NCBI GenBank assembly: GCA_016187125.1
Contig: JACPKF010000001.1
Span: forward strand, 238,178 to 302,177
Origin: Candidatus Saccharimonadota bacterium
GTDB taxonomy: Bacteria; Patescibacteriota; Saccharimonadia; Saccharimonadales; UBA10212
Length of the DNA stretch: 64,000 bases
Direction of reading: 5' to 3'
In this document: piece by piece, positions 1 through 64,000 of the stretch
Layout of the letters: every line of letters starts with the position of its first letter
How positions within the stretch are numbered: position 1 is the stretch's first letter
Notes under the pieces: model-generated
Databases searched by the model: none
Told to the model about the DNA's origin: nothing
The model's input: only the letters and a program-made list of their open reading frames with translations
Program-made: the position numbers and the translations under genes

Positions 1-8
1 ACAATTTA

Positions 9-85
9 TGGTGGAGACGATGGGAGTCAAACCCACGACCTCATGCCTGCCAGGCATGCGCTCTAATCAACTGAGCTACGTCCCC
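9..85 (-). tRNA. tRNA-Ala (anticodon GGC), CCA encoded
   Basis: The reverse complement folds as a cloverleaf. Acceptor GGGGACG/CGUCUCC, D stem GCUC/GAGC, anticodon stem CAUGC/GCAUG with loop CUGGCAG, T stem GUGGG/CCCAU, then ACCA. The D loop is AGUUGAUUA and the T loop is UUUGACU, both non-canonical. Confidence 0.9.
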
Positions 86-227
86 TCGTCGGAATCGACG
101 TGTCGGCTTCCATAACTCACTAGGAGTAAATTACTTTCAGCCTCAGGTCGCTTCCTCCTTTTCAATTCTACAAGCTCTGCTACGCACGATCTTATAGAAT
201 TGGTGTAAGAACAGGGGTATTATACCA
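86..227 (-). promoter_or_regulatory. tRNA leader module copy C with upstream extended -10 promoter
   Basis: Read on the minus strand: TGGTATAAT (plus 219-227), then CCAATT, an 11/12-bp hairpin (163-202), AATTGAAAAGGAG, and exactly 69 nt to the tRNA-Ala 5' end. About 50 nt of the leader are near-identical to the tRNA-Phe leader (GAAGCGACCTGAGGCTG ... TTATGGAAGCCGACACGTCGATTCCGACG). Confidence 0.6.
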
Positions 228-258
228 ATTTCAGTGGTAGTGTGCCATGCCCGCGTCG

Positions 259-2412
259 TTAAAAATGCAGCCTGCGTAGGAGTTGGGCGTTTAGGGCAAC
301 GATGATTGTCGATAGCGACATTAGCCCCGCGCCAACGGCTGGGGCTAGTACGATCCCATACTGATACAAAACACCTGCCGCCAGGGGGATGGCAACAACA
401 TTGTAGCCGGTTGCCCAAATAAGGTTTTGTTTCATCTTGCTATAGGTTGCCTTGGAGAGTTTTATAACCTTTACGACATCGCGCGGATCGCTTTTGACCA
501 GTATTATATCTGCCGACTTAATAGCCACATCGGTGCCGGCACCAATCGCCAGACCAATGTTGGCCTGAGTTAGAGCTGGCGCGTCATTAATACCGTCACC
601 AACCATAGCAACTTTTTGGCCACCAGCTTGCAGTTGTTTGACCCTCGCCACTTTGTCCTGCGGCTTAACCTCAGCAAAATACTGGTCCAGACCAAGTTGG
701 CTGGCAACGTAGCTGGCAACATCTTCTGAGTCACCAGTTACCATGGCCGTTTTAATATTTAACTTCCTTAAGGCGCCAATGGCCGTTTTTGATTCATCAC
801 GAATGACGTCTGCTAGAGCCAGCGCGCCGATAACATTATTACCTCTTAACAAATAAACTTCGGACTTGCCTTGCTTGGCAGCGGCTTTTATCTTTGATTC
901 AACGGCGGTCGGTACTACTAGCTTATTCTCTTCGATGTAGCGGCGGCTGGCAGCTACATAAGGCTTGCCGTCCTCAAGTACGCCCTTGACCCCTAAGCCG
1001 GGTAAGGCTGAAAAATTGGTAACCCGGCCGGCCAGCAACTTTTTTTCCTGGGCATATTTGACAATGCCTTTGCCGATGATATGTTCGCTGTTTTGTTCCA
1101 GGCTAGCGGCCAGCCGCAAAATATCATCTTGGCTGTAACCCTTTGTCGGCCAGATATCTGTCACTCCGTGCTCACCACGAGTCAGTGTACCGGTTTTATC
1201 AAACAAGACTATATCAAGGCTACGGGCTGACTCTAAGGCCAAGCGTTTACGGATGAGTAAACCGTTACGGGCCGACAGAGTCGTTGAAATCGAAACCACC
1301 AGCGGGATAGCCAGGCCCAGGGCATGCGGACAAGCGATGATTAAAACTGTGACGCTGCGTTCCAGCGCAAAGCCGCTGTCTTTGGCTACCGTCCAAAGCA
1401 AAAATGTTAACAACCCAACCACAATAGCGACGATAGTCAGAGCAAAGGCTGCTTTATCAGCCAGCATCTGGACGTTAGATTTTGAGGCTTGAGCCTCAGC
1501 CACCAAACGCATGATGCCAGCCAGAGCCGTATCTTCGCCGATTTTTGTAACTTTCACCGTCAGTGAGCCATCTTGGTTAATGGTGCCAGCCACCACCTCG
1601 TCGTTAACTGTCTTGCTGACTGGTTTAGACTCACCAGAAATAGCCGCCTCATTAACAGAGGAACTACCCTCAGTAATCTGGCCATCAACCGGTATAGCCG
1701 CGCCCGGTCGTACTAACACCAGATTGCCAACTTCCAACTGGCTGACCAGGACCGGCTGAGGTCTGCCATTAACTAATTTTTCAGCCTTATCTGGTATTAA
1801 TTGAGCAATGGCATCCAAAGCGCTTTGGGCTTTTTTGATAGAAGCCATTTCCAGCCAATGCCCCAGCAGCATGATGGTAATTAAAGTAGCCAGCTCCCAA
1901 AAGAAGGTTTGGCCTGATAAGCCGAATTGGACAGCCACGCTGTAAATAAAGGCTGTTGAAATAGCCAAGCTAATTAAGGTCATCATCCCCGGCCGGTGAC
2001 CCTTCAATTCGCCCAGCGCGCTCTTGATAAAAACTAGGCCGCCGTAAAGAAAAATAACTGTGCTTAAGACAAACGGAATATAGCCTGAACCGCTAAAGGC
2101 CGGCAGACTAAAATTCAACCATTGTTGGATAGTCACTGAATATGCCAAAACCGGAATCGTTAAAGTCAGGCTTAACCAAAATCGGTCACGAAACATCGCT
2201 ACCGAGTGTCCGGCGTGCTTGTCTCCCATAACCTTCTTGACCTTCCGAAGCTTTTTAGCGAAGGAGGTGGCAGAGGCGGATTTGTCAAGCTCAACATCAG
2301 GTTTTTTTGCCTGTGGGATCAACGACATGCCGCATTTGGGGCACGAACCAGGTTCATCTTGAATTACTTCTGGATGCATCGGGCAAGTGTAAATCGGCTG
2401 TTTATCGTTCAC
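259..2412 (-). CDS. heavy-metal-translocating P1B-type ATPase (CPH motif, CopB-like)
   Basis: 717-aa ORF. N-terminal CPMHPE...CPKCGM metal-binding motif, transmembrane CPH motif (IACPHALGLA), DKTGTLT phosphorylation site and GDGINDAP hinge. Confidence 0.9.
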   Translation of the reverse strand: MNDKQPIYTCPMHPEVIQDEPGSCPKCGMSLIPQAKKPDVELDKSASATSFAKKLRKVKKVMGDKHAGHSVAMFRDRFWLSLTLTIPVLAYSVTIQQWLNFSLPAFSGSGYIPFVLSTVIFLYGGLVFIKSALGELKGHRPGMMTLISLAISTAFIYSVAVQFGLSGQTFFWELATLITIMLLGHWLEMASIKKAQSALDAIAQLIPDKAEKLVNGRPQPVLVSQLEVGNLVLVRPGAAIPVDGQITEGSSSVNEAAISGESKPVSKTVNDEVVAGTINQDGSLTVKVTKIGEDTALAGIMRLVAEAQASKSNVQMLADKAAFALTIVAIVVGLLTFLLWTVAKDSGFALERSVTVLIIACPHALGLAIPLVVSISTTLSARNGLLIRKRLALESARSLDIVLFDKTGTLTRGEHGVTDIWPTKGYSQDDILRLAASLEQNSEHIIGKGIVKYAQEKKLLAGRVTNFSALPGLGVKGVLEDGKPYVAASRRYIEENKLVVPTAVESKIKAAAKQGKSEVYLLRGNNVIGALALADVIRDESKTAIGALRKLNIKTAMVTGDSEDVASYVASQLGLDQYFAEVKPQDKVARVKQLQAGGQKVAMVGDGINDAPALTQANIGLAIGAGTDVAIKSADIILVKSDPRDVVKVIKLSKATYSKMKQNLIWATGYNVVAIPLAAGVLYQYGIVLAPAVGAGLMSLSTIIVALNAQLLRRLHF

Positions 2413-3137
2413 TGCTTCTGGCCTCCATGTTCCGTTGGGCAGTTAGGCTCGTGGTTTCCCGGTTCTTCTTTGGTTAGCCGGCCGTCTTCAATAGTAATAA
2501 CTCGTTTAGCCACATCTTTTAAACGAGCGTCATGACTAACAATAATAACAGCTCGGCCCTCAGAGCAAGCAGTGTTGCAAAGCAGCTGCATGACTTCGTG
2601 GCCGGTTTTACTATCTAAGTTGGCCGTCGGCTCATCGGCTAGTATAACTGCTGGTTGGTTGGCTAGGGCTCGGGCTACCGCTACTCTTTGTTTTTCACCG
2701 CCGGATAAATTCTTCGGCAGACTATCCAGCCTTTCACCAAGCTGAAGCTTTTCCAGCAGTTCCTCAGCCTTCTTTAAAGCCGGCTTTTTTGATAGTCCGG
2801 CTATCATTAGCGGCACTGCCGCATTCTGCTGAGCAGTTAAAGCCGATAACAAATTGAATGATTGGAACATGAAGCCAAGATGATGAAGGCGCAAGTTAGC
2901 CAATTTGGCCCCCGACATTTCGGAAATATCCTCGCCGCCTATCCAGATTGTGCCGCCAGTTGGCCGCATCAAAGTGCCGAGCATGGAAATCAGCGTCGTT
3001 TTACCAGAGCCGGATGGACCCATAATTAAAATGATATCGCCGGCTTCAACTTTCAGGCTAACACCATTTATAGCCTTAACGGCTGTATGGCCTGAACCAA
3101 AAATCTTCGTGATATTCTTGGCTTCGATAATACTCAT
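2409..3137 (-). CDS. ABC transporter ATP-binding protein (MacB/LolD/FtsE-like)
   Basis: Walker A GPSGSGKTT, signature LSGGEKQRV, Walker B ILADEPT. The C-terminal tail HEPNCPTEH is Cys/His-rich. The stop overlaps the ATPase start by 4 nt. Confidence 0.9.
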   Translation of the reverse strand: MSIIEAKNITKIFGSGHTAVKAINGVSLKVEAGDIILIMGPSGSGKTTLISMLGTLMRPTGGTIWIGGEDISEMSGAKLANLRLHHLGFMFQSFNLLSALTAQQNAAVPLMIAGLSKKPALKKAEELLEKLQLGERLDSLPKNLSGGEKQRVAVARALANQPAVILADEPTANLDSKTGHEVMQLLCNTACSEGRAVIIVSHDARLKDVAKRVITIEDGRLTKEEPGNHEPNCPTEHGGQKQ

Positions 3138-3157
3138 CCCGGGCCCCCTGCGGAAAT

Positions 3158-3285
3158 ATTAACCCTTAACCTTTTACCATTTTCCATACATTTACCTTTA
3201 GCCATTAACCATGAAACATGGAAAACGGAGAACAGATAATGCATGGTGAAAGGGAAACAGTGAACGGTGAACGGAAATGACGTAG
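3158..3285. repeat. long imperfect palindrome built from TTACC/TTAACC/TTAGCC words and their complements
   Basis: The left half is ttaacccttaaccttttaccattttccatacatttacctttagccattaacc. The right half is atggaaaacgg...catggtgaaagggaaacagtgaacggtgaacgg. Same word family as 25685-25806. Confidence 0.6.
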
Positions 3286-4398
3286 TCATGCCTTGAATAC
3301 CTCTGCCGGATCAACGTCGGCAATTCGTCTAATTGGCATGTACGAAGCCAAGGTGGCCATAGCCAGCGTCAGGCCAAAAACCCAAAGCATGTCTAAAGCA
3401 TTAATTTGCGAAACAAATTGCGGTACAAAGTCACCAACAGTCGCCTGCAAACCAAAGGCAATTAAACTACCAGTTGCAAAACCTGTTAAACCGGCTATCA
3501 TAGCTTGCTTGATAACAACACCATAAAGTTGGCGATGACTCATGCCGATCGCCTTCAGTACGCCGTATTCCCGAATTTTTTCGACCACTGACGTGAAGAT
3601 GGTTAAGCCAATGACTGCCGTACCGACGACCGTGCCGATAATCAGCAGCACCAAAATTACCGGCAGAAAACTTTCGCGGATGAGCTTGGTGTTGTTAGAC
3701 ACAAATTGCTTTTTTGTAACTGCGTCAACACCGGGAAGATTGTTTTTGATATTGCTAATTGCCTGGTTTGGATCAGTGTTGTTTTTGAGCTGTACGGTAA
3801 AGAAATTAGTTGAGTTTGGCAAGCGTAAAATTTGTTCGGCATCCTCTTTAGCAGCAAAAGCGAACGAAAAAGTCACTACATCACCCCCTTCGGACAGTCC
3901 GACGACTTTGAATTTTTGCCCGGCAATATCAAGTGAATCATTTATTTTTATGTTTTTGTTCTTGGCTGTTATTCTATCGACGATAATTTCGCTGGCTTGC
4001 GGTACGTTTTGGCCGGTCGCGATGGCTGCGGGTAGGCCAGTTTGACGCTCGGCGTCATAGGCCACGATATATAGACCGACATCTTGTTGATTAGCTGTAT
4101 GGAAGGCTACGCGGCGACCGCTAAAGGGCTTTACACTGGCTATACCATCCAGGTCTGCAATTTTGGATTCATAATCTAACGGTAGAACTGACGGCGTATG
4201 GAACATATCTTCTGTTCCATCTTGCATCACCCATAGGTCGGCTGGTACCGACCGGATGTATTGACCCATTTTATCGTTCCAGCCTCTGTATAGACCGGTT
4301 AGCACCATAATCAGGACGATACTAAAAGCCACGCCGCCAACGCTAATTAACAGTCTGGTCTTTTCTTGAAAAAGATTACGGACAGCAATTAGGAACAT
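3286..4398 (-). CDS. ABC transporter permease, FtsX/MacB family
   Basis: 370-aa ORF. N-terminal TM helix, large periplasmic-type domain, then a C-terminal three-TM FtsX-like block. Adjacent to the ABC ATPase. Confidence 0.8.
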   Translation of the reverse strand: MFLIAVRNLFQEKTRLLISVGGVAFSIVLIMVLTGLYRGWNDKMGQYIRSVPADLWVMQDGTEDMFHTPSVLPLDYESKIADLDGIASVKPFSGRRVAFHTANQQDVGLYIVAYDAERQTGLPAAIATGQNVPQASEIIVDRITAKNKNIKINDSLDIAGQKFKVVGLSEGGDVVTFSFAFAAKEDAEQILRLPNSTNFFTVQLKNNTDPNQAISNIKNNLPGVDAVTKKQFVSNNTKLIRESFLPVILVLLIIGTVVGTAVIGLTIFTSVVEKIREYGVLKAIGMSHRQLYGVVIKQAMIAGLTGFATGSLIAFGLQATVGDFVPQFVSQINALDMLWVFGLTLAMATLASYMPIRRIADVDPAEVFKA

Positions 4399-4533
4399 TT
4401 AGTTTTTTTGAATTTTTTTAAATAGCCAAATACCTAGCAAAACTAGGTCAACTAAAATGACAACCCACAAAATTGCTCCAACAAAACCGTAGCCGCCCAT
4501 CATGTCGTGTCCCCAGTTTGATCCGCTCATCAT
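4399..4533 (-). CDS. small Met/His-rich membrane peptide (44 aa)
   Basis: Hand-translated as MMSGSNWGHDMMGGYGFVGAILWVVILVDLVLLGIWLFKKIQKN. AAGGA lies upstream. The stop abuts the permease start. Below the ORF-track size cutoff. Confidence 0.5.
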   Translation of the reverse strand: MMSGSNWGHDMMGGYGFVGAILWVVILVDLVLLGIWLFKKIQKN

Positions 4534-4563
4534 GATTTGTTTATCCTTTCATCTTCTTTTAGT

Positions 4564-4722
4564 TTACCGCCTATGATTATGATTCATACCAATCATCATG
4601 GTAATCATCATGATGGGGCATAGTAATAGAAGCAGTAGCAGCGCATTAATCTCAAATAGTTTAGCCAGTACTAAGGCTATGACAAATGCCGCCAGCATAA
4701 TGAAAATTAGTTTAGAACCCAT
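4564..4722 (-). CDS. small membrane protein, DUF2933-like (52 aa)
   Basis: Hand-translated as MGSKLIFIMLAAFVIALVLAKLFEINALLLLLLLCPIMMITMMIGMNHNHRR. The CPxMM...His-rich tail is typical of small proteins in metal-resistance operons. Confidence 0.5.
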   Translation of the reverse strand: MGSKLIFIMLAAFVIALVLAKLFEINALLLLLLLCPIMMITMMIGMNHNHRR

Positions 4723-4817
4723 TTCAATACCTACCTTCCTTCTGCGAACCAGATTCCAGGCAATCTAACTGATTTTTGCTTCGCGATGTACCAATGGGTA
4801 CAGCTTGTGGCAAGAAA

Positions 4818-5324
4818 TCAGTCATCTTTAACCTGGAATTGAGTCTCTCGAACTCCGAAGGAGGTATTGTCGCCGGGATGATTAATAAACTTATCGCGGC
4901 AGCCGCTAGCACAGAAATAGTATCTTTGGCCAAGGTAGTCGGTTTTATCAAAGGCCTCTGAAGCGCTTAATCTCATTGTGCAGACAACATCCTTGACAAT
5001 CGGGAAAAGTATCTTGGCCGGAAATTCATCACTGAAACCATATTGGTTTTGCAAAAAGTGATAAATCATCTCGACAGCTTTAGTAATTTTGTTGTCAGCC
5101 AGTGAATAATAAGCTTTTTGGCCCTGGCGTTTAACTTTTACCAGCCCGTGATGGCGCAGCAGAGTCAGGTGCTGGGAAAGATTTGGTTGGCTCAAGCCCA
5201 ACATTTGCACCATTTCATTAACATTAAGGCTTTGGTGCTTCAGCAGTTGTAAAATTTCCAGGCGCTTATGGTTAGCCAAGACCTTAAAAGTTTCTTCTTC
5301 TAAACCGATTACTTTCTGGTGCAT
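4818..5324 (-). CDS. ArsR/SmtB-family transcriptional regulator fused to a C-terminal TRASH/YHS-type metal-binding domain
   Basis: N-terminal wHTH (FKVLANHKRLEILQLL...NLSQHLTLLRHHGLV). The C-terminal part has C...YYFCASGCRDKF. First gene of the minus-strand metal operon. Confidence 0.85.
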   Translation of the reverse strand: MHQKVIGLEEETFKVLANHKRLEILQLLKHQSLNVNEMVQMLGLSQPNLSQHLTLLRHHGLVKVKRQGQKAYYSLADNKITKAVEMIYHFLQNQYGFSDEFPAKILFPIVKDVVCTMRLSASEAFDKTDYLGQRYYFCASGCRDKFINHPGDNTSFGVRETQFQVKDD

Positions 5325-5487
5325 ATTCGCTTCCTTTGGTCGCTCTAGCTGTTAGCTATTAGTCCTTAGCTAGTAGCAAAAATTGCAGTGGCTGTAAGCT
5401 TTCAGCTATTAGCTAGTGGCTAGTGTAGCATATATTTTTATATGCGAATACTTGAATATATTTATTATTAACTGTAGGCTTAAGTTG

Positions 5488-5916
5488 ATGTTCTATGTTT
5501 TTTTGGCAATTAGCCTAGTGTTCATCGCCAGCCTGGTTTTTAAGAGTCTGATAAAAAAGTCCTTTTGTTCCCTTTGTGTAGCAGTCGCATCTACTTGGCT
5601 GGCTCTGCTGGTTTTATATAAAATCGGCCGTTTTGGCAACCAAGTCCTGCTTGGACTACTAATCGGTCAAAGCATAACTGGTATTTTCTATTTTGCTTAT
5701 CAGCGCTTGCCAAAGTCGCTGCGAATCTTTAGCTTACCTTTTTTCTTATCACTGACAGCCATCCTCTACACGTTAATTACTAGCGAGGTTCAACTATCGG
5801 TTTTTATACTACTGACAATTTTATGGCTGGCGGCTTGGGTAATATTTACCTATCGCAATGACCCGGGCAAAAAAGGTATTGCCAGAATATTAGCTAAATG
5901 CTGTGAGGATATATAA
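5488..5916 (+). CDS. polytopic membrane protein with CxxC (CSLC) and C-terminal CC
   Basis: The ORF is open from 5416. An internal ATG at 5488 gives MFYVFLAISL..., about 4 TM helices, CSLC near TM1/2 and KCCEDI at the C-terminus. Function unknown. Confidence 0.45.
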   Translation: MFYVFLAISLVFIASLVFKSLIKKSFCSLCVAVASTWLALLVLYKIGRFGNQVLLGLLIGQSITGIFYFAYQRLPKSLRIFSLPFFLSLTAILYTLITSEVQLSVFILLTILWLAAWVIFTYRNDPGKKGIARILAKCCEDI

Positions 5917-5981
5917 AGTCATGGCTCCCGTTAGAGCTAAGTATTTTATCAAAGATAAAATCTGCCGGTTCATTACCGGTA

Positions 5982-6881
5982 GTGAACCGGAGCTCTAACG
6001 GGATGGAACTAGTCGCTGCCGCTTCGTTTGTCACTGCTTTCATCGCCGGTATGGCGGCGCTGTTCGCCCCTTGCTGCATCGGCGTGCTAATGCCAGCTTA
6101 CCTGGCCTCGGTCTTTAGAACCAAAAGCAAAATACTACTGATGACATTCGTCTATTTCCTGGGAATCTTAACTATCTTTCTACCGCTTGGCCTTGGCATA
6201 GCCAGCTTGAGTAGTTTCTTCACTGACAACCACGGATTGTTCTTCGCCCTTGGCGGTGCCTTCATGCTGCTGATGGGCTTGTCCCTGCTGCTGGGCAAAT
6301 CATTCATGCTGCCGGTCCATGTACACCCCAAACTGCAAAAATATGACTTTGGTTCAATCTATGTACTCGGCCTGTTCTCCGGCGTCGCCACCACTTGCTG
6401 TGCGCCGGTACTGGCTGGGGTTTTAGCCCTGTCCGCCCTGCCCGGCTCCATTTGGCTGGGTGGTCTGTATGCCCTCACGTTTGTCGTCGGTATGGTGGTA
6501 CCACTGTTTATCATTGCTGCCTTTATCGATCGCAGTCGCGTTATTAAGAGATTTGAGTCGCTTAAGCGTCGTGTCAGTTACACTTTGTTTGGCCGGCAAA
6601 TTTCACTAAGTCTGTCCCATCTAATTTCCGGTATTACCTTTACCGTCTTCGGTTTGTTTATCTTAATTTATGAGCGGGCAAATCCAGACGTCTTCGGCAG
6701 CGGCTACCAGCTGGAGATTAACCTGTTGGCAGCCCGTATTACCCGTTTCATTGACCGGATAGCCGGCTCAGTGCCTGAAGCAATTTGGGCTGTTTTATTT
6801 GTTTTGCTATTTTTGGCAATTGGCCGCGCCGCCTACCGCCAGGCCAGCAGCGAAATTAAGCTAAAGGAGAAAGATGAGTAA
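5982..6881 (+). CDS. CcdA/DsbD-like thiol-disulfide (or metal) transfer membrane protein
   Basis: 299 aa, multi-TM. Two intramembrane vicinal-Cys motifs, FAPCCIGV and TTCCAPVLAG. GTG start, with an alternative ATG at 6003. Confidence 0.6.
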   Translation: MNRSSNGMELVAAASFVTAFIAGMAALFAPCCIGVLMPAYLASVFRTKSKILLMTFVYFLGILTIFLPLGLGIASLSSFFTDNHGLFFALGGAFMLLMGLSLLLGKSFMLPVHVHPKLQKYDFGSIYVLGLFSGVATTCCAPVLAGVLALSALPGSIWLGGLYALTFVVGMVVPLFIIAAFIDRSRVIKRFESLKRRVSYTLFGRQISLSLSHLISGITFTVFGLFILIYERANPDVFGSGYQLEINLLAARITRFIDRIAGSVPEAIWAVLFVLLFLAIGRAAYRQASSEIKLKEKDE

Positions 6882-7461
6882 GCGGCTAATTATATTACTT
6901 TTATTAATAGCCGGCTTGATGTTCGCCGGAGCCAGTTTGACCGACAAAGGCAGTAACAATAGCGGTAAAAAAGGGTCCGCGGTACCACAATCGCTAAACG
7001 ATATGATCGGCAGACCGGCGCCCGACTTTAGTTTAACCTCCTATGACGGCAAATTATTTGCTCTTAGCCAACAACGAGGTAAAAAAGTTATCCTTTTTTT
7101 TAACGAAGGTATCATGTGCTATCCGGCTTGCTGGAACCAAATGGCTGCTCTCGGCACCGATGGACAACTTAACTCCGAAAAGGTTGTGTCTGTCTCCATA
7201 GTCACCGACGAGTCCGATGAATGGAAGATGGCTGTCAAGAAAATGCCGGAACTAGGAAAAGGCACTATTTTGATGGATTCAGACCGGAGAGTCTCAAATC
7301 AATACGGAATGCTGTCGCTGGCCTCGTCAATGCATAAGGGCACAATGCCTGGCCACACTTATTTGATCGTTGACGAACAGGGTGTTGTCCGCTACACGCT
7401 TGACGACCCGAAGATGGGTGTTCAAAATGATGTGTTAGTAAGTGAGTTAGCCAAAATCTAA
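6874..7461 (+). CDS. secreted thioredoxin-fold protein (redoxin/AhpC-TSA family)
   Basis: N-terminal signal/anchor, PAPDFSL...GKKVILFF...CYPAC (CxxC). Overlaps the upstream gene by 8 nt. Confidence 0.7.
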   Translation: MSKRLIILLLLIAGLMFAGASLTDKGSNNSGKKGSAVPQSLNDMIGRPAPDFSLTSYDGKLFALSQQRGKKVILFFNEGIMCYPACWNQMAALGTDGQLNSEKVVSVSIVTDESDEWKMAVKKMPELGKGTILMDSDRRVSNQYGMLSLASSMHKGTMPGHTYLIVDEQGVVRYTLDDPKMGVQNDVLVSELAKI

Positions 7462-7472
7462 GGAGGCGCGAC

Positions 7473-8093
7473 ATGAAATTGGACAAAAAAATGCTACTGG
7501 TCGGGGTTATTGGACTGGTCGTAGGCGCCTTGATAATTTTAGGTGAGAGATTCATAACCTATAAGCCGGAAAGGCAACCCCATTATCATGCTAACTTCGC
7601 TGTTTATATTAACGGGCAAAAAGAGCAGTTTAAGGATATCTTTTACTACATTAACGCTGAAAACGCCTGCTCCGCCACAGCGAAGCATAAAATGACGCCT
7701 TACGAGCGGGCGCATATGCACAACAGCGTAAATGATGTCGTTCATGTTGAAGATGAGGCCGTCACGTGGGGCCAGTTTTTCCAAAATATTGGCTGGGTAG
7801 TTGATCCCAAGATTATGCGCACACCAGATCAAGTTTTTCTGGCGGATGCCCAAAATAAAATCACGTTTATTATCAACGGTGAGCAGACAGACAAAGTCAT
7901 TAACAGCCTGATCGGTGACAAAGACAAGCTGTTAGTAGATTTTGGCGCGACGGATAACCAAACATTGCAAAAAGAATTTCAGATGATTGCTTCGACCGCC
8001 GGTAAATATGATGGTTCAAAAGATAGTGGATCATGCGGCAGTGCCAGTCAAGAAAAGAACAGCTGGAACGATCGCCTGAAACATATGTTTTAG
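7473..8093 (+). CDS. membrane-anchored extracytoplasmic His/Cys-rich protein, function unknown
   Basis: N-terminal TM helix, then HYHANFAVYINGQ...HMHNSVNDVVHVED. C-terminal GSCGS. Confidence 0.5.
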   Translation: MKLDKKMLLVGVIGLVVGALIILGERFITYKPERQPHYHANFAVYINGQKEQFKDIFYYINAENACSATAKHKMTPYERAHMHNSVNDVVHVEDEAVTWGQFFQNIGWVVDPKIMRTPDQVFLADAQNKITFIINGEQTDKVINSLIGDKDKLLVDFGATDNQTLQKEFQMIASTAGKYDGSKDSGSCGSASQEKNSWNDRLKHMF

Positions 8094-8170
8094 TTCTGGT
8101 TTACCACCCTTCGATCGTGAGCCTCAGGGTCGAACGATGAGCAAGGCAGAGATATCTCTGCCGGGTCGAA

Positions 8171-8246
8171 TGGTGGACCGAGTGGGATTTGAACCCACGA
8201 CCCCTGCAATGCGAATGCAGTGCTCTACCCCTGAGCTATCGGCCCC
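8171..8246 (-). tRNA. tRNA-Ala (anticodon CGC), CCA encoded
   Basis: Reverse complement GGGGCCGAUAGCUCAGGGGUAGAGCACUGCAUUCGCAUUGCAGGGGUCGUGGGUUCAAAUCCCACUCGGUCCACCA. Canonical cloverleaf with anticodon loop UUCGCAU. Confidence 0.9.
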
Positions 8247-8449
8247 AAAATACTATGGGGTAAAAAATGCCCGCTCCCTGCCCCGTAGTATCCCGACCTG
8301 TCGAGATTACTTCTGGGGTAGCCAGGTGACTGCATACCAAAGCCTTCTTGACCTCCGACTTGTCCTCAGAAGCACTTGCGAAGGAGGAAGCTTTAGCGGA
8401 GGGGGTGGAGTCGGCGGGAATTATAGTCCCCTAATCAGTTTCTATTTTA

Positions 8450-8695
8450 TCAGGCTTGAGGCCTCTCGTTCTTTAGAAAATTATAAGTGAGCACAAACAC
8501 CATACCGCCAATCCCTACCCCGGCAACCCAACTTAACGCCTCGCTATTAATTTGCTCCGTAACCATGCTAGCAACAACAAGGCCAGCCCCTGCTGCTATT
8601 GTGGCTCTTCCAAACTTCCTAGTCCGATGAAAGTTCTTTTCGGAGTCATACTCTGAAGTATCACCTAATTCTGGATTCCTACTCATTCTGATCAT
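8450..8695 (-). CDS. small membrane protein (81 aa), unknown
   Basis: Part of the 123-aa track ORF. The ATG at 8695 (MIRMSRNPELGD...) lies just after a TATAAT box. Two hydrophobic segments. The start is uncertain. Confidence 0.4.
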   Translation of the reverse strand: MIRMSRNPELGDTSEYDSEKNFHRTRKFGRATIAAGAGLVVASMVTEQINSEALSWVAGVGIGGMVFVLTYNFLKNERPQA

Positions 8696-9066
8696 ATTAT
8701 ATGTTAAAAAGCAAAAAACCGTTAGTATGAGACGGCTTTCTTGGTGGGCTTCGCACAGCCCACCCTTGCCCCGCACAAAAACCTGATCGGAGTAATCTGT
8801 AATCAGATTACGGAGCTTCAAGTTTTAGGGCGGGGCGTGGGCTACATGTTTTTGTTTTACAAACGCAGCCCAGTTGCGCGAAGCTGACCCTATTACACGC
8901 TTACGCTTACTTTTTGTCAACCCAGCAGTCAGCTTTCCAGACGAGCCGCGAAGCGGCTTTGTGATCCGCCCAAGGCGGATCCACTGGAAAGCCTACTGCG
9001 GGGTCAATAGTAATCACTGGTTTATGGCTTAAGCAAAATTTTTGACCTATGTTATTTTTATATCTA

Positions 9067-9618
9067 CTAATTAAGCTTGAGGAGAAATTTTTTGAGCCGT
9101 GGATAGACAGTGGCCGTTCGCAGCGAATAGCGTAGAATTTCTTCTTCGGCCATTTCTGAATTAGCCTTCGTTTGGCCGGCCGGAATAAAAATCCGATTCC
9201 AGCCAAAGCCATCATCGGTCCGCGGTTTGTCGGCCACACTACCCTCCAGTTTGCCTTCGAAGAATTTTAGCGTCTTACCATCAAAGTAAGCATAACAAAC
9301 TTCAGCAAGTGCTCGTCTATCCCCATAAAGATCAGCCAGTCGACATAAACCCTCAACATTTAGCTCATCTAAAAACCACCTGATTAGCGGGCCCGGCAGA
9401 CGCCCCATCGGCTTGAGAATAAACGATATATCCTCTACTAAAACTGGGCCTTTGATTATATTGTAGGCTTGTCGAACCTTATGTTCAGTTATCTGCCGTA
9501 GATCAAGTGACTGGATTTCATCTAAATCCAGCTTTTTATGCGGTAGCTCAAGGCCTAAATATTTAGATAGAAATTCCGCTTTTTTATCATTGCCGGTTAT
9601 AAATGTGACGTTGATCAT
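9067..9618 (-). CDS. rdgB: non-canonical purine NTP pyrophosphatase (RdgB/HAM1 family)
   Basis: N-terminal FITGNDKKAEF motif and about 183 aa, typical of ITPases. 4-nt overlap with ligA. Confidence 0.75.
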   Translation of the reverse strand: MINVTFITGNDKKAEFLSKYLGLELPHKKLDLDEIQSLDLRQITEHKVRQAYNIIKGPVLVEDISFILKPMGRLPGPLIRWFLDELNVEGLCRLADLYGDRRALAEVCYAYFDGKTLKFFEGKLEGSVADKPRTDDGFGWNRIFIPAGQTKANSEMAEEEILRYSLRTATVYPRLKKFLLKLN

Positions 9619-11672
9619 TTATCCAACAATTCGAGTAATTTCTTCTCGTCAATTTGTTTGGTGCCAAGTGTGCGGGCCTGGACCAGTTTTGCCTCGCCAA
9701 CCTTAGCACCAACCACTAAATAATCGGTCTCCTTGCCGACTGAACTTTGGAACGTTCCACCTAGAGCTCGGATTCTTTCAGCTGCTTCTTCTCGGCTCAT
9801 GGATTCCAAACTACCGGTAATCACAAAGTTTTTGCCGGTCAATGGTCCAGTGGTCCTGTGAACTTCCTTGGGATTAACCCCCAACTTTTTGAATTTATCG
9901 AGCAGCCGTTTGTGGCTAGGACGGGCAAACCACTCCACAATCGATTCCGCCACTACTTCGCCGACGCCTGCTACTTGGCTAAGCTCTTCAATGGTGGCCT
10001 GAGCTATCCTAACCAGAGAATGAAAATTATTAGCTAGGTCAATGGCCGTTTGCTCGCCTACTTGCCGAATGCCCAAACCATAAATAAATCTTGGCAGAGT
10101 TGGGCGTTTTTTGGCACCAATGGCACTAACCAGTTTGGAAGCCGAGATTTCGGCGAAGCGTTCCAGCCCAAGCAGGTCTTCTTTTTTGACCCTAAAAATG
10201 TCGGCCTGGTCTTTAATTAAGCCAGCATTGATCAGGGCCATGACATTTTTTTCACCCAAACCTTCAATATCTAGCGCCGCCTTGCTGGCAAAGTGCTGGA
10301 TCTGCTTCCAGGAACGGCTGGGGCAAGCGTTATTTGGGCATCTCCATATGGCTTCTTCTTTTTTGCTTTTTGCCAACTTTGTGTCGCAATCCGGGCAGTG
10401 CGTCGGCATAACGAATGGTTTTTCGGAACCGTCGCGTAGCTTCGTAAGCGGTTCAACAATTTCCGGAATTACGTCACCAGCCTTTTGGACGATTACACTG
10501 TCCCCTACTCTTATATCATTGCGTTTAATTTCCCCTTCGTTATGCAAAGTAGCCATCTGCACAGTGCTGCCGGACACCACTACCGGCTTCAGCATGGCTA
10601 CTGGTGTGGCCGCTCCGGTCCGGCCAATGCTGATAAATATATCCTTAACTTGGGTGGTGGCTTGTTCGGCCGGATATTTAAAAGCCACCGAGCCGCGCGG
10701 CGCCTTGCCCACCACTCCAAGTTGATCATGCAGGCGTCTATCATTAATTTTTACGACCAGTCCATCCGTGTTAAACGGTAGGTTATGGCGTTTTTCCTCC
10801 CATTTTTTATAATAATTCATGATTTCTTCAGCAGAATTAACAGCTGAAGCGATGGTATTGGCTATAATCCCGAGTTCACGCAGAGTTTTGTAAGCATATT
10901 CATTTGTGGGTACTTCGTTGCGGTTCTCGCGAATTAAATCATAAGCGTGGAAATGCAGCGGCCGCTCGGCAACCAATTTGGGATCCAGCTGACGGATGGT
11001 ACCGGCCGCCAGGTTACGTGGGTTAGCAAAAGCTGGCAAACCGGATTTAATCTGTTTTTCATTTAGTTTTTTGAACTCCTCTTTGTACATAACAATCTCG
11101 CCACGAATCTCTGTCCGTCCCTGTAAGAACTTGTGATAGGTTAAACCTATCACATTGCGGAGGCGGAGGGGGACGGATTCGATAGTGCGAATATTGGCGG
11201 TTACGTCTTCGCCTACAAAACCGTCGCCGCGGGTGATAGCCTGCTTTAAAACACCGTTTTTATAAACCAGCGCACAAGCCAAACCATCCATTTTGATATC
11301 CATAAAGAACTTCAATCGTCGAGGTTCGAGGTTCGAGGTTCGAGGTTCATTGCCCGGCATGAGCTTGGTGATACGCGCGATCCAGGCTGCCAATTCTTCT
11401 CTGTTAAAGACATCGTTGAGGCTGAGCATACGCGAGCTGTGGCGGATTTGCTTAAAACCGGGCAGCGGCTCACCGGCTACCCTTTGGGTGGGAGAGTCGG
11501 GCGTAATTAGCTCGGGATATTTCTCTTCAATTTGTGTCAGTTCATGCTTAAGACTATCGGCCGCCGCTTCACTCATAATTGATTTATTCAACACATGGTA
11601 GTTGTAACGATAATCAGAAATTAGATCACGCAATTTAGCCGCCCGATCTTTAGTTGCTTGGATATTTATCAT
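9615..11672 (-). CDS. ligA: NAD-dependent DNA ligase
   Basis: 685 aa. KMDG adenylation motif, OB fold, Cys4 zinc finger (CPDCDTKL...CPNNACP), HhH repeats and a C-terminal BRCT-like domain. Confidence 0.95.
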   Translation of the reverse strand: MINIQATKDRAAKLRDLISDYRYNYHVLNKSIMSEAAADSLKHELTQIEEKYPELITPDSPTQRVAGEPLPGFKQIRHSSRMLSLNDVFNREELAAWIARITKLMPGNEPRTSNLEPRRLKFFMDIKMDGLACALVYKNGVLKQAITRGDGFVGEDVTANIRTIESVPLRLRNVIGLTYHKFLQGRTEIRGEIVMYKEEFKKLNEKQIKSGLPAFANPRNLAAGTIRQLDPKLVAERPLHFHAYDLIRENRNEVPTNEYAYKTLRELGIIANTIASAVNSAEEIMNYYKKWEEKRHNLPFNTDGLVVKINDRRLHDQLGVVGKAPRGSVAFKYPAEQATTQVKDIFISIGRTGAATPVAMLKPVVVSGSTVQMATLHNEGEIKRNDIRVGDSVIVQKAGDVIPEIVEPLTKLRDGSEKPFVMPTHCPDCDTKLAKSKKEEAIWRCPNNACPSRSWKQIQHFASKAALDIEGLGEKNVMALINAGLIKDQADIFRVKKEDLLGLERFAEISASKLVSAIGAKKRPTLPRFIYGLGIRQVGEQTAIDLANNFHSLVRIAQATIEELSQVAGVGEVVAESIVEWFARPSHKRLLDKFKKLGVNPKEVHRTTGPLTGKNFVITGSLESMSREEAAERIRALGGTFQSSVGKETDYLVVGAKVGEAKLVQARTLGTKQIDEKKLLELLDK
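11132..11154. repeat. 23-nt perfect palindrome TGTGATAGGTTAAACCTATCACA, in-frame in ligA
   Basis: 10-nt arms plus flanking T/A around a central A. On the coding strand it encodes VIGLTYH. Identical copy at 54285-54307, 21/23 copy at 35095-35117. Confidence 0.9.
11320..11347. repeat. tandem heptanucleotide (CGAGGTT)x4 inside ligA
   Basis: Four perfect 7-nt units read directly from the sequence. They encode EPRTSNLEPR just upstream of the KMDG motif. Confidence 0.9.
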
Positions 11673-12610
11673 GACAATAGATCCCTATAAAGACTATAGC
11701 AATAGGTATGCACCAGTAAAATGAGCGAGGTGCTCAGCAAGAAAAAAACCGGCACGACTAGGACATTTATATATATTATTAGTGGTATCATCACAGCGGT
11801 GAAAACTGCCGCGACAAAAATCATAAGAAACAAAAATTTTCGCAGAACTTGCCAACGCCTAAAAGCCACTAACTTCTTGGCCGAACGCAGCGCTTGCCGC
11901 GGCTGCATGTCTGGCAGCGTCACGATGTAGAGCGCAAAAAAAGAAGAACTAATCATATAAAACGACCAAGCCGCCAAAGGCAGCATTATTAAAAGTGTTA
12001 GAGTTATAACAGTGCCGCTATCACTAATTAGGGTAGACAAAACTATGGCCACCAACCTGGTAATAAGAGTAACCGGTAAAAGCTGCAGGATAATAACCAA
12101 TACCACTAACAGGAATGGGATAAGAGGACTTGTGGAATTATAAAAAGCTTGCTTAACAGTTGCTTTTTCTCCAGCTTGCACTTGGCGCAGTGCCCATATA
12201 ATCACCAGGCTAAAAATAATCAGCAGTACACTTTGCCCCGCGCCGGAAGATCCCGAACTGGCCGCCCCAGAACTACTGGTAAGGTTGATAAGACTCAATA
12301 GTCCATCAGCCAAACTATGGGCGCTGCCAAAATTGTTTTTAATATCGGCAAAGGCCGCGTTGATATTGGTTAAACCACTAGCCAATACTATATTGAGTAT
12401 CAGATAAATCCCCATGATGCCGCCCAGTAATTTCCAGTTTTGTCGCAAAATAGCAAAAACCTGCCGCAGAAGACTAGGACCGCTCGGCAGAGGCGCAAAA
12501 GTCTTAGCTTCTTTTTTGACCGCTTGGCGCTTTTGCCGGCGCGAGGCTCTGCGCATGCGAAGCTTCGAGCCCGCCAAATCTGAGCCTTTCACCTGCCCTT
12601 TTTTTACCAC
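11669..12610 (-). CDS. polytopic membrane protein, unknown function
   Basis: 313 aa. Basic N-terminal tail and about 6 hydrophobic helices. 4-nt overlap with ligA. Confidence 0.6.
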   Translation of the reverse strand: MVKKGQVKGSDLAGSKLRMRRASRRQKRQAVKKEAKTFAPLPSGPSLLRQVFAILRQNWKLLGGIMGIYLILNIVLASGLTNINAAFADIKNNFGSAHSLADGLLSLINLTSSSGAASSGSSGAGQSVLLIIFSLVIIWALRQVQAGEKATVKQAFYNSTSPLIPFLLVVLVIILQLLPVTLITRLVAIVLSTLISDSGTVITLTLLIMLPLAAWSFYMISSSFFALYIVTLPDMQPRQALRSAKKLVAFRRWQVLRKFLFLMIFVAAVFTAVMIPLIIYINVLVVPVFFLLSTSLILLVHTYCYSLYRDLLS

Positions 12611-12674
12611 AGTCTTATTATAACCAATGATAATACCATTTACTTCTGTGTGTAACTAAGATATATTTTATCGA

Positions 12675-13292
12675 ATGAGTCAAATTACCCCAGAAGCAAG
12701 AGCAGTACGCGACACTAGAACTGAAGCTCGTTTATTGGCAGCAGCAGAAACCATGGGCCGTATATTAAATGCTACGGAAACTAACTTAGACGATTCCCAG
12801 GAAGTTATAGAACTCCTTGCTAGAGCAGAGAGTCTAACTGGCTTAAGCAGACTTTTTAGCATAGGCACTGTATTAAGAATTCTTGACTTTCCATTCGATT
12901 CAGAACGTGAGAAAGAAAAAAAGAACATTGAAGGGTTTAGAAGAGGATTTGTATTTTTGGAAAGAGCCTTTCCGAATTACAATACTCGTTCATGGAACAA
13001 TACTTATATAGACGTAGCTCTGATGTGCGCAACTGAGCTTTTCAGTCAAAAGATTGGAAGTTCTCCGAGTCATCGAAGTCAAACCCATCTTGAAAGATTT
13101 GAATTGTGGCTCTCTGGAGAGAGCAAGGAAGACATTGCACGAAGAACTTTTGTTGCTCCAGAGACTGTAAGGTTATGGATATACCAATTCCCGAAAATAT
13201 TTAGCCAACGAGTGAATTACTACGAATTAGTTCATGCGGCCGATTCACTATATTCTGTTGTAGATTCCGTTGCCAACCCGGTGGAAAATTAA
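12675..13292 (+). CDS. hypothetical protein with C-terminal HTH-like segment
   Basis: 205-aa ORF in visibly AT-richer DNA. GESKEDIARRTFVAPETVRLWIYQF resembles a sigma-r4/transposase-type HTH. Confidence 0.5.
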   Translation: MSQITPEARAVRDTRTEARLLAAAETMGRILNATETNLDDSQEVIELLARAESLTGLSRLFSIGTVLRILDFPFDSEREKEKKNIEGFRRGFVFLERAFPNYNTRSWNNTYIDVALMCATELFSQKIGSSPSHRSQTHLERFELWLSGESKEDIARRTFVAPETVRLWIYQFPKIFSQRVNYYELVHAADSLYSVVDSVANPVEN

Positions 13293-14161
13293 AGCTTCAT
13301 TTCGCGGAGAGCTTTGATACGAGCTTCAACCGGAGGGTGAGTACTGAATAAATTGCCTATACCACCTTTTTTCAGAGGGTTGGCAAAAAACATATGAGCT
13401 GTGGCGGTACTCGGTTTTTTTAAAGCGCTGCCATATTTGCCTATTTTTTCTAAGGCAGAAGCTAGGCCGTCCGGATATCGGGTGGTCAAAGCCCCCGTGG
13501 CATCGGCTAAATATTCCCGGCGGCGGCTGATGGCCAGTTGGATTAAGGAGGCGGCAATTGGAGCTAATATGACTGCAACTATCGCCAGTATATAGATTAG
13601 CTGATTGCCTTCCCGCCGATTGCCGCTGCCTCCCCAAAAAGTAATGTGCCAAAAAAAGTCGGCAATCATGGATATTATGCCGACCAGCGCGAAGGCGATG
13701 GTATTAACCCGCATATCATAGTTTTTGACGTGTCCTAGTTCGTGGGCCATTACCCCTTCTAGTTCTTGATCGTCCATCATTTGCAGCAGGCCAGTTGTGG
13801 CGCAAACCGCCGATTTATCAGGTTTTCTGCCTGTAGCAAAAGCATTGGGCGCCGGGTCATCCATAATATAAACCTTGGGCATTGGCAGGCCTTCGGTGAT
13901 CGACAGATTCTCCACCGTCCGCCACAGGCGTGGCTGGTCTTTTTTAGTGATTTCCTTGGCTCGGTTGATAGCCAACGCCATTTTGGCACCGGCAAAATAA
14001 CTAAACAGGGCATAGCTGATCGAGAATAAGCCGATAAAGAACAGCATGCCCCGCTGCCCAGTATATTCACTAATCAAGTAGGCCAAGCCCCACAGCAAAC
14101 CGATGAAAGACAGCAGTAGAATTACAGTCCGGCGTTTATTACTAGATATTTGATCGTACAT
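13289..14161 (-). CDS. htpX: zinc metalloprotease HtpX (M48 family)
   Basis: Four TM segments and a HELGHV zinc motif. 290 aa. Confidence 0.9.
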   Translation of the reverse strand: MYDQISSNKRRTVILLLSFIGLLWGLAYLISEYTGQRGMLFFIGLFSISYALFSYFAGAKMALAINRAKEITKKDQPRLWRTVENLSITEGLPMPKVYIMDDPAPNAFATGRKPDKSAVCATTGLLQMMDDQELEGVMAHELGHVKNYDMRVNTIAFALVGIISMIADFFWHITFWGGSGNRREGNQLIYILAIVAVILAPIAASLIQLAISRRREYLADATGALTTRYPDGLASALEKIGKYGSALKKPSTATAHMFFANPLKKGGIGNLFSTHPPVEARIKALREMKL

Positions 14162-14216
14162 TGCTAAAGCTCCGCTTTAGAGTAAATAGCAAAATGTAAA
14201 ATGTAAATAGTATTGT

Positions 14217-14594
14217 TCATGATGATCTGATGCTCCTGATTAAACCATTGATTATTTTATTAACCGTTACTGTGAGTTCCGTAAGTTTTTCGCAGATATC
14301 TGGTGATATATAGCCAAGGTCTTTCGCTATTAGCAGTTGATCCTGTAGTTCAGTACTTGATCCACGGGCAATAACATAGAATTGAATCTTATCGGGATTG
14401 CTCTGCCGTCCGAAACCCTCTGCAATGTTTGATTTTATTGATGTTGCACTTCGCCGCATCTGGCTCGTTAAGCCGAATCGTTCATCCGATGGAAAGCCCT
14501 TTGTTTCTCTGTAAACTGCAAGAGTCAAAACATGAGCTTTTTGCCAAGCAAACAAATCTGTAAAATGCCGGATCTTTGCCTCAGCCTTTTGCAT
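14217..14594 (-). CDS. four-helix-bundle protein (23S rRNA intervening-sequence protein / Avd-like family)
   Basis: 125 aa. FTDLFAWQKAH...SIKSNIAEGFGR...ARGSSTELQDQLLIA is the typical signature of this family. Confidence 0.75.
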   Translation of the reverse strand: MQKAEAKIRHFTDLFAWQKAHVLTLAVYRETKGFPSDERFGLTSQMRRSATSIKSNIAEGFGRQSNPDKIQFYVIARGSSTELQDQLLIAKDLGYISPDICEKLTELTVTVNKIINGLIRSIRSS

Positions 14595-14599
14595 ATTAC

Positions 14600-15172
14600 T
14601 TATTGCTTATTACTATTTGAGAAGTCGACTTTAACTGGCTCGGCAACAGCCGCTGCTTGTCCGCCGGGAACTTCAAAGAACTCACGGATTTTAAAACCCA
14701 TCATTCCAGCAAACAAGTTGGTCGGAAAGGTTTGAATTTTGATGTTCAGGTCACGGGCGGCACCATTATAAAAGCGGCGTGAGGCTTGAATTTTATCTTC
14801 GGTATCAGTAACTTCGTCCTGCAGTTTTTGGAAGTTTTCACTAGCCCGCAGCTGAGGATAAGCTTCGGCAACGGCAAACAGGCTTTTTAAAGCCGCTTGG
14901 AACATATTGTCGGCCTTGGCGGCTTCGGCCGGTCCCTCTGCACTCATAGCTCGAGTCCTGGCCTCGGTTACTTTTTGAAATACGCTGCTCTCGTGTTTAG
15001 CATAACCTTTAACGGCCTCGACTAGATTTGGGATTAAATCATAGCGGCGCTTTAGCTGGACGGTGATATCGCTCCAGGCCTCGTCGGTTCGGACTTTGGC
15101 TCTTACTAAGGTGTTATAAATTACTATGATTGTCAGCAAAATTAGGCCGACAATGATTAACGCAATGACCAT
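14600..15172 (-). CDS. lemA: LemA family protein
   Basis: N-terminal TM helix, YNTLV...RRYDLIPNLVE...RRFYNGAARDLN motifs. Confidence 0.9.
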   Translation of the reverse strand: MVIALIIVGLILLTIIVIYNTLVRAKVRTDEAWSDITVQLKRRYDLIPNLVEAVKGYAKHESSVFQKVTEARTRAMSAEGPAEAAKADNMFQAALKSLFAVAEAYPQLRASENFQKLQDEVTDTEDKIQASRRFYNGAARDLNIKIQTFPTNLFAGMMGFKIREFFEVPGGQAAAVAEPVKVDFSNSNKQ

Positions 15173-15349
15173 TTCACCCTCCTTATGGATTGTCCTTTAG
15201 ATTATACACCCTACTAAAGGACAAAATGAGTCTATGGATTCATCTAGCACGCCAATTAACCCGATATTTCACGATCGTAAAATAAAGTAGGAATTGGCAA
15301 ATCGACTTATTTTAAGTATCAGCAGGTGGTCTGTTGAATACGGTGTATC

Positions 15350-16537
15350 ATGATCGTAGCCATGAGTGGAAAGAAAATGATGTTGCTGGCGGCAGGTTTT
15401 TTGCTGATTTTGGGGTTATATCAATATAGTCGGCCGTTGCCAGCCATTGATGCTATTTCTTCACTTAGTGTCCCCGAAACTGGCAAGGCTATAACTTTGC
15501 CCTGGCCAGCTTACGGCCAAGCGGCGATCAGCGCTCAAGGTTATGGCTTGCTGGCCACAAGTGGCGAGCAGAAACCAGTGCCTATGGCATCTATTGCTAA
15601 GGTGGTTACAGCTCTGGCCGTCTTAAAGCAAAAACCACTGGAAAAAGGCCAGCAGGGGCCCAACATCACCATAAGTAAAGATGATGTGGCAATTTACAAC
15701 TCTTATTATTCTCAGGACGGCTCGGTTGTTAAAGTCGAAGCCGGCGAGCAAATCAGTCAATACCAAGCCTTGCAAGCACTTTTGATCCCCTCCGCTAATA
15801 ATATGGCCGAGACTCTGGCGCGTTGGGCCTTCGGCTCGATGGAAAACTATGTTACGTATGCCAACCAAATGTTGCAGGGATTGTCCCTGCAAAACACCCA
15901 AGTAGCCGATGCCAGCGGCTTTTCACCCCAATCAGTTAGTTCTGCCAAGGATCTTGCAAGGCTCGGCCTTGCAGCCATTGGTAACGCTGTGCTGGCCAGC
16001 ATAGTCGGCCAACAAACCGCCGAACTGCCGGTGGCCGGAACTGTTAATAACTTAAATTGGCTGCTTGGCGAGGATGGCGTGATTGGTATCAAGACTGGCA
16101 ATACTGATCAAGCTGGTGGTTGCTATCTTTTCGCTTCTCGTCGAGTGGTTGACGGTCAAAGCGTGACAGTGGTAGGCGCCGTAATGGGGGCTCCGGATCG
16201 CAATACGGCTATCAGCGATTCCCGGACGATACTGCGCTCAATCGATACCAGCTTTGAAAATGTAGTAGTCATTCATAAAGATCAAATCATCGGCTATTAT
16301 CAGACGCCATGGGGAGCAAAAGCCGATGCAGTCGCTGATCAGAACCTAAGCATCTTGGCCTGGCGCGGCAGTCAACTGCAAACCAACGCCAAACTTAACA
16401 AGCTCAAAGCTCCGGCTAGAGCTGGAACTTTAGTGGGTTCAGTATCCGTAACTAGTGGCCAAAAAACCAGTTCAATCCCGGTCATTTTAAAATCCAACCT
16501 GCCCGGCCCATCCTGGCACTGGCGAATATTGCGTTAA
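15350..16537 (+). CDS. D-alanyl-D-alanine carboxypeptidase (S11, PBP5/6-like)
   Basis: SxxK (SIAKV), SxN (SANN) and KTG (KTGNT) motifs in the correct order. N-terminal anchor. Confidence 0.85.
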   Translation: MIVAMSGKKMMLLAAGFLLILGLYQYSRPLPAIDAISSLSVPETGKAITLPWPAYGQAAISAQGYGLLATSGEQKPVPMASIAKVVTALAVLKQKPLEKGQQGPNITISKDDVAIYNSYYSQDGSVVKVEAGEQISQYQALQALLIPSANNMAETLARWAFGSMENYVTYANQMLQGLSLQNTQVADASGFSPQSVSSAKDLARLGLAAIGNAVLASIVGQQTAELPVAGTVNNLNWLLGEDGVIGIKTGNTDQAGGCYLFASRRVVDGQSVTVVGAVMGAPDRNTAISDSRTILRSIDTSFENVVVIHKDQIIGYYQTPWGAKADAVADQNLSILAWRGSQLQTNAKLNKLKAPARAGTLVGSVSVTSGQKTSSIPVILKSNLPGPSWHWRILR

Positions 16538-16569
16538 TTGGGTAAAATAACAGAGGTTAATGAAGCTGA

Positions 16570-16688
16570 CCAATTTTGTAAAATCGTGTTTCAGTAGACT
16601 TTTACAAAATTGAGAGGAGTGGCCATAGCCATAAGCCGAAGCTTTTGCCAGACCTGGCGAAACGAGGTATTGGCGTAGGCCTCGACGA
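16570..16688 (+). promoter_or_regulatory. tRNA leader module copy A
   Basis: CCAATT, a perfect 12-bp hairpin (16572-16611), AATTGAGAGGAG, then exactly 69 nt to tRNA-Leu(CAG). A TAAAAT box lies at 16543-16548 upstream. Confidence 0.6.
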
Positions 16689-16775
16689 GGCGCAGTGGTG
16701 AAATTGGTATACACGCTACGTTCAGGACGTAGTGGGGGTAACCCCGTGAAGGTTCAAGTCCTTTCTGCGCCACCA
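16689..16775 (+). tRNA. tRNA-Leu (anticodon CAG), type II, CCA encoded
   Basis: Acceptor GGCGCAG/CUGCGCC, anticodon stem CUACG/CGUAG with loop UUCAGGA, long variable arm, T loop UUCAAGU. Confidence 0.9.
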
Positions 16776-16787
16776 AAAATTGGACAT

Positions 16788-16845
16788 GGAGGTTAGCCCC
16801 GCTCCGCCAGCCGGCGGACGGAGCGCTGTCCTCTTTCGCCCACCA
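16788..16845 (+). other. tRNA 3'-end fragment (Leu-GAG-type T arm plus acceptor plus CCA) split by a 34-nt GC hairpin
   Basis: GGAGGTT[34 nt: agccccgctccgccagccggcggacggagcgctg]TCCTCTTTCGCCCACCA, compared with the intact 3' end GGAGGTTCGATTCCTCTCTCGCCCACCA at 19391-19418. Confidence 0.6.
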
Positions 16846-16860
16846 TGAACTGGGGGAGTT

Positions 16861-18489
16861 TTGAGCAAAATCGCCTATTATTTACAGGAGCATTTGGTTG
16901 GCGAAGTTACCGATAATCTGGAAGTTCGCCGCTATTTCTCGACCGACGGCAGCATTTTACAAATGGTCCCGACGACCGTCGCATACCCCAAAAACGAAGA
17001 TGATGTTCGTAAAACCGCCCGCTTTAGCTGGCAGCTAGCCGAGCGTGGCAAAATTCTACCCCTAACTGCTCGCGGCGGCGGTAGCAATACATCAGGAGCG
17101 GCAATTGGCGGTGGAATTATGTTGATTTTTCCGGCCCATATGAACCAAGTCTTAGCTTTTGATCCCAAGCAACAAACTGTTACGCTGGAGCCTGGTATTA
17201 GCTATCAAAACTTGCAACAAATGCTACAAAGCCACGGCTGGTTTCTGCCGCCCTGTCCCCCGTCGTTGGCTTATTCGACCCTCGGCGGCGGAGTTGCTAG
17301 TAATTATTTAGGTCAAAAGTCGCTTAAGTATGGCGCCACCGGACACTACGTGAAACAGCTGCGGGTGGTGCTGAGTAATGGCGAAGTTATAGAAGTCGGC
17401 CCGCTCAACAAACGCCAACTCAGTCACAAAATGGGCTTAACTAACTTTGAAGGCCAGATTTACCGGCAGCTAGACAAACTCATAGAAGAAAGCTCGGAGA
17501 TTTTGGCGGCCGCGGCCAAACAGGTCAAATCGCCTCGTAGTGTCTCTGGGTATAATCTGCATGATATTAAAGACAGAGGCAGCTTTAATCTGGCGCCGCT
17601 GCTTGTCGGTTCGCAAGGGTCTTTAGGCATCATTACCGAAGCTACCCTATCAATAGCCCCTTATCCCGAGCCGGCAGAACTAGTCCTAATTAGTCTGGAT
17701 GATATTAACGAGTTAAAAGAAATTTTGCCTAAAATTCTGGACCTTCGACCCAGCGTTTTCGATTTTATTAACAAAGCGGCTATGGACACAGTCACCTCGA
17801 TCAACCTAAGCCAGCTGGCGGGGGTGCTAGCTCGCCCCGAGGCTGCTATTCATTTATTTATCGAGTTTGATGATTTTAAAGAAGCCGATCAGAAAAAAGC
17901 CGTTAAAAAACTCGGCAAGATTGTTGATAAAGCTGGAGCTTGGGCAGAAGTCTTTGATCCCGAAAACGATCATGACAAGTTTTGGAAAATCCGCCAGAGT
18001 GTCTCAACCATCCTAACGGGGACTAAAGGCCAGAGCCGGGCAGTTCCGGTGGCCGAAGATATCAGCGTTCCGCTGGAAAAGTTTGTTGATTTTTTGAGCA
18101 GAGCCGAAGAAGTTTATTCCGAGCTGGATCTTAATGCTGCGGCGTGGGGTCAAGCTGGCGATGGCATGGTTAGAATGCGACCAATGCTAAATTTGGCGGA
18201 GCTAGGTGACAGGCAAAAATTATTTAATATAGCCGGCAAGCTATACGCTGCAGTTATAGAAATGGGCGGCAGTATCACGGCCAGTGCCGGCGATGGCCGA
18301 GTTCGTGCGCCCTATATCCAGAAACAATACGGCGAAGATTTTTATAATCTTATGCTCAAAGTTAAAAAGATTTTTGATCCTTATGGCTTACTTAATCCAG
18401 GTGTCAAAACCGCCAGCCTGAAAGACGTAAAATCGCTGCTGCGTGACGAATACAAATCAAGCCACTACGAGCATCTAGCTGGAAGTTAA
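16861..18489 (+). CDS. FAD-binding oxidoreductase (GlcD/FAD_binding_4-like)
   Basis: 542 aa with a TTG start. N-terminal FAD-binding region (ARGGGSNTSGAAIGGG) and a C-terminal FAD-oxidase domain ending FDPYGLLNPG. Confidence 0.8.
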   Translation: MSKIAYYLQEHLVGEVTDNLEVRRYFSTDGSILQMVPTTVAYPKNEDDVRKTARFSWQLAERGKILPLTARGGGSNTSGAAIGGGIMLIFPAHMNQVLAFDPKQQTVTLEPGISYQNLQQMLQSHGWFLPPCPPSLAYSTLGGGVASNYLGQKSLKYGATGHYVKQLRVVLSNGEVIEVGPLNKRQLSHKMGLTNFEGQIYRQLDKLIEESSEILAAAAKQVKSPRSVSGYNLHDIKDRGSFNLAPLLVGSQGSLGIITEATLSIAPYPEPAELVLISLDDINELKEILPKILDLRPSVFDFINKAAMDTVTSINLSQLAGVLARPEAAIHLFIEFDDFKEADQKKAVKKLGKIVDKAGAWAEVFDPENDHDKFWKIRQSVSTILTGTKGQSRAVPVAEDISVPLEKFVDFLSRAEEVYSELDLNAAAWGQAGDGMVRMRPMLNLAELGDRQKLFNIAGKLYAAVIEMGGSITASAGDGRVRAPYIQKQYGEDFYNLMLKVKKIFDPYGLLNPGVKTASLKDVKSLLRDEYKSSHYEHLAGS

Positions 18490-18528
18490 ATCATTGCACT
18501 ATAATTATTTAGATAGTTTAAAAGTACT

Positions 18529-18867
18529 TCAATCACCTCCTCGACCCGGGTAATAATCTGGATAGTGTGACTGAGCAAAGTCAGAGATAAGTATCAATGC
18601 AATTGAACCAACAATAAAACCTGATATAAAAATATTTTCAAGTGCCACGCGAATATTCTTCCGGCCATTCCTGCGCATATGAATGTATAAAGCAGAAAGC
18701 GAAAATAACAACCAGCCCCCTGTAAGAGATAGAAACAGGAATAAGCCAGCGGGACCATCAAAACCTATCGAAGGTTTTGTGACTAGGGAATACACGAAAA
18801 GCCACACCAATCCGCCTAGGATCGTGCCTAAGGCTGGAAGAAGAACAGTCACCTCCCTAAATCTCAT
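18529..18867 (-). CDS. small membrane protein, unknown
   Basis: 112 aa with three hydrophobic helices. No recognisable motif. Confidence 0.5.
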   Translation of the reverse strand: MRFREVTVLLPALGTILGGLVWLFVYSLVTKPSIGFDGPAGLFLFLSLTGGWLLFSLSALYIHMRRNGRKNIRVALENIFISGFIVGSIALILISDFAQSHYPDYYPGRGGD

Positions 18868-18903
18868 TGCATAAATTAGGATACACGAGCACCTTCCCGG
18901 CGA

Positions 18904-19191
18904 CTAGGCCTCAAAGTCCACAACCTCGTAATCAAATACCTGCTTAAGTTTGGCTTTGACTTGTTCATGACGAGGATGATGACGGTATTGATCCATTCCT
19001 TTTACGTTATCGAAAACGGAAAATTGGACGTAATCATATGGACTTGGCCGCATAGACAATACTTTGCTTACAGACCAAGTCTTTACTTCAACAACCTCCT
19101 CCAAAAGCTTTTCCAAACTCTCTAAAGCAGCTCCGATTTCTGTCTTAGTAGCTGTATTCTTGGCTTTAAATAAAACAATATGATTAAACAT
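18904..19191 (-). CDS. Dabb (stress-responsive alpha/beta barrel) family protein
   Basis: MFNHIVLFKAKN... is typical of Dabb proteins. I chose the ATG at 19191 because the longer track ORF runs into tRNA-Val. Confidence 0.7.
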   Translation of the reverse strand: MFNHIVLFKAKNTATKTEIGAALESLEKLLEEVVEVKTWSVSKVLSMRPSPYDYVQFSVFDNVKGMDQYRHHPRHEQVKAKLKQVFDYEVVDFEA

Positions 19192-19197
19192 ATGCAA

Positions 19198-19274
19198 TGG
19201 TGGGCGATGAGGGACTTGAACCCCCGACACCCTGAGTGTAAATCAGGTGCTCTAGCCAACTGAGCTAATCGCCC
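19198..19274 (-). tRNA. tRNA-Val (anticodon TAC), CCA encoded
   Basis: Reverse complement GGGCGAUUAGCUCAGUUGGCUAGAGCACCUGAUUUACACUCAGGGUGUCGGGGGUUCAAGUCCCUCAUCGCCCACCA. TGGTATAAT lies upstream on the minus strand. Confidence 0.9.
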
Positions 19275-19330
19275 GGCACAGGTGATTATACCAGATGAAA
19301 TGCTATACTTTATGCTGTTAGATTCGCTTT

Positions 19331-19418
19331 GGGCGAGTGCTGTAACCAGGTAGCCAGGCTGGCTTGAGGTGCCAGTGTCCGTAAGGACGTGGAGGTTCGA
19401 TTCCTCTCTCGCCCACCA
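19331..19418 (+). tRNA. tRNA-Leu (anticodon GAG), type II, CCA encoded
   Basis: Acceptor GGGCGAG/CUCGCCC, anticodon stem CUGGC/GCCAG with loop UUGAGGU, long variable arm, T loop UUCGAUU. TGCTATACT lies upstream. Confidence 0.85.
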
Positions 19419-19597
19419 AATGGTTGTTTATTCCGAATTTTGCGTTACAATCAAAAGAGTTAGACGGAGGTTTTACCCGCCGAAACTTTACGTTATGAAA
19501 TGTATCGGTTTACACGAAGAGGGGGTAAGCAAATCACAAGAGTCGATAAAAATTTCGCAAACAATCCATAATGTAATGAAAAGTTTAGGAGAATGAA

Positions 19598-20359
19598 ATG
19601 TGGCTGGTGATTACCCTAGCAATAATTGCTCTTATCATCATAGTTAACGGCATTAGGCTAGTTAATCAGTATGAACGAGGGGTGGTTTTTCGGCTGGGTA
19701 AAGTTCGCCCGCAAGTTAAAGAACCGGGCCTGCGCTTGATTATTCCGATCATAGACAGAATGCGTAAGGTTAGTTTGCGAATTATTACCCTACCAGTAGA
19801 CAGCCAGCAGATTATTACTAAAGATAATGTGTCCATAGACGTAGCCGCCGTTGCTTACTATAAGGTTCAAGATCCCACAAAATCTATTGTGGAGATAGAG
19901 AATGTCATAAGCGCGACTTACCAGATTGCCCAAACTACCGTGCGTAATGTGGTCGGTCAAAGTTCACTTGACGAAGTTTTAAGCCAAACCGCGGCCATAA
20001 ACGACAAGATTAAGAACATACTGGACGGAGTGACTGAAAAGTGGGGTATTTACGTGAATACAGTGGAGCTTAAAGATATCCGCCTGCCGGACAGCATGCA
20101 GCGAGCGATGGCCAAACAAGCTGAAGCCGAGCGCGAAAAACGAGCCAAGATTATCGCCGCCGAAGGCGAACAACTCAGTGCTACAAAACTCGGCGAAGCG
20201 GCTGACATCATCAGTAAACATCCAATTGCCTTGCAGCTTCGTAATCTACAAGTCCTTAGCGAAATTGCGGTAGAGAAAAACAGCACCATTGTTTTCCCCG
20301 CCCAGTTTATGGACACGGTCAAACGCGTCGAAGAGTTTATGGCTCGAGAAAAGCAATAA
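19598..20359 (+). CDS. SPFH/band-7 (stomatin-like) protein
   Basis: N-terminal TM helix, the [12 protein letters not shown] hallmark (here [12 protein letters not shown]), and a C-terminal coiled [12 protein letters not shown]. Confidence 0.9.
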
Positions 20360-20406
20360 GCCCATCTTTACTTGCTCATATCTGTTAAAATATCCTTGTA
20401 GCTTCA

Positions 20407-20527
20407 CCAATTTTGCAAAGTTCCGCATCGCTGCAGTACTTTGCAAAATTGAGAGGAGGAAGCGACCTGAGGCTGGAAATAAACAAGTTATACTTGTTTA
20501 TGGAAGCCGACACGTCGATTCCGACGT
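20407..20527 (+). promoter_or_regulatory. tRNA leader module copy B
   Basis: CCAATT, a perfect 12-bp hairpin (20409-20450), AATTGAGAGGAG, then exactly 69 nt to tRNA-Phe. TGTTAAAAT, an extended -10, lies at 20383-20391 upstream. Confidence 0.6.
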
Positions 20528-20603
20528 GGCTCTTTAGCTCAGTTGGTAGAGCAGAGGCTTGAAGAGCCTTGTGTCCCCAGTTCGAGTCTGGGAGGAGCCA
20601 CCA
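20528..20603 (+). tRNA. tRNA-Phe (anticodon GAA), CCA encoded
   Basis: GGCUCUUUAGCUCAGUUGGUAGAGCAGAGGCUUGAAGAGCCUUGUGUCCCCAGUUCGAGUCUGGGAGGAGCCACCA. Canonical cloverleaf. Confidence 0.9.
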
Positions 20604-20763
20604 TAACAAAACACTCGACTTTTTGTTGGGTGTTTTATTATGCGTCCCCAGGCCCGAACTGCTTGCAGTTCGGCGGACGCAGCCGCGGAGCCAAAAGTGT
20701 GTTTACATGCTTTTGGCGAGCAGCGAGGGAGAAGTACGAGGAGCTTTTAGCGACGAGTGCGCT

Positions 20764-20781
20764 GTCTGGGAGGAGCCACCA
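20764..20781 (+). repeat. 18-nt direct repeat of the tRNA-Phe 3' end (GTCTGGGAGGAGCCACCA)
   Basis: Identical to 20586-20603. The copies are separated by 160 nt that contain GC-rich hairpins. Confidence 0.85.
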
Positions 20782-20796
20782 ACTTAAATCATAATT

Positions 20797-20831
20797 ACAG
20801 CTTCCGTGAAGAACAGCAGAAGCTGTTTTTA
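20797..20831 (+). terminator. putative rho-independent terminator
   Basis: 8-bp stem ACAGCTTC/GAAGCTGT with a 13-nt loop, followed by TTTTT. Confidence 0.5.
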
Positions 20832-20986
20832 CTTACAGCTTACACATACCTTTACGCTTTACCCCACAAAGAATCCTCTCTTTGTGGGGACCCCATTTTT
20901 ATGGCGGATTTTGATGTCTCACCCAGACTTAAGGACTGGGCAAGCTATCCGCCGAAAGCGAATGTTCGTTACCTGGAAGGAGTAAA

Positions 20987-21775
20987 TTACCTAGTTTTCA
21001 ACGCCGCGATCACTACTCCCCTCAGGATAAGCAAAAGGTCACCGGGCAGACCCAGAATAATCTGAAGTTTATGCAAAAACGGACCGGCCAGCTTTCTTAA
21101 ATTGTGACTATGCTCATACCATAAAGTTAGCCCGATTATGCCCGAAATCATCAAAAACTTATAAAACGAGCCGATTTGAATGTGCTTGGCATCCTCTATC
21201 AAAATAATCACACCAATCAGTCCGACTATTATGTAGGCCGCCGTGGCTAGGCGTGGATAGCGATTAACTATTTTAAGCATTAGCTGGCTCATCAAAACAA
21301 TGCCGGCAATGCCTATCATTACGCCGACAATTATGTAGTAAATATTATTAGACAAACCCACCGCCGAAACGACATTATCAATGCTAAAAGCAATATTGGT
21401 CAAGGCAATTTGGATTATCACGGCTTTATAAGTGGTCCCTGCCTTACGAGCCTTGCCTGCTTCGTCGACTTCTTGGCCAAGATGATTAAACATTAAAAAT
21501 ATTAGATAAAGAGCGCCGATGGTTTTTAGCCAGATGTTGTGAATGATAATGCTGGCAAAAATCAGAGCTATTAACCTAAAACCAGCGCCAAAAATAATTC
21601 CACGGCGGACGGCTGAAAGCCGCTGCTCGGCTGGTAAATCCTCAGCCAATGACGCATTAACTAGGGCGTTATCGACGCTCAAGAGTATTTCCAGAAAAAA
21701 TAAACTCACAATAACCGACAAAAAGGATGAGAAATCAAACTCCATATAGCTGCTCAGTATGGCAAAAGCCACCAA
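20987..21775 (-). CDS. TerC/DUF475-family integral membrane protein
   Basis: 262 aa, multi-TM. Two LSVDNALV / FSIDNVVSAV motifs characteristic of the TerC superfamily. Confidence 0.75.
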   Translation of the reverse strand: MVAFAILSSYMEFDFSSFLSVIVSLFFLEILLSVDNALVNASLAEDLPAEQRLSAVRRGIIFGAGFRLIALIFASIIIHNIWLKTIGALYLIFLMFNHLGQEVDEAGKARKAGTTYKAVIIQIALTNIAFSIDNVVSAVGLSNNIYYIIVGVMIGIAGIVLMSQLMLKIVNRYPRLATAAYIIVGLIGVIILIEDAKHIQIGSFYKFLMISGIIGLTLWYEHSHNLRKLAGPFLHKLQIILGLPGDLLLILRGVVIAALKTR

Positions 21776-22036
21776 GCTTGTAAATAATTGAACCTGGGCA
21801 AACGCCTTTTGTTATAATCGGTACTTGTAGCTTACCAACCAATTTCCGAAGCCATAGCTCAAGCGGGTTTGTCCGCCGAAGCCTTGGCGTAGGTGGGTGT
21901 AGCTTCCTATCATGCATGCGATAGGACCGTGTCGGATGACACGGCAGTTGTTTACCGTATCATTCGATACGGCCATATCGAATGACATGGGAGCGCTTTG
22001 CCAAAAAGTCTGTACCTTGAGAATATGTTAAAACAT

Positions 22037-22113
22037 GCGGGTGTAGCTCAGTTGTTTAGAGCGCTTCCTTGCCAAGGAAGAGGCCAGGGGTTAGAGTCCC
22101 CTCACCCGCACCA
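22037..22113 (+). tRNA. tRNA-Gly (anticodon GCC), CCA encoded
   Basis: Acceptor GCGGGUG/CACCCGC, anticodon stem CUUCC/GGAAG with loop UUGCCAA. The D loop AGUUGUUUA and T loop UUAGAGU are non-canonical. Confidence 0.85.
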
Positions 22114-22141
22114 TGGTTCGGCAAACTTATTTCAAATAAAA

Positions 22142-22175
22142 AATCCTCAAGCCAAAAAGCTGAGGATTCTTTATT
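22142..22175. terminator. putative bidirectional terminator hairpin
   Basis: AATCCTCA/TGAGGATT 8-bp stem, flanked by an A-run upstream and a T-rich run downstream. Lies between tRNA-Gly (+) and a small minus-strand ORF. Confidence 0.5.
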
Positions 22176-22192
22176 CTTTCTCGAGAAAGAGA

Positions 22193-22342
22193 TTAGCGAT
22201 GCCAAAGGCCAAGTATTGGCAGGTCAGATACTTTTGCCTTACCGCTGACTAAAGCGATAGCCACACCAAGCAACACTAAAGATGCGCCAACCATTAGCGC
22301 GAAGAGGCCAAGAGCGATGGGTGAGCTCCAGTCCCAAGTCAT
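22193..22342 (-). CDS. small membrane peptide (49 aa), hypothetical
   Basis: MTWDWSSPIALGLFALMVGASLVLLGVAIALVSGKAKV... preceded by GAGGGG. The longer track ORF upstream is made of GC-rich repeat DNA. Confidence 0.35.
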   Translation of the reverse strand: MTWDWSSPIALGLFALMVGASLVLLGVAIALVSGKAKVSDLPILGLWHR

Positions 22343-22575
22343 ATGATTCCCCTCTACCCACCCTTCGACGCGCCCCACGGGCTTGCTCAGGGTAAACCGC
22401 TCGATATATGTCGAAGGGTCCTGAGCGAAGTCGTCCATTCGATGTACTCAGGCCTTCGGCTCTGAGGCTCAGGCTCGAAGAGACGACCCTGAGCTTGGTC
22501 GAATGGGTCGAGGGACCGCATCACTTTAATTTGTAGCTTAACGATAACGCTTATTTGGAATTTACGCAACTAGTC

Positions 22576-22661
22576 TGGTGGGCGGGGAGGGACTTGAACC
22601 CTCAAGCCTTTTGGGCACAGCATTTTAAGTGCTGCGCGTATACCGATTCCGCCACCCGCCC
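22576..22661 (-). tRNA. tRNA-Leu (anticodon TAA), type II, CCA encoded
   Basis: Acceptor GGGCGGG/CCCGCCC, anticodon stem CAGCA/UGCUG with loop CUUAAAA, long variable arm, T loop UUCAAGU. Confidence 0.9.
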
Positions 22662-22664
22662 GGG

Positions 22665-22738
22665 TGGAGGCGCGAACGAGATTCGCACTCGTGTACAGGG
22701 TTTTGCAGACCCTTGCCTAACTCCTCGGCCATCGCGCC
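22665..22738 (-). tRNA. tRNA-Cys (anticodon GCA), CCA encoded
   Basis: GGCGCGAUGGCCGAGGAGUUAGGCAAGGGUCUGCAAAACCCUGUACACGAGUGCGAAUCUCGUUCGCGCCUCCA. Lies 3 nt upstream of tRNA-Leu(TAA). The T loop UGCGAAU has G at position 55. Confidence 0.8.
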
Positions 22739-22804
22739 ATACAAGATATATTTTACTACAATTTTTGTATGGTATAGGCAACTATAAAGGGGTATAATTA
22801 GTGT

Positions 22805-23296
22805 ATGCCAAAACGTTCGTGGACGGACCAACAACTTGAGATTGCTGTAAGAGACTCAAAAAGCTATAGGTCGGTGCTCATTAAACTTGGCTTAATCCCA
22901 GCCGGAGGTAATTATGATCAAATCAAGCGGCGTATCAAAGAGCTAGCGATTCCGGCGGAGCACTTCACCGGCAAGGGCTGGAATGTTGGCGGAATGTTTA
23001 TTCCAAAGCCGGCGAAACCAATTGAACTGCTTCTGATTAAAGACAGTGATGTACAAAGCTACAAATTAAAAGTCAGGCTTTTTGCAAAAGGGTTAAAGAA
23101 GCCTAAATGCGAATTGTGTGGCTGGGCGGTCGTTGCTCCGGACGGTAGAGTGCCACTGGAACTAGATCATATCAACGGCAAACGGCGCGATAATCGTCTA
23201 GAAAATCTGCGGATTCTTTGTCCTAACTGCCACAGTCTTCAACCCACGCACCGTGGTAAAAATAAGAAGGTTAAACTAGCTCAAATATTAGCTTAG
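22805..23296 (+). CDS. HNH endonuclease
   Basis: CELCGW...LELDHINGKRRDNRLENLRILCPNCH (HNH with flanking Cys pairs). 163 aa, next to the tRNA pair. Confidence 0.8.
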   Translation: MPKRSWTDQQLEIAVRDSKSYRSVLIKLGLIPAGGNYDQIKRRIKELAIPAEHFTGKGWNVGGMFIPKPAKPIELLLIKDSDVQSYKLKVRLFAKGLKKPKCELCGWAVVAPDGRVPLELDHINGKRRDNRLENLRILCPNCHSLQPTHRGKNKKVKLAQILA

Positions 23297-23451
23297 TTGG
23301 TTTGCCCAGTAGTAGATTTTCGAGTCAGCTCGTTTCCCCGGCGAGCCATTTATTCGGCATCATAGCGAACTTAACTATGTATGATTTACGGTATATGTTA
23401 GGTTTACTGACGAGCTGAAATTTACATGTAAAGTCGAGTAATCTCGAAAGC

Positions 23452-25242
23452 TCACTGCTGGGTTTGGCGTTTTTGGCGGATCATCCAGTTTTGGACATTA
23501 TAAAACCGGTCGGCTGCGGTGTTTGTACTCTTGCGTTCATAGCCAAAAACCGGCCCGCGAGTGACGTATAAGAAATTGGGCTGATACAGCGCCAGAGCTG
23601 GAGCGTCATCACGCCAAACTGTTGCAAAAGCTCGGTATTTAACCACTCGCACTACCGGATCGCCCCTAGTCCGACCGGCTTCCAGCGCTTGGTCGGCCGG
23701 ACCGGATTTATATTCACTCAAATTAAGATGACCCTGGGAATTGACACTGGCCTGCGAGCTATTCCAGTAGGCGAAAATATCAGGGTCAATGCCAATGTTG
23801 ATAGCATAAACCAGTATGTCATAATCATGGTTAGCAATAATCTGACTGCCCAGATCATTGGCGTCATAGAATTGAACTTCTACTTTTACTCCTAATTTGG
23901 CCCACTGGGTTTGCAAGTACTGTGACAACACAGTGTACTGCCGAGTGTTTTGGGAACGCAGGTTCAACACTAAAGTTTGATTATTTTTACTCCTAAAACC
24001 TTGTCCGGTGCGCAGCCAGCCGGCTTGGTCAAGTAATTGGTTGGCCAAGGAAGGGTCGTACGGCAGCTGCATAAGATCGCTGCTATAGCCTAGTTGATTA
24101 TGCAGCAGTGGACTATCAACCAGTTGGGTTGGGAAGCCAGTAATTTTGCTTAGCGGCTGACGATCTATGCCGCTAACTAGAGCCCTGCGAACGGCGGCGT
24201 CGGCAAAGACGCCGCGCGAATTATTAAAGAAAGCCATTACCGCGCTAGTCAGCGGCGTGTTATAGACTTGGACGTTGCTATCATCAGCTAGCTCATCGGG
24301 TAGTGCCTCTAGTCCTCCAACAGCATTGATCTGTTTTTTATTGAATGCATTTAGAAGTTGTTGTTCATTACTAAAAACCAACAAGTTAAAGCCGTCTAGT
24401 TTTGGCCGGCCGGCCCAGTATTTGTCAAAGGCTGCCAAGGTGATTCTTTGCTCAGAACCAAATCCTGAGGATGTTAGCAGTTCTATGAACTTCCACTGAA
24501 ATGGCCCCATACCAATCGGTTGGCTATTAAAGCTATTGCTGCGCAGTTGCGTCGGTGGGATCTTTTTCAAAATATGGGCTGGAATAATCCCATTAGTTAA
24601 AGACAATGGAAAAGGACTAAGGGCATTGGGTAGATCAAAGGTGACTGTGTAATTATCAACTTTTTTGACGGTGATGTCTCTCCAGTTGCTATAAAGAGCT
24701 GACTGAGACTCAATGTCTTGAATAGTTTTATAGGTAAAGACCACGTCATCGGCTGTAAACGGCGCCCCATCGTGCCAACTCAAGCCCTGCCTAAGATGTA
24801 CGGTGTAATGGGTCGGGGTTGGACCAACGCTCCAATCCTTAGCTAGATCAGCGGCAAAGCCGTTAGCGTTGTCATATTTGAATAGTCCGGCAAATACCAA
24901 ATGGCTGAGAGCTATATCGGCCTCTGTAGTGGCATAAAGTGGGTTGGCATTTCTAAATGTAGAGAGTATGCCTTCGCTATAAATACCGCCGGGAACTGGT
25001 TTGAGTGATTGATAATAGGGCGAAAGAGCTCGTAGCTGAATAACCCCGAAAAAAAACATCAGAATAAATAGGCTTATCCATAAAAAAATAAAACGCCGCA
25101 CAGAAACTAGTCTCCCCAACCGACGAAGCAGGAGTTTTTCTATCTGTTGGTCGGCTTGAACACCTAATTCTACGGCGCCTCTTTGATGCCGGCGAAAGTG
25201 TCGCCGCCAGCGTCTTTTGGTGCCCGAATCAAAAACAGCCAT
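23452..25242 (-). CDS. ABC transporter substrate-binding protein, family 5 (peptide/nickel type), membrane-anchored
   Basis: 596 aa. N-terminal basic region plus a TM helix, then an SBP_bac_5-like body (WSDGAPFTADDV-type motif, here WHDGAPFTADDV). Confidence 0.75.
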   Translation of the reverse strand: MAVFDSGTKRRWRRHFRRHQRGAVELGVQADQQIEKLLLRRLGRLVSVRRFIFLWISLFILMFFFGVIQLRALSPYYQSLKPVPGGIYSEGILSTFRNANPLYATTEADIALSHLVFAGLFKYDNANGFAADLAKDWSVGPTPTHYTVHLRQGLSWHDGAPFTADDVVFTYKTIQDIESQSALYSNWRDITVKKVDNYTVTFDLPNALSPFPLSLTNGIIPAHILKKIPPTQLRSNSFNSQPIGMGPFQWKFIELLTSSGFGSEQRITLAAFDKYWAGRPKLDGFNLLVFSNEQQLLNAFNKKQINAVGGLEALPDELADDSNVQVYNTPLTSAVMAFFNNSRGVFADAAVRRALVSGIDRQPLSKITGFPTQLVDSPLLHNQLGYSSDLMQLPYDPSLANQLLDQAGWLRTGQGFRSKNNQTLVLNLRSQNTRQYTVLSQYLQTQWAKLGVKVEVQFYDANDLGSQIIANHDYDILVYAINIGIDPDIFAYWNSSQASVNSQGHLNLSEYKSGPADQALEAGRTRGDPVVRVVKYRAFATVWRDDAPALALYQPNFLYVTRGPVFGYERKSTNTAADRFYNVQNWMIRQKRQTQQ

Positions 25243-25456
25243 ATACTAACTTTACCATCTAGTCTTGGCAGCCTGCAGGTTTCGCTACCCAGGGCGACAC
25301 ACTTGAGTGTAGTACAAGGAAGCAATAAGAAACGAGCGAGTCGTATGAATAATACGGTGAGCGAGTTTCGCCAGCAGCTGACACAGTAATACACCAAGAG
25401 GCTGCCGGTGCTACCAGCTCTGCTGGTGGACAGGGCAGGCGGTGTGTTGTCTTGGG

Positions 25457-25672
25457 TTATTGGACAACGATGGTAATTAATATACTGGCAGCAAAAACAA
25501 CCACCAAGATAATCGTTAACTGATGTAAGGTCTTATCTGAACCACGCCGGACGGTGTTAACTTCGCCCGAGCTGCCAAGACCGGCGCCTAAACTAGCCCC
25601 CCGAGTCTGAATAAGAATCAGCAGAATCAGCAATAAAACTGAAGCAATTGTTATATAGTTCCAAATATTCAC
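25457..25672 (-). CDS. secG: preprotein translocase subunit SecG
   Basis: 71 aa with two TM helices. The QTRGASLGAGLGSSG motif is typical of SecG. Confidence 0.8.
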   Translation of the reverse strand: MNIWNYITIASVLLLILLILIQTRGASLGAGLGSSGEVNTVRRGSDKTLHQLTIILVVVFAASILITIVVQ

Positions 25673-25684
25673 AGTAAGCCTCCG

Positions 25685-25806
25685 GCTTTATTAACCATTA
25701 CCCATTTACCATTAGCCAAATTATTTACCATTAGCCAATGATCAGACATTTTGGTAAATGCCAAATGACACTTAATTGGTAAATGTGAATTGTTAAATGA
25801 TAAATT
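25685..25806. repeat. long imperfect palindrome of TTACC/TTAGCC words (same family as 3158-3285)
   Basis: The left half is ttaaccattacccatttaccattagccaaattatttaccattagccaatg. The right half is ttggtaaatgccaaatg...aattggtaaatgtgaattgttaaatg. Confidence 0.6.
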
Positions 25807-25808
25807 CT

Positions 25809-26177
25809 TCATGCCTTACTTTCTATAATACGGCTTACCAGGAAGTTAACCAGTCCAACAATTATACCAGCAATAATTGCCACGCCAAGATTTTTGACAT
25901 ACAGCGGACTATATAGCCAGCTGGACAGCAAGATCAAAAAGCCGTTCAGGACCAACATAAAAAGTCCGAGGCTAAAAATAATGGCCGGAAAAGACAAAAT
26001 AACCAAAATCGGTTTGAGGGCCATGTTGACAAGCGCTAAAAAGAAGCCGGCGCCAACCACTGTCACCCAATCACTGCTCATATCCAAACGGCTTGGTCCT
26101 AAAAGCGCAGCGGCTACCCATAAACCAAGAGCCGACACTAGCCACCTGATCCCAAAGCCCAGTAAAAAAGGTCTCAT
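25809..26177 (-). CDS. phage-holin-4_2/DUF360-family membrane protein
   Basis: 122 aa, 4 TM helices. The N-terminal FGIRWLVSALGLWVAAALL is typical of the family. Confidence 0.6.
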   Translation of the reverse strand: MRPFLLGFGIRWLVSALGLWVAAALLGPSRLDMSSDWVTVVGAGFFLALVNMALKPILVILSFPAIIFSLGLFMLVLNGFLILLSSWLYSPLYVKNLGVAIIAGIIVGLVNFLVSRIIESKA

Positions 26178-26189
26178 CTTAAGCTCTAA

Positions 26190-27425
26190 TTATATCAATT
26201 TTCGTACAAGTGCTGCCGATAAGACTTTATTCCCTGTGTCTGTAATTAATATGTCGTCCTCAATCCTTATGCCTATTCCCTCCTCCGGAATATAAATACC
26301 CGGTTCAACCGTCAAAACCATGCCGGCGGCCAGCGGTTGGTGCCAACCCCGGCCATCATGCACGTCCAGACCCAAAAAGTGCGAAACCGAATGTGGCCAA
26401 TACTGTCTGACATTCTTGGCATTATTTTTCTTGATCAACCCAAGAGACAGAAGTTGATCGCCCATGAATTTGTCTATTTTTGCCGTGTAGTCTTCTAGGA
26501 CTGCGCCCGGTTTTAAAAGACTTATGGCAAATTTCTGGACACTTAGAACTGCGTCAAAAACCTCTTGTTGCCTGACGGAAGGTGTGGCCAAAGCAATTGT
26601 TCGGGTAATATCACTGGCGTAGTGGCTGACTTCAGCGCCAGCGTCAATCAGTACAAGATCCTTACTCCTAAGTTTATGATTATTGGAGTTGTAGTGCAGT
26701 ATGCAAGCGTTTGGTCCGCTTGCCGTAATAGTCGGAAAAGCCGGCCCGTTGGCTCCTCTTCTGCGAAAGCTGGCATCGAGATCTGCAGCTATTTGATATT
26801 CCCAGTCAAACTTCTGGCGACGAGCTAGTACCTCTTTAAATGAATCGACGGTAATATCAACAGCTTTTTGCAAGGCAGCTAATTCCGGTAGCTGTTTAAT
26901 GATTCTCATATTAGCTAATTGCTGACGAAGATCTATGAAAGCTATCTTTTTATTGATTGTTTTTATCCGGCGCCTCAGCCGCGCGGGAGCCGGATTGGTG
27001 TGAAAGCCCATCTGCCTGACATATGGCGGCGGGGGCAGTATGGTGCCAGCCTTCTTGGTCTTTTTGAGTATGCTCGCTAAGTGCAGCCAGCCGTCTTTAT
27101 TGTCCATAACCTGATTGATACCAGAAGTCTGGCTAAGAGCCAGCTTGTCTATAGCTCCATCAAAGATCACTCTGATTTTATCTCTCGGCGGCACTATCAA
27201 AAACTCATCAGTGCCATTGATTACCAAAACAGTGTCCGGTTCATCAATGCCGGTGAGATACCAAAAATTACTATTTTGCTTGAAAGGAAAGGTATTGTCA
27301 GCGCTACTTTGCAGTAGCCCATTAGCCGCAATAACAATCAAATCGGTGCCGGCTTTGACTGGCAACCGCCGGCGGTTACCTCTAAAGAAATCTGCATTAA
27401 ATTCCATGGCTTCTACTATACACAC
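26190..27425 (-). CDS. Xaa-Pro aminopeptidase (M24B)
   Basis: DAGAE...SDITRT, HSVSHFLGLDVHD, EPGIY and IRIEDD metal-ligand motifs. The start is a GTG at 27425 or an ATG at 27407. Confidence 0.85.
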   Translation of the reverse strand: MCIVEAMEFNADFFRGNRRRLPVKAGTDLIVIAANGLLQSSADNTFPFKQNSNFWYLTGIDEPDTVLVINGTDEFLIVPPRDKIRVIFDGAIDKLALSQTSGINQVMDNKDGWLHLASILKKTKKAGTILPPPPYVRQMGFHTNPAPARLRRRIKTINKKIAFIDLRQQLANMRIIKQLPELAALQKAVDITVDSFKEVLARRQKFDWEYQIAADLDASFRRRGANGPAFPTITASGPNACILHYNSNNHKLRSKDLVLIDAGAEVSHYASDITRTIALATPSVRQQEVFDAVLSVQKFAISLLKPGAVLEDYTAKIDKFMGDQLLSLGLIKKNNAKNVRQYWPHSVSHFLGLDVHDGRGWHQPLAAGMVLTVEPGIYIPEEGIGIRIEDDILITDTGNKVLSAALVRKLI

Positions 27426-27578
27426 GTTTCGCGCTTAGCCATTGATAGCAGATTGCCCCTGAGCGAGCGAAAGCTTTCAATCCGTGGGAAGCATAACTGT
27501 AGTTATGGTGAATGAGGAGTGGAAGCTTGTAGCCACTCAGGGGTGATCTGAGGCGATGGAAAAGCGCGAAACGCGTGT
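27421..27578. repeat. ~158-nt imperfect palindrome (long hairpin) between pepP-like gene and uvrC
   Basis: Terminal arms GTTTCGCGCTT / AAGCGCGAAAC, inner paired blocks CCCCTGAG / CTCAGGGG and AAGCTT, and an apical hairpin CATAACTGTAGTTATG. Confidence 0.6.
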
Positions 27579-27595
27579 CTATAGCAAGCTAGGTC

Positions 27596-29218
27596 TTAGA
27601 TTTTCTTATAAGAATCCAGATAGCCGCGCAGCAGTTTGGCCTTATGAGTACCGATTGAAAGAGCAATACTAGCTTCGGATGTCTGAGTAATTTCTTTGAC
27701 TGAGCCAAAAGTCTTGATCAGTTTCTTGCGGGTTACCGGGCCAAAGCCGGGTATTTCTTCCAGCATACTGGCAGTTTGCCGGTGCCGGCGGAGACTGCTG
27801 TGATAACTAAGCGCAAAACGATGCGATTCGTCCCGAATCCGCTGCAATAGTTTCACAAGATGAGAATTTTGTGACAGTTTAATAACCTTAAAACTGTTGA
27901 CTTCGTTCGGTTTGCGAACGATGATTTCTTCAAAACGTTTGGCAAGCCCGATCATTGGAATGTGACTACGGCCTCCATCATCTCGGGCTTTTAGGGCCGC
28001 CGCCAGTTGCCCTTTGCCGCCATCAATAAGTACTAAATCCGGCAAACCCCACTTTTTTATATTCCGGTCGCTAAAGCGACGATGGACAGCCTCGAACATA
28101 TGAGCAAAATCATCGTTACCGGCAAGTCGCATTTTAAACTTACGGTAAGCGGCTTTATATGGAAGACCGCTGGCAAATACCACCATACTGGCAGTTGTAT
28201 CACTTCCCTGAATATGACTGACATCAAACCCTTCTATCCGCCTCAGCTTGCGTAGCGGTCTGGCCTGCTGCCTGGCCGAGCTAGGCATGCCGCCAGACCT
28301 TACAGCGGATTGCGGCGTTGCAGGCTGTGCTGCTCCCTCATCGTATTGTTCTCCATACGCCTCAGTCCGCTGCTCGCCTGCGCCTTGCACTCCATCTGCA
28401 TACGCAAGCTGAGGTTCATTTTCGTAAAGTCCAAGTAATCCGGCCAGTTCTATTAGTGCCTGATCACGACTGGCTGCCTGGATTTCATGATCACCGAACA
28501 AAACTTGGCGGCTGAGAGCTTGAAGCGAAAATAGTTGATTGCGCAGCTTAGCGGCTTTTTCGAACTGTTCGGCTCGAGCCGCCTGTTTCATATCTTTTTC
28601 TATCTTTTTCATCAGCGCCACCCGATTGCCACGTAAATACTGCATTAACTTTCGAAGGTTTGCTCGGTAGTCGGTTAAACTTGTCCGGCCGTCTTCTAGG
28701 CCCGGATCTAGACCCAAGTGATAGTGCAGGCTGGAACGTTTTTGACCTACCGGTTTAGAAACGGCGTACGGGAAGGCTCGACGCAGATAACGCAGGGCTT
28801 TTTTGAGCGCCAAACTGTTGATATACGGCCCGAAATAGTCAGCGTCATCATCCAAAGGATGGCGGATAAGACTGACAGTCGGGTAATCACTTTTATAATT
28901 AATCCTCGCATAACTAAGGCTTTTGTCATCGCGCAGTAAAATGTTATAACGAGGCAGGTAGCGCCGGACCAGTTCGGCTTCTAAAAACAGAGCATCAACT
29001 TCGGTTTCAACCGGTGTCCAGTCAACATCAGCAATCTCGGCGATTAACAAATCAGTTTTGGGATCGCGGTAGCGGCTGGACTGGAAGTACTGCCGTACGC
29101 GGTTGAGCAAATTGGCGGCTTTGCCAATATAAATAATTTCACCGCTGGCGCTTTTATGAAAATAAACCCCCGGAGAGCTTGGTAATTTCTTTAGTTTCTT
29201 TTCCAACTTCACATTCAT
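27596..29218 (-). CDS. uvrC: excinuclease ABC subunit C
   Basis: GIY-YIG N-terminus (GVYFHKSASGEIIYIGKAANLLNRV), UVR motif (QFEKAAKLRNQL), RIEGFDVSH endonuclease domain and a C-terminal HhH. Confidence 0.9.
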   Translation of the reverse strand: MNVKLEKKLKKLPSSPGVYFHKSASGEIIYIGKAANLLNRVRQYFQSSRYRDPKTDLLIAEIADVDWTPVETEVDALFLEAELVRRYLPRYNILLRDDKSLSYARINYKSDYPTVSLIRHPLDDDADYFGPYINSLALKKALRYLRRAFPYAVSKPVGQKRSSLHYHLGLDPGLEDGRTSLTDYRANLRKLMQYLRGNRVALMKKIEKDMKQAARAEQFEKAAKLRNQLFSLQALSRQVLFGDHEIQAASRDQALIELAGLLGLYENEPQLAYADGVQGAGEQRTEAYGEQYDEGAAQPATPQSAVRSGGMPSSARQQARPLRKLRRIEGFDVSHIQGSDTTASMVVFASGLPYKAAYRKFKMRLAGNDDFAHMFEAVHRRFSDRNIKKWGLPDLVLIDGGKGQLAAALKARDDGGRSHIPMIGLAKRFEEIIVRKPNEVNSFKVIKLSQNSHLVKLLQRIRDESHRFALSYHSSLRRHRQTASMLEEIPGFGPVTRKKLIKTFGSVKEITQTSEASIALSIGTHKAKLLRGYLDSYKKI

Positions 29219-29255
29219 ACTTCTATTTTAACCTTTGGCATACGTGATCGGAATT

Positions 29256-29289
29256 CCTACTAAAATCAGCGATCGCTGATTTTAGTAGG
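29256..29289. repeat. 34-nt perfect palindrome CCTACTAAAATCAGCGATCGCTGATTTTAGTAGG
   Basis: Read directly from the sequence. Lies 38 nt upstream of the uvrC start, in the uvrC/ABC-exporter divergent region. Confidence 0.9.
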
Positions 29290-29671
29290 GGAGGTCACAA
29301 TCACAAAAAGTTTGGACAGATTAGCTTAAGGTGTTATACTTCCTGAATTATTAATGGTTTGCTCTCTCTTCATCGGGAAGAGAGCCCGAGCGTCGGATTT
29401 ATTCCGCCCATTCGACAAGCTCAGGGCGGCCTGAGCGGCAGTCGAAGGCCGCACCCGGCGCGATAATCGGGGTCCCCATGAAATTTATTTCATGGGGTAT
29501 GGTGAGAAACCCGCGATGCGAGGTGTCTCATAAGGCGAAGCCGCACTAACAGGGAGAAAGGAGTAATCAAATGTGTGCATCATCAGTCACGAGCCATTTA
29601 AGGGTTGCTTCTTTTGCAGCCTGTTAGCTCTTGTCAAGTAAAAAGTTTAAACTAAAAATAATCAAGTTAAA

Positions 29672-29692
29672 GCGCAGCAGGAGGCTGCGCCC
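29672..29692 (+). promoter_or_regulatory. 7-bp GC hairpin presenting the SD (AGGAG) in its loop, 2 nt before the ATG
   Basis: GCGCAGC-AGGAG-GCTGCGC-CC-ATG, read directly from the sequence. Confidence 0.5.
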
Positions 29693-31465
29693 ATGAAGTC
29701 AGATACTCCCCGAAAAACCCTTCGCCTCTATTGGCATTATTCCAAGCGCCATAAAAATTTACTACGGCGGTTTGCTCTACTATTTATTACCACCCAGTTC
29801 GCCTCAGATATTTTGGTACCACTGCTAGTAAGCAAAATCTTGACGAACTTAGCGGCTGGTAATTTTGCCGAGTTATCTTTCGACAAATTAACTCCGGTAA
29901 TTTTAATGATTATAGCTGCTGAGATATACCAGCTGATACTCTGGCGGACAGTAGTCCGCTGGGTATGGCAATTTGAAGAGAGGGTTATGCGCGATTTGAT
30001 TATGCGTGTCTTTGGCCACTTGACCAACATGAGCTACAACTTCTTCTCTAATCGCTTTGCTGGATCGCTGGTTTCACAAACCAACAAGTTCGTCAACTCC
30101 TTTGAACGACTATCGGACGCTTTGATTTGGAATGTTTATCCACTAATTATCAGCTTTATCTTCACTGTTATCATTCTATTGCCCAAAGCACCTCTAGTGG
30201 TTGCCGGTTTGGTTGTTTTTAGCTTTATTTTTGTACCTTTGGTTTGGTGGGCCCGCCGCCAGCAAATTCCTTTTAATGAGCGCTGGGCCAGCGATGATAC
30301 CAAAAGAACCGGCCAGCTAGCCGATAGCATTTCTAACATGATGGCAGTTAAGTCTTTTGGGGCAGAGGAACATGAGCGCCAGCTTATGATGGAGCGAGCT
30401 AACAACGTGTACTCACGTTCCATCGAAACAATGGTTATTGCTATGCGCCTAGAATATTACACTGCGACCGTCCAAAGAATGATCAATATTTCTGTCATAA
30501 TCACTTCAGTCTGGCTAGCGGTTCATCATGTGGCATCGGTTGGGATTGTATATCTATCTTTGACTTACACTTCGCAGATTTTGCGGCGGCTTTGGGACCT
30601 TGGCAATACTTTCCGCAACTTGACCCGCGTCTTCGGTGATGCCCGTGAGATGACCCAAATTTTGGAAATTGAGCCAGAGATAGAAGACAATCCTAACCCC
30701 GAAAAGGCCAGGATAAAAAACGGCCATATCAGTTTTAACGATGTTGTTTTTGGTTATGACAATCGAGGGTTAGTTCCATTATTTGAAAACTTATCGCTTG
30801 ATATTAAAGCTGGCGAAAAAGTTGGCTTGGTCGGCCATAGCGGCGGCGGCAAAACTACGATTACTAAACTGCTGCTGCGATTTTTAGATATCCAAAGCGG
30901 CTCGATTAGCATTGACGGCCAGGATATATCTAAGATTGCTCAACAGGACTTGCGCCGCCATATCGCTTACGTGCCGCAGGAGCCGCTACTTTTCCATCGC
31001 TCAATTGCCGACAATATCCGTTACGGCCGGCAGGCTGCTAGTGATGCCGATGTTGAAAAAGTAGCCAAAATGGCCCACGCTAGCGAATTTATTAAAGATT
31101 TACCGGACGGTTATGAAACGCTGGTTGGTGAGCGCGGCGTTAAACTTTCCGGCGGTCAAAAGCAGCGAATCGCCATTGCTCGGGCAATGATCAAAAACTC
31201 GCCGATTTTGATACTAGACGAAGCCACCAGCGCGCTGGACTCAGAAAGTGAGAAATTGATCCAGGACGCCTTGTGGAAACTAATGGAAGGGCGGACAGCT
31301 GTAGTTATCGCCCATCGCCTCAGCACCATCCAAAGAATGGATCGGATCGTGGTTTTGGAAGACGGTAAAATCGTCGAGCAAGGCTCGCATAAGGAACTGT
31401 TGGAAGCCAGCGGCGTTTACGCCAAACTCTGGGCCCACCAATCCGGCGGCTTCTTAGAGGACTAA
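29693..31465 (+). CDS. ABC exporter, fused permease/ATPase (MsbA-like type I)
   Basis: 590 aa. Six-TM N-terminal half, Walker A GHSGGGKTT, signature LSGGQKQRIAIAR, Walker B ILILDEATSALD. Confidence 0.9.
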   Translation: MKSDTPRKTLRLYWHYSKRHKNLLRRFALLFITTQFASDILVPLLVSKILTNLAAGNFAELSFDKLTPVILMIIAAEIYQLILWRTVVRWVWQFEERVMRDLIMRVFGHLTNMSYNFFSNRFAGSLVSQTNKFVNSFERLSDALIWNVYPLIISFIFTVIILLPKAPLVVAGLVVFSFIFVPLVWWARRQQIPFNERWASDDTKRTGQLADSISNMMAVKSFGAEEHERQLMMERANNVYSRSIETMVIAMRLEYYTATVQRMINISVIITSVWLAVHHVASVGIVYLSLTYTSQILRRLWDLGNTFRNLTRVFGDAREMTQILEIEPEIEDNPNPEKARIKNGHISFNDVVFGYDNRGLVPLFENLSLDIKAGEKVGLVGHSGGGKTTITKLLLRFLDIQSGSISIDGQDISKIAQQDLRRHIAYVPQEPLLFHRSIADNIRYGRQAASDADVEKVAKMAHASEFIKDLPDGYETLVGERGVKLSGGQKQRIAIARAMIKNSPILILDEATSALDSESEKLIQDALWKLMEGRTAVVIAHRLSTIQRMDRIVVLEDGKIVEQGSHKELLEASGVYAKLWAHQSGGFLED

Positions 31466-32200
31466 TTATTCTTTTGGAGTTTCTTTGTTAATAGCTTCTT
31501 TTTCATGGTCATCTGAAGGTTTGCTTTTTCCAACTTCGCCTTCAGGTTGCTCGGCTTCGGCGGCTTCTTCGCCTTCGGCTGCTTCAGCGGCTTGAGCGGC
31601 GGCGGCTTCGGCCTCAGCCGCTAGTTCTTCCTCGGAAATCAGAGCTTTAGTTTCAACCACCGTAGCTATGGGGTGATCGGCTTCAGCCAGCACCGTGACG
31701 CCTGCCGGAACTATCAAATCAGCTATGGTGATTTTATCGTGCAATTCGGCTAATTTTCCGGCGTCAGCTTTAAGCTCATCGGGCAAATCTTTGGGCAGAG
31801 CCTCCACATTAACGTGGTCAAGTTGATGAAGAACCATTAAACCGACTTTTTCGGCTGGGATCTCTCCTTCCAGATGGATTGGTACTTCGGCTTCGACTTT
31901 TTCATCGCGACGGATAGCCTGAAATACTACATGATCAATACGCCGTTTCACCGGATGGATATGAACATCTTTTATGAGCGCCAAGAAGTCCTGCTCACCA
32001 ACTTTGAGATTCAGCGGGTGGTGTTTGCCAGCTTCGTGGTAGATTTTGCCAAGTTCTAGCTCCGGCGCCATAACCAGAACTGACAGCTGACCATGATTAT
32101 GGATTACGCCCGGCACTAAACCATCCTTGCGCAGAGTGGCCAAATGCTTGCGCACAATTTCACGCTTTTGCAACGTTAAAGGCGCATCTAAGTTAGTCAC
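31466..32200 (-). CDS. rplY: 50S ribosomal protein L25/general stress protein Ctc with acidic C-terminal tail
   Basis: The LRKDGLVPGVIHN... N-domain is typical of L25/Ctc. The tail is rich in E/A. The stop abuts the exporter stop with 0 nt between them. Confidence 0.8.
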   Translation of the reverse strand: MTNLDAPLTLQKREIVRKHLATLRKDGLVPGVIHNHGQLSVLVMAPELELGKIYHEAGKHHPLNLKVGEQDFLALIKDVHIHPVKRRIDHVVFQAIRRDEKVEAEVPIHLEGEIPAEKVGLMVLHQLDHVNVEALPKDLPDELKADAGKLAELHDKITIADLIVPAGVTVLAEADHPIATVVETKALISEEELAAEAEAAAAQAAEAAEGEEAAEAEQPEGEVGKSKPSDDHEKEAINKETPKE

Positions 32201-32261
32201 CTATAGTTTCTCCATTTTCGCTTTAGCATCAATTATACCAGATATAAGATACAATGAAGAC

Positions 32262-32909
32262 ATGTTTAGCCCTGAGCACATTATTCAGACCGGCGGGCTG
32301 CTGATAATTGCTTTAATAGTTTTTGCCGAAAGCGGGCTGCTGATAGGAATCTTGCTGCCGGGTGATAGTTTGCTACTAGCCGCCGGCGTTTTTGCTGGTC
32401 ATGGTAAACTGCCGATAGTTTGGCTTATAGCCTCAATTATTATAGCCGCAATTATTGGTTATGAGTTAGGTTACAGCATCGGTAAAAAAATAGGGCCGCG
32501 GCTATTTAAACGCCATGACGGTTTTTTATTCCGTGAGGAATACCTTGGCCGGACGGAGCAGTTTTTCCAAAAATATGGCCCAATTACGGTTATAGCCGCC
32601 CGTTTTATTGCTCATGTCCGAACACTAGTGTCATTGATTGCCGGAGCTAGCAGTATGGATAGGCGCCGCTACTTTATTTATAACATCGTCGGCGCAGTGT
32701 TATGGGGCGGTGGTTTACCGCTTCTAGGTTACTACTTGGGGTCGAGAGTACCGAATATTGATAAATTTATTATTCTAGCGGTGGTGATAACACTAGTGGT
32801 CCTTTATTCCCTGACTCTGTGGCAGCTTATGAAAAACCCCTCACGCCGCCATAACTTAAAAACCGGTCTAAAAGCCGATTGGAATTATTTTTTCGGACGT
32901 AAAAAATAA
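32262..32909 (+). CDS. DedA-family membrane protein
   Basis: FAESGLLIGILLPGDSLLLAAG and GYELG...RF motifs. The ATG at 32262 follows a TACAAT box. The track ORF start at 32127 overlaps rplY. Confidence 0.8.
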   Translation: MFSPEHIIQTGGLLIIALIVFAESGLLIGILLPGDSLLLAAGVFAGHGKLPIVWLIASIIIAAIIGYELGYSIGKKIGPRLFKRHDGFLFREEYLGRTEQFFQKYGPITVIAARFIAHVRTLVSLIAGASSMDRRRYFIYNIVGAVLWGGGLPLLGYYLGSRVPNIDKFIILAVVITLVVLYSLTLWQLMKNPSRRHNLKTGLKADWNYFFGRKK

Positions 32910-32915
32910 CCCTAC

Positions 32916-33005
32916 TTGAAGAGGTCCGTCCTTGCAAAAAGCAAAGAGATTTTATGCAAAATCACTAGATTCTACCTATCTTTTTGCAAGGACGGACCTC
33001 TTCAA
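32916..33005. terminator. 26-bp perfect inverted repeat with 38-nt spacer between dedA-like gene and uvrA
   Basis: TTGAAGAGGTCCGTCCTTGCAAAAAG ... CTTTTTGCAAGGACGGACCTCTTCAA. The right arm contains the uvrA stop codon. Confidence 0.6.
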
Positions 33006-35857
33006 AGCATCTTAGCTAAGAATTGCCCGGTATAGCTAGCCTTTGTTTTGGCGATTTTTTCTGGTGGGCCTTCGGCAATTATTTGGCCACCGGCGTCACC
33101 GCCTTCGGGCCCCATGTCAATCACGTGATCGGCCGATTTAATCACGTCAAGGTTGTGTTCGATCACTATTAGGCTATTGCCAGCGTCGGCAAGAGCCTGC
33201 AGCACATGTAGTAGCTTGGCAACGTCGGCCATATGCAGGCCGGTAGTTGGCTCATCTAAGATATAAAGTGTCCGACCGGTTGGGCGCCGGCTAAGTTCGG
33301 TGGCCAACTTAACGCGCTGGGCTTCACCGCCGGACAGCGTGGTGGCTGGCTGGCCAAGCGTTATATAGCCTAACCCCACGTCCACCAAGGTCTGTAATTT
33401 CCGGGCGATTGTTGGAATGGCCGCAAAAAACTCTAAAGCCTGCTCGGTAGTCATGTCTAGGACACTATTTATGGTCTTGCCCTTGTAGTGAATTTCCAGA
33501 GCTTCCCGGTTATAGCGCTGACCGTGGCAGACTTCACAGGTTACATAAACATCCGGCAAAAAGTGCATCTCGATTTTGATTAGGCCGTCGCCGGCACAGT
33601 TTTCGCAGCGGCCGCCGCGGACATTAAAGCTGAAGCGACCGGGCGCATAGCCCCGCAATTTAGCTTCAGGTGTTGCCGCAAACAGCTCGCGAATAGGTGT
33701 AAATACGCCCGTATAGGTAGCCGGGTTGGAACGCGGCGTCCGACCAATAGGCGATTGGTCTATAACAATCGCTTTATCGAGTTGCTTGATGCCCTCAATA
33801 TCGTCATGCCGGCCCGGCGTAACTTGTGCCCTCATCAGCCTGGCGCTTAGTTCGCGGGCCAAAATGTCGTTGATTAGGCTGGACTTACCCGAGCCGCTGA
33901 CGCCACTGACTACCACCAGTTTGCCCAAGGGGATACTTACATCTATGTTCTTCAAATTGTTCTCACGGGCACCTTTTATGAGAAGCTGTTTACCGTTGCC
34001 CGAGCGGCGTTTCTTTGGTGTCGGAATAATTTTTTCTCCCCGTAAAAATTGGGCAGTAACACTGACTTTGACTTTAGCTACCTCGCCCGGTACACCGGTA
34101 GCCACGATTTTGCCGCCGTGAATACCGGCCCCCGGACCAATATCTACTAAGAAATCGGCGCTGCGAATAGTTTCCTCATCATGTTCAACCACTATTACGC
34201 TGTTGCCTAAATCTCTTAGCTGTCTAAGGGTGTTAAGCAAGCGTCTGTTGTCGCGTTGGTGCAGGCCAATGCTCGGTTCGTCCAAAACATACAGCACTCC
34301 TTGAAGCCCGGAGCCAATTTGAGTCGCCAAACGGATCCGCTGGGCTTCGCCGCCAGACAAACTGACAGCGCTGCGGGCCAAGTTAAGATAGTTAAGGCCG
34401 ACGTCTTGTAGAAACTTTAATCGGGCATTAATTTCTTTCAAAATTTGCTGAGCGATTTTAGTTTCGGTGGCGTCTAATTTAATAGTTTTGAAGAACTCCA
34501 GGGCTTTATCAATATCTAGTTCGCAAATATCCATAATATTACTTCTGGCAACTGTCACCGCCAAAACCTCGGGCTTCAGTCGCTTCCCGCCGCAACCGTG
34601 GCAAGGCTTCTCTTGCATAAATCGTTCTATATCACGCCGGATAAAATCGCTTTCGGTCTCTTTGTAGCGACGTTCTAAGTTGTAAACCACTCCCTCGTAA
34701 GTAGTGTTAAATGACCGGCCAACGCCCAGGCTGATTCTGTAGGTTTCACCGCCCGTACCATACAGGATTTTATCCAGTTGAGCAGCCTTTAACTCGCCTG
34801 TCGGTTGATGGATGCTAAAGCCATAGCGATCGGCTACAGCCTGCATTTTTTTCATATACCAGGCGTCGGTATTAATTCTATTGAAGGGGCGAATGGCGCC
34901 TTCGGCAATCGTCAGCCGGCCGTTGGGAACGACCAGTTCCGGGTCAACTTCCAGGCGGTTGCCCAGGCCAGTACAAACCGGGCAGGCACCGTGCGGGCTG
35001 TTAAAACTAAATGTCCTGGGCTCCAGCTCCGGAATTGCCACATCCGGATGATCGACACAAGCGTATTTTAATGAATAATGATACTCCTGCTCTTTGTGCG
35101 AGGTTAAACCTATCACATTGTTAAAGGCTACAACTGTTAGTAAGCCATCGGCCAGATCCAAGGCTTGCTCTACGCTTTGAGCTAGGCGCGTGCGGTTTTG
35201 TTGGTCATTAACCACACGATCAACCACAATTTCAATAGTGTGCTTGTAGTTTTTATCAAGTGTCGGAAACTCATCTAAGGCATAAATAATGCCGTCTACT
35301 CTAGCCCGGGCAAAGCCGGCCCGGGCAAATTGCTCTGGAATATGTTCGAAGGCGCCTTTTTTGTCTATTACTACGGGAGCAAGTATTATGATTTTACCAT
35401 CTTGAGTGGTCTTGATAACTTGATCCAAAATAGCGTTGCTTGTCTGACGGGTCACTGGCTTGGCACAAACCTGCTCGTCCGGCAGGCGGGCCGGACAATG
35501 TGCAATACCAATGCGGGCAAACAAAAGACGCAAATAGTCATAAATTTCGGTGACGGTTGCTACCGTGCTACGCGGATTGCGGCTGGCCGATTTTTGATCA
35601 ATACTGATGGCTGGGGAAAGACCGTCAATCTGGTCAACATCCGGTTTTTCCATAATCCCTAGAAATTGCCGAGCGTAAGCACTTAAAGACTCTACGTAAC
35701 GACGCTGGCCCTCGGCGTAAATTGTGTCAAAAGCCAGTGAAGATTTGCCCGAGCCCGACAGCCCGGTTATGACGACTAGTTTCTCGCGCGGAATCTCCAA
35801 AGAGATATTCTTTAAGTTATGCTCACGCGCTCCCCGAATACTAATAAACTCTGCCAT
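33002..35857 (-). CDS. uvrA: excinuclease ABC subunit A
   Basis: 951 aa. Two ABC modules ([22 protein letters not shown]), zinc-finger Cys motifs and two LSGGE signatures. Confidence 0.95.
35095..35117. repeat. copy (21/23) of the 23-nt palindrome, in-frame in uvrA
   Basis: TGTGCGAGGTTAAACCTATCACA. Encodes VIGLTSH in the same frame as the ligA and mnmA copies. Confidence 0.85.
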
Positions 35858-35891
35858 TCAACCTCCAAAATTTTATAACAAGACGAACCCG

Positions 35892-35963
35892 CCCAGCACT
35901 AAAAAATCGAGTAATTTTATAAATAACCGTTTGTCCGGCTATTCTCGATTTTTAAGTGCTGGG
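35892..35963. repeat. 20-bp near-perfect inverted repeat with 32-nt spacer upstream of uvrA
   Basis: CCCAGCACTAAAAAATCGAG ... CTCGATTTTTAAGTGCTGGG, 35-105 nt upstream of the uvrA start. Confidence 0.7.
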
Positions 35964-36138
35964 ATTATACACAAATTTTCTCTTTTTTTCTAGTGTCTAA
36001 GGAGCCTACTTAAGTCTTAAGCATTAGCAATATAAAGATATTGCATATTTAGCAACTTAGTTGTAGAATGTAGACAAATCTTAAGTTTGGGGCCCATGCA
36101 AACTCGCCTCGGCGAGTTTAGGCGAGCGAAGTATAAAA

Positions 36139-36345
36139 ATGTTAGATTTTCTGCTTGTTTTAGGCCAGATACCTGGCACCAATATCCAGCTAGACTTCTG
36201 GGAATTTATTTTGGTTATTGTTGCAATTTGGTATGGGATCAGGCTTTGGCGTCGGCCGGCTACGCGCAGACGATTTATGTGGCGGCTCAAGCAGTTGGCT
36301 CTTTGGCTTGTTTTCCCCTTTATGTCACTTTATCGGCATCACTGA
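36139..36345 (+). CDS. small membrane protein (68 aa), hypothetical
   Basis: Two hydrophobic helices separated by the basic RLWRRPATRRRF. Overlaps the reconstructed sbcB 3' end by about 21 nt. Confidence 0.35.
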   Translation: MLDFLLVLGQIPGTNIQLDFWEFILVIVAIWYGIRLWRRPATRRRFMWRLKQLALWLVFPFMSLYRHH

Positions 36346-37595
36346 TTGCCCGTACAAGCTAAGTTCTCCCAGTAAATATTTCTGATTTTTATCCAGATGT
36401 GATTGCCCAGACAGTTCGGCGATACGCTTAAAATATTGTGACAATCGGCTAGCATTGCCGCCATCTTGCAAACGATGAGTTTTAAAATCTTGCCACCACC
36501 TTTGCTCTTGCTGATTTAATATATCCGGAAAATTGCGGGCTTTATAAAGCGGGAATACGCTGCGTTTAACTTTTCAGCAAATTTTTTAGCCTTTTGCAGC
36601 TTACCAAAATTAGTCTTTACTAATATAAGATCCAGTTTTAGCCGAGCGGCACTTTTGTCATCCAAAACAGACAGTGGCGCGATGGCCGGACATTTATTGT
36701 AAGACAGAATTTTTACCGGAAAATAAGCTACATCTTTCCCCCTCAGCGCCCATTTAGCCGCCAATTCGTCAGCCCGGAGTTTTGTAAACTCATCCGGATC
36801 AACCCGCAAATCATACATAAGAGCGCCGGGTCTATCCTGGCGAACTCCAACTCTTACAGCAACGGTTGTTTTTTCAAACTCGCTAGGGTAGCGGCCACTG
36901 GTATAAATCAGTGGCCGGCTACTATTTACCAAGGCTTCAACTTTATTCTTATCACGCAAATTAAGCAGATAATCAAACAGTTTTGGTTGTTTATTTTGAA
37001 TCATTCTGGCAACTGCCAGTGAAGCTTTAACGTCACTTAAGGCATCATGCGACAAATAGTGTTCTAATTGGTTCAGACTGCTAAGCAGTTCCAATTTGTT
37101 AGAAGCTTGGCCATCAGCGATGAATGGCCATTTGATACCCCTGGGGCGAAGGGCCCTGGTCATCCTGACGACGTCCAGTAGATCCCAGCGGCTGCGCTTA
37201 TCCTTCCATGACCATTCGTAAGCATCGGTAAAATTTCGCCAAAGCAAGAAGCGAATAAACTCATCATCAAAACGGATATTGTTAAAACCAACAACTATGG
37301 TGTCCTTAGTCGACACTTGCTCGGTAAAAAAAGCGGCAAACTGGGCTTCGCTGATACCTTCGTCCTGGGTTTTTTGAGGCGTGATGCCATGTATCAAAAC
37401 AGCCTCTGGATCGGGCAGCACATCAGGAGTTAGCTTGATTAAAATATTATCGGGCTGCCCCAGAGGTTTGAGGTTAAGATCGGTGCGCTGACCCCCGAAT
37501 TGCATAATCCGGCTAGTCTTGGGGTTTATGCCGCTGGTCTCCAGATCATAAAAATAAAAACTGGCCACGAGAGTAAGTTTAGCATTTCTTCTCAT
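36325..37595 (-). pseudogene. sbcB: exodeoxyribonuclease I (SbcB) interrupted by a 1-nt frameshift
   Basis: The N-terminal 359 aa (36516-37595) match ExoI motifs (FYDLETSG, HGITPQ, NNIRFDDEF, SRWDLLDV, HDALSDV). The conserved C-terminus YKARNFPDILNQQEQRWW... continues in another frame to a TGA at 36325-36327. The shift must lie within 36519-36573. The total length of 1271 nt is not a multiple of 3. Confidence 0.75.
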
Positions 37596-37628
37596 TAGAG
37601 GATCTTCTAGGGTATATTAAACATAAGT

Positions 37629-39701
37629 ATGATGCCGAAAATCTACGCGGCGATTGAGGCCGCCATAGCAAGTGGAGTACCACCCCAGTATGTGGCGGCT
37701 AATTTAATCCAACAAGGCTGGCCAGCCTCGGTAGTCAACGAAGCGCTGAGCGCCTGGCTGAACTCTCATGGCCGCTTGCAGCAAAAGACCGGCTTTGGAG
37801 CTTGGCTCAAAAAGTACCGGCATAAGGCCTTGCCAGCCATGTTGACAGTTACAACGCTCAGTATTATAAGCTCATCAATCGCCCTTTTAAAACCGTGGCC
37901 AACCAAAATAATGGTTGATTCGGCTTTCGGTAGCATCCCGGCGCCGGGGGCTTTGGCGTCCTACACCCACACGCCTACATTGATATTGATCACTTCGATT
38001 ATGACCATCGGCATCTTCGTCGTGGGTTCGATGTTTGGAATTTTGAGAGACTTTGTAGTGCTAAAACTTGGCTTCTGGCTTAACCGGGACATCAAAATGG
38101 AGACATTGCGGCATATTTTACATTTGCCGTTGTACCATCCTGAAAGGCTAGCCAAGGGCGATTACGTCTACCGGCAAAACACCCTGACCAACAGCTTGGC
38201 TGATCTGGTTCTGGATAGTACTGCGACTATTGCCGAATCGGTAATCATGATCTTTGGTGTGTCTGTTATCATGTTCCTGTTCGACCCCAAGCTCACGCTT
38301 ATTAGTCTGGTGGTTATTCCCTTTCTTTATCTGCTAATAAGGGTCTTTGGTCCGCCGCTTGGCACCTTGGCACTTCGGCTAACCGAAGTAGCCAGCCAGA
38401 CTTCTTCGACCATTAATGAATCTGTCGACAGCATCGAGACTATTCAATCGTTTAATATGGCCGACAAGCAACTGAATAAGGCCGACAGACTGTGGCAAAA
38501 AAGCTACAGCCTTTCCCGCAAAGGCCTTCTGCTCAGCCATTTCTACCGCTTCTCCAACGGCTCGCTAATAATACTGGGTACTTCGGCGGTCATGTATTTT
38601 GGCGGTACGGCGGCTTTGAATCAAGAGATAACGCTTGGCCAACTACTTATTTTTATGACCTACATGGGTTACCTGCTGGGCCCCGTCGAGGCTCTAGCTA
38701 ATGAAATCGCTACCCGCAACCAAAAAAAGGTGGACGTCAGTCGAGTATATGAAGTTTTAAGCGACCACGAAGGTATTGAGCAGCTGCGCCAAGAACATCA
38801 TTTCCCGATGCCCCGCGGCAAGATTGAGTTTCAGCATGTTAGCTACTCATATAAAGACCAGCCGGTACTCAAAGAAGTCAATCTAACTATCGAGCCTGGC
38901 CAAAAAATCGGCATCATCGGCCCCAGCGGCGGCGGCAAGAGCACTTTCTTAAAACTTTTCCCGCTATTTATCGAGCCTTCTGAGGGCCGGATATTGATAG
39001 ACAACACCGATATACAAACTGTCTCGCTTAAAGAACTACGCCAAAATATTGCCTGGATCAGCCAAACGCCGCAGCTTTTTAACGAGTCAATATTAGAGAA
39101 CTTAACCGACGGCAACGTTTACCGGCAAATGAGCCTGCCGGAAATCGGTGTAGCCATCACGGCCGCTAATGTCAAAGAGTTTACCGACCGCCTGCCGCAA
39201 CAACTGGCAACGCCAGCCGGCGAGGGCGGCAACGCCTTGAGCGGCGGCCAACGACAGCGGGTAGCCATAGCCCGGGGTCTGCTCAAGAATGCGCCTATCA
39301 TCTGCATGGACGAGCCAACGGCGGCCCTCGATAGCCAGAGCGAAAACAATATCGTCAGTTCGCTAGGTTCTATCATAAAAGGCAAAACAGTTATTTTGGT
39401 GACCCACCGCCGGGCGCTCCTAGCTTTGATGGATACTATTTATGTCATGGACAATGGCCAGCTGGTTGATGTCAATCAGCTCGGTGGTCTGGAACAGTAT
39501 TTGCAAAAAATCGAAGACAGAGAAACCGGATCTTCGAGTCAAGAAGCCGCGAGCGCCGCTTCGGGAGATGAAAATTATAAGCAGGCTACGGAAGAACTAG
39601 CCAAGCTCCGCGCCGTTAACGAACATCTCCAACTAGAAGTCCAGGCGGCCGACCAACATCAAAACCAGACGCTCGACGGGACTATTTTTATCAAGCATTA
39701 A
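37629..39701 (+). CDS. ABC exporter, fused permease/ATPase, with N- and C-terminal extensions
   Basis: 690 aa. Walker A GPSGGGKST, signature LSGGQRQRVAIAR, Walker B ICMDEPTAALD. It also has a ~60-aa N-terminal helical domain and a ~60-aa C-terminal coiled tail. Confidence 0.85.
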   Translation: MMPKIYAAIEAAIASGVPPQYVAANLIQQGWPASVVNEALSAWLNSHGRLQQKTGFGAWLKKYRHKALPAMLTVTTLSIISSSIALLKPWPTKIMVDSAFGSIPAPGALASYTHTPTLILITSIMTIGIFVVGSMFGILRDFVVLKLGFWLNRDIKMETLRHILHLPLYHPERLAKGDYVYRQNTLTNSLADLVLDSTATIAESVIMIFGVSVIMFLFDPKLTLISLVVIPFLYLLIRVFGPPLGTLALRLTEVASQTSSTINESVDSIETIQSFNMADKQLNKADRLWQKSYSLSRKGLLLSHFYRFSNGSLIILGTSAVMYFGGTAALNQEITLGQLLIFMTYMGYLLGPVEALANEIATRNQKKVDVSRVYEVLSDHEGIEQLRQEHHFPMPRGKIEFQHVSYSYKDQPVLKEVNLTIEPGQKIGIIGPSGGGKSTFLKLFPLFIEPSEGRILIDNTDIQTVSLKELRQNIAWISQTPQLFNESILENLTDGNVYRQMSLPEIGVAITAANVKEFTDRLPQQLATPAGEGGNALSGGQRQRVAIARGLLKNAPIICMDEPTAALDSQSENNIVSSLGSIIKGKTVILVTHRRALLALMDTIYVMDNGQLVDVNQLGGLEQYLQKIEDRETGSSSQEAASAASGDENYKQATEELAKLRAVNEHLQLEVQAADQHQNQTLDGTIFIKH

Positions 39702-39734
39702 GCCTGGCTAAACTCTGCTTGTTTTCCCGAATGA

Positions 39735-42599
39735 TTATTTTTTCTTGCCACTGGCCGGTTTAGCGTTGGAACCACCACTGATGGGTTTCGTAAAGGCGGC
39801 TGATTTACTGGGAGTCGGGTTAAAAGCGTTGGGGGCGAATTGGACTATGGAAGGCTTAGGCGGAGCAACCGAAACTACTACCGGCGGTTTGGGTGTTGGT
39901 TTGGGAGCGGCAGCTACAACCGGTGGTTTAGGTGTTGGTTTGGGGGCAGCAGCCGCGACTGGTGGTTTAGGTTTGGGCGGAGGGACGGAGGTTGTTGCAA
40001 AGGGTTTGGGTGTTGGTTTGGGAGCGGCAGCTACAACCGGTGGTTTAGGTGTTGGCTTAGGAGCAGCAGTTGCTACTACTGGTAGTTTCTTGGGCGGCGC
40101 CACTGGAGTAGGACTACTCATAACTACTTTTTTAGGCGGAGCGACCGAAGCTACTACTGACTTAGGTTTGGGCGGTGCTCCGGGGACAGGACTACTCATG
40201 ATGGGCTTAGACGGGAAGATTGTTGCCCCTGGCGTAGGCACTCCGGGTACAGGACTACTCATAGACACTAAGGCCGGTTTGGGCGGTGCTCCGGGGACAG
40301 GACTACTCATGATGGGCTTAGTAGGTATCGGAGATACTGCCGGCGAACTGGCAAGACCTCTCTCAGGACTGTTAGAGAAGCCAAAGGATGATGTTGCTAC
40401 AGCTGCTGGGACTACTGTCTTAGGGGGGGTAGCTAGCGGTGCGGTCTGGGCAGCATTGATAGCTGCCGCTTCAAGGTCATCGAAAGAAACCTTGGGCTGA
40501 GGAGGGATAGTCGGAGCGGCTACCGGAGCTGCTGATGCCGGAGGGGTAGCTAGCGGTGCGGTCTGGGCAGCATTGATAGCTGCCGCTTCAAGGTCATCAT
40601 ACGAAGCCTTATTTGCCTTAGCTGTGGTGGTCGGGGGAGTTAGAGGTACAGAATTGTCCTTAGCGTCCATAGCAGCATGATGATCAAAGACTTTTTGGGC
40701 TGAAGATTCAAAAGCTGATCCCAGAGGTTTGACATTATTATTTAGTGAGGCATTACCTACATCATCTGGCAGAGGGGTAGCTGATCCTATCGGCGCAGTT
40801 TGATCAGGATTGCTGGCTGCCATTATAGCGTCATCTAAGGAGGGTCTAGGCAGAGGAGAAGCTGCCGGGGTTACTGACGCCGGAGGGATAGCTGATGTTG
40901 ATCCTGTTGGTATAGTCGGTGCATCATCTCCCAATGCAGCCGCGTGGTGCGCTTGTACTACTGGATTATTACTAATGGCAACATTTATCCTGGTTGCCGG
41001 AGTCGAGGCAGGCAGAGCCGTTGCCTTAGGTTCAGGCACTCCCGGAACAGAACTGGGTATTGCCGGAGCCTTTCGGATCGTGTAAGGTGTATGGCCTTCA
41101 ACTTGCTCAATTTTAGCGCCCGATGCCGTGGTAGTTATAGTTACACCAGGGCTAGGATGTTCAGTCTTAACAGGCTTAGCGCCACCAGTATAGGCCGGTG
41201 GATAGACAGGAGGTGCTGCTCCTGGAACAGGACTAGGCATGGTAGGTTGAGACGGTGTTACTACCGGAACAGAACTGCCCATAATGGGCTGGGGCGACAC
41301 TCCCGGAACAGGACTACTCATAGCTGGGGCTTGACTTGTCGTAGGAAAAGATAAAGATACGGGAACGCTACCAAAGTCCGTAGTAACAGGCGCTTTGCTA
41401 CTGGGAGGTGGGAAGTGGGCTGTGTCATTAGAGGCGATCGACGACTTAGAAGAAGATGCTACCAACGGATTGACAAGACCTCTTTCAGAAGTGCTGGGAG
41501 AACCAAAAGATGTTGCCGGCAGATTCACGGTGCCTCTGTCAAAAAGGCTATGACTATCAAGAGATGGAAAGTGGGCTGTGTCATTTGCGGCAACTAGGCT
41601 TGCCGAGGCTGTTGGGGTTTGTAAGGCTGATGGATCGCCATCGCCAGAGTCACCCCTGCCTTGACCATCTTGAACAACAAGATGCTCGCTCAATATACCG
41701 CTGCCGATAGCTTTATTAACTTGCGCTTGGTTTAGATGGGAAGTGTCCCACACTTCACCGTTTTTAATAAATGATGCGTAGCCGTCAGTAAAGATACGCT
41801 CTACTACTCCGGTTTTGGGGTCTTCAATGGTTTTAAGAATATTGTCCGTAGTGTGAGGTACCGGATGAGATTTAATCTGAAAATACTGACTAGCTGCTGC
41901 TTGGTTCCGGGGAGGCATCGCAGCCGCGGAAGCGGCTGCCGGCGCGACTGCTTTAGCTATATCTGGAGAAGTTTCGCCACCGACAACTCCAAGTGGTCTC
42001 GGCGTAACTTGATCGCCTCTTAGCCCGCCGCCAGCTGGCGGCTCTGTGCCTGGAGGTGTTTCGCCACTGCCGCCACCGAACGGGTTGGTACGAACAGGAA
42101 TGCCCCCGCCAGGTGCTGCTGGAGGGGTGGTCACATCTCTTGGCTTAACATCCGTTTGGGTGCCAGGTCCGTAAGGGGTCGGAGCACCCGTATCTAAGAC
42201 TTTGCCACGATCACCATATTTAGTCCATGAACCATCAGGTTTATAAACTGTTACTGAACCATCGGGATTTCTAGTAATTTTTTCGCCGCCGGGAGTTGTA
42301 TGTTCTTTCAACGGTGATGTATTAGCCGCTGCGGCTAGCGCATTGTTTGGTACACTTGCTGTTGGAGCCTCAGAACTATCCTGCGGATCAGTAGAATAAG
42401 AAGTAACTAAGCCGTTCTTGCTGTAAACGTAGCCTGTCTTTCCGTCTGGGGAAACGGTTGTGTATTGACCACCATCGTTTAGATTGAAGTAGCCGCCTTT
42501 TTTTACCCAGGTGTCGCCAGTCCAGCTCCACCCATCACCGGGGGGTTTCGATGGAATCTTATTACCCTCTTTCTTACGACCTAGGCCGAAAAGTGCCAT
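39735..42599 (-). CDS. 954-aa proline/alanine/serine-rich modular repeat protein, unknown function
   Basis: A long ORF with a good AAGGA-type RBS. The N-terminus has beta-hairpin-like repeats (GWSWTGDTWVKKGGYF, SPDGKTGYVYSKNG, NPDGSVTVYKPDGSW). The rest is PxP-rich with exact internal DNA repeats. Confidence 0.7.
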   Translation of the reverse strand: MALFGLGRKKEGNKIPSKPPGDGWSWTGDTWVKKGGYFNLNDGGQYTTVSPDGKTGYVYSKNGLVTSYSTDPQDSSEAPTASVPNNALAAAANTSPLKEHTTPGGEKITRNPDGSVTVYKPDGSWTKYGDRGKVLDTGAPTPYGPGTQTDVKPRDVTTPPAAPGGGIPVRTNPFGGGSGETPPGTEPPAGGGLRGDQVTPRPLGVVGGETSPDIAKAVAPAAASAAAMPPRNQAAASQYFQIKSHPVPHTTDNILKTIEDPKTGVVERIFTDGYASFIKNGEVWDTSHLNQAQVNKAIGSGILSEHLVVQDGQGRGDSGDGDPSALQTPTASASLVAANDTAHFPSLDSHSLFDRGTVNLPATSFGSPSTSERGLVNPLVASSSKSSIASNDTAHFPPPSSKAPVTTDFGSVPVSLSFPTTSQAPAMSSPVPGVSPQPIMGSSVPVVTPSQPTMPSPVPGAAPPVYPPAYTGGAKPVKTEHPSPGVTITTTASGAKIEQVEGHTPYTIRKAPAIPSSVPGVPEPKATALPASTPATRINVAISNNPVVQAHHAAALGDDAPTIPTGSTSAIPPASVTPAASPLPRPSLDDAIMAASNPDQTAPIGSATPLPDDVGNASLNNNVKPLGSAFESSAQKVFDHHAAMDAKDNSVPLTPPTTTAKANKASYDDLEAAAINAAQTAPLATPPASAAPVAAPTIPPQPKVSFDDLEAAAINAAQTAPLATPPKTVVPAAVATSSFGFSNSPERGLASSPAVSPIPTKPIMSSPVPGAPPKPALVSMSSPVPGVPTPGATIFPSKPIMSSPVPGAPPKPKSVVASVAPPKKVVMSSPTPVAPPKKLPVVATAAPKPTPKPPVVAAAPKPTPKPFATTSVPPPKPKPPVAAAAPKPTPKPPVVAAAPKPTPKPPVVVSVAPPKPSIVQFAPNAFNPTPSKSAAFTKPISGGSNAKPASGKKK

Positions 42600-42729
42600 T
42601 TTTTTCCTTTTTTATTTTGTTAGAAAGCGCTTATGCTGTTAGATTAGGCTCTTTCGGGCTGGCCGTCAATAGTTATTTTAACCTGGCTCTCAAAACCCCT
42701 CATCAAAGCTCATCGCCCAAGGTGCGACT

Positions 42730-42770
42730 CATCCGTTATTTACAAGGAGGCTCCTTGTAAATAACGGATG
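42730..42770. repeat. 41-nt hairpin (19-bp perfect stem, 3-nt loop) between obg and the Pro-rich gene
   Basis: CATCCGTTATTTACAAGGA-GGC-TCCTTGTAAATAACGGATG. Confidence 0.85.
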
Positions 42771-42819
42771 GAAAATGGTTTGACGTGTTATACCAGGATT
42801 TTGAGACTTAGGTTTATTT

Positions 42820-44094
42820 TTAGTACTTCAGCGATCCGATTTCGGGATGGCCGATTTGGATTTTTTGGTCAGCTTCAATACCTTGGCGCTCCAGTTCGGA
42901 CATTATGCCCATTTTACGCATGATGTCGCGCAGACGTTGCTGGCCGAAATTATCAAAGTTAGTGCGCTGGGCAAAACGTTCAATCTTGCGACCCTTGATT
43001 ATAAAACCATCACCGGTTTTTTCTACGCGCCAAGAACCTTCGTCCTCACGCAGGCCTATCACTGGTATATTCATTACAGGCTCTACCTTCCCGGCTTTTT
43101 TGCGTGAACTCACCAGGGTTTTTTGAACTGTTCTGAGCAACTGTTTGATACCCTCCCCGCTGCTGCTGGAGATTGCTAAAACCGGCGTGGATTTAGGCAC
43201 AATTGCCTTAAGAGATTTTAGCTTTGAGCCCAGCTGCTTTTCATCCAGGCCTTCGGTTTTAGTTAAAGCGATTACCTGGGGGCGATGACTAAGATCAATT
43301 TTGTAATCATGCAACTCTTTAATAATGGTTTTGTAAGCCAAGCAAATATCTTGGCTATATACATCAATCAAATGGACTAGTAGTCCGGTGCGTTCTACGT
43401 GGCGCAGAAACTCATCGCCTAAACCTTTGCCTTGGCTGGCGCCCTCAATCAAACCCGGAATATCGGCGAACAGCAGGCTATTTTTGCCATCAACATCAAC
43501 TACCCCAAGATTGGGAACTAGCGTGGTAAAAGGATAATTGGCAATGGTTGGCTTGGCGTTGCTGATAACCGACAGCAAAGTTGATTTGCCAGCGTTGGGC
43601 AAGCCGACTATACCGACGTCGGCAATCATTTTAAGCTCCAGGGTGGCGGTGACTTCCTGACCTGGTTCGCCTTTCTCGGCAACTCTGGGAGCTTGGCGAG
43701 TGGAGCTTACAAAATGAGCGTTGCCATAGCCGCCTTTGCCGCCAGCGGCAATAACCACTGTTTGGCGATTCTCAGTTAAATCAGCCAGCACATCTGAGTC
43801 TTGACTAACCACCGTGCCAATGGGCACTGCCACTTCCAGATCAGGGCTGCTTTTACCGTGGCGTTTGGCCCGGCCGCCATTCTGACCGCTTTGGGCCTTA
43901 AGCAATTTTTTATAACGAAAGTCGGCTAGAGTATTTTGGTTAGTGCTGGCCAGCAAAATAACATTACCGCCGTTGCCACCGTCGCCGCCGTCCGGTCCGC
44001 CTAAAGACCTAAATTTCTCACGCCGAAAACTGACGATTCCATCACCGCCGTCGCCAGCTTTAAAAGTAACCTCTACCCTATCCACGAAACCCAT
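42820..44094 (-). CDS. obg: GTPase Obg/CgtA
   Basis: Gly-rich Obg fold N-terminus (GDGGDG, GGNGGNV), G1 GLPNAGKST, G3 DIPGLIEGA and a C-terminal OCT-like domain. Confidence 0.95.
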   Translation of the reverse strand: MGFVDRVEVTFKAGDGGDGIVSFRREKFRSLGGPDGGDGGNGGNVILLASTNQNTLADFRYKKLLKAQSGQNGGRAKRHGKSSPDLEVAVPIGTVVSQDSDVLADLTENRQTVVIAAGGKGGYGNAHFVSSTRQAPRVAEKGEPGQEVTATLELKMIADVGIVGLPNAGKSTLLSVISNAKPTIANYPFTTLVPNLGVVDVDGKNSLLFADIPGLIEGASQGKGLGDEFLRHVERTGLLVHLIDVYSQDICLAYKTIIKELHDYKIDLSHRPQVIALTKTEGLDEKQLGSKLKSLKAIVPKSTPVLAISSSSGEGIKQLLRTVQKTLVSSRKKAGKVEPVMNIPVIGLREDEGSWRVEKTGDGFIIKGRKIERFAQRTNFDNFGQQRLRDIMRKMGIMSELERQGIEADQKIQIGHPEIGSLKY

Positions 44095-44198
44095 ACCTAA
44101 AGAGTACCTAGTCGCTAGTCGCTAGTCCATAGCCGACTAGCTCTCAGTCCTTAGCCGTTAGCTCATAGCTAGGTGCTATCAGCTATGTGCTAGGAGCT

Positions 44199-45326
44199 TT
44201 AGCGGTAGATATAACGCTGAAAACGAGATATTGGCACCCAGTCACTGGTGCCAACCCGCCCCCAACCAGCTAGGCCATTCATGTCGGAGTATTTTATCAT
44301 CGTGCCATCCGGTGATACTGCTTCAACAAGTCCCACATGACCAAGGTAACTCATTGAGTCAGATTGGGCGATAGCGCCAGGTTTTGGCACAGTGCTTACA
44401 GTCCAGCCAGATAGTACTGCATAATTATCCCAGGTATTGGCATTCCCCCAATTGGTCGGGAGAGCGACCTTAGAAGCCACATAATAGGTACAGTAGCCAT
44501 AATCGTAGCCATTGCTACCGCCATAGCTGGCCGTAAAACTACTGGTATAACTGCTATAAGTTAAGCTTGAAGCTACATTTGACACAACCACTACGCCGTT
44601 TGGTACCACGATTTGCTCTCCCGGCTTCAAGCCGCCAAGTTCGGCGTCGTTATAAGTGATTATCAAACGTTCGTCGGTTTGATATCGTCCGGCTATGGAG
44701 GCAGCACTGTCTCCAGCTTTAACAGTGTAAACTACTCCGTTCACGGGAGGGATGCTAAGGTTGGTGCCAGCAGCAACATTATTGCCATAAATGTTATTAG
44801 ACCAACGTACAGTGTCAGCCGTGATGCCATATTTTTCGCTAATACTGGCAATACTGTCACCAGCAACAACTGTGTAGTGAATAATATCTTGTTTGGATTT
44901 TCCGGCCGTAGCTACGATCTGCGGCTTGGCTAAAGCCGTAGAATCGCTCGGTGTAAGTTTGAGTAAAATAATGTCAGAATCGGCCTGGTTGCGCACGGCC
45001 GTTGTTTCGGGCAAACGGGTCATCTGAGCAGCCGTTAGAGCAATCTGCGCAGAAGACAACTGATCAAGCGGGCTAGTCTGGACATTGCTGATTGATACGG
45101 CACTGGCAACTGTGCTGGCTCTAATGGTTTGGCTAGCCGAACGATTGACCACTATAAAAGCTGCTACGCCTATAAGTAGCAGAAAATTACCTGCTACCAG
45201 ACCCCATTTAACCAATCGGCGTTTACTACGCTTCTTCAACTTTGGCGTTCCAGGCAAAGCCGCCAGTGAATCAGGACGCGGCATTTTCTTCACCAGTTCG
45301 CTAATTAAAACTTGTGCTTTACGCAT
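44199..45326 (-). CDS. membrane-anchored peptidoglycan hydrolase: two LysM domains plus a C-terminal CHAP/NlpC-P60-like domain
   Basis: YTVVAGDSIASISEKYG and YTVKAGDSAASIAGRY LysM cores. The C-terminal GYCTYYV...GHVGLVEAV is a Cys/His catalytic pattern. Confidence 0.8.
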   Translation of the reverse strand: MRKAQVLISELVKKMPRPDSLAALPGTPKLKKRSKRRLVKWGLVAGNFLLLIGVAAFIVVNRSASQTIRASTVASAVSISNVQTSPLDQLSSAQIALTAAQMTRLPETTAVRNQADSDIILLKLTPSDSTALAKPQIVATAGKSKQDIIHYTVVAGDSIASISEKYGITADTVRWSNNIYGNNVAAGTNLSIPPVNGVVYTVKAGDSAASIAGRYQTDERLIITYNDAELGGLKPGEQIVVPNGVVVVSNVASSLTYSSYTSSFTASYGGSNGYDYGYCTYYVASKVALPTNWGNANTWDNYAVLSGWTVSTVPKPGAIAQSDSMSYLGHVGLVEAVSPDGTMIKYSDMNGLAGWGRVGTSDWVPISRFQRYIYR

Positions 45327-45580
45327 TGCTACATTATATCAATTGATAGTGTTCGCCACTACTGTTTCACATCCGTTCAAGGACTTCCTGACCGTCTGGA
45401 AAAGTCCGTTAACGAAACTCCCGAGTTCCCGAGGGACTCCGCCCTTAGCGGACAGCGAAACCGGTTCCATTGGGATTAGCAACTTTCTACTACCGGACGC
45501 ACCCAGTAGTTGACTTTCGCGACTGTCCCGACTTTGTAGGGACGCTGTATCCGCTAAAGGCGGATAACCGCGAAAGCTCA

Positions 45581-46663
45581 CTACTGGATGCACTTTTTAA
45601 CGCAATATTTTTTAACTGCGTCGTCATGTTCGGCTTGAGTCCGCGAAAAATGGATCTTGTTGTCATCTCCGGCTACAAAGTATAGGTAGTCAGTGCTAGC
45701 CGGGTGCGCAGCTCCATCAAGCGCCGAGGCGTTAACATTGCTTATTGGGCCAGGCGGTAAATCGTTATGTAGATAGGTGTTATAGGGGGAATCAATGCCG
45801 ATATTCCGCGGCTGGCCGGCTACATCGGCAGCATAATTTGCTGTTACGTTTGATTGAAGAGCCATACCCTGTTTAAGCCGGCTTAAGAAAACCTGGGCCA
45901 CCATCGGCTGGAAGCTTGGGTCATCGGTTTCCTGAGCTATAATTGAAGCCAAGATCACGCCTCTATATGCAGTTAGACCCTGAGCTGCAAAACCATTTAA
46001 AATATCGGCTGTTAAATGCTTATTCATCTCATCCAATGACTCACGAATTATGGTCTGCGGGGGAGTGTCTGTCAGTTTCTCGTATGAATCGGGATATAAA
46101 TAACCCTCCAAAGTTGCGCCGGCCGGCCGGCCGGACAGAGCCGGATGTCCGGCATAAGTGTCGGGGTTAAAGGCGGTTTCGATTTGACGCTGGCTGTAGC
46201 CAGCCTTAACAAAAGACTGCTTAATCTCATCGAGCCGTTTTTGCGGCAATATAGTCAACAGATTTTTGGTTACTTCTCCGTTAACTATTTTGCCTACAAT
46301 CTGCTTAATGCCCATGGATGGGCTGAGCGTATAGGTGCCGGCTTGAAGTTTGTCGTGGAGTTCATGGCTTCTGACATAGGTTTCAAAAGCTCTGGCGTTT
46401 CTAATTAAATCGGCTCGCTTAAGTTTGTCAGCTATGGTATGAAGGCCTGATCCTGGAGCAACAGTAAAATAGACGCTGCCGGCAGAACTCGAAACCGGCT
46501 GCAGATTACGTTGGTACCAACTGCGTAGGCCAACAACACCGCCACCCAAGAGCAGGATTATAGCAGTGACAATAATTAACCACGTTTTTGAAACCGGCAG
46601 TTTCTTTGATTTAACTCCTATCATAGTAGAACTATAACAAAATCCGCTCAGACTCGGGAACAC
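45581..46663 (-). CDS. mltG: endolytic murein transglycosylase MltG (YceG-like)
   Basis: N-terminal TM helix, then the YNTYLHNDLPPGPISN signature. The start is uncertain: GTG at 46663 or ATG at 46624. Confidence 0.85.
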   Translation of the reverse strand: MFPSLSGFCYSSTMIGVKSKKLPVSKTWLIIVTAIILLLGGGVVGLRSWYQRNLQPVSSSAGSVYFTVAPGSGLHTIADKLKRADLIRNARAFETYVRSHELHDKLQAGTYTLSPSMGIKQIVGKIVNGEVTKNLLTILPQKRLDEIKQSFVKAGYSQRQIETAFNPDTYAGHPALSGRPAGATLEGYLYPDSYEKLTDTPPQTIIRESLDEMNKHLTADILNGFAAQGLTAYRGVILASIIAQETDDPSFQPMVAQVFLSRLKQGMALQSNVTANYAADVAGQPRNIGIDSPYNTYLHNDLPPGPISNVNASALDGAAHPASTDYLYFVAGDDNKIHFSRTQAEHDDAVKKYCVKKCIQ

Positions 46664-46690
46664 TCCTCCAGTATTAAGTCAAGAAATCTT

Positions 46691-47176
46691 TCACGCCAGC
46701 ACTCTTTCTTCGTTAGACCCGTCAAGAAAATCTTGAAGGATCGCCGCCGCCGCCAGACTATGCTCATCCGTGTTGCTTGTTGCTTTTTGCTTACCTGCCC
46801 TGAGCTTGCCTGCGGTGAGCTCGCTCGCAGTGAGCTTATCGAATCTGTCCAATCCGTCGGACGGCTTGCCCCTTGCCTGGACGGTCGTTAGAGCTTCATC
46901 CTGCCAGTAAAAAGGCAACCCTACCTTATTCTTGGCTGCAGCGACCCATTGGCGTACCCAAGCGGTTTGGGCGCTGTCTTCGCTCTGAAGATTTCTAGGT
47001 AATCCGACTACGATTGCCTGGGCTCCGTTTGCCTTGATGAGGCCTGACAAACTATCTAATAGTTTGTCAGTCGGAAGGCTCGGCAGCGGCTGGGCGATTT
47101 TGGCCAGGCTTGAGCCCCTGGCTATGCCGGTGCGCTTGACTCCCAGATCTACGCCTAAAAATTCCATTTTCTCCAT
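46691..47176 (-). CDS. ruvX: Holliday-junction resolvase-like RuvX/YqgF with an internal repeat-derived insertion
   Basis: The GVDLGVKRTGIA N-terminus and DEHSLAAAAILQDFL C-terminus are typical. The segment DRFDKLTASELTAGKLRAGKQ is encoded by GC-rich repeat DNA (about 46794-46858). Confidence 0.8.
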   Translation of the reverse strand: MEKMEFLGVDLGVKRTGIARGSSLAKIAQPLPSLPTDKLLDSLSGLIKANGAQAIVVGLPRNLQSEDSAQTAWVRQWVAAAKNKVGLPFYWQDEALTTVQARGKPSDGLDRFDKLTASELTAGKLRAGKQKATSNTDEHSLAAAAILQDFLDGSNEERVLA

Positions 47177-47179
47177 AGC

Positions 47180-48886
47180 TTAGAGTTTTTTATCGGGTGA
47201 TGAGTTATCGGTCTTAAGCTCTTGCAAGACGACATGGATTTTACCGGGTTTGTTGGGAGCTTTACTTACCCAGAAAGGACTCATTTTGACTTCCACATTT
47301 TTCACACCAGGCCAGACACTAATTAGACTTTTAATATCACCGCTTTTTTGGCCGCCTACCATCTTTTTGACTGCTTCAATATCAATTACTGGAATAGCAG
47401 TGGTCTCAGCGGTTACTGCTAGCGTTGTGTTCGTGGGCGAAGCTTGACTTTGAACATTCACCTGAATATTTTTAAGTACATCTTCGCCACTGAGTTTTTG
47501 TTTTTTAAGATCAATTTGTTTGTTGAGCTCGCCTGTAACGGCTTTTTTTAAATCATCTTTTTGAAGCGTCAAAACGCTGTGAGTAATTTTAATAGTCACG
47601 GTTGCCGTGGTTGCCGATCGCCCAACAGCCGGCGATGATGAAACTTGAGAATCGCCCAGTTTATAAGTGGACGCAACGACATAAAAGCCGGCGGCAATTT
47701 GATTTTGAAAGTCCTTAGCAAATTTATCGGTTTCGGCCGATGTCAGCTTTTGTTTAGCGTTATCAAGGTCTGTTTGGCCAAGGACTGTAACAATATTATC
47801 GGTGCCCCCGCTAGCCGAGCCAGTAACACTAACTCCTGGATAACCAGCCACGCTAAAACTAGCTGAACTAAGATTATATTTAGTCCCTCCGCTGCTAGCA
47901 CCAATCGCCGTTGAACTTGTACTCTGAAAAGTACACTTGCCAGCAGCTACAACTGGAGCAAAGGCTGTTTTTGCCTGAGTTATATAGGTTAAGCCATTAG
48001 ATGACAGTCCGGTGCCCGCGGGGATGTCTGGCGGCACAGTACCGCTACAAGCTCCGGCCGACATATTTACCGAGCCAGAGGCTTTATTGCCATTGTTTTG
48101 CTGGCCAGTAGCCTGAACTTGCTGGGTTGAAGTCTGGTCAGCGGTTTTTAGGACCGACGGTATAATATTTTTTGTTTCGTCAATTTTTTTGGCTTGGCCA
48201 TCGGTAGTCAGATTAAAACTAGCTGCAAGTTTTGTGCTTTCGGTGCTTATAGTGATAGTGGCTTTGGGCAGTACTTTGGCAGCTAAAATTATAAAGATAA
48301 TCAGCGCTATAGTGCCAGCTAGACTCAGCCCGAGTATTAAACGGAATTTATCAAAATTGGGAACTTTAAGTTTTTTATTATTAGGTAGGGCTGGTCTTTC
48401 AGTTGACGATTGGTCGGCGGCTGCTTTTTCACTATCCTCAAGAGTTATGGCCTCGGGTTCTTCTAGTTCGCCGGCGGCAGCTAGCTCGCCAATAGAACGA
48501 TGGTAATCGAGCGTAGCCTTATCTTCGTCCGGTTCATCATTAAGCTTATCGTCGGACATAGCTGCCGTCTCGTCCCGGACAACTGGAGAGGGTGGAATAT
48601 AGGCTTTAGTTTCTAAGCTTTTGGCCACTTGAAGGCCAGCGGCGCCAGCCAGCGGCAGCAGTGCCGGCTCACTAGTGACTAGAACCGGCTTTTTGCTGGC
48701 TGCTTTGGCACTACGCTTTAAAAGACGCATGTTAACTATACTTTGCAGAGCCGATGCGCGTTTTGGCAGAACCAGGGCCACGGTTTGGGCTTTGGCCGAT
48801 TCGATTTTACTAATAATTGCCGTTATGTCGTCTTCAACGTCAACGTAAATTACATCCTTACCCGGCTCGTTGGATTGGGCAGCCAT
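47180..48886 (-). CDS. single-pass membrane protein, unknown function
   Basis: 568 aa. Cytoplasmic N-domain (VIYVDVEDDITAIISKIE...), acidic linker, TM helix, and a large S/T/G/A-rich external domain. Confidence 0.55.
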   Translation of the reverse strand: MAAQSNEPGKDVIYVDVEDDITAIISKIESAKAQTVALVLPKRASALQSIVNMRLLKRSAKAASKKPVLVTSEPALLPLAGAAGLQVAKSLETKAYIPPSPVVRDETAAMSDDKLNDEPDEDKATLDYHRSIGELAAAGELEEPEAITLEDSEKAAADQSSTERPALPNNKKLKVPNFDKFRLILGLSLAGTIALIIFIILAAKVLPKATITISTESTKLAASFNLTTDGQAKKIDETKNIIPSVLKTADQTSTQQVQATGQQNNGNKASGSVNMSAGACSGTVPPDIPAGTGLSSNGLTYITQAKTAFAPVVAAGKCTFQSTSSTAIGASSGGTKYNLSSASFSVAGYPGVSVTGSASGGTDNIVTVLGQTDLDNAKQKLTSAETDKFAKDFQNQIAAGFYVVASTYKLGDSQVSSSPAVGRSATTATVTIKITHSVLTLQKDDLKKAVTGELNKQIDLKKQKLSGEDVLKNIQVNVQSQASPTNTTLAVTAETTAIPVIDIEAVKKMVGGQKSGDIKSLISVWPGVKNVEVKMSPFWVSKAPNKPGKIHVVLQELKTDNSSPDKKL

Positions 48887-49001
48887 CAGGATTTTCCTCC
48901 CACAAGCCGCGGCTGGGGGTTATAGGCTCTAGGTTCTAGAAATATCGCAGCCACTAAAACCTGTAATCTAAGCCCTGTAACCTGCTGATGAGCGTCGCGA
49001 A

Positions 49002-50303
49002 TCATGTTCTTAACACCTTATTAACCCTGTCTTTTACCGAGGTTTCGCTGGGCACGGCGCCGGAATTTATAGTGTCCATGCCGACGCGCAGCAACCCCAT
49101 AGCCGTTATATAAGTATAATCGCTGGCATCGCCGGTAGTATCAGTAATGCCGACTACTTCGTCTGGCCTTATGTGTTGAACTAGTGGCTTCTTGGTAAAT
49201 GGCAAAGCTTTATACCACTCAGGCCCTTCTAATCGCTCAACCAACATCTGAAGCGACGAACCGCCGCCACATAGTAGCAAACGGTGCGGCAAGTGATCTA
49301 GTTTATCAAATTCGGCCAAGGCCAATTCCACGCCATTTATCCAGACATTAAGTGTCTTATCCAGGGCTTTTTCAACCGCTTCTTGTTTAGCTGAAGCCCC
49401 GGAGCTTAGGCCGACTTTAAGCGCCTCAGCGTCGGCAAAGTCGATATCCAGTTGGCGTTCAATAGCATGGGTGAAGGCCCGGCCGCCTATGCCGAACATT
49501 TTTGTGCCTTCAACGCCGCCTTCATTAACTACTGCAATATCGGTTGTACCACCTCCTACATCCATCAGTACAGCGCTAACGCTGGTATTAGGATCATCGC
49601 CGACTACCGAGCGAGAGACAGCAAATGGTTCGGCGGCAACCGCCAGTAGTTCCAAATCGAGCTCTGTCGCCGTGCGCTCTAGTGCTCCAATATGAATCAT
49701 TGGCGCAAAGGCTGTATACATCTCCACGACTATGTCGCGACCCTGAAAACCCACCGGATTGGTTACTTTATAGCCATCTATATCTATCCGAACCAGCGCA
49801 CTGTTAACCAGTCTAACTTCTACGTCTTTGCCGCCTAATTCCCAGGCTAGCTGCTGTCTAGCCTTAGTTTCAGCTCTTTCTTGCACCAACTCGATAATCC
49901 GGCCCATTTCGTCAATGCTCAGTTCAGAAGATGGGTTTTTGCGAGTAAATCGCACAACTGAGGTTGTGCCCTTAACCAGCTCTCCAGCAATACCGAGCAC
50001 CGCCGTCCGGGCGCTAACACCAGCTTGAGCTTCAGCAGCAGCTAGGGCCTGATCACAATTGGCCACCACAGCTGCAATATCAGCAATGGCTCCCGCCTGC
50101 ATGTCGGCCAGCGACTGGTGCGCCCGTCCAACGCCTATAATTTCAACTTCATTGCCTATTACTCGCCCAATGAGAGCTTTTACAAACTCCGTACCAACGT
50201 CTAAAGCCACTAGGTAATCCTGGGGGGCGCGGCCTTTTTTACCTGCCCGAGAAATTTTCGGTAATTTAGCCTTTATATTTCTGACCCTATCAAGCATAGG
50301 CAT
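49002..50303 (-). CDS. actin-like ATPase, FtsA/PilM family (FtsA-like)
   Basis: ALDVGTEFVKALIG phosphate-1 motif, DVGGGTTDIAV phosphate-2 motif and LCGGGS adenosine motif. 433 aa. Confidence 0.65.
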   Translation of the reverse strand: MPMLDRVRNIKAKLPKISRAGKKGRAPQDYLVALDVGTEFVKALIGRVIGNEVEIIGVGRAHQSLADMQAGAIADIAAVVANCDQALAAAEAQAGVSARTAVLGIAGELVKGTTSVVRFTRKNPSSELSIDEMGRIIELVQERAETKARQQLAWELGGKDVEVRLVNSALVRIDIDGYKVTNPVGFQGRDIVVEMYTAFAPMIHIGALERTATELDLELLAVAAEPFAVSRSVVGDDPNTSVSAVLMDVGGGTTDIAVVNEGGVEGTKMFGIGGRAFTHAIERQLDIDFADAEALKVGLSSGASAKQEAVEKALDKTLNVWINGVELALAEFDKLDHLPHRLLLCGGGSSLQMLVERLEGPEWYKALPFTKKPLVQHIRPDEVVGITDTTGDASDYTYITAMGLLRVGMDTINSGAVPSETSVKDRVNKVLRT

Positions 50304-50357
50304 AATCAGATTGATTATAGCACACCAACACCTCTATCTTCCTTACCCCCTCTCACT

Positions 50358-50389
50358 CACTTCTATGTTTCTTAAGAAACATAGAAGTG
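50358..50389. promoter_or_regulatory. 32-nt perfect palindrome, probable operator of the adjacent wHTH regulator
   Basis: CACTTCTATGTTTCTTAAGAAACATAGAAGTG, 30 nt upstream of the regulator ATG in the divergent region with the ftsA-like gene. A related core GTTCTTAAGAAC lies at 50667-50678. Confidence 0.6.
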
Positions 50390-50418
50390 TGATAAGATAA
50401 AAATGGCATGATGAGAAT

Positions 50419-50688
50419 ATGTTAAGTCCCAAAAGGCTGCAAAGGCACATGAAAGGCGCAGCTAACTACCGTCGGATTAGTATCCTTATATTGTTAGAGC
50501 AAAACCCCGACCTCTCTTTGGTCGAGATTGCCGAACGTTTAAAATGGAATTTAAAAACAACCGCTGATCACATCCGGCGTCTTAGCATGGCTGGACTAGT
50601 GAGTAGGGGGCGACACACGGGTAGTGTGCCGCACAAATTAACAAAACGTGGACAAACTGTTCTCAAGTTCTTAAGAACATTAGAATAA
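50419..50688 (+). CDS. small ArsR-type winged-helix transcriptional regulator
   Basis: 89 aa. ANYRRISILILLEQNPDLSLVEIAERL...HIRRLSMAGLV is an HTH pattern. Confidence 0.65.
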   Translation: MLSPKRLQRHMKGAANYRRISILILLEQNPDLSLVEIAERLKWNLKTTADHIRRLSMAGLVSRGRHTGSVPHKLTKRGQTVLKFLRTLE

Positions 50689-50697
50689 GAAAAGGGG

Positions 50698-52623
50698 TTA
50701 TTCAAGAACGGCTTTAATTCTGCGTACTCCTGCACTGGATGCTTCCTCTTTGGTGATTTTGAACTTTCTTTGTGGTGAGCCTGCCTGCGGTGAGCCAGTC
50801 GAATCCGTCGAACCATTGCCGCCCTGACCGATTTGGCCAGTATGCTGCACATGCGGGCCGCCGCAGATTTCGCGGCTGAAGGGCTTTTTGGGATCGCCAA
50901 TGGTGTAAACCTTGACTTTGTTGCCATATTTATCGCCAAAAGCGCCAGAAGCGGTCTTTAAAGCTTCCGGCGTTTTTTCTTCTTTCCAAGTCACCGGCAA
51001 GTCTTCGGCGATTTTTTGATTGACGATATCTTCTACTTGCTTAATTTGCTCGGCCGTCACCTTTTGGGAATGGCTAAAGTCAAAGCGCGTACGCTCGGCA
51101 GTTATATTGCTACCCCGCTGCACAACATGGTCGCCCAATACTTGCTTCAGAGCCCGGTACATCAGATGAGTCGCTGTATGGTATTTAACTACCTGCTGCG
51201 AATGATCGGCCAAGCCGCCCTTGAACATGCCAACACTAGCCGTTTGGCTGCGATGGCGCTGCTTAGCCATTAGATCTTTAAACTGCCCTTGCCACTCCTT
51301 ACTAACGGTAACTTTTTGCAGATAGGCTTCTTCTAAACTTAGCTCCACCGGAAAGCCATAAGTGTCGTAAAGTTTGAAGACATCAGCTCCGGTGAGTTGC
51401 TTTTTCTGTTCGGCCAGCTTGAAAAATTGGCGAACGCCAGCCCGGAGGGTTTGGCGAAAGATTTTTTCTTCTCGCATAAACAGTTCGACTACTTCATTTT
51501 TTTGTTGATTAACTTCTGGAAAATTCGGAGCGTAAAGGCTGGTGATTGTTGGCACTACCTGCTGGCATAAATCTTGTTCTATCCCGAGTTCAAAAGCATA
51601 ACGAATGGCTCGGCGCAGTAGCCGGCGCAAGACATAACCCTGGGCTTTATTACTTGGCGCAACCCCGTCAACCGCCAAAAAAGTGGCAGCTCGCAGATGG
51701 TCAGCGATTACCCGCATGCTGGTTTGGTGTTGCTGATAATCCTTACCGCTTAAGCCCTCCAGGCCGCTGATTATTGGTTTTATAAGGCTGATTTTGAACA
51801 TATCGGGATCATCATTGACAGCTGCAGCTATGCGTTCCAGCCCGCCGCCAAAATCAACGTTGGGCGCAGGCAATGGTTCGAAGCCTTTGGATGTTTTCTT
51901 GTAAGCCATAAACACGCTGTTACCTATTTCACCAAAACGGCCGCAATCACAGTTTGGGTGACAATGCTTGCCAAATTTTTGGTCATGTGGGGTCTCAAAA
52001 TCGTAAAAAACCTCGCTGTCCGGACCGCCCGGTTCGCCCTCACGCATATTGACTGGCGGGCCTTCGCGGCTCCACCAGTTTTTAGAAGCATCGTAATAAA
52101 AGATGCGGCCGCTTCGCATACCTTTGGCATAGCCATTAGCGTTGGAGCCGATTTCTACTTCTTTAGCTTCTAGGCCGCTAGCAGCGAATAATTTCTTCCA
52201 GATTTCAGCCGACTCGGTATCTTTGGGCACGCCAGTTTCTTTATCACCAATAAAACAAGTCACATAAAGTTTTTTCGGATTAAGGCTTACAGCGTCCGTT
52301 AAAAATTCCCAGAACCACGGCAGTTGCTCGGATTTGTAATAATCGCCTAGGCTCCAGTTGCCCAGCATTTCAAAAAAGGTGGTGTGACGATTATCGCCGA
52401 CTTCGTCCATGTCTTCGGCGCGGAAGCAGGTTTGACTATCCACCAGCCGCTTGCCGTCAGGGTGTTTTTCGCCCAGCAAATATGGCACCAGCGGCTGCAT
52501 ACCGCTACCGGTAAATAAAGTTGTCGGGTCGTCCTGTGGCACCAAACTAGCCCGCGGCAATATTTTATGGCCCTTCGCCTCAAAAAACTCCAGATATTTT
52601 TTACGTATTTCCTGCGCTGTCAT
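50698..52623 (-). CDS. alaS: alanine--tRNA ligase (short form) with a repeat-derived insertion near the C-terminus
   Basis: Class II core (FFEMLGNWS, GGGLERI), editing domain HTATHLM...CGGPHV. The segment QGGNGSTDSTGSPQAGSPQR lies between TGQIG and KFKI and is encoded by GC-rich repeat DNA (about 50768-50830). Confidence 0.9.
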   Translation of the reverse strand: MTAQEIRKKYLEFFEAKGHKILPRASLVPQDDPTTLFTGSGMQPLVPYLLGEKHPDGKRLVDSQTCFRAEDMDEVGDNRHTTFFEMLGNWSLGDYYKSEQLPWFWEFLTDAVSLNPKKLYVTCFIGDKETGVPKDTESAEIWKKLFAASGLEAKEVEIGSNANGYAKGMRSGRIFYYDASKNWWSREGPPVNMREGEPGGPDSEVFYDFETPHDQKFGKHCHPNCDCGRFGEIGNSVFMAYKKTSKGFEPLPAPNVDFGGGLERIAAAVNDDPDMFKISLIKPIISGLEGLSGKDYQQHQTSMRVIADHLRAATFLAVDGVAPSNKAQGYVLRRLLRRAIRYAFELGIEQDLCQQVVPTITSLYAPNFPEVNQQKNEVVELFMREEKIFRQTLRAGVRQFFKLAEQKKQLTGADVFKLYDTYGFPVELSLEEAYLQKVTVSKEWQGQFKDLMAKQRHRSQTASVGMFKGGLADHSQQVVKYHTATHLMYRALKQVLGDHVVQRGSNITAERTRFDFSHSQKVTAEQIKQVEDIVNQKIAEDLPVTWKEEKTPEALKTASGAFGDKYGNKVKVYTIGDPKKPFSREICGGPHVQHTGQIGQGGNGSTDSTGSPQAGSPQRKFKITKEEASSAGVRRIKAVLE

Positions 52624-52741
52624 AAAGAGTATTGTAACCCACGCACCAAAAACTTGACATTCTGATCCGCCATAGGCGGACTCCCTCTTCTTTATTCAGG
52701 TTTTGGTACGGGGCAAGCAGACAGGGATATAATGGAGTGAA

Positions 52742-53590
52742 GTGGCTATTTTACTGGCTTATATTTTTTACTTCGTAGCTTCTACTTCCTCGAAGTTGCA
52801 ACGACGACAACTGGCGACGACCCGCGAAACCGATGTTGGACAGATTGACTTTGCCTTCCGCGTAACATTGATAATTTTTGTTTTAACTCCCCTGCTAATA
52901 CTGTTCAATCGGCCGGTGTTCAACCAGCCAATCGGCACTTTAATTATGCTATCGACGGTCTGTGGAGCATTCGGTGCAATCGCATTAAGTACCCAGTATG
53001 TAGCACAACGCCACGTCGAGGCTGGCTTAACCTCTCTAATAGGCAACATTTACGCACCGACGACGATTGTACTTGCGACCATACTGTTGAACGAGGGGCT
53101 CAAAGCCCGTCAGGTCATCGGCGCAATTCTATTAATAAGTTCAGTGGTTTTGGTTAGTCGAAAGCATCGGTTAAGCCGGTGGCGTTTTGACCGTTACTTC
53201 TGGCTGAACGTTATAGCCGGCGTTGCATTGTCTTTTGGCTTAACCGCCGAGCGAGCTTTAATCAAATACAACAGCTTAACGACCGGCGCTTTGCTGAGTT
53301 GGGGTTCTGGAGCTCTTTTTCTAGGACTGGCGGCTTTAGCCAGTGGCACTAAAAGCCAGCATAACCTCAAAGAGGCATCTCTGACGGGGAGTCTGCGCTT
53401 TTTACACCAGGTGTCATGGATTGTTTTGGTGACAGTTGTAGCAAACTTAAGCGTGGTTTCTGCTGTAGCGACATTTTCAACAGCTGTGACTTTTTTCGCG
53501 GCGGCCATCTTCCTACATGAACGCGAAGACTTAAAACGCAAGATTATCGGCAGTTTTATTGCTGCAGCTGGTTTGCTTCTGATGGTTTAG
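52742..53590 (+). CDS. EamA/DMT-family transporter
   Basis: 282 aa, about 10 TM helices in two similar halves. Confidence 0.65.
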   Translation: MAILLAYIFYFVASTSSKLQRRQLATTRETDVGQIDFAFRVTLIIFVLTPLLILFNRPVFNQPIGTLIMLSTVCGAFGAIALSTQYVAQRHVEAGLTSLIGNIYAPTTIVLATILLNEGLKARQVIGAILLISSVVLVSRKHRLSRWRFDRYFWLNVIAGVALSFGLTAERALIKYNSLTTGALLSWGSGALFLGLAALASGTKSQHNLKEASLTGSLRFLHQVSWIVLVTVVANLSVVSAVATFSTAVTFFAAAIFLHEREDLKRKIIGSFIAAAGLLLMV

Positions 53591-54705
53591 ATGACTATTC
53601 CCCCACCCAAACATTCTGCACCGCAGTAGAAAACAGCTGATTGACCAGGAGTTAGCGCCCGCACTTCTTCTTCAAGTTCCGCCATCACACCTTCCATAGG
53701 GTACGACCCTATAAGGGTGAGTGATTTGACTGGAATTAGTTTTGCCCGATGCCTTGTCCGCACTTGCAAGGCTTGGCCTTGCAAAGGGGCTTCATTGATC
53801 CAATGCATATCAGTAAGCCGGATTTCCTTGCTCCAGAGTTTTGCGTCTTGCAGGTCGGTTGTGACATAGACTTCGTTTTTTTTCATGTTTTTGCCAGTGA
53901 CGTAATATGGCAAGCCGCCCTGCCTGCCGGCAGGCAGGCGCCAACCTATATCTAAGCCGTGGCGCTGACCGATAGTATAAAAGATAGCCCCGTCATGCTC
54001 ACCGATTTCTTTTTGGTTTTGGTCAATAATTTTGCCAGGTTTTTGCTTGACGAACTGCTCCAGGAAATCTTTGATCGGAACTTTGCCGACAAAACAAATA
54101 CCCATGCTTTCTTTCTTTTTGGCAGTCACTAGATTATTTTTCTCAGCTAGCTTTCTGACTTGCGGCTTGGTTAGGTCGCCCAGTGGAAAAATAGTTTTTG
54201 CCAATGCTTTTTTTGATACGCGGTACAAAAAATAAGTCTGATCTTTAATTTGGTCTTTGGCCATTAGTAACTGCGAACTTGTCTTGTGATAGGTTAAACC
54301 TATCACAGAGCGCGCGTAGTGACCGGTGGCGATCAAATCTGCTCCATCTTCCAAAGCTGTTTCCAAAAAGAGTTTAAATTTAATTTCCTGATTGCACATA
54401 ATGTCCGGGTTTGGCGTGTGACCAGCTTTGAATTCATCAAGCATATAATCCACAACTTTTTGCTTATACTGCTTTTGGAAGTCATACATTCTAAAATCTA
54501 TACCAAGCTGGATGGCCACCCGCTTGGCGTCTTGATAATCTTCTTGCCAGGGGCATTTCATACCGGGCAAATCCTGGCTCCAGTTTTTCATATAAACACC
54601 AGCAACGTTGTAGCCCTGCTGTTTTAGCAGCAGAGCCGAAACGGAAGAATCCACGCCACCGGATAAACCAACATACACCTTTTTCATCGGATTACAGTTT
54701 AGCAT
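53587..54705 (-). CDS. mnmA: tRNA 2-thiouridine(34) synthase MnmA
   Basis: PP-loop GLSGGVDSSV, catalytic Cys context (NPDIMCN, GICF), DQTYFLY motif. Alternative start at 54687. Confidence 0.9.
   Translation of the reverse strand: MLNCNPMKKVYVGLSGGVDSSVSALLLKQQGYNVAGVYMKNWSQDLPGMKCPWQEDYQDAKRVAIQLGIDFRMYDFQKQYKQKVVDYMLDEFKAGHTPNPDIMCNQEIKFKLFLETALEDGADLIATGHYARSVIGLTYHKTSSQLLMAKDQIKDQTYFLYRVSKKALAKTIFPLGDLTKPQVRKLAEKNNLVTAKKKESMGICFVGKVPIKDFLEQFVKQKPGKIIDQNQKEIGEHDGAIFYTIGQRHGLDIGWRLPAGRQGGLPYYVTGKNMKKNEVYVTTDLQDAKLWSKEIRLTDMHWINEAPLQGQALQVRTRHRAKLIPVKSLTLIGSYPMEGVMAELEEEVRALTPGQSAVFYCGAECLGGGIVI
53919..53938. repeat. 20-nt perfect GC palindrome CCTGCCTGCCGGCAGGCAGG in-frame in mnmA
   Basis: Read directly from the sequence. 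Encodes LPAGRQG within DIGWRLPAGRQGGLPYY. Confidence 0.85.
54285..54307. repeat. 23-nt perfect palindrome TGTGATAGGTTAAACCTATCACA, in-frame in mnmA
   Basis: Identical to the ligA copy. Encodes VIGLTYH. Confidence 0.9.
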
Positions 54706-54777
54706 TTATTTTAAGACGGACATCAGTAAAAACAGATGGGTTCGGTATGATGAGCTTATATAAAAGGAGAGAAGTCT

Positions 54778-55065
54778 ATGCCCTACATTAAAAAAGAGTA
54801 TCGACCAAGGCTTGACCCACACATTGAGGCTTTAGCTAAAGAAATTAATAAGATCAACGAAGAAACGAGTGAGGGCCACGCATTTGCTGGGCTCTTAGAT
54901 TATTCTTGTACTCGCTTAGCGTTTAAAACTTTGCCTGAACAACGTTACTGGGCCTATACACTTGTCGAAGGTGTTTTTAACGGGCTCGCCAAGGAATTTT
55001 ATCGTCGTGTAGTCGCCCCTTACGAAGACAAACAAATGAAGAAACGTGGCGACATTTATAAATAA
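54778..55065 (+). CDS. hypothetical protein (95 aa)
   Basis: Clean ORF with an AGGAGAG RBS. No motif that I recognise with confidence. Confidence 0.5.
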   Translation: MPYIKKEYRPRLDPHIEALAKEINKINEETSEGHAFAGLLDYSCTRLAFKTLPEQRYWAYTLVEGVFNGLAKEFYRRVVAPYEDKQMKKRGDIYK

Positions 55066-55384
55066 TTGCTCTTAGCTGTGACTAAATTGACCAAAAGAAT
55101 CAGGCATCTGCCGAGCCCTGATTAGATGTTATCAATAAATAAGTGCCCTTGGGTGGCTTTGGGTGTCCGTGCGAGTAATTTATCCGGTGGATCAATTGCG
55201 AGGAGTTCCAAAGCCAAACTTATTTTTGACAATCAGCTACTCAAGGTGAGGCAGGGCCCGAGAGCTTTTGCATACTTTTGACGGCACAAAAGTATGAATA
55301 GTTTGCTACTTTACAAAGTAGATCTGCTACAAGGATTATCCTTGTAGCAGACAGGTTTGGAAAAGAACCATTTATAAAGTGTTT

Positions 55385-57070
<1,686 letters not shown>

Positions 57071-57227
57071 ATTCTACCTCTCTTCGAGTCTGAGCCTGAG
57101 GGCTCATCCCTCAGAGTCGAATGACAGGTAAAATCAGCTGATAGCGTGCAGAGTACGGCGTATAGATTGACGGCAATTGCTGAACTCTGAAACCTGAAAC
57201 CTGAACCCTGATGATGAGTAAAGCGAA

Positions 57228-58079
57228 TCATAGTTGGTTTCCACCACGCAAATTATTTAGCAGTTCTTTTAGTCGCTCGTCCTTAATGTGCCGTTTAGCG
57301 TGGGCATACAGGCGATTGAAATCTGTGTAGGAGTCGTCGGCTTTCTCATGGGCCATTCTCATAGCTCGAAAACGGCTGGCATATTGTGCCAGTTTGGACT
57401 CCAGAATAACTTCGGACAGGGCAATCTGCATCATGGAACGTTCCAGGTGGTCAATAACCGCATGGGGGCTTGGCTCAAAAATATAATTAGCTTCGGTAAT
57501 AATTTCGGCTCCTGGTTTGACCTTAGCGCTCAGCCGCTCGACAGCCGTACCAAGTTTTATAGTTTTAACCGCCTGGTTCATCAGCGACATATAGCTTTGG
57601 TAATAAACGATCGTCGAAACATATTTTTGCACCTCGTTGACTAGTGGCTCTACATTAATATTTTGTTCGCTTTCCGGCAGCGTATAAGTCCTGGCAAAAC
57701 CTACACCTGCCTGCAGTAGTTGCACCGCGCCGTGGCGGCCAATAACAACGATATCATTTGCCTCCGACTTATAATCCATCAGAGCTTGGGCTACCAGTCT
57801 TTGGTCAATATCACCACTGAAACTTGACTCTGAGGTAATTAAAATCATCAGTTCTTTATTAATTAACTTAATGTTACCGCCACGCCCGAAATGAAATTGT
57901 TTGTCGATACGAATCTGATTATAAATTTGCCAAAGGTCTGCGAAAAATTTTTCGCTGCGTTGCACCTGGTCTTTAACCTGAGCAATCTTGGTAGAGGCAA
58001 TACCCTCAAAAGCACTGGTTAGTTCAATCAGTATGGCGGCCGCTTGGCGTTGGTGCGCTATATCAGTCAACTGTCTCAT
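57228..58079 (-). CDS. atpG: F-type ATP synthase gamma subunit
   Basis: 283 aa. Sits between alpha and beta. The N-terminal IxxxxxIxxITxAMxxVAxxK-like region and a C-terminal helix ending KELLNNLRGG are gamma-like. Confidence 0.8.
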   Translation of the reverse strand: MRQLTDIAHQRQAAAILIELTSAFEGIASTKIAQVKDQVQRSEKFFADLWQIYNQIRIDKQFHFGRGGNIKLINKELMILITSESSFSGDIDQRLVAQALMDYKSEANDIVVIGRHGAVQLLQAGVGFARTYTLPESEQNINVEPLVNEVQKYVSTIVYYQSYMSLMNQAVKTIKLGTAVERLSAKVKPGAEIITEANYIFEPSPHAVIDHLERSMMQIALSEVILESKLAQYASRFRAMRMAHEKADDSYTDFNRLYAHAKRHIKDERLKELLNNLRGGNQL

Positions 58080-58192
58080 CCCGTTAGACCTCCAAAAAAC
58101 AAACAGCGATTATTTTTGCGTCGAAGCAAGCACAGAGGTCCAAATGTAAACCAAGGTCCGGAAGTTAAGTGGAGTCTCATGGGACTCATGAG
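58080..58192 (-). repeat. 113-nt repeat copy B, immediately upstream of atpG (contains its SD)
   Basis: GGAGGTCTAACGGG lies next to the ATG. The distal partner CCCATGAGACTCC is at the same 91-nt offset and overlaps the atpA stop. Confidence 0.8.
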
Positions 58193-59622
58193 GCTGTTCC
58201 TTGGGCGCCGAATCCACTTTTAATAGCCGCCAGTAGGTTTTGGTAGTCGCTACCAGGCTTGGCAGCGGCGGCTGTGTCGTTAGCCAGTTTTTTGAGAGTG
58301 TTTATGTTCAAGCTGCCGGGAACATTGCCCGACAAAAGGCTGTCAAGCATCAACTGCTCGGCCAGCAGACCGTAGGTTTCGCCCGGTATTTGAGTAAAGA
58401 GTTGGTTGATCTGCGCCCCAATGGTCAGCAGTTGTTGTGTAGTCAGGGTCATCTCGGCTCCAAAATGGGTAAACTCTTGAGCTTTACGATAATCGGCCAG
58501 AATTTTAAAAACTTGACTCGCCTGCCAGCGTTGATGCTCGTTTTGGCCAACGGCACCTACCCTTGTAACACTCAAGCCAACATTCACCGCTGGTCGCAAA
58601 CCAGAGCGAAAAACTTCCATATCCAGCACCCACTGGCCATCGGTAATTGACATGATATTGGTCGGCAAGTAAGAAGAGATGTCGCCGCTTTCGGTTAAAA
58701 CCAGTGGCAAAACGGTTAAGCTTTTGTGATTTTTCTTAAGTTTTCCGGCCCGTTCTAGCAAGCTGGAATGGGCATGGAATATATCGCCGGGATAAGAATC
58801 ACGTCCCGGACTGACGCCCGAGAGCAAAGAGATCTCTCGGTAGACGTGAGCATGAGCAGTTAAATCATCATAAATCAAAAGAGCGTCCTGGCCGACGACT
58901 TGCCAAAGATATTCGGCCATGGCGCAGGCAGTGTAGGGTGCTAAATAGCTACTGACTAAGGAGTCAAAAATGGTCGAGACAACAACTATGGTCTTATCCA
59001 TCACCCCACTGTCACTCAGACGTTGCAACAAAATATCAATATCGCTGCGACGTTTGGCGATCATCACATAAATTACTATTTGGTCAGTGCTACGTTGGTT
59101 AATGGCAATTTGGGTAGCCAGAGTTGATTTACCTGATTTACTATCGCCAAGTATGGCTAGTCGTTGACCTCTTACAATCGGAAAAAGGCAGTCAATCAAA
59201 GTTACACCAGTTTCTAACTGAGTATTTAATAGTTCCCGTTCATAGATTGGCGGAGCAGGACCAAATACCGGCCAGTTAGCATCGGCGGCTATTGGTCCCT
59301 TGCCGTCTAGCGGATCGCCGCTCACCGAAACTACTCGGCCAATAAAATCCTTGCCGACTTTGGCGGTTAATTCCTCTTGCCCAACAGCTGCCAGCATGCC
59401 GATTTTAAACTGAGCGCTGCCTAGATTTAAAACAGTTACACGGGTCTCTAAAATATGTTGGACAAAGCCTTTGTTGCCGTTCTCAAAAATAACCAACGAG
59501 TGAGTACTAACCGGCTGCAGGCCTTTTATCTCGATCAGGAAATTATTAATGCCAATAACCTCGCCAACCGGCCGACCAGCATCAACCAGTTTTTGAAAGT
59601 GTTGGTCTACATCGTCAGTCAC
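58186..59622 (-). CDS. atpA: F-type ATP synthase alpha subunit
   Basis: Walker A GDSKSGKST, YDDLTAHA and SITDGQ motifs. 478 aa. Confidence 0.9.
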   Translation of the reverse strand: MTDDVDQHFQKLVDAGRPVGEVIGINNFLIEIKGLQPVSTHSLVIFENGNKGFVQHILETRVTVLNLGSAQFKIGMLAAVGQEELTAKVGKDFIGRVVSVSGDPLDGKGPIAADANWPVFGPAPPIYERELLNTQLETGVTLIDCLFPIVRGQRLAILGDSKSGKSTLATQIAINQRSTDQIVIYVMIAKRRSDIDILLQRLSDSGVMDKTIVVVSTIFDSLVSSYLAPYTACAMAEYLWQVVGQDALLIYDDLTAHAHVYREISLLSGVSPGRDSYPGDIFHAHSSLLERAGKLKKNHKSLTVLPLVLTESGDISSYLPTNIMSITDGQWVLDMEVFRSGLRPAVNVGLSVTRVGAVGQNEHQRWQASQVFKILADYRKAQEFTHFGAEMTLTTQQLLTIGAQINQLFTQIPGETYGLLAEQLMLDSLLSGNVPGSLNINTLKKLANDTAAAAKPGSDYQNLLAAIKSGFGAQGTAS

Positions 59623-60109
59623 CGACCGCTCCTTTGACTAGTGCCACCAAGTAATCTTTTTGGCGGTCCAAATAAGACCTCAGGCTCATATCAAAAACTT
59701 GGTTCGTGGTGCGCAGTACGCAACCAGCGGCAATTGTCGGCTGCAAACCGACTTGCAGCAGCGCATAAGGATGGATATTAGTCCGCAGCCAAACTAAGAT
59801 TCGCTCAATAGCTTGTGGCGATGGTTCGCTAGCAAAACTGATATGCATAACCGGGGCTATGGCTTGGATGGTTTTTAGTTCCTGGGCTAGATTTTGACGC
59901 TGCTTGGCATCAAGCAGATTATACTTATTGGTCTCAGTAGCCAGGCTATTCAAAATTCTAGTTACCCGAGGCGGCGGCGCGGCACCGGCTTTGCGAGCCG
60001 CCGCCGACAGGAAAAAATCATTCAGGCTACTTAGTTCTCTACTCAAGCGATTAAGGTCGCCGACGCTAACGACTGCACTTGGCAAGACAAGATTTGGCTT
60101 AAGTACCAC
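59615..60109 (-). CDS. atpH: F-type ATP synthase delta (OSCP) subunit
   Basis: 164 aa. The C-terminal PTIAAGCVLRTTNQVFDMSLRSYL resembles the OSCP signature. Overlaps both neighbouring genes. Confidence 0.65.
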   Translation of the reverse strand: MVLKPNLVLPSAVVSVGDLNRLSRELSSLNDFFLSAAARKAGAAPPPRVTRILNSLATETNKYNLLDAKQRQNLAQELKTIQAIAPVMHISFASEPSPQAIERILVWLRTNIHPYALLQVGLQPTIAAGCVLRTTNQVFDMSLRSYLDRQKDYLVALVKGAVGD

Positions 60110-60734
60110 GTTTAATATCCTCCAAAATAGCTACTTTATTGGCTTCCAGCTCGCTTAGTATGAATTCTAGTTGATCGGAAAGGTCGATTTGATTGCCGAT
60201 AGCCCGCAGAATGTAGTGGTTGACTATGCCCGCCATTTCGACTTCAAAGCGAGCTATTAGCCGGGCTTTTTGGGCTTCGGACTGAGTTAGCATTTGGGTT
60301 TCTAGGAACTTGCGTTGCTGTTCAATTGTAACGACGGTCTTTTCAATAGAATCAAGCGCCAGAGCTTTGGCGTCAGTAATTGACTGCTCATACTTTTTAA
60401 ACTCGACCTGGAGAGTACGAGTAATTTCGGCTCGCATGTAATCATTAAGCTGGCTGGTAGTTTGACGCAAATCTTGTTGCAAGAACATGGCATTTTCGCC
60501 AATAACTTTTTCAAAGTGCAGCCGGCCGCGATTCCTAAGTTCCTCACGGAACTCATTGTTAAAGATGTGGTCCACGTCTTCCTTGGCAGCTTGCTCAAAA
60601 ATCTGGCTAGTGGGAGACGCTGGTTTACCACCAGGACTGGGAGGGCCGGATTTAAGTTTGGTGGCCAGCCAGATAAAAGCTGCCGCCGCTGACAGCAGTG
60701 ATCCGATTACTAAAATTAACCCACCCGTATTCAT
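60099..60734 (-). CDS. ATP synthase b-subunit-like protein (N-terminal TM helix plus long helix)
   Basis: 211 aa. One N-terminal TM helix, a Pro-rich linker and a long charged helical region. Translationally coupled to atpH. Confidence 0.5.
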   Translation of the reverse strand: MNTGGLILVIGSLLSAAAAFIWLATKLKSGPPSPGGKPASPTSQIFEQAAKEDVDHIFNNEFREELRNRGRLHFEKVIGENAMFLQQDLRQTTSQLNDYMRAEITRTLQVEFKKYEQSITDAKALALDSIEKTVVTIEQQRKFLETQMLTQSEAQKARLIARFEVEMAGIVNHYILRAIGNQIDLSDQLEFILSELEANKVAILEDIKRGT

Positions 60735-60930
60735 TTAGGATCTCCGCACTACCACGTTAAAGGCCGGCAGCTGGGAGCCGGTTTTGCAAGCCGATTCCGA
60801 GGGGTTTTTGGTCTGTCCCAGACGGGTCAGAAATTTCGACAAAAGTCGGTCCCAACGACGCCGCCGGGGTTTACTCTTGTAATCATTGCTTGTCTTGGTG
60901 GTATTCAACTATCTAACTCCTGTAGTCATT

Positions 60931-61755
60931 TTACAGCCTTAATATTAAATATATGCCAGTTAGCCCAGCAAAAAACACTCCAACAGCCGAAAAAATAACT
61001 TGCGACAGGCTACGCATAATTGTGTGCCGGCTCAAGGGATTGCGGCCAATTGCAACCATGCCGCTGCGTACTCCCACCCAAACCAGCGTGAAGGACACTA
61101 TCATAGTTATAAGAAAGATCGCAAACACCGTGTAAATCCTAAGCAGCGATAGGCGCCGACCAGCTATATATTCGCTCAGGCGTTTAATTGGCTCAGGTAC
61201 AAGGCCGGCACTATTTATTAGCGGGTTTTTACCAGGTGCAATCTGGACTCGGATTTTATCGCTTATGGTTGTGCTGGAGGTCTTATTAGCCGTGGAATTA
61301 TTGCCGTCAAAACCTTGCAAGGCCCGGCCTAGTACATACGAGTCGTTACTGGTCGCCTTAGCAGCCACGCCGTCAGTCGAAGATATTGATAAATAATTAC
61401 CTGAGCTGATGGAGCCCTTCTCGGCAGTCACTAGCACAGAGTAAATGCCGCCGTTGGCAACTAGTACCTGCTGGCCTCGATTTTGAATACTAACTGAGGC
61501 CTCAGACGGACTAATAACCACACCATATATTCGATCTGGTGTGCCAGCCGGTGCCAGCTCGACGCTGCTGGAGTCATCGCGGCTTATGGCTACCACGACC
61601 CCGAGCTGAAGATCATCTTTAGCTTTAAAACTACGAGGTATATTATCGGCTCCGGCGTAGGCCGTACCTAAAAAAGTCGCCAGCAATAATGCCCCAACGC
61701 CAAATTTAACTGCCAGCCAGCTTCTTTTTGATAACGGCCTAAACACCAGTGTCAT
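60931..61755 (-). CDS. secreted/anchored protein with a C-terminal two-helix membrane hairpin, unknown function
   Basis: 274 aa. Signal-like N-terminus, a ~170-aa external domain, and a C-terminal TM-loop(GRNPLSR)-TM. It occupies the position where atpB/atpE are expected. Confidence 0.55.
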   Translation of the reverse strand: MTLVFRPLSKRSWLAVKFGVGALLLATFLGTAYAGADNIPRSFKAKDDLQLGVVVAISRDDSSSVELAPAGTPDRIYGVVISPSEASVSIQNRGQQVLVANGGIYSVLVTAEKGSISSGNYLSISSTDGVAAKATSNDSYVLGRALQGFDGNNSTANKTSSTTISDKIRVQIAPGKNPLINSAGLVPEPIKRLSEYIAGRRLSLLRIYTVFAIFLITMIVSFTLVWVGVRSGMVAIGRNPLSRHTIMRSLSQVIFSAVGVFFAGLTGIYLILRL

Positions 61756-61837
61756 ACTTCGGTACTAAGTATATCGCTTTTGTTTACCCAGTGGTAGGTT
61801 GAAGGTTAGCGACCATCAAAAACTTAGCTGCTTACTA

Positions 61838-62006
61838 AGAGCTAATTAACATCTCCCTGTTATAGGCAAAATTGAAGCAGGGTCCATGATTTTCAATCTG
61901 TTTTCTCGTGAGGAAGCATACCTCAAGTGGTACGCTGACGAGGGAAAAACAGATTGAAAGTGGGCCACCTTCGGTTTTGGCCGATAGGGAGATGTTAATT
62001 AGCTCT
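61838..62006. mobile_element. 169-bp MITE-like nested inverted-repeat element
   Basis: 21-bp perfect terminal inverted repeats AGAGCTAATTAACATCTCCCT / AGGGAGATGTTAATTAGCTCT, with an inner near-perfect hairpin at 61892-61958. The right arm supplies the last codons and stop of the desulfurase gene. Confidence 0.5.
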
Positions 62007-63140
62007 AAGATGGCGTAAGATATCAATTACTTGGTAAATATTAGCCTGGGTCGTAGCCCGGCCAAAGCTTAAACGCAAGGTGGCTTTGGCAAGCCCGTCA
62101 CTAAGGCCGATAGCTTTTAAAACGTGAGATGGTACAACGCTAGCTGCGCTGCAAGCGCTGCCGGATGCCGCCTGGATACCATGTTCATCAAGCTCCATCA
62201 CTAGACGCTCGTTATCTTGGCCGGGCAGCGTTACGGATACAATATGCGGCGCCGAGTTTTTGACTGGACCGTTTAAGTGAGCCTCTGGCAATTTACTTTT
62301 GAGCTCTGACAAAAACAAGTACCTCAGAGCGTTTATTCGCCGAGCTTCTGGAACTCTTTGTTTTTGAGCCAGTCCCAGTGCCACGGCTAAACCTACGGCC
62401 GCGGCAAGATTTTCGGTACCACTGCGCAGGCCCATTTCCTGTCCGCCTCCCAAGATTAGAGGCTGCAATTTTAGACCAGTTTTAACGTATAGTAGACCGC
62501 TACTTCTGGGGCCATAAATTTTCCCGCCGTTGATCGTCATTAAATCGACTCCCAGGCGGCTAACATGCAGATCCAAGAAATTGCCGGCTTGGGCGGCATC
62601 GCTATGTAAATATAGCGGCAGTTTATTACTATTTCTTTGGCGTTTTTTTCGAATGTCTTTAACCGCGCTAGCTATTTGCCTAAGTGGTTGGACAGTTCCC
62701 AATTCGTTATTGACCATGCCGATACTTACTAAAACCGTCTTGTTACTGATGAGCTCGACTAAACTTTCCGGTCTTACCAAACCAGTGGCTGTAACTGGAA
62801 TTTGTTTAGTTCGAAAAAGTCTGGCTGGAGCCAGCACCGACTTGTGCTCAATAGCGCTGGCAAGCAGTTCAGCTTCTGGAAATTGGCGCATAACACCTTG
62901 GATAGCCAGATTATTGGACTCAGTCGCGCCGCTGGTAAATATTATTTCTGTTGGTCGGGCCCCCAGACAATCGGCAATACTGGCACGAGCCTTTTCAAGT
63001 TCTAAGCGTGCATCTCTGCCAGCTAGATACAGCGCTGAGGGGTTATAAAATTGTTCCTTTAAGTAAGATTCCATAGCTTTCATTACTCTCGGATCCAACG
63101 GAGTGGCTGCAGCATAGTCGAGATAGATATTCTTTTTCAT
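61995..63140 (-). CDS. cysteine desulfurase (NifS/IscS-like, class V aminotransferase)
   Basis: 381 aa. HSDAAQ, a GGKIYGP PLP-lysine region and an active-site loop SGSACSA. Confidence 0.85.
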   Translation of the reverse strand: MKKNIYLDYAAATPLDPRVMKAMESYLKEQFYNPSALYLAGRDARLELEKARASIADCLGARPTEIIFTSGATESNNLAIQGVMRQFPEAELLASAIEHKSVLAPARLFRTKQIPVTATGLVRPESLVELISNKTVLVSIGMVNNELGTVQPLRQIASAVKDIRKKRQRNSNKLPLYLHSDAAQAGNFLDLHVSRLGVDLMTINGGKIYGPRSSGLLYVKTGLKLQPLILGGGQEMGLRSGTENLAAAVGLAVALGLAQKQRVPEARRINALRYLFLSELKSKLPEAHLNGPVKNSAPHIVSVTLPGQDNERLVMELDEHGIQAASGSACSAASVVPSHVLKAIGLSDGLAKATLRLSFGRATTQANIYQVIDILRHLRAN

Positions 63141-63922
63141 ATCAGCCCAAAAAGCTGTCTAGCGTTCTTAGTAGTTTGTCTAGCCAGTTGTTCAACTTCT
63201 TCCCCACGTAGCTCGGCCAAGCACTCAGCAATGTCGCGGATATGTTTCGGCTGGCAGATTTCGCCTCTATAGGGCTTTGGCGCCAGAAACGGCGCGTCGG
63301 TTTCTAACAGCAATTTGCCAGTTGGCACCAGCTTAGCGGCAGCCAGCTGGGCTCTATCTTTAGTAAAAGTCATTATGCCATTAAGGCCGACATATAAACC
63401 ACGCTCCAGAACTTGCTGCAACTGTTTAGGATGAGCGCTAAAGCTATGAACCACGCCCCGTATCCGCCGGCTGGGGGATTGATACTCATCAAAAATTTTG
63501 AAGAAATCTTCAAAGGCTTCACGAACATGGAATATAAAAGGCAGCCCGGTTTCTAGACCAATTTCGATCTGTTCACGTAGGGCTTTGGTCTGCTCCTCTT
63601 TAGATGAATACAGTTTGTAATAATCCAGTCCTAACTCCCCCACTGCCATAACTTTCGGTTTACCCAGCAATCTTCTCATTTCCAAGGCCTGGCCTTGGAA
63701 AGCTTGGTCCTCAAAAGCTTTGGCATCGTGTGGATGAATACCAACGCTCGCCCAGACGTTTTGATGACAACCAGCAAAAGTTATAGCTTTCTGACTATCG
63801 GCTAAAGTGGTGCCGACGGCAATCATGCGAGTTACGCCAGCCTTAGCGGCGTCGGCTAAAAGCTGAGTGGGCTGCAAAAAATCATCGAAATGCGGGTGGC
63901 AATGAGTATCAACAAAATACAT
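63137..63922 (-). CDS. TatD-family metal-dependent hydrolase
   Basis: FVDTHCHPHF N-terminal motif, GLDY, HVREA/H..SF, and LLETDAP near the C-terminus. Confidence 0.9.
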   Translation of the reverse strand: MYFVDTHCHPHFDDFLQPTQLLADAAKAGVTRMIAVGTTLADSQKAITFAGCHQNVWASVGIHPHDAKAFEDQAFQGQALEMRRLLGKPKVMAVGELGLDYYKLYSSKEEQTKALREQIEIGLETGLPFIFHVREAFEDFFKIFDEYQSPSRRIRGVVHSFSAHPKQLQQVLERGLYVGLNGIMTFTKDRAQLAAAKLVPTGKLLLETDAPFLAPKPYRGEICQPKHIRDIAECLAELRGEEVEQLARQTTKNARQLFGLI

Positions 63923-63931
63923 AAATAACCT

Positions 63932-64000
63932 TTAAGCGGCTTTAGCTTGGGGTTTTGGGACTTGGTGTTTGGGAAATAAGGAACCCGGAAGCGGTTTTAA
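63932..64000 (-). CDS. 3' end of an upstream gene (partial, runs off the window)
   Basis: The frame is open from the window edge to a TAA at 63932-63934 (...LKPLPGSLFPKHQVPKPQAKAA*). Identity is unknown. Being upstream of tatD suggests, but does not show, metG. Confidence 0.3.
   Translation of the reverse strand, partial: LKPLPGSLFPKHQVPKPQAKAA

Follow-up and report, generated by a model that had tools for sequence, protein, structure and literature searches.

The same 23-nt palindrome lies inside three genes of a Saccharibacterium, ligA, uvrA and mnmA, and is read in frame as part of each encoded enzyme. This raises the question of what kind of sequence it is and how it came to be translated there. 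The answer that we favor, with a probability of about 85%, is that the 23-mer is the REP element of a REP/RAYT system belonging to this genome, and that the copies within genes are translated passengers. Elements of this kind, intragenic REPs, are known; what is new is the phylum in which they are found and the lack of the usual GTAG tag. In the following, the window denotes the whole stretch of DNA that was analyzed (64,000 nucleotides), and its features are collected in Table 1.

Table 1. Palindrome copies and the genes that contain them (positions in the window).
Feature	Position	Strand	Description
ligA, NAD-dependent DNA ligase, 685 aa	9615..11672	-	NCBIfam NF005932, 774.6 bits
Putative REP copy 1	11132..11154	-	exact 23-mer TGTGATAGGTTAAACCTATCACA inside ligA
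uvrA, excinuclease ABC subunit A, 951 aa	33002..35857	-	NCBIfam NF001503, 1492.8 bits
Putative REP copy 2	35095..35117	-	degenerate copy inside uvrA, 2 mismatches (TGTGCGAGG...)
mnmA, tRNA 2-thiouridine(34) synthase	53587..54705	-	NCBIfam NF001138, 421.3 bits
Putative REP copy 3	54285..54307	-	exact 23-mer TGTGATAGGTTAAACCTATCACA inside mnmA

A repeated hairpin is translated in three genes

All three host genes were identified with NCBIfam equivalog models at scores over the cut-off. The window's LigA and MnmA are 100% identical to MBI2588833.1 (Candidatus Saccharibacteria bacterium) and MBI2588869.1, respectively, and the annotated MnmA protein, which begins at the second Met, has 366 aa. A sequence-only reading of the window had reported identical copies in ligA and mnmA and a 21/23 copy in uvrA, all located in minus-strand genes and read as VIGLT(Y/S)H, and both the positions and the ORF translations bear this out. 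On the coding strand, the ligA copy AA-TGTGATAGGTTTAACCTATCACA-AG gives N-VIGLTYH-K, the uvrA copy TGTGATAGGTTTAACCTCGCACA gives VIGLTSH, and the mnmA copy is translated as S-VIGLTYH-KTSS (ORF context RSVIGLTYHKT). A relaxed pattern (16 fixed bases, ≤3 mismatches) revealed no copy beyond these three across the 64-kb window. Chance matches to the 23-mer numbered 0 in 100 dinucleotide-preserving shuffles, even when 3 mismatches were allowed.

As had been noticed, the 23-mer is a palindrome save for its central base, around which two 11-nt arms are arranged. As single-stranded DNA, the ligA copy is predicted to form a 10-bp stem with a 3-nt loop (-9.0 kcal/mol, z = -7.4). The predicted hairpin of the mnmA copy has -8.6 kcal/mol, and that of the uvrA copy is weaker (-4.5 kcal/mol), with its 2 mismatches disrupting 2 stem pairs. 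The element thus has the stable stem-loop of a REP (23 nt, 9-11 bp stem, z of about -6 to -7 for the exact copies).

It had also been argued that only some combinations of orientation and frame can be translated. This is correct for the closed frame TG TGA TAG and for the flipped orientation that stops at GGT TAA, and the frame GTG ATA GGT TTA ACC TAT CAC on the coding strand is indeed open; however, the third frame, TGT GAT AGG TT(T/A) AAC CTA TCA (CDR(F/L)NLS), is stop-free in either orientation, and 3 of the 6 orientation/frame combinations of the 23-mer are free of stops. The broader point stands that a repeated palindrome is translated in frame in unrelated essential genes and that only stop-free combinations are seen. 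The three copies are flanked by AA/AG, AA/AA and TC/AG, with no target duplication.

Rfam models at gathering thresholds matched only tRNAs over the window. The window's own variant of the palindrome had no match in 185,579 scanned species genomes, and a metagenome scan returned one short contig (L001) on which the copy is apparently intergenic. The copies counted were 3 in 64 kb, 3 at the RAYT gene described below and 1 on this contig.

Insertion in uvrA and mnmA, replacement in ligA

LigA is 7 residues longer than E. coli LigA at the insertion point, an excess that the sequence-only reading had given correctly. Relative to close Saccharibacteria orthologues, in which the site reads R-xxKxxEx-FLKGRT, the excess is just 2 residues, and compared with the closest orthologue, which is without the element (L008), ligA has 24 nt in place of 18 nt. 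MnmA has 8 additional residues relative to the common orthologue state TGHYAR-TKDGKLLMAK, and ∼85 of 120 MnmA orthologues have no insert of any kind. UvrA is likewise 8 residues longer at the copy than a 79%-identical UvrA (L071). Judged from these alignments, the clean insertion of 7-8 codons that had been proposed holds for uvrA and mnmA, with 8 codons in each, but not for ligA, which has a replacement with a net gain of 2 aa. The insertion sites are indel-prone among orthologues, as expected for in-frame insertion at tolerant positions. Mapping onto structure, which had been suggested as a check, places the MnmA copy at the low-confidence tip of a beta-hairpin in an AF2 model, between strands 126-128 and 139-141, where residues 130-135 have pLDDT < 50.

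A hairpin family with covarying stems across Patescibacteria

Hairpins with the family consensus TGTGA-N-AGG, 5-nt loop, CCT-N'-TCACA are widespread in Patescibacteria. Among 57 copies found with a pattern in which stem position 6 was unconstrained in both arms, this position is complementary in 43, against an expected 25% (p = 2e-15). A single ligA site carries two variants, GATAGG...CCTATC in the window and GAAAGG...CCTTTC in L005, and the encoded peptides covary as I/Y, K/F and R/S, which corresponds to the codon complementarity ATA/TAT, AAA/TTT and AGA/TCT. The variants are genome-specific: the loop is TCTAA in all JACPKG01 copies, GAGAGG is combined with ACGGA in all JBBRZI01 copies, and orthologous copies carry the variant of their own genome. 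Related MAGs contained 3-5 copies in the fragments examined.

Within genes, the reading V-x-G-x-(T/S)-x-H prevails almost without exception. Of 14 copies in other genomes whose host genes were identified with confidence, 13 are read in this V-x-G frame, and one genuine copy, in an aminopeptidase, is read in another frame as CERSDLSQ. MnmA of L128 contains a REP dimer that is in frame. The invariant part of the family, TGTGA / TCACA, lies within the stem; a GTAG or CGTC tetranucleotide at the stem-loop ends was absent from all copies, the flanks of which are variable, and no conserved target motif was seen when the flanks of some 60 copies were inspected. As a separate observation, 7 codons of a peptidase S11 gene are replaced by a palindrome of a second family, and the length of the gene is unchanged.

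A RAYT gene is bracketed by the same hairpins

A gene co-occurring with the element, such as a transposase, had been proposed as something to look for, and one was found on the same contig. The single Y1/HUH tyrosine transposase of this contig, MBI2588900.1 (P0324), is of the IS200/RAYT type; it shares the 397,248-bp contig with the window's LigA and MnmA and lies about 31 genes past mnmA, beyond the window. A tblastn search over the 64-kb window found no homologue of RAYT, murD or the response regulator. The flanks of the gene were read on Logan contigs encoding an identical protein (L125-L127), not on the NCBI contig itself. On these contigs two exact 23-mers lie upstream of the gene, the second of them adjoining the ATG, and at the other end come a 1-mismatch copy and a partial arm containing the stop codon. 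The same REPtron layout is present in three Saccharibacteria MAGs (L088, L091 and L112), where an ORF of ∼208 aa lies between hairpins, the upstream one of which ends with the A of the ATG. In four genomes the RAYT gene sits between murD and a response regulator, with hairpins overlapping both its start and its stop codon.

The ∼208-aa ORF scores 45.3 bits against Pfam Y1_Tnp (cut-off 23) and contains HUH (NHFHLL) and Tyr (RYIHLNP) motifs. Its top NCBIfam match is 'REP-associated tyrosine transposase', with a RAYT score of 44 bits that is below the 80-bit equivalog cut-off. The RAYT has ∼206 aa and a long helical extension at the C-terminus. A PDB search with its sequence alone gave no match, and the family profile gave only weak ISDra2 matches around the HUH motif. 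The AF2 model of P0324 (pLDDT 84), by comparison, has as its top fold match 4ER8, which is E. coli RAYT in complex with a REP hairpin, followed by ISDra2 and IS608 TnpA. A cognate Y1/HUH gene flanked by the repeats, as is characteristic of REP/RAYT systems, is therefore present, with the flanks taken from Logan contigs.

The sequence-only reading had recognized a palindromic element and had named neither the REP family nor the RAYT partner, which is located outside the window. Of its two further suggestions, the excision footprint has nothing in its favor, and the protein-binding site survives only in the sense that the hairpin is of the kind that a RAYT transposase would recognize.

How the hairpins may spread

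By analogy with E. coli RAYT and IS200/IS605, the RAYT would mobilize the hairpins. A hairpin would form in DNA that is single-stranded, as at the replication fork, and a RAYT dimer would recognize, cut and rejoin it, by which REPs could be copied or moved to new places and beside existing REPs. In a small genome with, as we assume, little non-coding space, many insertions would hit genes. The copies that persist would then be those that add a multiple of three bases and have a stop-free frame, at a site where additional residues are tolerated. The ligA, uvrA and mnmA copies are probably such survivors, in which case they would not stem from the ancestral sequence of these enzymes. Net changes of +2 (ligA) and +1 (UvrA of L071) are unlike the prediction of a simple precise insertion; these odd net lengths, together with the genome's own variants at orthologous sites, mean that secondary deletion, re-insertion or gene conversion would be needed as well. 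To our knowledge, transposition in vivo has never been demonstrated for any RAYT.

A bolder version, which we regard as doubtful, is that the Patescibacteria REPs are gene-resident cassettes that RAYT rewrites at fixed hot spots, with exchange from a master copy and remodeling of loops. If so, orthologous ligA and mnmA sites would undergo concerted evolution, and short coding stretches would be exchanged, the net change being 0, +1, +2, +4 or +8 codons, or ∼+21 with dimers. The loops remodeled in this way would belong to conserved, mostly nucleic-acid-handling enzymes, and the hairpin might be kept for a DNA- or RNA-level function inside genes.

Alternative explanations

Single hairpins could also be remnants, left after excision or after recombination within a hairpin-spacer-hairpin unit, rather than primary 23-nt insertions. 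Such units would be in line with the two hairpins spaced 30-40 nt apart at the MnmA site of orthologues (P0163/L128, P0196, P0169 and P0217), with the paired hairpins ∼50-60 nt apart upstream of RAYT genes, and with the partial 9-nt arms (nnTATCACA) that trail some copies. We nevertheless consider this origin improbable, as none of the sites shows a target-site duplication or a larger autonomous element and no dimer stage occurs among the ligA and uvrA orthologues collected. Moreover, it concerns the history of individual copies and stays inside the REP framework, REP dimers being normal in REP families (PMC3733652).

A DNA-level signal that was selected in place, such as an uptake sequence or the site of a chromosomal protein, and that was built by mutation and biased recombination, seems very improbable to us. 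It would explain that the ligA element substitutes for resident codons instead of adding 8, that the second palindrome family swaps peptidase S11 codons at constant length, and that the variants are genome-specific with the local variant at orthologous sites; Saccharibacteria are reported to be naturally competent (PMC10633639). The gains of 8 codons and the in-frame dimers, however, are insertions and not point-mutational drift, an uptake signal has no need of base-pair covariation between arms, and the hairpins bracketing a Y1 transposase gene in four genomes are the REP/RAYT signature. The very high motif density of USS/DUS is also not seen, since 3 copies in 64 kb (≤3 mismatches) is well under known uptake sequences, which occur roughly once per kb.

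Selection for the peptide VIGLTYHK itself, gained convergently by several enzymes, is hardly credible. Nearly all intragenic copies use one reading frame and the residues suit a beta-hairpin that turns at Gly, but the substitutions follow codon complementarity and not chemical similarity, identical copies are found at RAYT flanks and apparently outside genes, the aminopeptidase copy uses the other frame, and in the uvrA copy stem pairing is lost and Y has become S. Such selection is already contradicted by the covariation pattern and by the copies outside genes.

Other identities were rejected: the TGTGA...TCACA ends fit a CRP-type operator, yet their spacing is 13 versus 6 in the consensus; no copy is followed by the T-run of an intrinsic terminator; a MITE would have an internal region enclosed by terminal inverted repeats, and a target-site duplication, whereas the whole unit here is one hairpin; chance or codon constraint is ruled out by the shuffles and the copies apparently outside genes; and a CRISPR-like mini-array, considered because some MnmA genes show a repeat-spacer-repeat order, was dropped after the RAYT association was found.

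Relation to known systems

The REP/RAYT reading places the element among stem-loop repeats of the 20-40 nt class. Features shared with known systems are a single Y1/HUH gene bracketed by repeats overlapping its ends (the 'REPtron'), sub-families with alternative complementary stem residues, singles as well as dimers, and copies within ORFs including uvrA and DNA ligase. The differences are that the foot, TGTGA, is inside the stem with no GTAG or CGTC tag, that the RAYT falls below the NCBIfam RAYT cut-off and has its long C-terminal helical extension, and that the host belongs to Patescibacteria/Saccharibacteria. Each of the three copies in the window is intragenic instead of extragenic, a location that is also on record for established REP families (PMC3733652). 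In that survey, Di Nocera et al. 2013 catalogued intragenic REPs in other phyla, with uvrA, DNA ligase, tRNA synthetases and tRNA-modifying enzymes among the listed hosts; uvrA was a host in several distant phyla and DNA ligase in Opitutus terrae.

IS200/IS605 elements (IS608, ISDra2) have the same Y1 HUH transposase fold, probably a similar recognition of DNA hairpins, and likewise no terminal inverted repeats or target duplication. They differ in having distinct left-end and right-end hairpins and in moving as a gene-containing unit, whereas here the RAYT gene is at a conserved chromosomal position and the hairpins alone are dispersed.

Rickettsia palindromic elements (RPEs), to which the palindrome had been likened, are also palindromic repeats that are translated in frame in many protein genes, and they are thought to lie in tolerant parts. 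RPEs are Rickettsia-specific and the window comes from a Saccharibacterium; in addition, RPE-1 type elements are several times longer than the 23-mer, and the Saccharibacteria system has a RAYT. The comparison was apt, since the intragenic REPs of R. conorii have been equated with RPE-4 and RPE-6 and classed as CGTC REPs (PMC3733652), which appear in Table 1 of that survey without an associated transposase gene.

Implications

Our findings would extend REP/RAYT systems to the candidate phyla radiation; a literature search found no paper tying RAYT or REPIN to Patescibacteria/Saccharibacteria. They would also add a REP type without GTAG, the tag thought to guide RAYT recognition. The recurrence of uvrA and DNA ligase as REP hosts, as in distant phyla in 2013, makes the question of why REPs occupy repair and tRNA-handling genes more testable, and in these small genomes sites, frames and variants can be compared over thousands of metagenome-assembled genomes. 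Finally, the 8-residue inserts, along with longer ones at the same hot spots, would account for odd lengths among Saccharibacteria orthologues, and such inserts should not be taken for functional motifs.

The palindrome and its family in other genomes

The sequence-only reading had described one palindrome in three genes, and this was borne out: two exact copies and one copy with two mismatches lie in ORFs whose products match the NCBIfam equivalog models for LigA, UvrA and MnmA well over cut-off. A relaxed pattern (16 fixed bases, at most three mismatches) matched nowhere else in the window, and none of 100 dinucleotide-preserving shuffles of the window contained a 23-mer match with up to three mismatches. 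As single-stranded DNA, both exact copies fold into a 10-bp stem with a 3-nt loop (-8.6 to -9.0 kcal/mol; z about -6 to -7); two stem pairs are gone from the uvrA copy, which folds at -4.5 kcal/mol. On the coding strand the element reads GTG ATA GGT TTA ACC TAT/TCG CAC, i.e. VIGLT(Y/S)H. The earlier argument on frame tolerance was right for two frames; the third, however (TGT GAT AGG TTN AAC CTA TCA), is stop-free in either orientation, so that three of the six orientation/frame combinations are open.

We consider it very probable (roughly 85%) that the 23-mer is a REP hairpin repeat of a known element class, REP/RAYT, RAYTs being REP-associated Y1 tyrosine transposases. The window's exact variant had no match in 185,579 species-representative genomes and a single occurrence, in apparently non-coding DNA, in the metagenome set. 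With stem position 6, its partner and the loop left free (pattern TGTGANAGGNNNNNCCTNTCACA), at least 116 stretches matched. These matches are non-random, despite a chance expectation that we calculate at a few hundred in 596 Gb. Among the matches listed, at least ~49 loci belong to MAGs of Saccharibacteria or other Patescibacteria, with several copies per genome, and 43 of the 57 copies in Patescibacteria have complementary bases at the free stem pair (25% expected, P = 2e-15). The stem-plus-loop variant is, again among the matches listed, specific to each genome (GATAGG with loop TCTAA in JACPKG01, GAGAGG with ACGGA in JBBRZI01, GAAAGG with CTTAG in CAYRVC01). The element is a hairpin repeat family with stem covariation.

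Fourteen copies among the matches listed lie in confidently identified genes elsewhere: MnmA (twice), LigA, UvrA, TsaD, ArgS (one orthologous site in three genomes), an FtsJ/S4 methyltransferase, a methylpurine DNA glycosylase, a methyltransferase in two genomes, FGAM synthase and aminopeptidase P. The V-x-G-x-x-x-H frame is used by 13 of them.

A hairpin-flanked transposase gene

In three Saccharibacteria loci (L088, L091 and L112), an ORF of ~208 aa sits between murD and a response regulator gene, with a hairpin on either side, ~650-730 nt from each other. This ORF matches Pfam Y1_Tnp at 45.3 bits (cut-off 23) and carries the motifs NHFHLL (HUH) and RYIHLNP (Tyr); its top NCBIfam model is 'REP-associated tyrosine transposase', at 44 bits under the cut-off of 80. 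Homologues likewise adjoin hairpins in L063, the Nealsonbacteria MAG L095 and the Elusimicrobia MAG L108. No RAYT homologue was found within the 64-kb window. A homologue search did return P0324 (206 aa), identical to MBI2588900.1, which is encoded on the 397,248-bp contig of LigA and MnmA and lies 31 accession numbers past MnmA (MBI2588869.1).

The flanks of the P0324 gene were read on three Logan contigs (L125-L127) that encode exactly this protein. Upstream lies an exact 23-mer (loop TTAAA) followed by tctatcaca, and 50 nt further a second exact 23-mer (loop TTTAA), the final A of which is the first base of the ATG. The TGA stop falls within a partial arm, TGTGATAGG, and downstream a copy with one loop mismatch is followed by agctatcaca. 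In fold, the best match of the P0324 AF2 model (pLDDT 84) was 4ER8, a complex of the E. coli RAYT with a REP hairpin (E = 3.9e-4, TM 0.60 on target), ahead of the ISDra2 and IS608 transposases. A co-occurring nuclease or transposase gene, as envisaged in the sequence-only reading, is present: a cognate Y1 transposase gene on the same contig, bracketed by the same hairpins on the Logan contigs. The RAYT gene adjoins murD in L088, L091, L112 and L125, with the response regulator on its other side in three of the four, and this conserved neighbourhood in four Saccharibacteria genomes suggests that the gene is single-copy and passed on vertically, not a mobile insertion sequence.

Behind some REPs come partial right arms of 9 nt (nnTATCACA) in tandem, which in LigA of L002 encode IYHNYH. 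Repeated cutting and joining at the foot of the hairpin may have left them.

Positions of hairpins and other palindromes in the window and in loci of other genomes (L-numbers)
Feature	Location	Position	Remark
REP	ligA (-)	11132-11154	exact TGTGATAGGTTAAACCTATCACA
REP	uvrA (-)	35095-35117	two mismatches to TGTGATAGGTTAAACCTATCACA
REP	mnmA (-)	54285-54307	exact TGTGATAGGTTAAACCTATCACA
Partial arms	L002	4432-4475	
Partial arms	L125	1436-1467, 2147-2192	
Second family	window	15872-15892, 15955-15973, 53764-53784, 63679-63701	
Second family	window	61318-61332	near-copy
Second family	L002	707	
Second family	L119	1431	
Second family	L051	7631	
Second family	L077		TsaD
Loopless palindrome	mnmA	53919-53938	CCTGCCTGCCGGCAGGCAGG
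Palindrome	ORF >=150 aa	47044-47070	12-nt arms
Palindrome	intergenic	29256-29289	17-nt arms
Palindrome	intergenic	42730-42770	20-nt arms
Palindrome	intergenic	50358-50389	16-nt arms
Three palindromes	intergenic	55271-55403	cluster

State of the host sites in orthologues

A Candidatus Saccharibacteria bacterium has proteins (MBI2588833.1 and MBI2588869.1) that match the window's LigA and MnmA, respectively, at 100% identity. In 120 Saccharibacteria LigA orthologues the usual state of the site is R-xxKxxEx-FLKGRT (14 residues), compared to R-NVIGLTYHK-FLQGRT (16 residues) in the window; the 7-residue excess over E. coli noted previously is true but exaggerates the change. Seven of the 120 carry the element: L002 has the identical stem with loop TCTAA and two additional 9-nt partial arms, both arms of the L005 copy (TGTGAAAGG-TCCGT-CCTTTCACA) are changed in a compensatory way, and in P0016 the element is offset by one residue. 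A clean insertion of 7-8 codons, as had been proposed, fits uvrA and mnmA (+8 residues each) but not ligA, where 24 nt stand in place of 18 nt in L008, the closest orthologue (80% protein identity). The excess in UvrA lies precisely at the element relative to the 79%-identical L071 orthologue, which has its own copy at another position (DVIGQSSHKGG, +1 residue relative to the window). In MnmA, S-VIGLTYHK-TSS-Q interrupts the usual TGHYAR-TKDGKLLMAK, found in ~85 of 120 orthologues, and P0122 (L129) shares insertion and flanks, but with loop TCTAA. Judged from these alignments, the VIGLT(Y/S)H codons appear not to be ancestral at the host sites.

Structural mapping placed the insertions in variable regions: the element forms a hairpin tip between strands 126-128 and 139-141 in the AF2 model of MnmA (pLDDT 83; <50 for residues 130-135), and all three sites are gapped or length-variable in alignments to solved LigA, MnmA and UvrA. 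This MnmA beta-hairpin turn, after TGHYAR, is an insertion hot spot across Saccharibacteria (orthologues P0121-P0240), holding the variants VKGLTFH and VRGPSSH, in-frame REP dimers (in L128, two hairpins with 37 nt between), unrelated repeat-like peptides (VEHAPAHSSQLTANSS, VEHTPAKSPSSPKVHQ) and low-complexity inserts of 63-65 residues. At orthologous sites the element is present in some genomes and absent from others; it strongly prefers one reading frame and lies in variable loops.

Other palindromes

A second intragenic family, CAAGGC-N3-GCCTTG / TTGCAGGGA-N3-TCCCTGCAA, reads LQG(L/Q)(S/A)LQ; its arms covary, and the window holds four matches where 0.27 are expected. In a peptidase S11 gene it replaces seven codons, with length unchanged relative to the L005 and L008 orthologues. 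The loopless palindrome of mnmA (perfect, 10-nt arms) encodes RLPAGRQ, an insert that only 5 of 120 MnmA orthologues have and that is modelled at pLDDT <50; this brings mnmA to three different palindromic inserts. The whole window has 40 perfect palindromes (arms >=8, loop <=7), compared to 1-9 in shuffles, and 18 of the 40 are inside ORFs >=150 aa. Gut Firmicutes MAGs carry a separate multi-copy family, TTTTA-TGTGATAGGAAATTCCTATCACA-TAAAA, with the stem of the window element and A/T-rich flanks (e.g. SVEL01: L045, L064, L065, L087, L116; CAKRFN01: L020, L048, L050, L053; also CAVHZH01 and CALBJL01 loci); tblastn found no RAYT homologue in those fragments.

Spread of the element and relation to known systems

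By analogy with IS200/IS605 elements and the RAYT of E. coli, the hairpin would form on single-stranded DNA and the RAYT would cut and rejoin it, spreading copies, of which those that break genes would all be purged by selection. Some features do not fit simple insertion. At some sites the net change in length is +1 or +2, and element evolution is concerted: the window genome has loop TTTAA in its ligA, uvrA, mnmA and RAYT copies, whereas in relatives the orthologous sites of ligA and mnmA carry TCTAA. The ligA element differs from that of L002 at 1 of 23 bases, in genes 73% identical overall and 49% at third positions. Together with the second family's replacement without length change in the peptidase S11 gene, these observations suggest that copies re-insert at sites already occupied or undergo gene conversion with one another.

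Di Nocera et al. 2013 divided REPs into families by their GTAG or CGTC tag, described RAYT genes that REPs flank and overlap, and listed intragenic REPs in several phyla, with hosts including uvrA, DNA ligase, tRNA synthetases and tRNA-modifying enzymes; those of R. conorii were equated with RPE-4 and RPE-6 (PMC3733652). The architecture is identical here, but the Saccharibacteria element is without a GTAG/CGTC tag, its RAYT is both more divergent and of greater length, and the host phylum (Saccharibacteria/Patescibacteria) is new. In full-text searches we found no publication tying RAYT, REPIN or REP-associated transposases to Saccharibacteria/Patescibacteria, which, the literature coverage being incomplete, is weak evidence of absence. 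The palindrome was real and correctly seen, and the surprise of three essential-gene hosts is explained by the known element class. The recurrence in uvrA and ligA, the absent tag, the hot spots and the concerted evolution remain of interest to specialists.

Follow-up and report, generated by a model that had tools for sequence, protein, structure and literature searches.

A structured module of about 120 bases, with two covarying hairpins, upstream of tRNA and tmRNA genes of Saccharibacteria looks like a new class of leader RNA

The leaders of bacterial tRNAs are usually seen as short stretches that are simply removed by RNase P, and ordinary pre-tRNA and pre-tmRNA leaders are conserved between genes neither in sequence nor in structure. 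Several RNA elements offer a comparison: the E. coli 3'ETS-leuZ sponge is a functional tRNA spacer, rRNA-operon leaders and spacers carry the antitermination signals boxB-boxA-boxC, and the 3' end of MALAT1 is made by RNase P at the adjacent tRNA-like structure, mascRNA. The cry3A STAB-SD of Bacillus thuringiensis is a purine run (GAAAGGAGG) that lies far upstream of the start codon, near the 5' end of the mRNA, and is complementary to the 3' tail of 16S rRNA (PMC4113751).

Here we describe a module that looks like a new class of leader RNA of about 120 bases. In the window (the whole 64,000-nucleotide stretch of Saccharibacteria DNA that was analyzed), three copies were found, each consisting, from 5' to 3', of a short unstructured start, an AU-rich hairpin (H1), the purine-rich strand UGAGAGGAG, a long, imperfect hairpin (H2) and the tail (C)GACGA, which leads into tRNA position +1 (Table 1). 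Like ordinary pre-tRNA and pre-tmRNA leaders and 3'ETS-leuZ, the module lies upstream of RNase P substrates, apparently on one transcript with them, ends at the RNase P site, and occurs both after promoters and between the tRNAs of operons. Unlike ordinary leaders, it folds over 115-140 nt, its helices covary and its junction is nearly invariant, and across a whole bacterial class it recurs before tRNAs of 17 or more specificities as well as before tmRNA and some mRNAs. A search of the window and 34 related loci against Rfam 15 returned only tRNA, tmRNA and rRNA, with no family over the module at E-values up to 1-5, and nothing resembling the module was found in the literature searched; the preliminary description, made from the sequence of the window, had likewise taken the element to be undescribed.

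Table 1. Positions and parts of the three module copies in the window and of the features beside them
Feature	Position	Strand	Sequence or parts	Basis or remark
-10-like box, Leu(CAG) leader	16543..16548	+	TAAAAT	read from sequence; putative promoter
Leu copy H1	16570..16614	+	arms CAATTTTGTAAAA / TTTTACAAAATTG, 16571-16612; possible additional pair C16570-G16614 over bulged A16613	fold; equivalent helix covaries
Leu copy H2, type B	16616..16686	+	core GAAGCTTTTGCC...GGCGAAACGAG; putative clamp G16616-C16686, G16617.A16685, A16618.G16684, G16619-C16683	fold, column frequencies, model match
Leu copy tail	16683..16688	+	CGACGA, positions -6 to -1	tRNA-Leu(CAG) +1 = 16689
tRNA-Leu(CAG)	16689..16775	+	CCA encoded	
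Terminator-like hairpin	16812-16828			3' of tRNA-Leu(CAG)
-10-like box, Phe leader	20386..20391	+	TAAAAT, TGT before	read from sequence; putative promoter
Phe copy H1	20407..20453	+	stem 20408-20451; possible pair C20407-G20453 over bulged A20452	
Phe copy H2, type A	20455..20525	+	GGAAGCGACCTGAGGCTG ... GGAAGCCGACACGTCGATTCC; putative clamp G20455-C20525, G20456.A20524, A20457.G20523, G20458-C20522	
Phe copy tail	20522..20527	+	CGACGT	tRNA-Phe +1 = 20528
tRNA-Phe(GAA)	20528..20603	+		
Ala promoter-like site	219..248	-	ATGGCA-18-TATAAT with TG, then ACCCCTGTT; TATAAT = 224-219	promoter scan
Ala copy H1	163..203	-	arms CAATTCTATAAG (202-191) / CTTGTAGAATTG (174-163); one U.G pair	
Ala copy H2, type A	88..158	-	putative clamp G158-C88, G157.A89, A156.G90, G155-C91	
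Ala copy tail	86..91	-	CGACGA	tRNA-Ala(GGC) +1 = 85
tRNA-Ala(GGC)	9..85	-		

The preliminary description had placed the copies correctly before tRNA-Leu(CAG), tRNA-Phe and tRNA-Ala(GGC), and the hairpin arms are complementary as it quoted them, apart from the one U.G pair of the Ala stem. The blocks that it reported as common to the Phe and Ala copies, GAAGCGACCTGAGGCTG and TTATGGAAGCCGACACGTCGATTCCGACG, are present, and its 5' motif needed correction: the part common to the copies is ACCAATT, and the Leu copy reads GACCAATT, not CACCAATT. H1 is followed by AATTGAGAGGAG in the Leu and Phe copies and by AATTGAAAAGGAG in the Ala copy, and the Phe copy is a mosaic whose H1 is in common with the Leu copy and whose H2 is in common with the Ala copy. 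The 69 nt that had been counted between the end of AGGAG and tRNA +1 separate them in all three window copies, but the count is not a family-wide rule and the segment is not a spacer: it holds the second long hairpin, of variable length, and the conserved CGACGA tail, and across relatives the distance ranges over 17-82 nt (66-70 nt in most, 79-82 nt with a third hairpin type, and 17 nt in locus L092). Each window leader folds far better than its own shuffles (z = -4 to -7), and all three form H1 and H2. In the whole Phe and Ala precursors, H1, H2 and the cloverleaf are predicted to fold without interference, and the minimum-energy fold of the Leu precursor retains H1 but has H2 and the tRNA part altered. 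The module was absent from the other six of the nine window tRNAs by covariance-model search; at these, a gap of ~10-21 nt separates the end of the -10 box, where readable, from +1. The reading is unclear for Ala-CGC, and Leu-TAA lies 3 nt after Cys.

A covariance model was built from metagenome copies only and then run on the window, where it matched exactly three places: 16566-16691 for Leu (95 bits, E = 6e-18), 20403-20530 for Phe (E = 3e-6) and 83-207 on the minus strand for Ala (E = 1e-3). The sole other match in the window at E-values up to 1 lay antisense over the palindromic H1 of the Phe copy (E = 0.017). Well over 100 further copies occur in public Saccharibacteria (TM7) genomes and in metagenomes, and the compensatory changes that the preliminary description had noted in the hairpin were strong in both H1 and H2; it had named a lack of further copies and of covariation in relatives as an outcome that would speak against it, and we found the opposite. 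In a set of 50 copies picked through the H2 core only, 94.1% of cells were paired, against 76.6% in shuffles and 33-45% (about 41%) with the partners slid, and double-change cells numbered 287 versus 86. The corresponding values for 11 type-A copies were 97.5% versus 90.6%, with double changes at 16 pairs versus 6.3. G.U/U.G cells outnumbered A.C/C.A cells by 69 to 21, as expected if this strand folds. A loose sequence pattern was run on viral contigs and gave 69 matches, all attributable to chance (stems of ≤10 pairs, no tRNA); the H2 core pattern had no match in viral contigs.

Conservation of sequence is concentrated where the hairpins meet. Near-invariant columns are U60 (100%), G61 (92%), A64 (100%), G66 (98%), G67 (94%) and A68 (92%) on the purine-rich strand and G137 (94%), A138 (100%), C139 (98%) and G140 (96%) on the tail side, all outside the search pattern used to pick the copies. 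The purine-rich strand closes H1 through U60-A9, G61-C8 and probably, over a bulged A62, G63-C7; U in column 7 co-occurs with A in column 63, and columns 62 and 63 vary between A and G only. Toward the tail, the strand would pair through G66-C139, G67.A138, A68.G137 and G69-C136, of which G69-C136 covaries (5 C-G, 3 A-U). For the G.A clamp itself we infer pairing from conservation only; invariant columns cannot covary. Given these pairings, H1 and H2 would meet the opening helix of the RNA downstream in a tight, purine-rich three-way junction that leaves only positions -1 and -2 free. The clamp bases are retained in L092, in which H2 is only a short hairpin of ~5-6 base pairs, and the GGAG/CGAC motif of the junction recurs, paired, at the tip of many H1 hairpins. 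The RAGGAG box of the preliminary description is thus present as a sequence, but mainly as a structural strand of the junction and not as a free box. Loops and most stem sequences vary freely among copies, the 5' flank is unconserved except for CC, and the column frequencies gave no conserved single-stranded segment outside the junction. A standard K-turn was rejected for want of a 3-nt bulge: the candidate tandem pairs G67.A138 and A68.G137 adjoin G66-C139 and G69-C136 without a gap, and the H1 tip is alike in this respect; the junction may be a junction-type variant of the K-turn.

A census was made of 88 non-redundant copies selected through H2 alone. Sense tRNAs of 17 amino-acid specificities adjoin 69 of these, tmRNA adjoins six, a tRNA 5' fragment severed by an insertion adjoins seven, and an Hsp20 ribosome-binding site adjoins one; directly 3' of 75 of the 88 stands an intact tRNA or tmRNA (about 85% before untranslated RNAs), and in these 75 the 3' end of the module would, by position, be the RNase P cleavage site. 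In L073 and L083, Rfam matches place the start of tmRNA immediately 3' of the module, copies before tRNA-His adjoin G-1, which is the RNase P cut position, and in the tRNA-adjoining copies examined +1 falls mostly 23-24 nt past the H2 core, with 2-6 additional nt between tail and +1 in five (L131, L137, L144, L153, L177). In L195 (the Hsp20 copy), L146 and L147, only 1-3 nt separate the tail from a Shine-Dalgarno sequence, with an ATG after it. Four copies lead into the 3' end of a gene instead, which is an antisense tRNA in L098, L111 and L076 and tig in L116, and several others (L084, L090, L140) have no recognised RNA downstream. The module was rightly noticed as a tRNA-leader element in that it precedes tRNAs, but it is not tRNA-specific, as the tmRNA and mRNA copies show. 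A given tRNA species may have the module in one relative and lack it in another, the same H2 stands before different tRNAs in different genomes, and single genomes carry several divergent copies. Modules severed from their tRNA by insertions still reach 96-127 bits. More distant relatives were found within 5' UTRs, and one on a mobilisable element from the gut, where the homolog is intergenic, upstream of a NikA/MobC gene; a plasmid database searched with this copy gave no match.

In one rival reading, the module is mainly a selfish or DNA-level repeat that does little as RNA: either a hairpin-forming cassette spreading between tRNA borders by recombination or small integrative elements, or a DNA site such as a protein operator or a single-stranded-DNA signal. 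We consider this quite improbable. The mosaic Phe copy, the reuse of one H2 before different tRNAs across genomes and the occurrence of copies at either end of a tRNA gene in either orientation would suit it, as would the homolog beside NikA/MobC and the 20-bp direct repeat that flanks the L140 copy, which may be mobile. The 5' regions of tRNA genes are visibly reshuffled by insertions, one of them with a tyrosine-recombinase-like ORF beside a cut tRNA-Met, yet the incoming piece lacked the module in all five fragment-plus-insert cases (exact 16-nt repeat), and the reverse was never seen. The two hairpins with their abundant compensatory changes, and G.U cells that outnumber A.C cells 3:1, point to selection acting on the folded strand; an operator would conserve sequence, which the stems do not, and the edge of the module follows RNA landmarks (mature +1, tRNA-His G-1). 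A protein operator or DNA palindrome was rejected because of the covariation and the G.U excess. A MITE, REP or other palindromic repeat was rejected on account of two internal hairpins without terminal inverted repeats, the compensatory changes and the same G.U excess. Long double-stranded RNA between the two divergent modules of L076 was rejected, as a search there gave no inverted repeat.

The -10-like boxes of the preliminary description are present upstream of all three window copies, but only the Ala box belongs to a full promoter-like site, with TG, in a promoter scan, and the Phe and Leu TAAAAT boxes failed the two-hexamer version of that scan. No promoter-like site was found by the scan between any window module and its own tRNA. 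Many copies are preceded by a TATAAT-(N)CCCCTGTT block, and transcription would start from these upstream -10 boxes. In L072, L079, L089, L137 and L160 a tRNA precedes the module at a distance of 12-16 nt, and copies stand before both spacer tRNAs of one rRNA operon (L079); such positions between tRNAs of one operon and between rRNA-operon spacer tRNAs support co-transcription of module and tRNA. A sigma-70 promoter inside H1 was rejected, as 23-25 nt separate the -35- and -10-like hexamers of the arms and metagenome copies do not conserve the arm sequences, and so was a small ORF behind the AGGAG box, for which no start or frame is conserved and the frames of the Phe and Ala copies are unlike each other and soon reach a stop. 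The module resembles boxB-boxA-boxC in having a hairpin followed by a conserved, single-stranded-looking box after stable-RNA promoters and in a 16S-23S spacer (L079). It differs in containing no pyrimidine-rich, boxA-like sequence, and rrn antitermination was rejected on this ground and because L079 has no copy before 16S or directly before 23S; the terminator-like hairpins that closely follow the module-bearing tRNAs of the window also argue against antitermination. A T-box riboswitch was rejected because no Rfam T-box matched, tRNAs or tmRNA lie downstream and there is no alternative terminator. An RNA thermometer (ROSE, fourU) was rejected because about 85% of copies precede untranslated RNAs and, in the single Hsp20 copy, the true Shine-Dalgarno sequence is outside the fold, 3' of it.

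Our preferred reading, held tentatively and at a little less than even confidence, is that the module is a transcribed 5' leader that folds by itself and is cleaved away at its 3' edge, with RNase P making the cut where a tRNA or tmRNA follows. What was observed is the sequence anatomy, the covariation, the placement against mature 5' ends, the distribution and the lack of an Rfam match; transcription from the upstream -10 boxes, cleavage by RNase P, binding of a factor and the G.A clamp are putative. The domain would act in cis as a portable leader cassette that folds alone and whose 3' edge marks the start of a functional RNA. Cleavage would take place there, with RNase P as the enzyme before tRNA and tmRNA as judged from position only, the G-1 of tRNA-His included. 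The junction and its repeat at the H1 tip would most likely be a docking site for a trans-acting factor (candidates are a protein, a processing enzyme or the 30S subunit), which when docked would set the rate or occurrence of precursor maturation, or precursor stability. The copies before mRNAs (L195, L146, L147) would fit such a generic cassette. The module is optional, before three of nine window tRNAs and with or without the same tRNA species in relatives, and therefore not needed for tRNA maturation as such. Further points also stand against the leader reading: within operons, a structured module on the 3' side of the preceding tRNA would be expected to impede the trimming of its 3' end, an apparent cost; the mRNA cases have no evident RNase P substrate, and a 3'-edge cut is unsupported there; and the copies at antisense tRNAs or tig, and those with no RNA downstream, are not predicted by a purely cis-acting leader. 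Of the roles proposed in the preliminary description (processing signal, released RNA, mobile cassette), the evidence does not narrow to one. That the module substitutes for a lost RNase P at otherwise leaderless tRNAs was rejected, as CPR genomes carry an RNase P RNA, though a diverged one (PMC8172020).

The copies without a stable RNA downstream bear on a second reading, unlikely but with some weight, in which the module itself is the product: a stable RNA or RNP of ~125-140 nt that uses strong stable-RNA promoters, has its 3' end formed by RNase P at the tRNA-like neighbor and is shielded from exonucleases by hairpins near both ends. MALAT1-mascRNA is similar in that the 3' end of a structured upstream RNA would come from RNase P at a tRNA-like neighbor; it differs in that the neighbor of the module is a genuine, needed tRNA or tmRNA, and accumulation of the upstream RNA is putative here. 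The module is optional at tRNA genes and varies from genome to genome, L116/L128, L084 and L090 are stand-alone copies with a -10-like box and no downstream stable RNA, adjoining antisense tRNAs could still fold tRNA-like, and the bit scores of insertion-severed modules and the fold-back of the 3' tail into the clamp would also agree with a released RNA. A trans-acting product would be less readily reconciled with the lack of a conserved single-stranded seed apart from the self-paired junction, the variable loops and stems and the several divergent copies per genome, which better suit a cis structure, and L195, L146 and L147 have nothing downstream that could form the 3' end.

The purine-rich strand is complementary to the 3' tail of 16S rRNA (GAGAGGAG against CUCCUUUC at the 16S 3' end of L079), which brings in a STAB-SD-type stabilizer or ribosome-binding leader. 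Here a 30S subunit would park on the leader and block 5'-to-3' decay by RNase J, or would open the clamp and make positions -1 to -6 available to processing, so that in this form the fate of the precursor would be tied to free ribosomes. The purine runs are alike (GAAAGGAGG in cry3A, GAGAGGAG or GAAAGGAG in the module), both lie far upstream of a start codon, near the 5' end, and pair with the 16S 3' tail, and in L195, L146 and L147 the run sits in an mRNA 5' UTR, ~70-80 nt upstream of the true ribosome-binding site as for cry3A (PMC4113751). The 16S 3' end of L079, from a Saccharibacterium that carries the module, reads ACCUCCUUUCU, predicted duplexes with the three window linkers reach -12 to -16 kcal/mol, and the A/G-only variation at columns 62 and 63 preserves pairing with a U of the tail. 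Unlike the cry3A run, that of the module lies between conserved hairpins, is apparently largely paired and is coupled to a conserved tail; most copies precede untranslated tRNAs, and 30S binding is putative. As to accessibility, conservation and covariation place most of the SD-like bases in pairs (G61-C8, G63-C7, G66-C139 and the covarying G69-C136 take up most of the 8 nt), GGAG is also paired with CGAC inside the H1 tip, where it could not serve as a ribosome site, the equally strong conservation of the tail GACGA is left unexplained, and stabilizing a discarded leader has no obvious use at tRNA genes or inter-tRNA spacers. We judge this reading to be rather unlikely.

The near-invariant purines beside the presumed scissile bond would also be expected if the module directed cleavage at its own 3' edge, either as a self-cleaving ribozyme of a new kind or as a sequence recognized by an endonuclease dedicated to it; like a natural RiboJ-type insulator, it would give any downstream RNA a defined 5' end. 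The 3' edge coincides with a functional start in tRNA, tmRNA and mRNA (1-3 nt from the Shine-Dalgarno sequence), the outer helices vary and covary around the three-way junction, and, as with small ribozymes, relatives turn up in scattered contexts, a mobilisable element among them. Hammerheads and other small ribozymes share with the module a three-helix junction with covarying, variable stems, the order hairpin, U-G-A...G-A, hairpin, G-A, tandem G.A pairs that extend the second stem, and many genomic contexts including a mobile element. The module differs from the hammerhead in lacking CUGANGA, GAAA and a flank-formed stem III and in having its presumed cut on another junction strand, and a hammerhead was rejected on the junction strands of the module (UGAGAGGAG and CGACGA), its 5' flank, unconserved bar CC, and the absence of an Rfam hammerhead match. 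No known ribozyme family matched at E-values up to 5, self-cleavage would give a tRNA with a 5'-OH, the 2-6 additional nt before +1 in the five copies named above would require RNase P anyway, and RNase P, whose RNA CPR bacteria possess (PMC8172020), would be enough for the tRNA cases. We regard this strict form as very improbable. The wider proposal, that the module either sets its own 3'-edge cleavage (self-scission or a dedicated nuclease) or is a factor- or ribosome-sensing gate on RNase P access, seems to us improbable to a lesser degree; if true, a portable RNA cassette would define, in Saccharibacteria and some other bacteria, the 5' end of tRNAs, tmRNA and selected mRNAs and when these RNAs mature.

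A conserved, elaborately structured leader alters the view of bacterial tRNA leaders, and its hosts, an ultra-small, genome-reduced class, would be spending ~120 nt per gene on an element that acts on the precursor RNA. Each candidate role would be new and is directly testable. A gate or enhancer for RNase P would bear on how CPR bacteria, among which Saccharibacteria are counted, cope with diverged RNase P RNAs (PMC8172020), a ribosome- or protein-binding stabilizer would be a natural modular 5' insulator, and a 3'-edge cutter would provide a new ribozyme or nuclease guide and a tool for making defined 5' ends. Annotators gain a model for a common intergenic element of Saccharibacteria genomes.

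Other resemblances were assessed by eye. 5S rRNA is of similar length, with GAGAGUAGGGAAC set against GAGAGGAGGAAC, and was rejected for want of Rfam support and for its different topology, as were group II intron domain 5, the sarcin-ricin and loop E motifs and PyrR and CsrA sites. The tRNA-Met gene beside the tyrosine-recombinase-like ORF, itself read by eye, is cut in the anticodon loop. An SPFH protein was seen only on two 1-kb contigs, both of which break inside the module, probably owing to repetition of that sequence.

ARAGORN and Rfam placed nine tRNA genes in the window, three of which are preceded by the module (see the table, where L numbers denote loci from other genomes or metagenomes). 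All three copies share the order ACC, an AU-rich hairpin of 12-14 bp (H1), the purine strand AATTGA(G/AA)AGGAG (box), a long imperfect hairpin of ~65 nt (H2), the tail CGACG(A/T) and tRNA position +1. The details of the preliminary description held except for the start of the Leu copy, which reads GACCAATT; on recounting, its distance of 69 nt between AGGAG and +1 held for all three copies. The three leaders folded much more stably than shuffled sequences (z = -4, -7 and -6). In whole-precursor folds of Phe and Ala, H1, H2 and the cloverleaf each stayed a separate domain; the Leu precursor kept H1, with H2 and the tRNA part folding otherwise. The protein families of the window are those of an ordinary bacterial chromosome.

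Positions of modules, module homologs and module-associated loci
Feature	Position	Strand
Module upstream of tRNA-Leu-CAG	window, tRNA from 16689	+
Module upstream of tRNA-Phe	window, tRNA from 20528	+
Module upstream of tRNA-Ala-GGC	window, tRNA from 85	-
Module homolog on gut mobilisable element	L108 2372-2481; also L134, L161, L171, L175	
H2-only versions on sister contigs of the gut element	L117, L133, L138 and others	
Module with tRNA 5' fragment	L096 about 4045-4223	-
Module with tRNA 5' fragment	L097 284-460; L129 5366-5535; L165 1701-1880	
Module with tRNA 5' fragment	L190 from 2479; L207 5221-5340	
Module with tRNA 5' fragment	L074 5835-5932	-
Module-led tRNA-Met cut in anticodon loop	L125 1400-1830	-
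Module aimed into 3' CCA end of opposite-strand tRNA	L098 4476-4604	+
Module aimed into 3' CCA end of opposite-strand tRNA	L111 1301-1427	+
Module aimed into 3' CCA end of opposite-strand tRNA	L076 5063-5183	-
Orphan module without tRNA	L084 about 560-700	-
Orphan module without tRNA	L090 about 2370-2500	+

A pattern on H1 and the box, run against one-genome-per-species bacteria, returned 33 loci, about 22 of them real copies, nearly all in MAGs assigned to Candidatus Saccharibacteria (Saccharimonadia), with a similar G+C; the few module-bearing MAGs with other labels have contigs that look like Saccharibacteria. This distribution places the window in a Saccharibacterium. Because conservation should not be judged on the bases searched with, an independent sample was obtained by scanning metagenomes with the core of one H2 type alone (GAAGCTTTTGCC N3-12 GGCAAAACGAG; at least 120 loci). 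H1 was present in every copy found in this way, with quite different stem sequences, and conservation extended to the strand UGAGAGGAG and to the NGACGA tail, although neither was part of the search pattern. A covariance model built from metagenome copies recovered the three window copies and nothing else convincing there, and detected additional copies within the related loci. Typical Saccharibacteria modules, tRNAs and tmRNA were also seen on MAG contigs filed under other phyla, namely L081/L083 (labelled Binatia), L085 (labelled Nevskiaceae, 562 kb), L091 and L103; mis-binning or mislabelling is the probable cause. Two public contigs of ~1.1 kb, L001 and L002, are the sole ones to encode a protein identical to the SPFH protein of the window; they end ~20 nt past the Phe module's box, where the repeated H2 probably interrupted the assembly.

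In an alignment of 50 sequences, RNAalifold recovered H1 and three H2 helices, and compensatory double changes were found in 21 of 31 pairs, the invariance of the apical helix being by construction. Standard pairs made up 94.1% of cells, against 76.6% for shuffled and 33-45% for slid partners, and both sides had changed in 287 cells versus 86 on shuffling. For the H2 type of the Phe and Ala leaders (11 copies), pairing was 97.5% versus 90.6% and double-change pairs numbered 16 versus 6.3. These further copies, with compensatory changes in both hairpins, bear out the earlier proposal of a probably transcribed leader with a covarying hairpin, and the excess of G.U over A.C cells (69 versus 21) argues for folding of this strand. 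That the module is a selfish or DNA-level repeat seems to us distinctly improbable.

Downstream context was tallied for 88 non-redundant, full-length copies. The tail is followed by a sense tRNA in 69 (17 amino-acid specificities), by tmRNA in 6, by a 5' piece of a tRNA broken up by an insertion in 7 and by the contig end in 2; single copies precede the ribosome-binding site of an Hsp20 gene, an antisense tRNA, the antisense 3' end of a tig gene and the cut tRNA-Met. The H2 core lies 23-24 nt from +1 in most of the tRNA-abutting copies listed, a few having 2-6 extra nt. Among the loci of the H1-plus-box search, box-to-+1 distances are 66-70 nt in two H2 types, 79-82 nt in the third and 17 nt in L092, where H2 is a short hairpin of ~5-6 base pairs. 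In these loci many different tRNAs are preceded by the module, tmRNA starts directly after it in L073 and L083, and some modules begin 12-16 nt 3' of an upstream tRNA; the rRNA operon of L079 reads 16S, module, tRNA-Ala, module, tRNA-Ile, 23S, both spacer tRNAs being module-led. Bacterial RNase P cuts the tRNA-His precursor at G-1, and in tRNA-His copies the tail adjoins this extra G-1.

Outside Saccharibacteria, the whole module is present in a 5' UTR on two contigs (L146 and L147), 1-3 nt before the Shine-Dalgarno sequence and ATG of a gene whose small glycine-rich product fits no Pfam family. In L195, a contig resembling Saccharibacteria, the module forms the 5' UTR of an Hsp20 gene. A gut mobilisable element encoding an AAA_25 protein, NikA/MobC and a relaxase carries an intergenic homolog, H1-GAGAGGAG-H2-CG(A/C)CGAG, upstream of the NikA/MobC gene. 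In sister contigs H1 and the box are missing through an indel of 58 nt flanked by GCCGCC. The cassette is thus not restricted to RNase P substrates, and its 3' edge coincides in every case with the start of the functional RNA.

Our preferred reading, held tentatively and at somewhat less than even probability, is that the module is a cis-acting leader cassette which would be transcribed, fold by itself and be cut off at its 3' edge, the cut at tRNA and tmRNA genes being made by RNase P, with the conserved junction as a putative docking site for a factor setting processing or stability. The original observation is confirmed, and its interpretation is supported and extended to tmRNA and mRNA contexts. 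A released RNP is rather unlikely. The rival explanations as a group stay in consideration because the module is optional (3 of 9 window tRNAs), because the -10 boxes of the other window tRNAs, where readable, end ~10-21 nt before +1, because some copies are solitary or adjoin antisense genes, and because the mRNA cases have no evident RNase P substrate.

The proposed junction follows from column frequencies (50-copy alignment numbering), which suggest that H1 is closed by U60-A9 and G61-C8. C7-G63 probably adds a pair across a bulged A62: column 7 is U in four sequences, with A in column 63 in three and G in one. A64 is invariant and free. Box and tail would be tied by G66-C139, G67.A138, A68.G137 and G69-C136, the last of which covaries, so that G140 and A141 (positions -2 and -1) alone are left before +1; we infer the G.A pairs of this clamp from conservation. 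The clamp is retained in L092 despite the loss of almost all of H2, and in 30 of the 88 copies the H1 tip has a GNRA mini-hairpin capped by this same motif, GGAG/CGAC. H1, H2 and the acceptor stem would thereby meet in a tight three-way junction, and the "RAGGAG box" is suggested to be largely a structural strand.

Eight bases of the box also show complementarity to CUCCUUUC, the 16S 3' tail in a module-bearing genome (duplexes of -12 to -16 kcal/mol), and the box may act as a Shine-Dalgarno mimic. The nearest functional analogue of the purine strand is STAB-SD (PMC4113751) and the nearest architectural analogue of the module is the hammerhead. The module did not test as a hammerhead; of the STAB-SD features it has the 16S complementarity, but most bases of the strand appear to be paired. 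We consider a ribosome-binding stabiliser unlikely, and a self-cleaving or nuclease-guiding element highly improbable. In the window and in 34 loci no Rfam 15 family hit the module, whether thresholds were gathering or permissive, and full-text searches found no description of it; as far as these databases and literature show, it is undescribed. A substitute for missing RNase P was ruled out, since CPR bacteria retain RNase P RNA, though diverged (PMC8172020).

Most module-less tRNAs seem to carry leaders of only ~3-15 nt. The divergent window genes for tRNA-Val(TAC) and tRNA-Leu(GAG) (19198-19418) are separated by a 56-nt gap holding their -10-like boxes, and tRNA-Cys and tRNA-Leu(TAA) (22576-22738) by merely 3 nt. 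At module-bearing genes the stable-RNA -10 box is followed by a recurrent (N)CCCCTGTT block (window 211-224, minus strand; many loci, among them L091, L096, L076, L115, L123, L154 and L165), shortened to CACCTGT at leader-less tRNA genes; stable-RNA promoters of Saccharibacteria probably have here a conserved discriminator and start region.

The fragment loci read module, tRNA 5' fragment (stopping in the D-arm, at nt 37 or in the T-stem), an 80-180-nt insert terminating in a TATAAT-like box, and then the same tRNA once more, complete. In all five cases with an exact 16-nt repeat the complete-copy piece lacks the module, never the reverse. Several inserts share TGAGAA-[NTGCC NGT GGCAN]-TYGCAAGG ... 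GGGGTCGCSGAASGTGACC (10 occurrences in 9 loci), a motif that the window lacks and that no Rfam family matches. In L125 an ORF that by eye reads like a tyrosine recombinase adjoins the cut tRNA-Met on the opposite strand. This suggests that small integrative elements, each supplying a promoter and the 5' part of a tRNA, left the fragment-plus-insert loci as relics.

The modules in L098, L111 and L076 lie ~3 nt or less from the antisense CCA end, that of L076 back to back with the next tRNA's sense module, 9 nt away. Both orphan modules are followed by TTATAAC-N4-CCTAATCCAC and then by a long near-perfect palindrome between pyrimidine-rich and purine-rich runs, a region without Rfam match. In L140 (549-760) an antisense module lies between a TatD-like gene and the start of a cysteine desulfurase-like gene (by-eye translations), and a 20-bp piece of the latter's 5' coding region stands on both sides of the module plus ~50 nt, a repeat that looks like an insertion footprint.

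Follow-up and report, generated by a model that had tools for sequence, protein, structure and literature searches.

Compensated Replacement of "Invariant" Elbow Bases in the Glycine, Alanine, and Cysteine tRNAs of Saccharibacteria

1. Introduction

Textbooks present G18, G19, Ψ55, and C56 as constant in every cytosolic tRNA, and many enzymes and RNAs have been described that read the platform formed by G19:C56, the outermost Watson-Crick pair of the tRNA elbow. Reviews term these elbow positions "constant" or "universally conserved." The flat face of the 19:56 pair is the stacking site for RNase P, the L1 stalk, uL5, T-box leaders, and several proteins (PMC4810234; PMC3664808). The window, that is, the whole 64-kb stretch of DNA analysed here, contains nine tRNA genes according to ARAGORN. 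Three of them, specific for Gly, Ala, and Cys, depart from the conserved elbow set G18, G19, U54, U55, C56, and A58, and each time the partner base has changed in step. The locus therefore raises the question of whether elbow bases regarded as invariant can be exchanged in working tRNAs and, if they can, what it is about the elbow that selection maintains.

2. Elbow Sequences of the Three tRNAs

The gene of tRNA-Gly(GCC) lies at 22037..22113 on the forward strand, with discriminator A73 and an encoded CCA end. Its D loop AGUUGUUUA carries U19 at position 22055, the usual site of G19, and its T loop UUAGAGU carries A56 at 22093, the usual site of C56, giving a U19:A56 pair. The gene of tRNA-Ala(GGC) occupies 9..85 on the reverse strand and has G3:U70, A73, and an encoded CCA. 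Its D loop AGUUGAUUA and T loop UUUGACU give an A19:U56 pair, with A19 at 67 (T on the forward strand) and U56 at 29 (A on the forward strand). Both pairs were read directly from the sequence and placed in the same way by the Rfam (cmscan) alignment. G18 and U55 are retained in both tRNAs.

The third gene, tRNA-Cys(GCA), is found at 22665..22738 on the reverse strand, with U73 and an encoded CCA. It keeps G19:C56 and differs at the other elbow contact: its D loop AGGAGUU and T loop UGCGAAU give A18 and G55. G55 is at 22686 (C on the forward strand), at the usual site of U/Ψ55, as seen by direct reading, cmscan, and the family alignment. A18, at 22722 (T on the forward strand), is placed by cmscan in the G18 column and is the putative intercalator between positions 57 and 58. 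No gap is needed to align the tRNA-Cys D loops GAGUGGUUA and GAGNAGUUA.

In the comparison with the Rfam tRNA model (RF00005), tRNA-Gly, tRNA-Ala, and tRNA-Cys score 72.6, 65.1, and 55.8 bits, respectively, against a gathering threshold of 29, and every stem is paired; the value of tRNA-Gly is the highest tRNA score in the window. The original prediction had described U19/A56 in tRNA-Gly and A19/U56 in tRNA-Ala and had called the other six tRNAs of the window canonical. Direct reading, ARAGORN, and the Rfam alignment agree with it on both counts, the D loops of the six others containing GG and their T loops UUC. It had also recorded G55 of tRNA-Cys, which is correct as to the base, and had missed A18, the partner of 55, so that only half of a covarying A18/G55 pair had been seen. 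A different register of the D and T loops, which might have restored G19:C56 in tRNA-Gly or tRNA-Ala, was searched for and none is possible, because the sole G beyond G15 in the two D loops is G18 and the T loop of tRNA-Gly contains no C.

The proteins of the window are common bacterial housekeeping functions (UvrABC, LigA, AlaRS, MnmA, Obg, ATP synthase, and L25). A candidate intrinsic terminator of the tRNA-Gly unit, weak and read by eye, consists of the hairpin AAUCCUCA…UGAGGAUU and a U-rich tail at 22142..22179 on the forward strand, beginning 29 nt past the tRNA. The promoter and terminator scan around tRNA-Gly gave nothing convincing, the hairpin loop exceeding the 8-nt limit of the scan, and a sub-threshold Rfam scan of the tRNA-Gly/tRNA-Cys neighbourhood returned no further RNA.

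3. Covariation at Positions 19 and 56

Genomes, one per species, were scanned with the common D arm carrying any base other than G at position 19 (TAGCTCAGTTGHTTAGAGC), and at least 119 loci were obtained. The depositors' titles label 80 of these as Candidatus Saccharibacteria, Saccharimonadales, or Nanosyncoccus, and about 10 further loci among the matches listed, unclassified or oddly binned, contain the same tRNAs. A Saccharimonadales MAG (L085) has a tRNA-Gly identical to the gene of the window. Across conserved genes, the closest listed loci show about 75-78% identity to the window, and the matches listed include no close relative overall. Together these matches place the window on a Saccharibacteria (CPR/Patescibacteria) chromosome.

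Among the genome matches listed and confirmed by ARAGORN, the non-G19 tRNAs with the D loop AGUUGHUUA comprise 50 with A:U, 62 with U:A, and one with a mismatch at 19:56. Position 56 is thus complementary in 112 of 113, and the sole exception is a tRNA-Met from a member of the Bacteroidia. Because the genome scan admitted only bases other than G at position 19, metagenomes were scanned with position 19 left free and with the D arm and anticodon arm of tRNA-Gly(GCC) fixed. Among the 120 metagenome matches listed, position 19 is U in 119, A in one, and G in none, a distribution that applies to genes with this D arm, since a Saccharibacteria tRNA-Gly(GCC) with another D loop would escape both scans. 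In the same matches, A56 is present in all 113 complete U19 genes and U56 in the A19 gene, and A73 and the encoded CCA occur throughout. The 37 distinct tRNA-Gly sequences from the metagenomes carry compensated changes in the acceptor stem and the T stem.

In a control scan of viral contigs, the whole D loop was left free. The tRNA-Gly(GCC) genes of the U73 type had the canonical AGUUGGUA/UUCGA loops, whereas those of the A73 type had U19:A56 in seven of seven cases. Such a scan can thus detect canonical genes, and the variant goes with the tRNA of the Saccharibacteria type.

The tRNA-Ala family is more variable. Among 36 distinct Saccharibacteria sequences from the matches listed, 25 have A:U at 19:56, 10 have G:C, and one has U:A, and mismatches are absent. 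Two of the tRNAs (from L118 and L141) differ from each other only at positions 19, 20, and 56. When the elbow columns are left out of the gene tree, at least four switches at 19:56 are required; the gene trees rest on about 60 nt and are noisy, and the count is approximate. Across 24 pairs of the tRNA-Ala of relatives, 99.9% of the cells are paired, and double changes were seen at 14-15 pairs in the tRNA-Ala and tRNA-Cys families. A comparison of the same isoacceptors across related genomes and metagenomes thus reveals covariation at 19:56 on a large scale.

Exchanges of the same pair are also scattered through other reduced genomes. They were seen sporadically in tRNA-Val of Enterousia and in the elongator tRNA-Met of Spiroplasma and phytoplasma (Mollicutes), as well as in tRNA-Met of Woesearchaeota and tRNA-Gly of Peribacteria. 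Such sporadic swaps fit the crossing of a fitness valley by compensatory mutation in small populations.

4. The 18:55 Switch of tRNA-Cys

The tRNA-Cys genes provide an independent view of the elbow, and here the sample is unbiased because the loci were retrieved through tRNA-Gly or tRNA-Ala. Among the 63 tRNA-Cys genes in the listed loci, 38 have G18/U55, 25 have A18/G55, and none is mixed. For the 41 distinct sequences, the association of the two positions gives a Fisher p of 4e-12, uncorrected for phylogeny. At least three distinct tRNA-Cys backbones carry A18/G55, and two genes with different elbows (L009 and L194) show no difference outside the elbow. An elbow-masked gene tree implies at least five switches, again an approximate number, all in one syntenic slot. 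Indeed, the cluster Phe-Gly-Cys-Leu(UAA) houses both canonical and variant tRNA-Cys in the listed loci. Given this shared cluster, and since no locus has two copies, the variant is the orthologue of the canonical tRNA-Cys and not an extra gene. In this family, 97.6% of the cells are paired and 15 pairs have double changes.

Within the window alone, the chance of meeting two complementary 19:56 pairs would be about 1 in 16. The 112 complementary pairs among 113 non-G19 tRNAs, together with the 63 unmixed tRNA-Cys genes out of 63, go far beyond such chance.

The variant T loops have a known counterpart in other RNAs. The T loops of riboswitches follow the sequence UGNRA, which accounts for 88.7% in FMN riboswitches, and the base that intercalates between their positions 4 and 5 is an adenosine almost without exception, whereas the T loop of tRNA has U at position 2 and G18 as the intercalator (bioRxiv 10.1101/2022.12.26.521914). 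The T loop of the window tRNA-Cys, UGCGA-AU, contains the five-nucleotide UGNRA core. UGCRA is found in 17 of the 25 variant genes, and in eight variant genes the U54…A58 contact has been exchanged for A54…U58 as well. The variant tRNA-Cys thus appears, from its sequence, to have moved from the tRNA flavour of the T loop to the UGNRA flavour with an adenosine intercalator. The UGNRA loops of FMN and cobalamin riboswitches, which also occur in rRNA and RNase P, share with it the G at position 2 and the intercalating A. They differ in that tRNA-Cys is a tRNA elbow topped by G19:C56, and the structural equivalence is one to which sequence and covariation point.

5. Proposed Structure-Preserving Compensation and Its Alternatives

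The reading favoured here, with a probability of roughly 0.7, is that these are normal, translation-active Gly, Ala, and Cys tRNAs whose elbow has been kept by structure-preserving compensatory evolution. According to this proposal, U19:A56 in tRNA-Gly or A19:U56 in tRNA-Ala, like any other Watson-Crick pair at this site, would retain the flat stacking platform offered to RNase P, the ribosome, and other readers. The change of tRNA-Cys from the UUCRA/G18 flavour to the UGNRA/A18 flavour would provide a geometrically equivalent contact. The exchanges would have arisen by compensatory double substitutions in the fast-evolving Saccharibacteria lineage, with selection maintaining the elbow contact and not the identity of its bases. 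What probably allowed them is that the cognate synthetases are without the elbow-gripping modules found in most bacteria: the AlaRS of the window has no C-Ala, and the GlyRS of relatives is of the α2 instead of the α2β2 type. The expected consequences would be a slightly weaker elbow pair, a tRNA-Cys without Ψ55, and a poor action of TruB on tRNA-Gly. What we infer in this proposal is that the contacts are equivalent in three dimensions, that the exchanges are neutral, that the synthetases acted permissively, and that the tRNAs are modified as stated.

The alternative that survives best is adaptive: the 19:56 pair, or 18:55 in tRNA-Cys, would act as a determinant or antideterminant for a lineage-specific reader of the elbow. 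Exemption from TruB would be one example; another would be a label that favours or prevents recognition by a tRNA-using enzyme, a nuclease, or a host factor of the episymbiosis. This is judged rather unlikely. In its favour, U19:A56 is nearly fixed in tRNA-Gly(GCC) while tRNA-Ala toggles, and the base identity in tRNA-Gly could therefore be selected, although the search pattern itself accounts for part of this apparent fixation. The variants are also confined to particular isoacceptors, the tRNAs for Phe, Leu, Val, and Ile and other neighbours being canonical. Against it, G:C, A:U, and U:A are interchangeable in the tRNA-Ala of close relatives, and tRNA-Cys takes either state in the same slot. 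The free toggling of these two families is what compensation neutral to base identity predicts. The sporadic appearance of the same swaps in unrelated reduced genomes also speaks against a lineage-specific mark, and no candidate reader was found in the window.

It has been reported that an engineered pre-tRNA-Gly of T. thermophilus with G19A/C56U, a laboratory construct bearing the same A19:U56 pair as the window tRNA-Ala, is cleaved normally by the protein-only RNase P PRORP3 (PMC4797305). The readers that act globally on the elbow must accept both forms, since most tRNAs of the same genome are canonical. The relevance to RNase P, the CCA-adding enzyme, and the L1 stalk that the original prediction had suggested finds no support in the present data. 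An effect is predicted only for those T-loop enzymes that read bases, TruB among them.

Genes for TruB, TrmA, and RNase P are absent from the 64-kb window. A TruB gene (TIGR00431, 212 bits) is found on a Saccharibacteria-type contig (L216) which also carries a variant tRNA-Gly. A global loss of TruB was considered as a cause and is rejected, as the gene shares a contig with the variant tRNA; Ψ55 synthesis has thus not simply been lost from the lineage. The minimal TruB substrate is 53-GUUYRANYC-61 (PMC7912444). This consensus excludes A56 of tRNA-Gly and G55 of tRNA-Cys, whereas U56 of tRNA-Ala fits it. The retention of TruB alongside such excluded substrates is a point in favour of an adaptive mark. 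Since G55 cannot be isomerised, tRNA-Cys is predicted to be without Ψ55, and the action of TruB on tRNA-Gly is probably poor, judging from A56.

The synthetases provide a possible permissive context for the compensatory reading. In C. elegans, the C-Ala domain binds the elbow of tRNA-Ala, with G18G19 as the main determinant, and a compensated tRNA-Ala in which G18G19C56 was changed to AAU was not rescued in charging (PMC10485164). This engineered tRNA is a laboratory construct that remains uncharged, whereas the window tRNA-Ala is natural and lies beside an AlaRS without C-Ala. The latter is a short form of 641 aa at 50698..52623 on the reverse strand (NCBIfam PRK01584, 621.6 bits), in which Pfam recognises only tRNA-synt_2c and tRNA_SAD and which ends about 40 aa past the SAD domain. 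In the α2β2 GlyRS, it is the β subunit that grips the elbow of tRNA-Gly and stacks on G19:C56 and U20 (PMC10164559). The form present in two Saccharibacteria loci, L099 and L124, is the dimeric α2 GlyRS (PRK04173, 560.7 bits), and a search of the relatives' listed loci for a GlyQ motif gave no match. The cognate synthetases may thus leave the identity of the elbow bases free. Many bacteria with an α2 GlyRS retain G19:C56, and for this reason the argument from the synthetases is at best permissive.

6. Evidence for Working, Translational tRNAs

Several features of the relatives' sequences bear on whether the tRNAs serve translation. In 45 unique tRNA-Gly(GCC) sequences, G1:C72, C2:G71, G3:C70, G51:C63, and G53:C61 are each present in 45 of 45, and so is the GCC anticodon, with the identity bases C35 and C36. 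Of the 45 sequences, 43 have the archaeal/eukaryotic discriminator A73 in place of the U73 that bacterial tRNA-Gly normally has. The pair G51:C63 contributes strongly to the binding of EF-Tu. In tRNA-Ala, G3:U70 is conserved in 36 of 36 relatives, with A73 in the window gene. The identity elements of tRNA-Cys are also in place: its anticodon is GCA, and the last column of the alignment is U73 (T in the DNA) in 32 of 32 sequences. The anticodon loops of the three variant tRNAs have 7 nt in the Rfam alignment. In 25 genes of the window, GGY makes up 79% of the Gly codons and GCY 76% of the Ala codons, which means that the variant Gly and Ala tRNAs read the majority codons.

These observations are of interest for a second alternative, in which the variants would be specialised non-proteinogenic tRNAs, like the tRNA-Gly that serves the peptidoglycan cross-bridge of Staphylococcus. 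Gly and Ala are typical donors for cross-bridges and usual substrates of Fem/MurM, and the non-proteinogenic tRNA-Gly species of S. aureus lack G18-G19 and U55. Like the variant tRNA-Gly, the tRNA-Gly(UCC) NP1-3 of S. aureus is a bacterial cytosolic tRNA-Gly with U19 and a non-canonical elbow. In NP1-3, G18, G19, and U55 are lost without compensation, and these tRNAs are extra copies with the anticodon UCC and a shortened anticodon loop; they lack determinants for EF-Tu, tRNAs of this type having lost G51:C63 and the 49:65 pair from the T stem. The Saccharibacteria tRNA-Gly has the anticodon GCC in a normal 7-nt loop, keeps G51:C63, and is apparently the only copy; both it and tRNA-Ala retain G18 and U55, and their 19:56 pair is compensated and not lost. 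No second tRNA-Gly(GCC) or tRNA-Cys gene was found at any of the roughly 240 loci surveyed, and it is unlikely that a canonical duplicate lies elsewhere on the chromosome. Together with the retained EF-Tu pair, the share of codons that the variants read, and the lack of a Fem-family gene (a Fem/MurM-type transferase) in the window, this makes a non-proteinogenic role very improbable.

The compensatory reading fits these data better: conserved identity elements, intact stems, codon usage, and the syntenic position indicate, at the level of sequence, that the Gly, Ala, and Cys variants are ordinary translational tRNAs. The original prediction had held the compensated 19:56 pairs to be functional and lineage-specific, and covariation, identity elements, synteny, and codon usage support it in this. 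That the genes are decaying pseudogenes, or that the loops were misassigned or misassembled, is suggested only by the fact that the deviating positions are usually called invariant, and the idea can be dismissed, given scores well above the threshold, fully paired stems, the lack of any register restoring G19:C56, and the same states with compensatory stem changes in more than 230 independent contigs.

7. Comparison with Known Systems and Significance

With the canonical bacterial elbow (G18•Ψ55, G19:C56, and U54•A58), the window tRNAs share the cloverleaf, the 7-nt T loop, U54•A58, R57, and G53:C61, as well as a purine at position 18, a Watson-Crick 19:56 pair, and the identity elements, apart from the A73 of tRNA-Gly. 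They differ from it in the identities of the bases at 19:56 in tRNA-Gly and tRNA-Ala and at 18:55 in tRNA-Cys. The tRNAs of animal mitochondria, which likewise evolve fast in small populations, have also abandoned "invariant" elbow bases (PMC2777451). In these tRNAs the interaction has often gone, or entire arms are missing, whereas in the present case covariation preserves the contact, and only some isoacceptors are affected.

Searches of the full-text literature turned up no account of such elbows in Saccharibacteria, nor of a tRNA with A18/G55. The variant states may well be visible in tRNA databases without a published account. Covariation of Watson-Crick tertiary pairs is known in principle; its lineage-wide use to replace the elbow bases appears to be new.

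For the biology of these organisms, a wider interpretation would treat the elbow bases as information: Saccharibacteria, and perhaps the wider CPR, would have recoded 19:56 and 18:55 in the major tRNAs for Gly, Ala, and Cys. This is a tentative idea, improbable on present evidence. If it were true, the recoding would exempt these tRNAs from elbow or T-loop factors or direct them to such factors, among which TruB and Ψ55 synthesis, a lineage-specific enzyme, or a nuclease of host or phage may be counted. A18•G55 would then be an undescribed natural alternative to G18•Ψ55, and a bacterial cytosolic tRNA would be working without Ψ55.

The class-wide replacement of G19:C56 in a tRNA that reads about 79% of the glycine codons, together with the repeated switching in tRNA-Ala and tRNA-Cys, amounts to a natural mutagenesis experiment on the elbow. 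Its first lesson would be that the contact, and not the bases, matters to the universal machinery of the ribosome, RNase P, and EF-Tu. A second is that G18•Ψ55 has a workable alternative in A18•G55, which implies a tRNA without Ψ55 in a lineage where a relative encodes TruB. A third concerns the synthetases, as the identity of the bases may be held or set free according to whether C-Ala or the β subunit of GlyRS is present or lost. A practical consequence is that detection and annotation models built from canonical loops will give such tRNA genes too low a score in CPR genomes. The "invariant" bases of the tRNA elbow are thus replaceable, provided that the contact is kept.

T-Loop Departures and Discriminator Base

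 In 8 of the 25 A18/G55 tRNA-Cys genes of relatives (comparison loci L022, L048, L060, L153, L178, L180, L207, and L237), the loop is AGCRUUA, in which the U54•A58 reverse-Hoogsteen pair is replaced by A54…U58. A like swap is found in tRNA-Gly(GCC) genes of viral contigs, which have the T loop GAUCGUN (L259, L260, L294, L309, L311, L359, and L360). It is not obvious that the swapped pair is isosteric with the original one. A different departure, C55 replacing U55 with G18 retained (T loop UCCGA…), is present in one Saccharibacteria tRNA-Gly(CCC) (L082, 5949-6023), in the tRNA-Gly(GCC) of four phage contigs (L301, L320, L323, and L348), and in one tRNA-Thr (L035, 1-73).

The discriminator base of tRNA-Gly is A73 in the archaeal/eukaryotic type and U73 in the bacterial type. 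Saccharibacteria tRNA-Gly carries A73 in both the GCC (window 22037-22113) and the CCC isoacceptor (L082, 5949-6023), and A73 is present in 43 of 45 distinct tRNA-Gly(GCC) sequences. The two U73 exceptions, which belong to Peribacteria and to an unclassified Patescibacteria MAG, both have A19:U56.

Processing and Charging Proteins

The AlaRS of the window (50698-52623, reverse strand) is a protein of 641 aa of the short PRK01584 type, which retains the catalytic and SAD/editing regions and is devoid of the C-Ala domain. A short TruB of 246 aa (TIGR00431, 212 bits), which appears to be without the C-terminal PUA domain, is encoded on the metagenome contig L216, together with a U19:A56 tRNA-Gly at 3482-3558.

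Other Features of the Window

The tRNA-Leu(GAG) at 19331-19418 (forward strand) was called by ARAGORN and was missing from the whole-window Rfam run at the gathering threshold. In a local Rfam run, it scored 44.2 bits with a single D-stem mismatch, and the whole-window miss is therefore a filter effect. An ORF for an HNH endonuclease of 163 aa (22805-23296, forward strand) sits at one margin of the tRNA cluster and is separated from the 5′ end of tRNA-Cys by 67 nt. Two large reverse-strand ORFs, 39735-42599 (954 aa) and 47180-48886 (568 aa), gave no Pfam match, and the former likewise no NCBIfam match; it sits in the most G+C-rich and GC-skewed stretch of the window (40-44 kb, GC 0.507, skew +0.08).

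Interrupted Genes and Elbows in Other Lineages

Two Saccharibacteria tRNA-Ala(GGC) genes with A19 run into unrelated sequence within or beside the anticodon arm (L078, around 3096-3140; L105, around 2746, reverse strand), and both are probably interrupted by an intron. A 2025 preprint on group I introns inside Patescibacteria tRNA genes is cited in PMC12641178.

Three non-G:C elbows, A19:U56 in tRNA-Met and tRNA-Thr(UGU) and C19:G56 in tRNA-Arg(UCU), occur in an array of 19 tRNA genes packed in 8 kb of a contig labelled Romboutsia (L080, 1-8000). The encoded CCA is missing from nearly all of these genes, and the array looks foreign or phage-derived.

Other lineages with reduced genomes also have compensated A19:U56 or U19:A56 pairs, confined to single isoacceptors; examples are the elongator tRNA-Met of Mollicutes (Spiroplasma L018, 3013-3089; phytoplasma L103, 550-626), the tRNA-Val(UAC) of L003 and 10 more Alphaproteobacteria/Enterousia loci, and the tRNA-Met of L010, from the DPANN archaeon Woesearchaeota.
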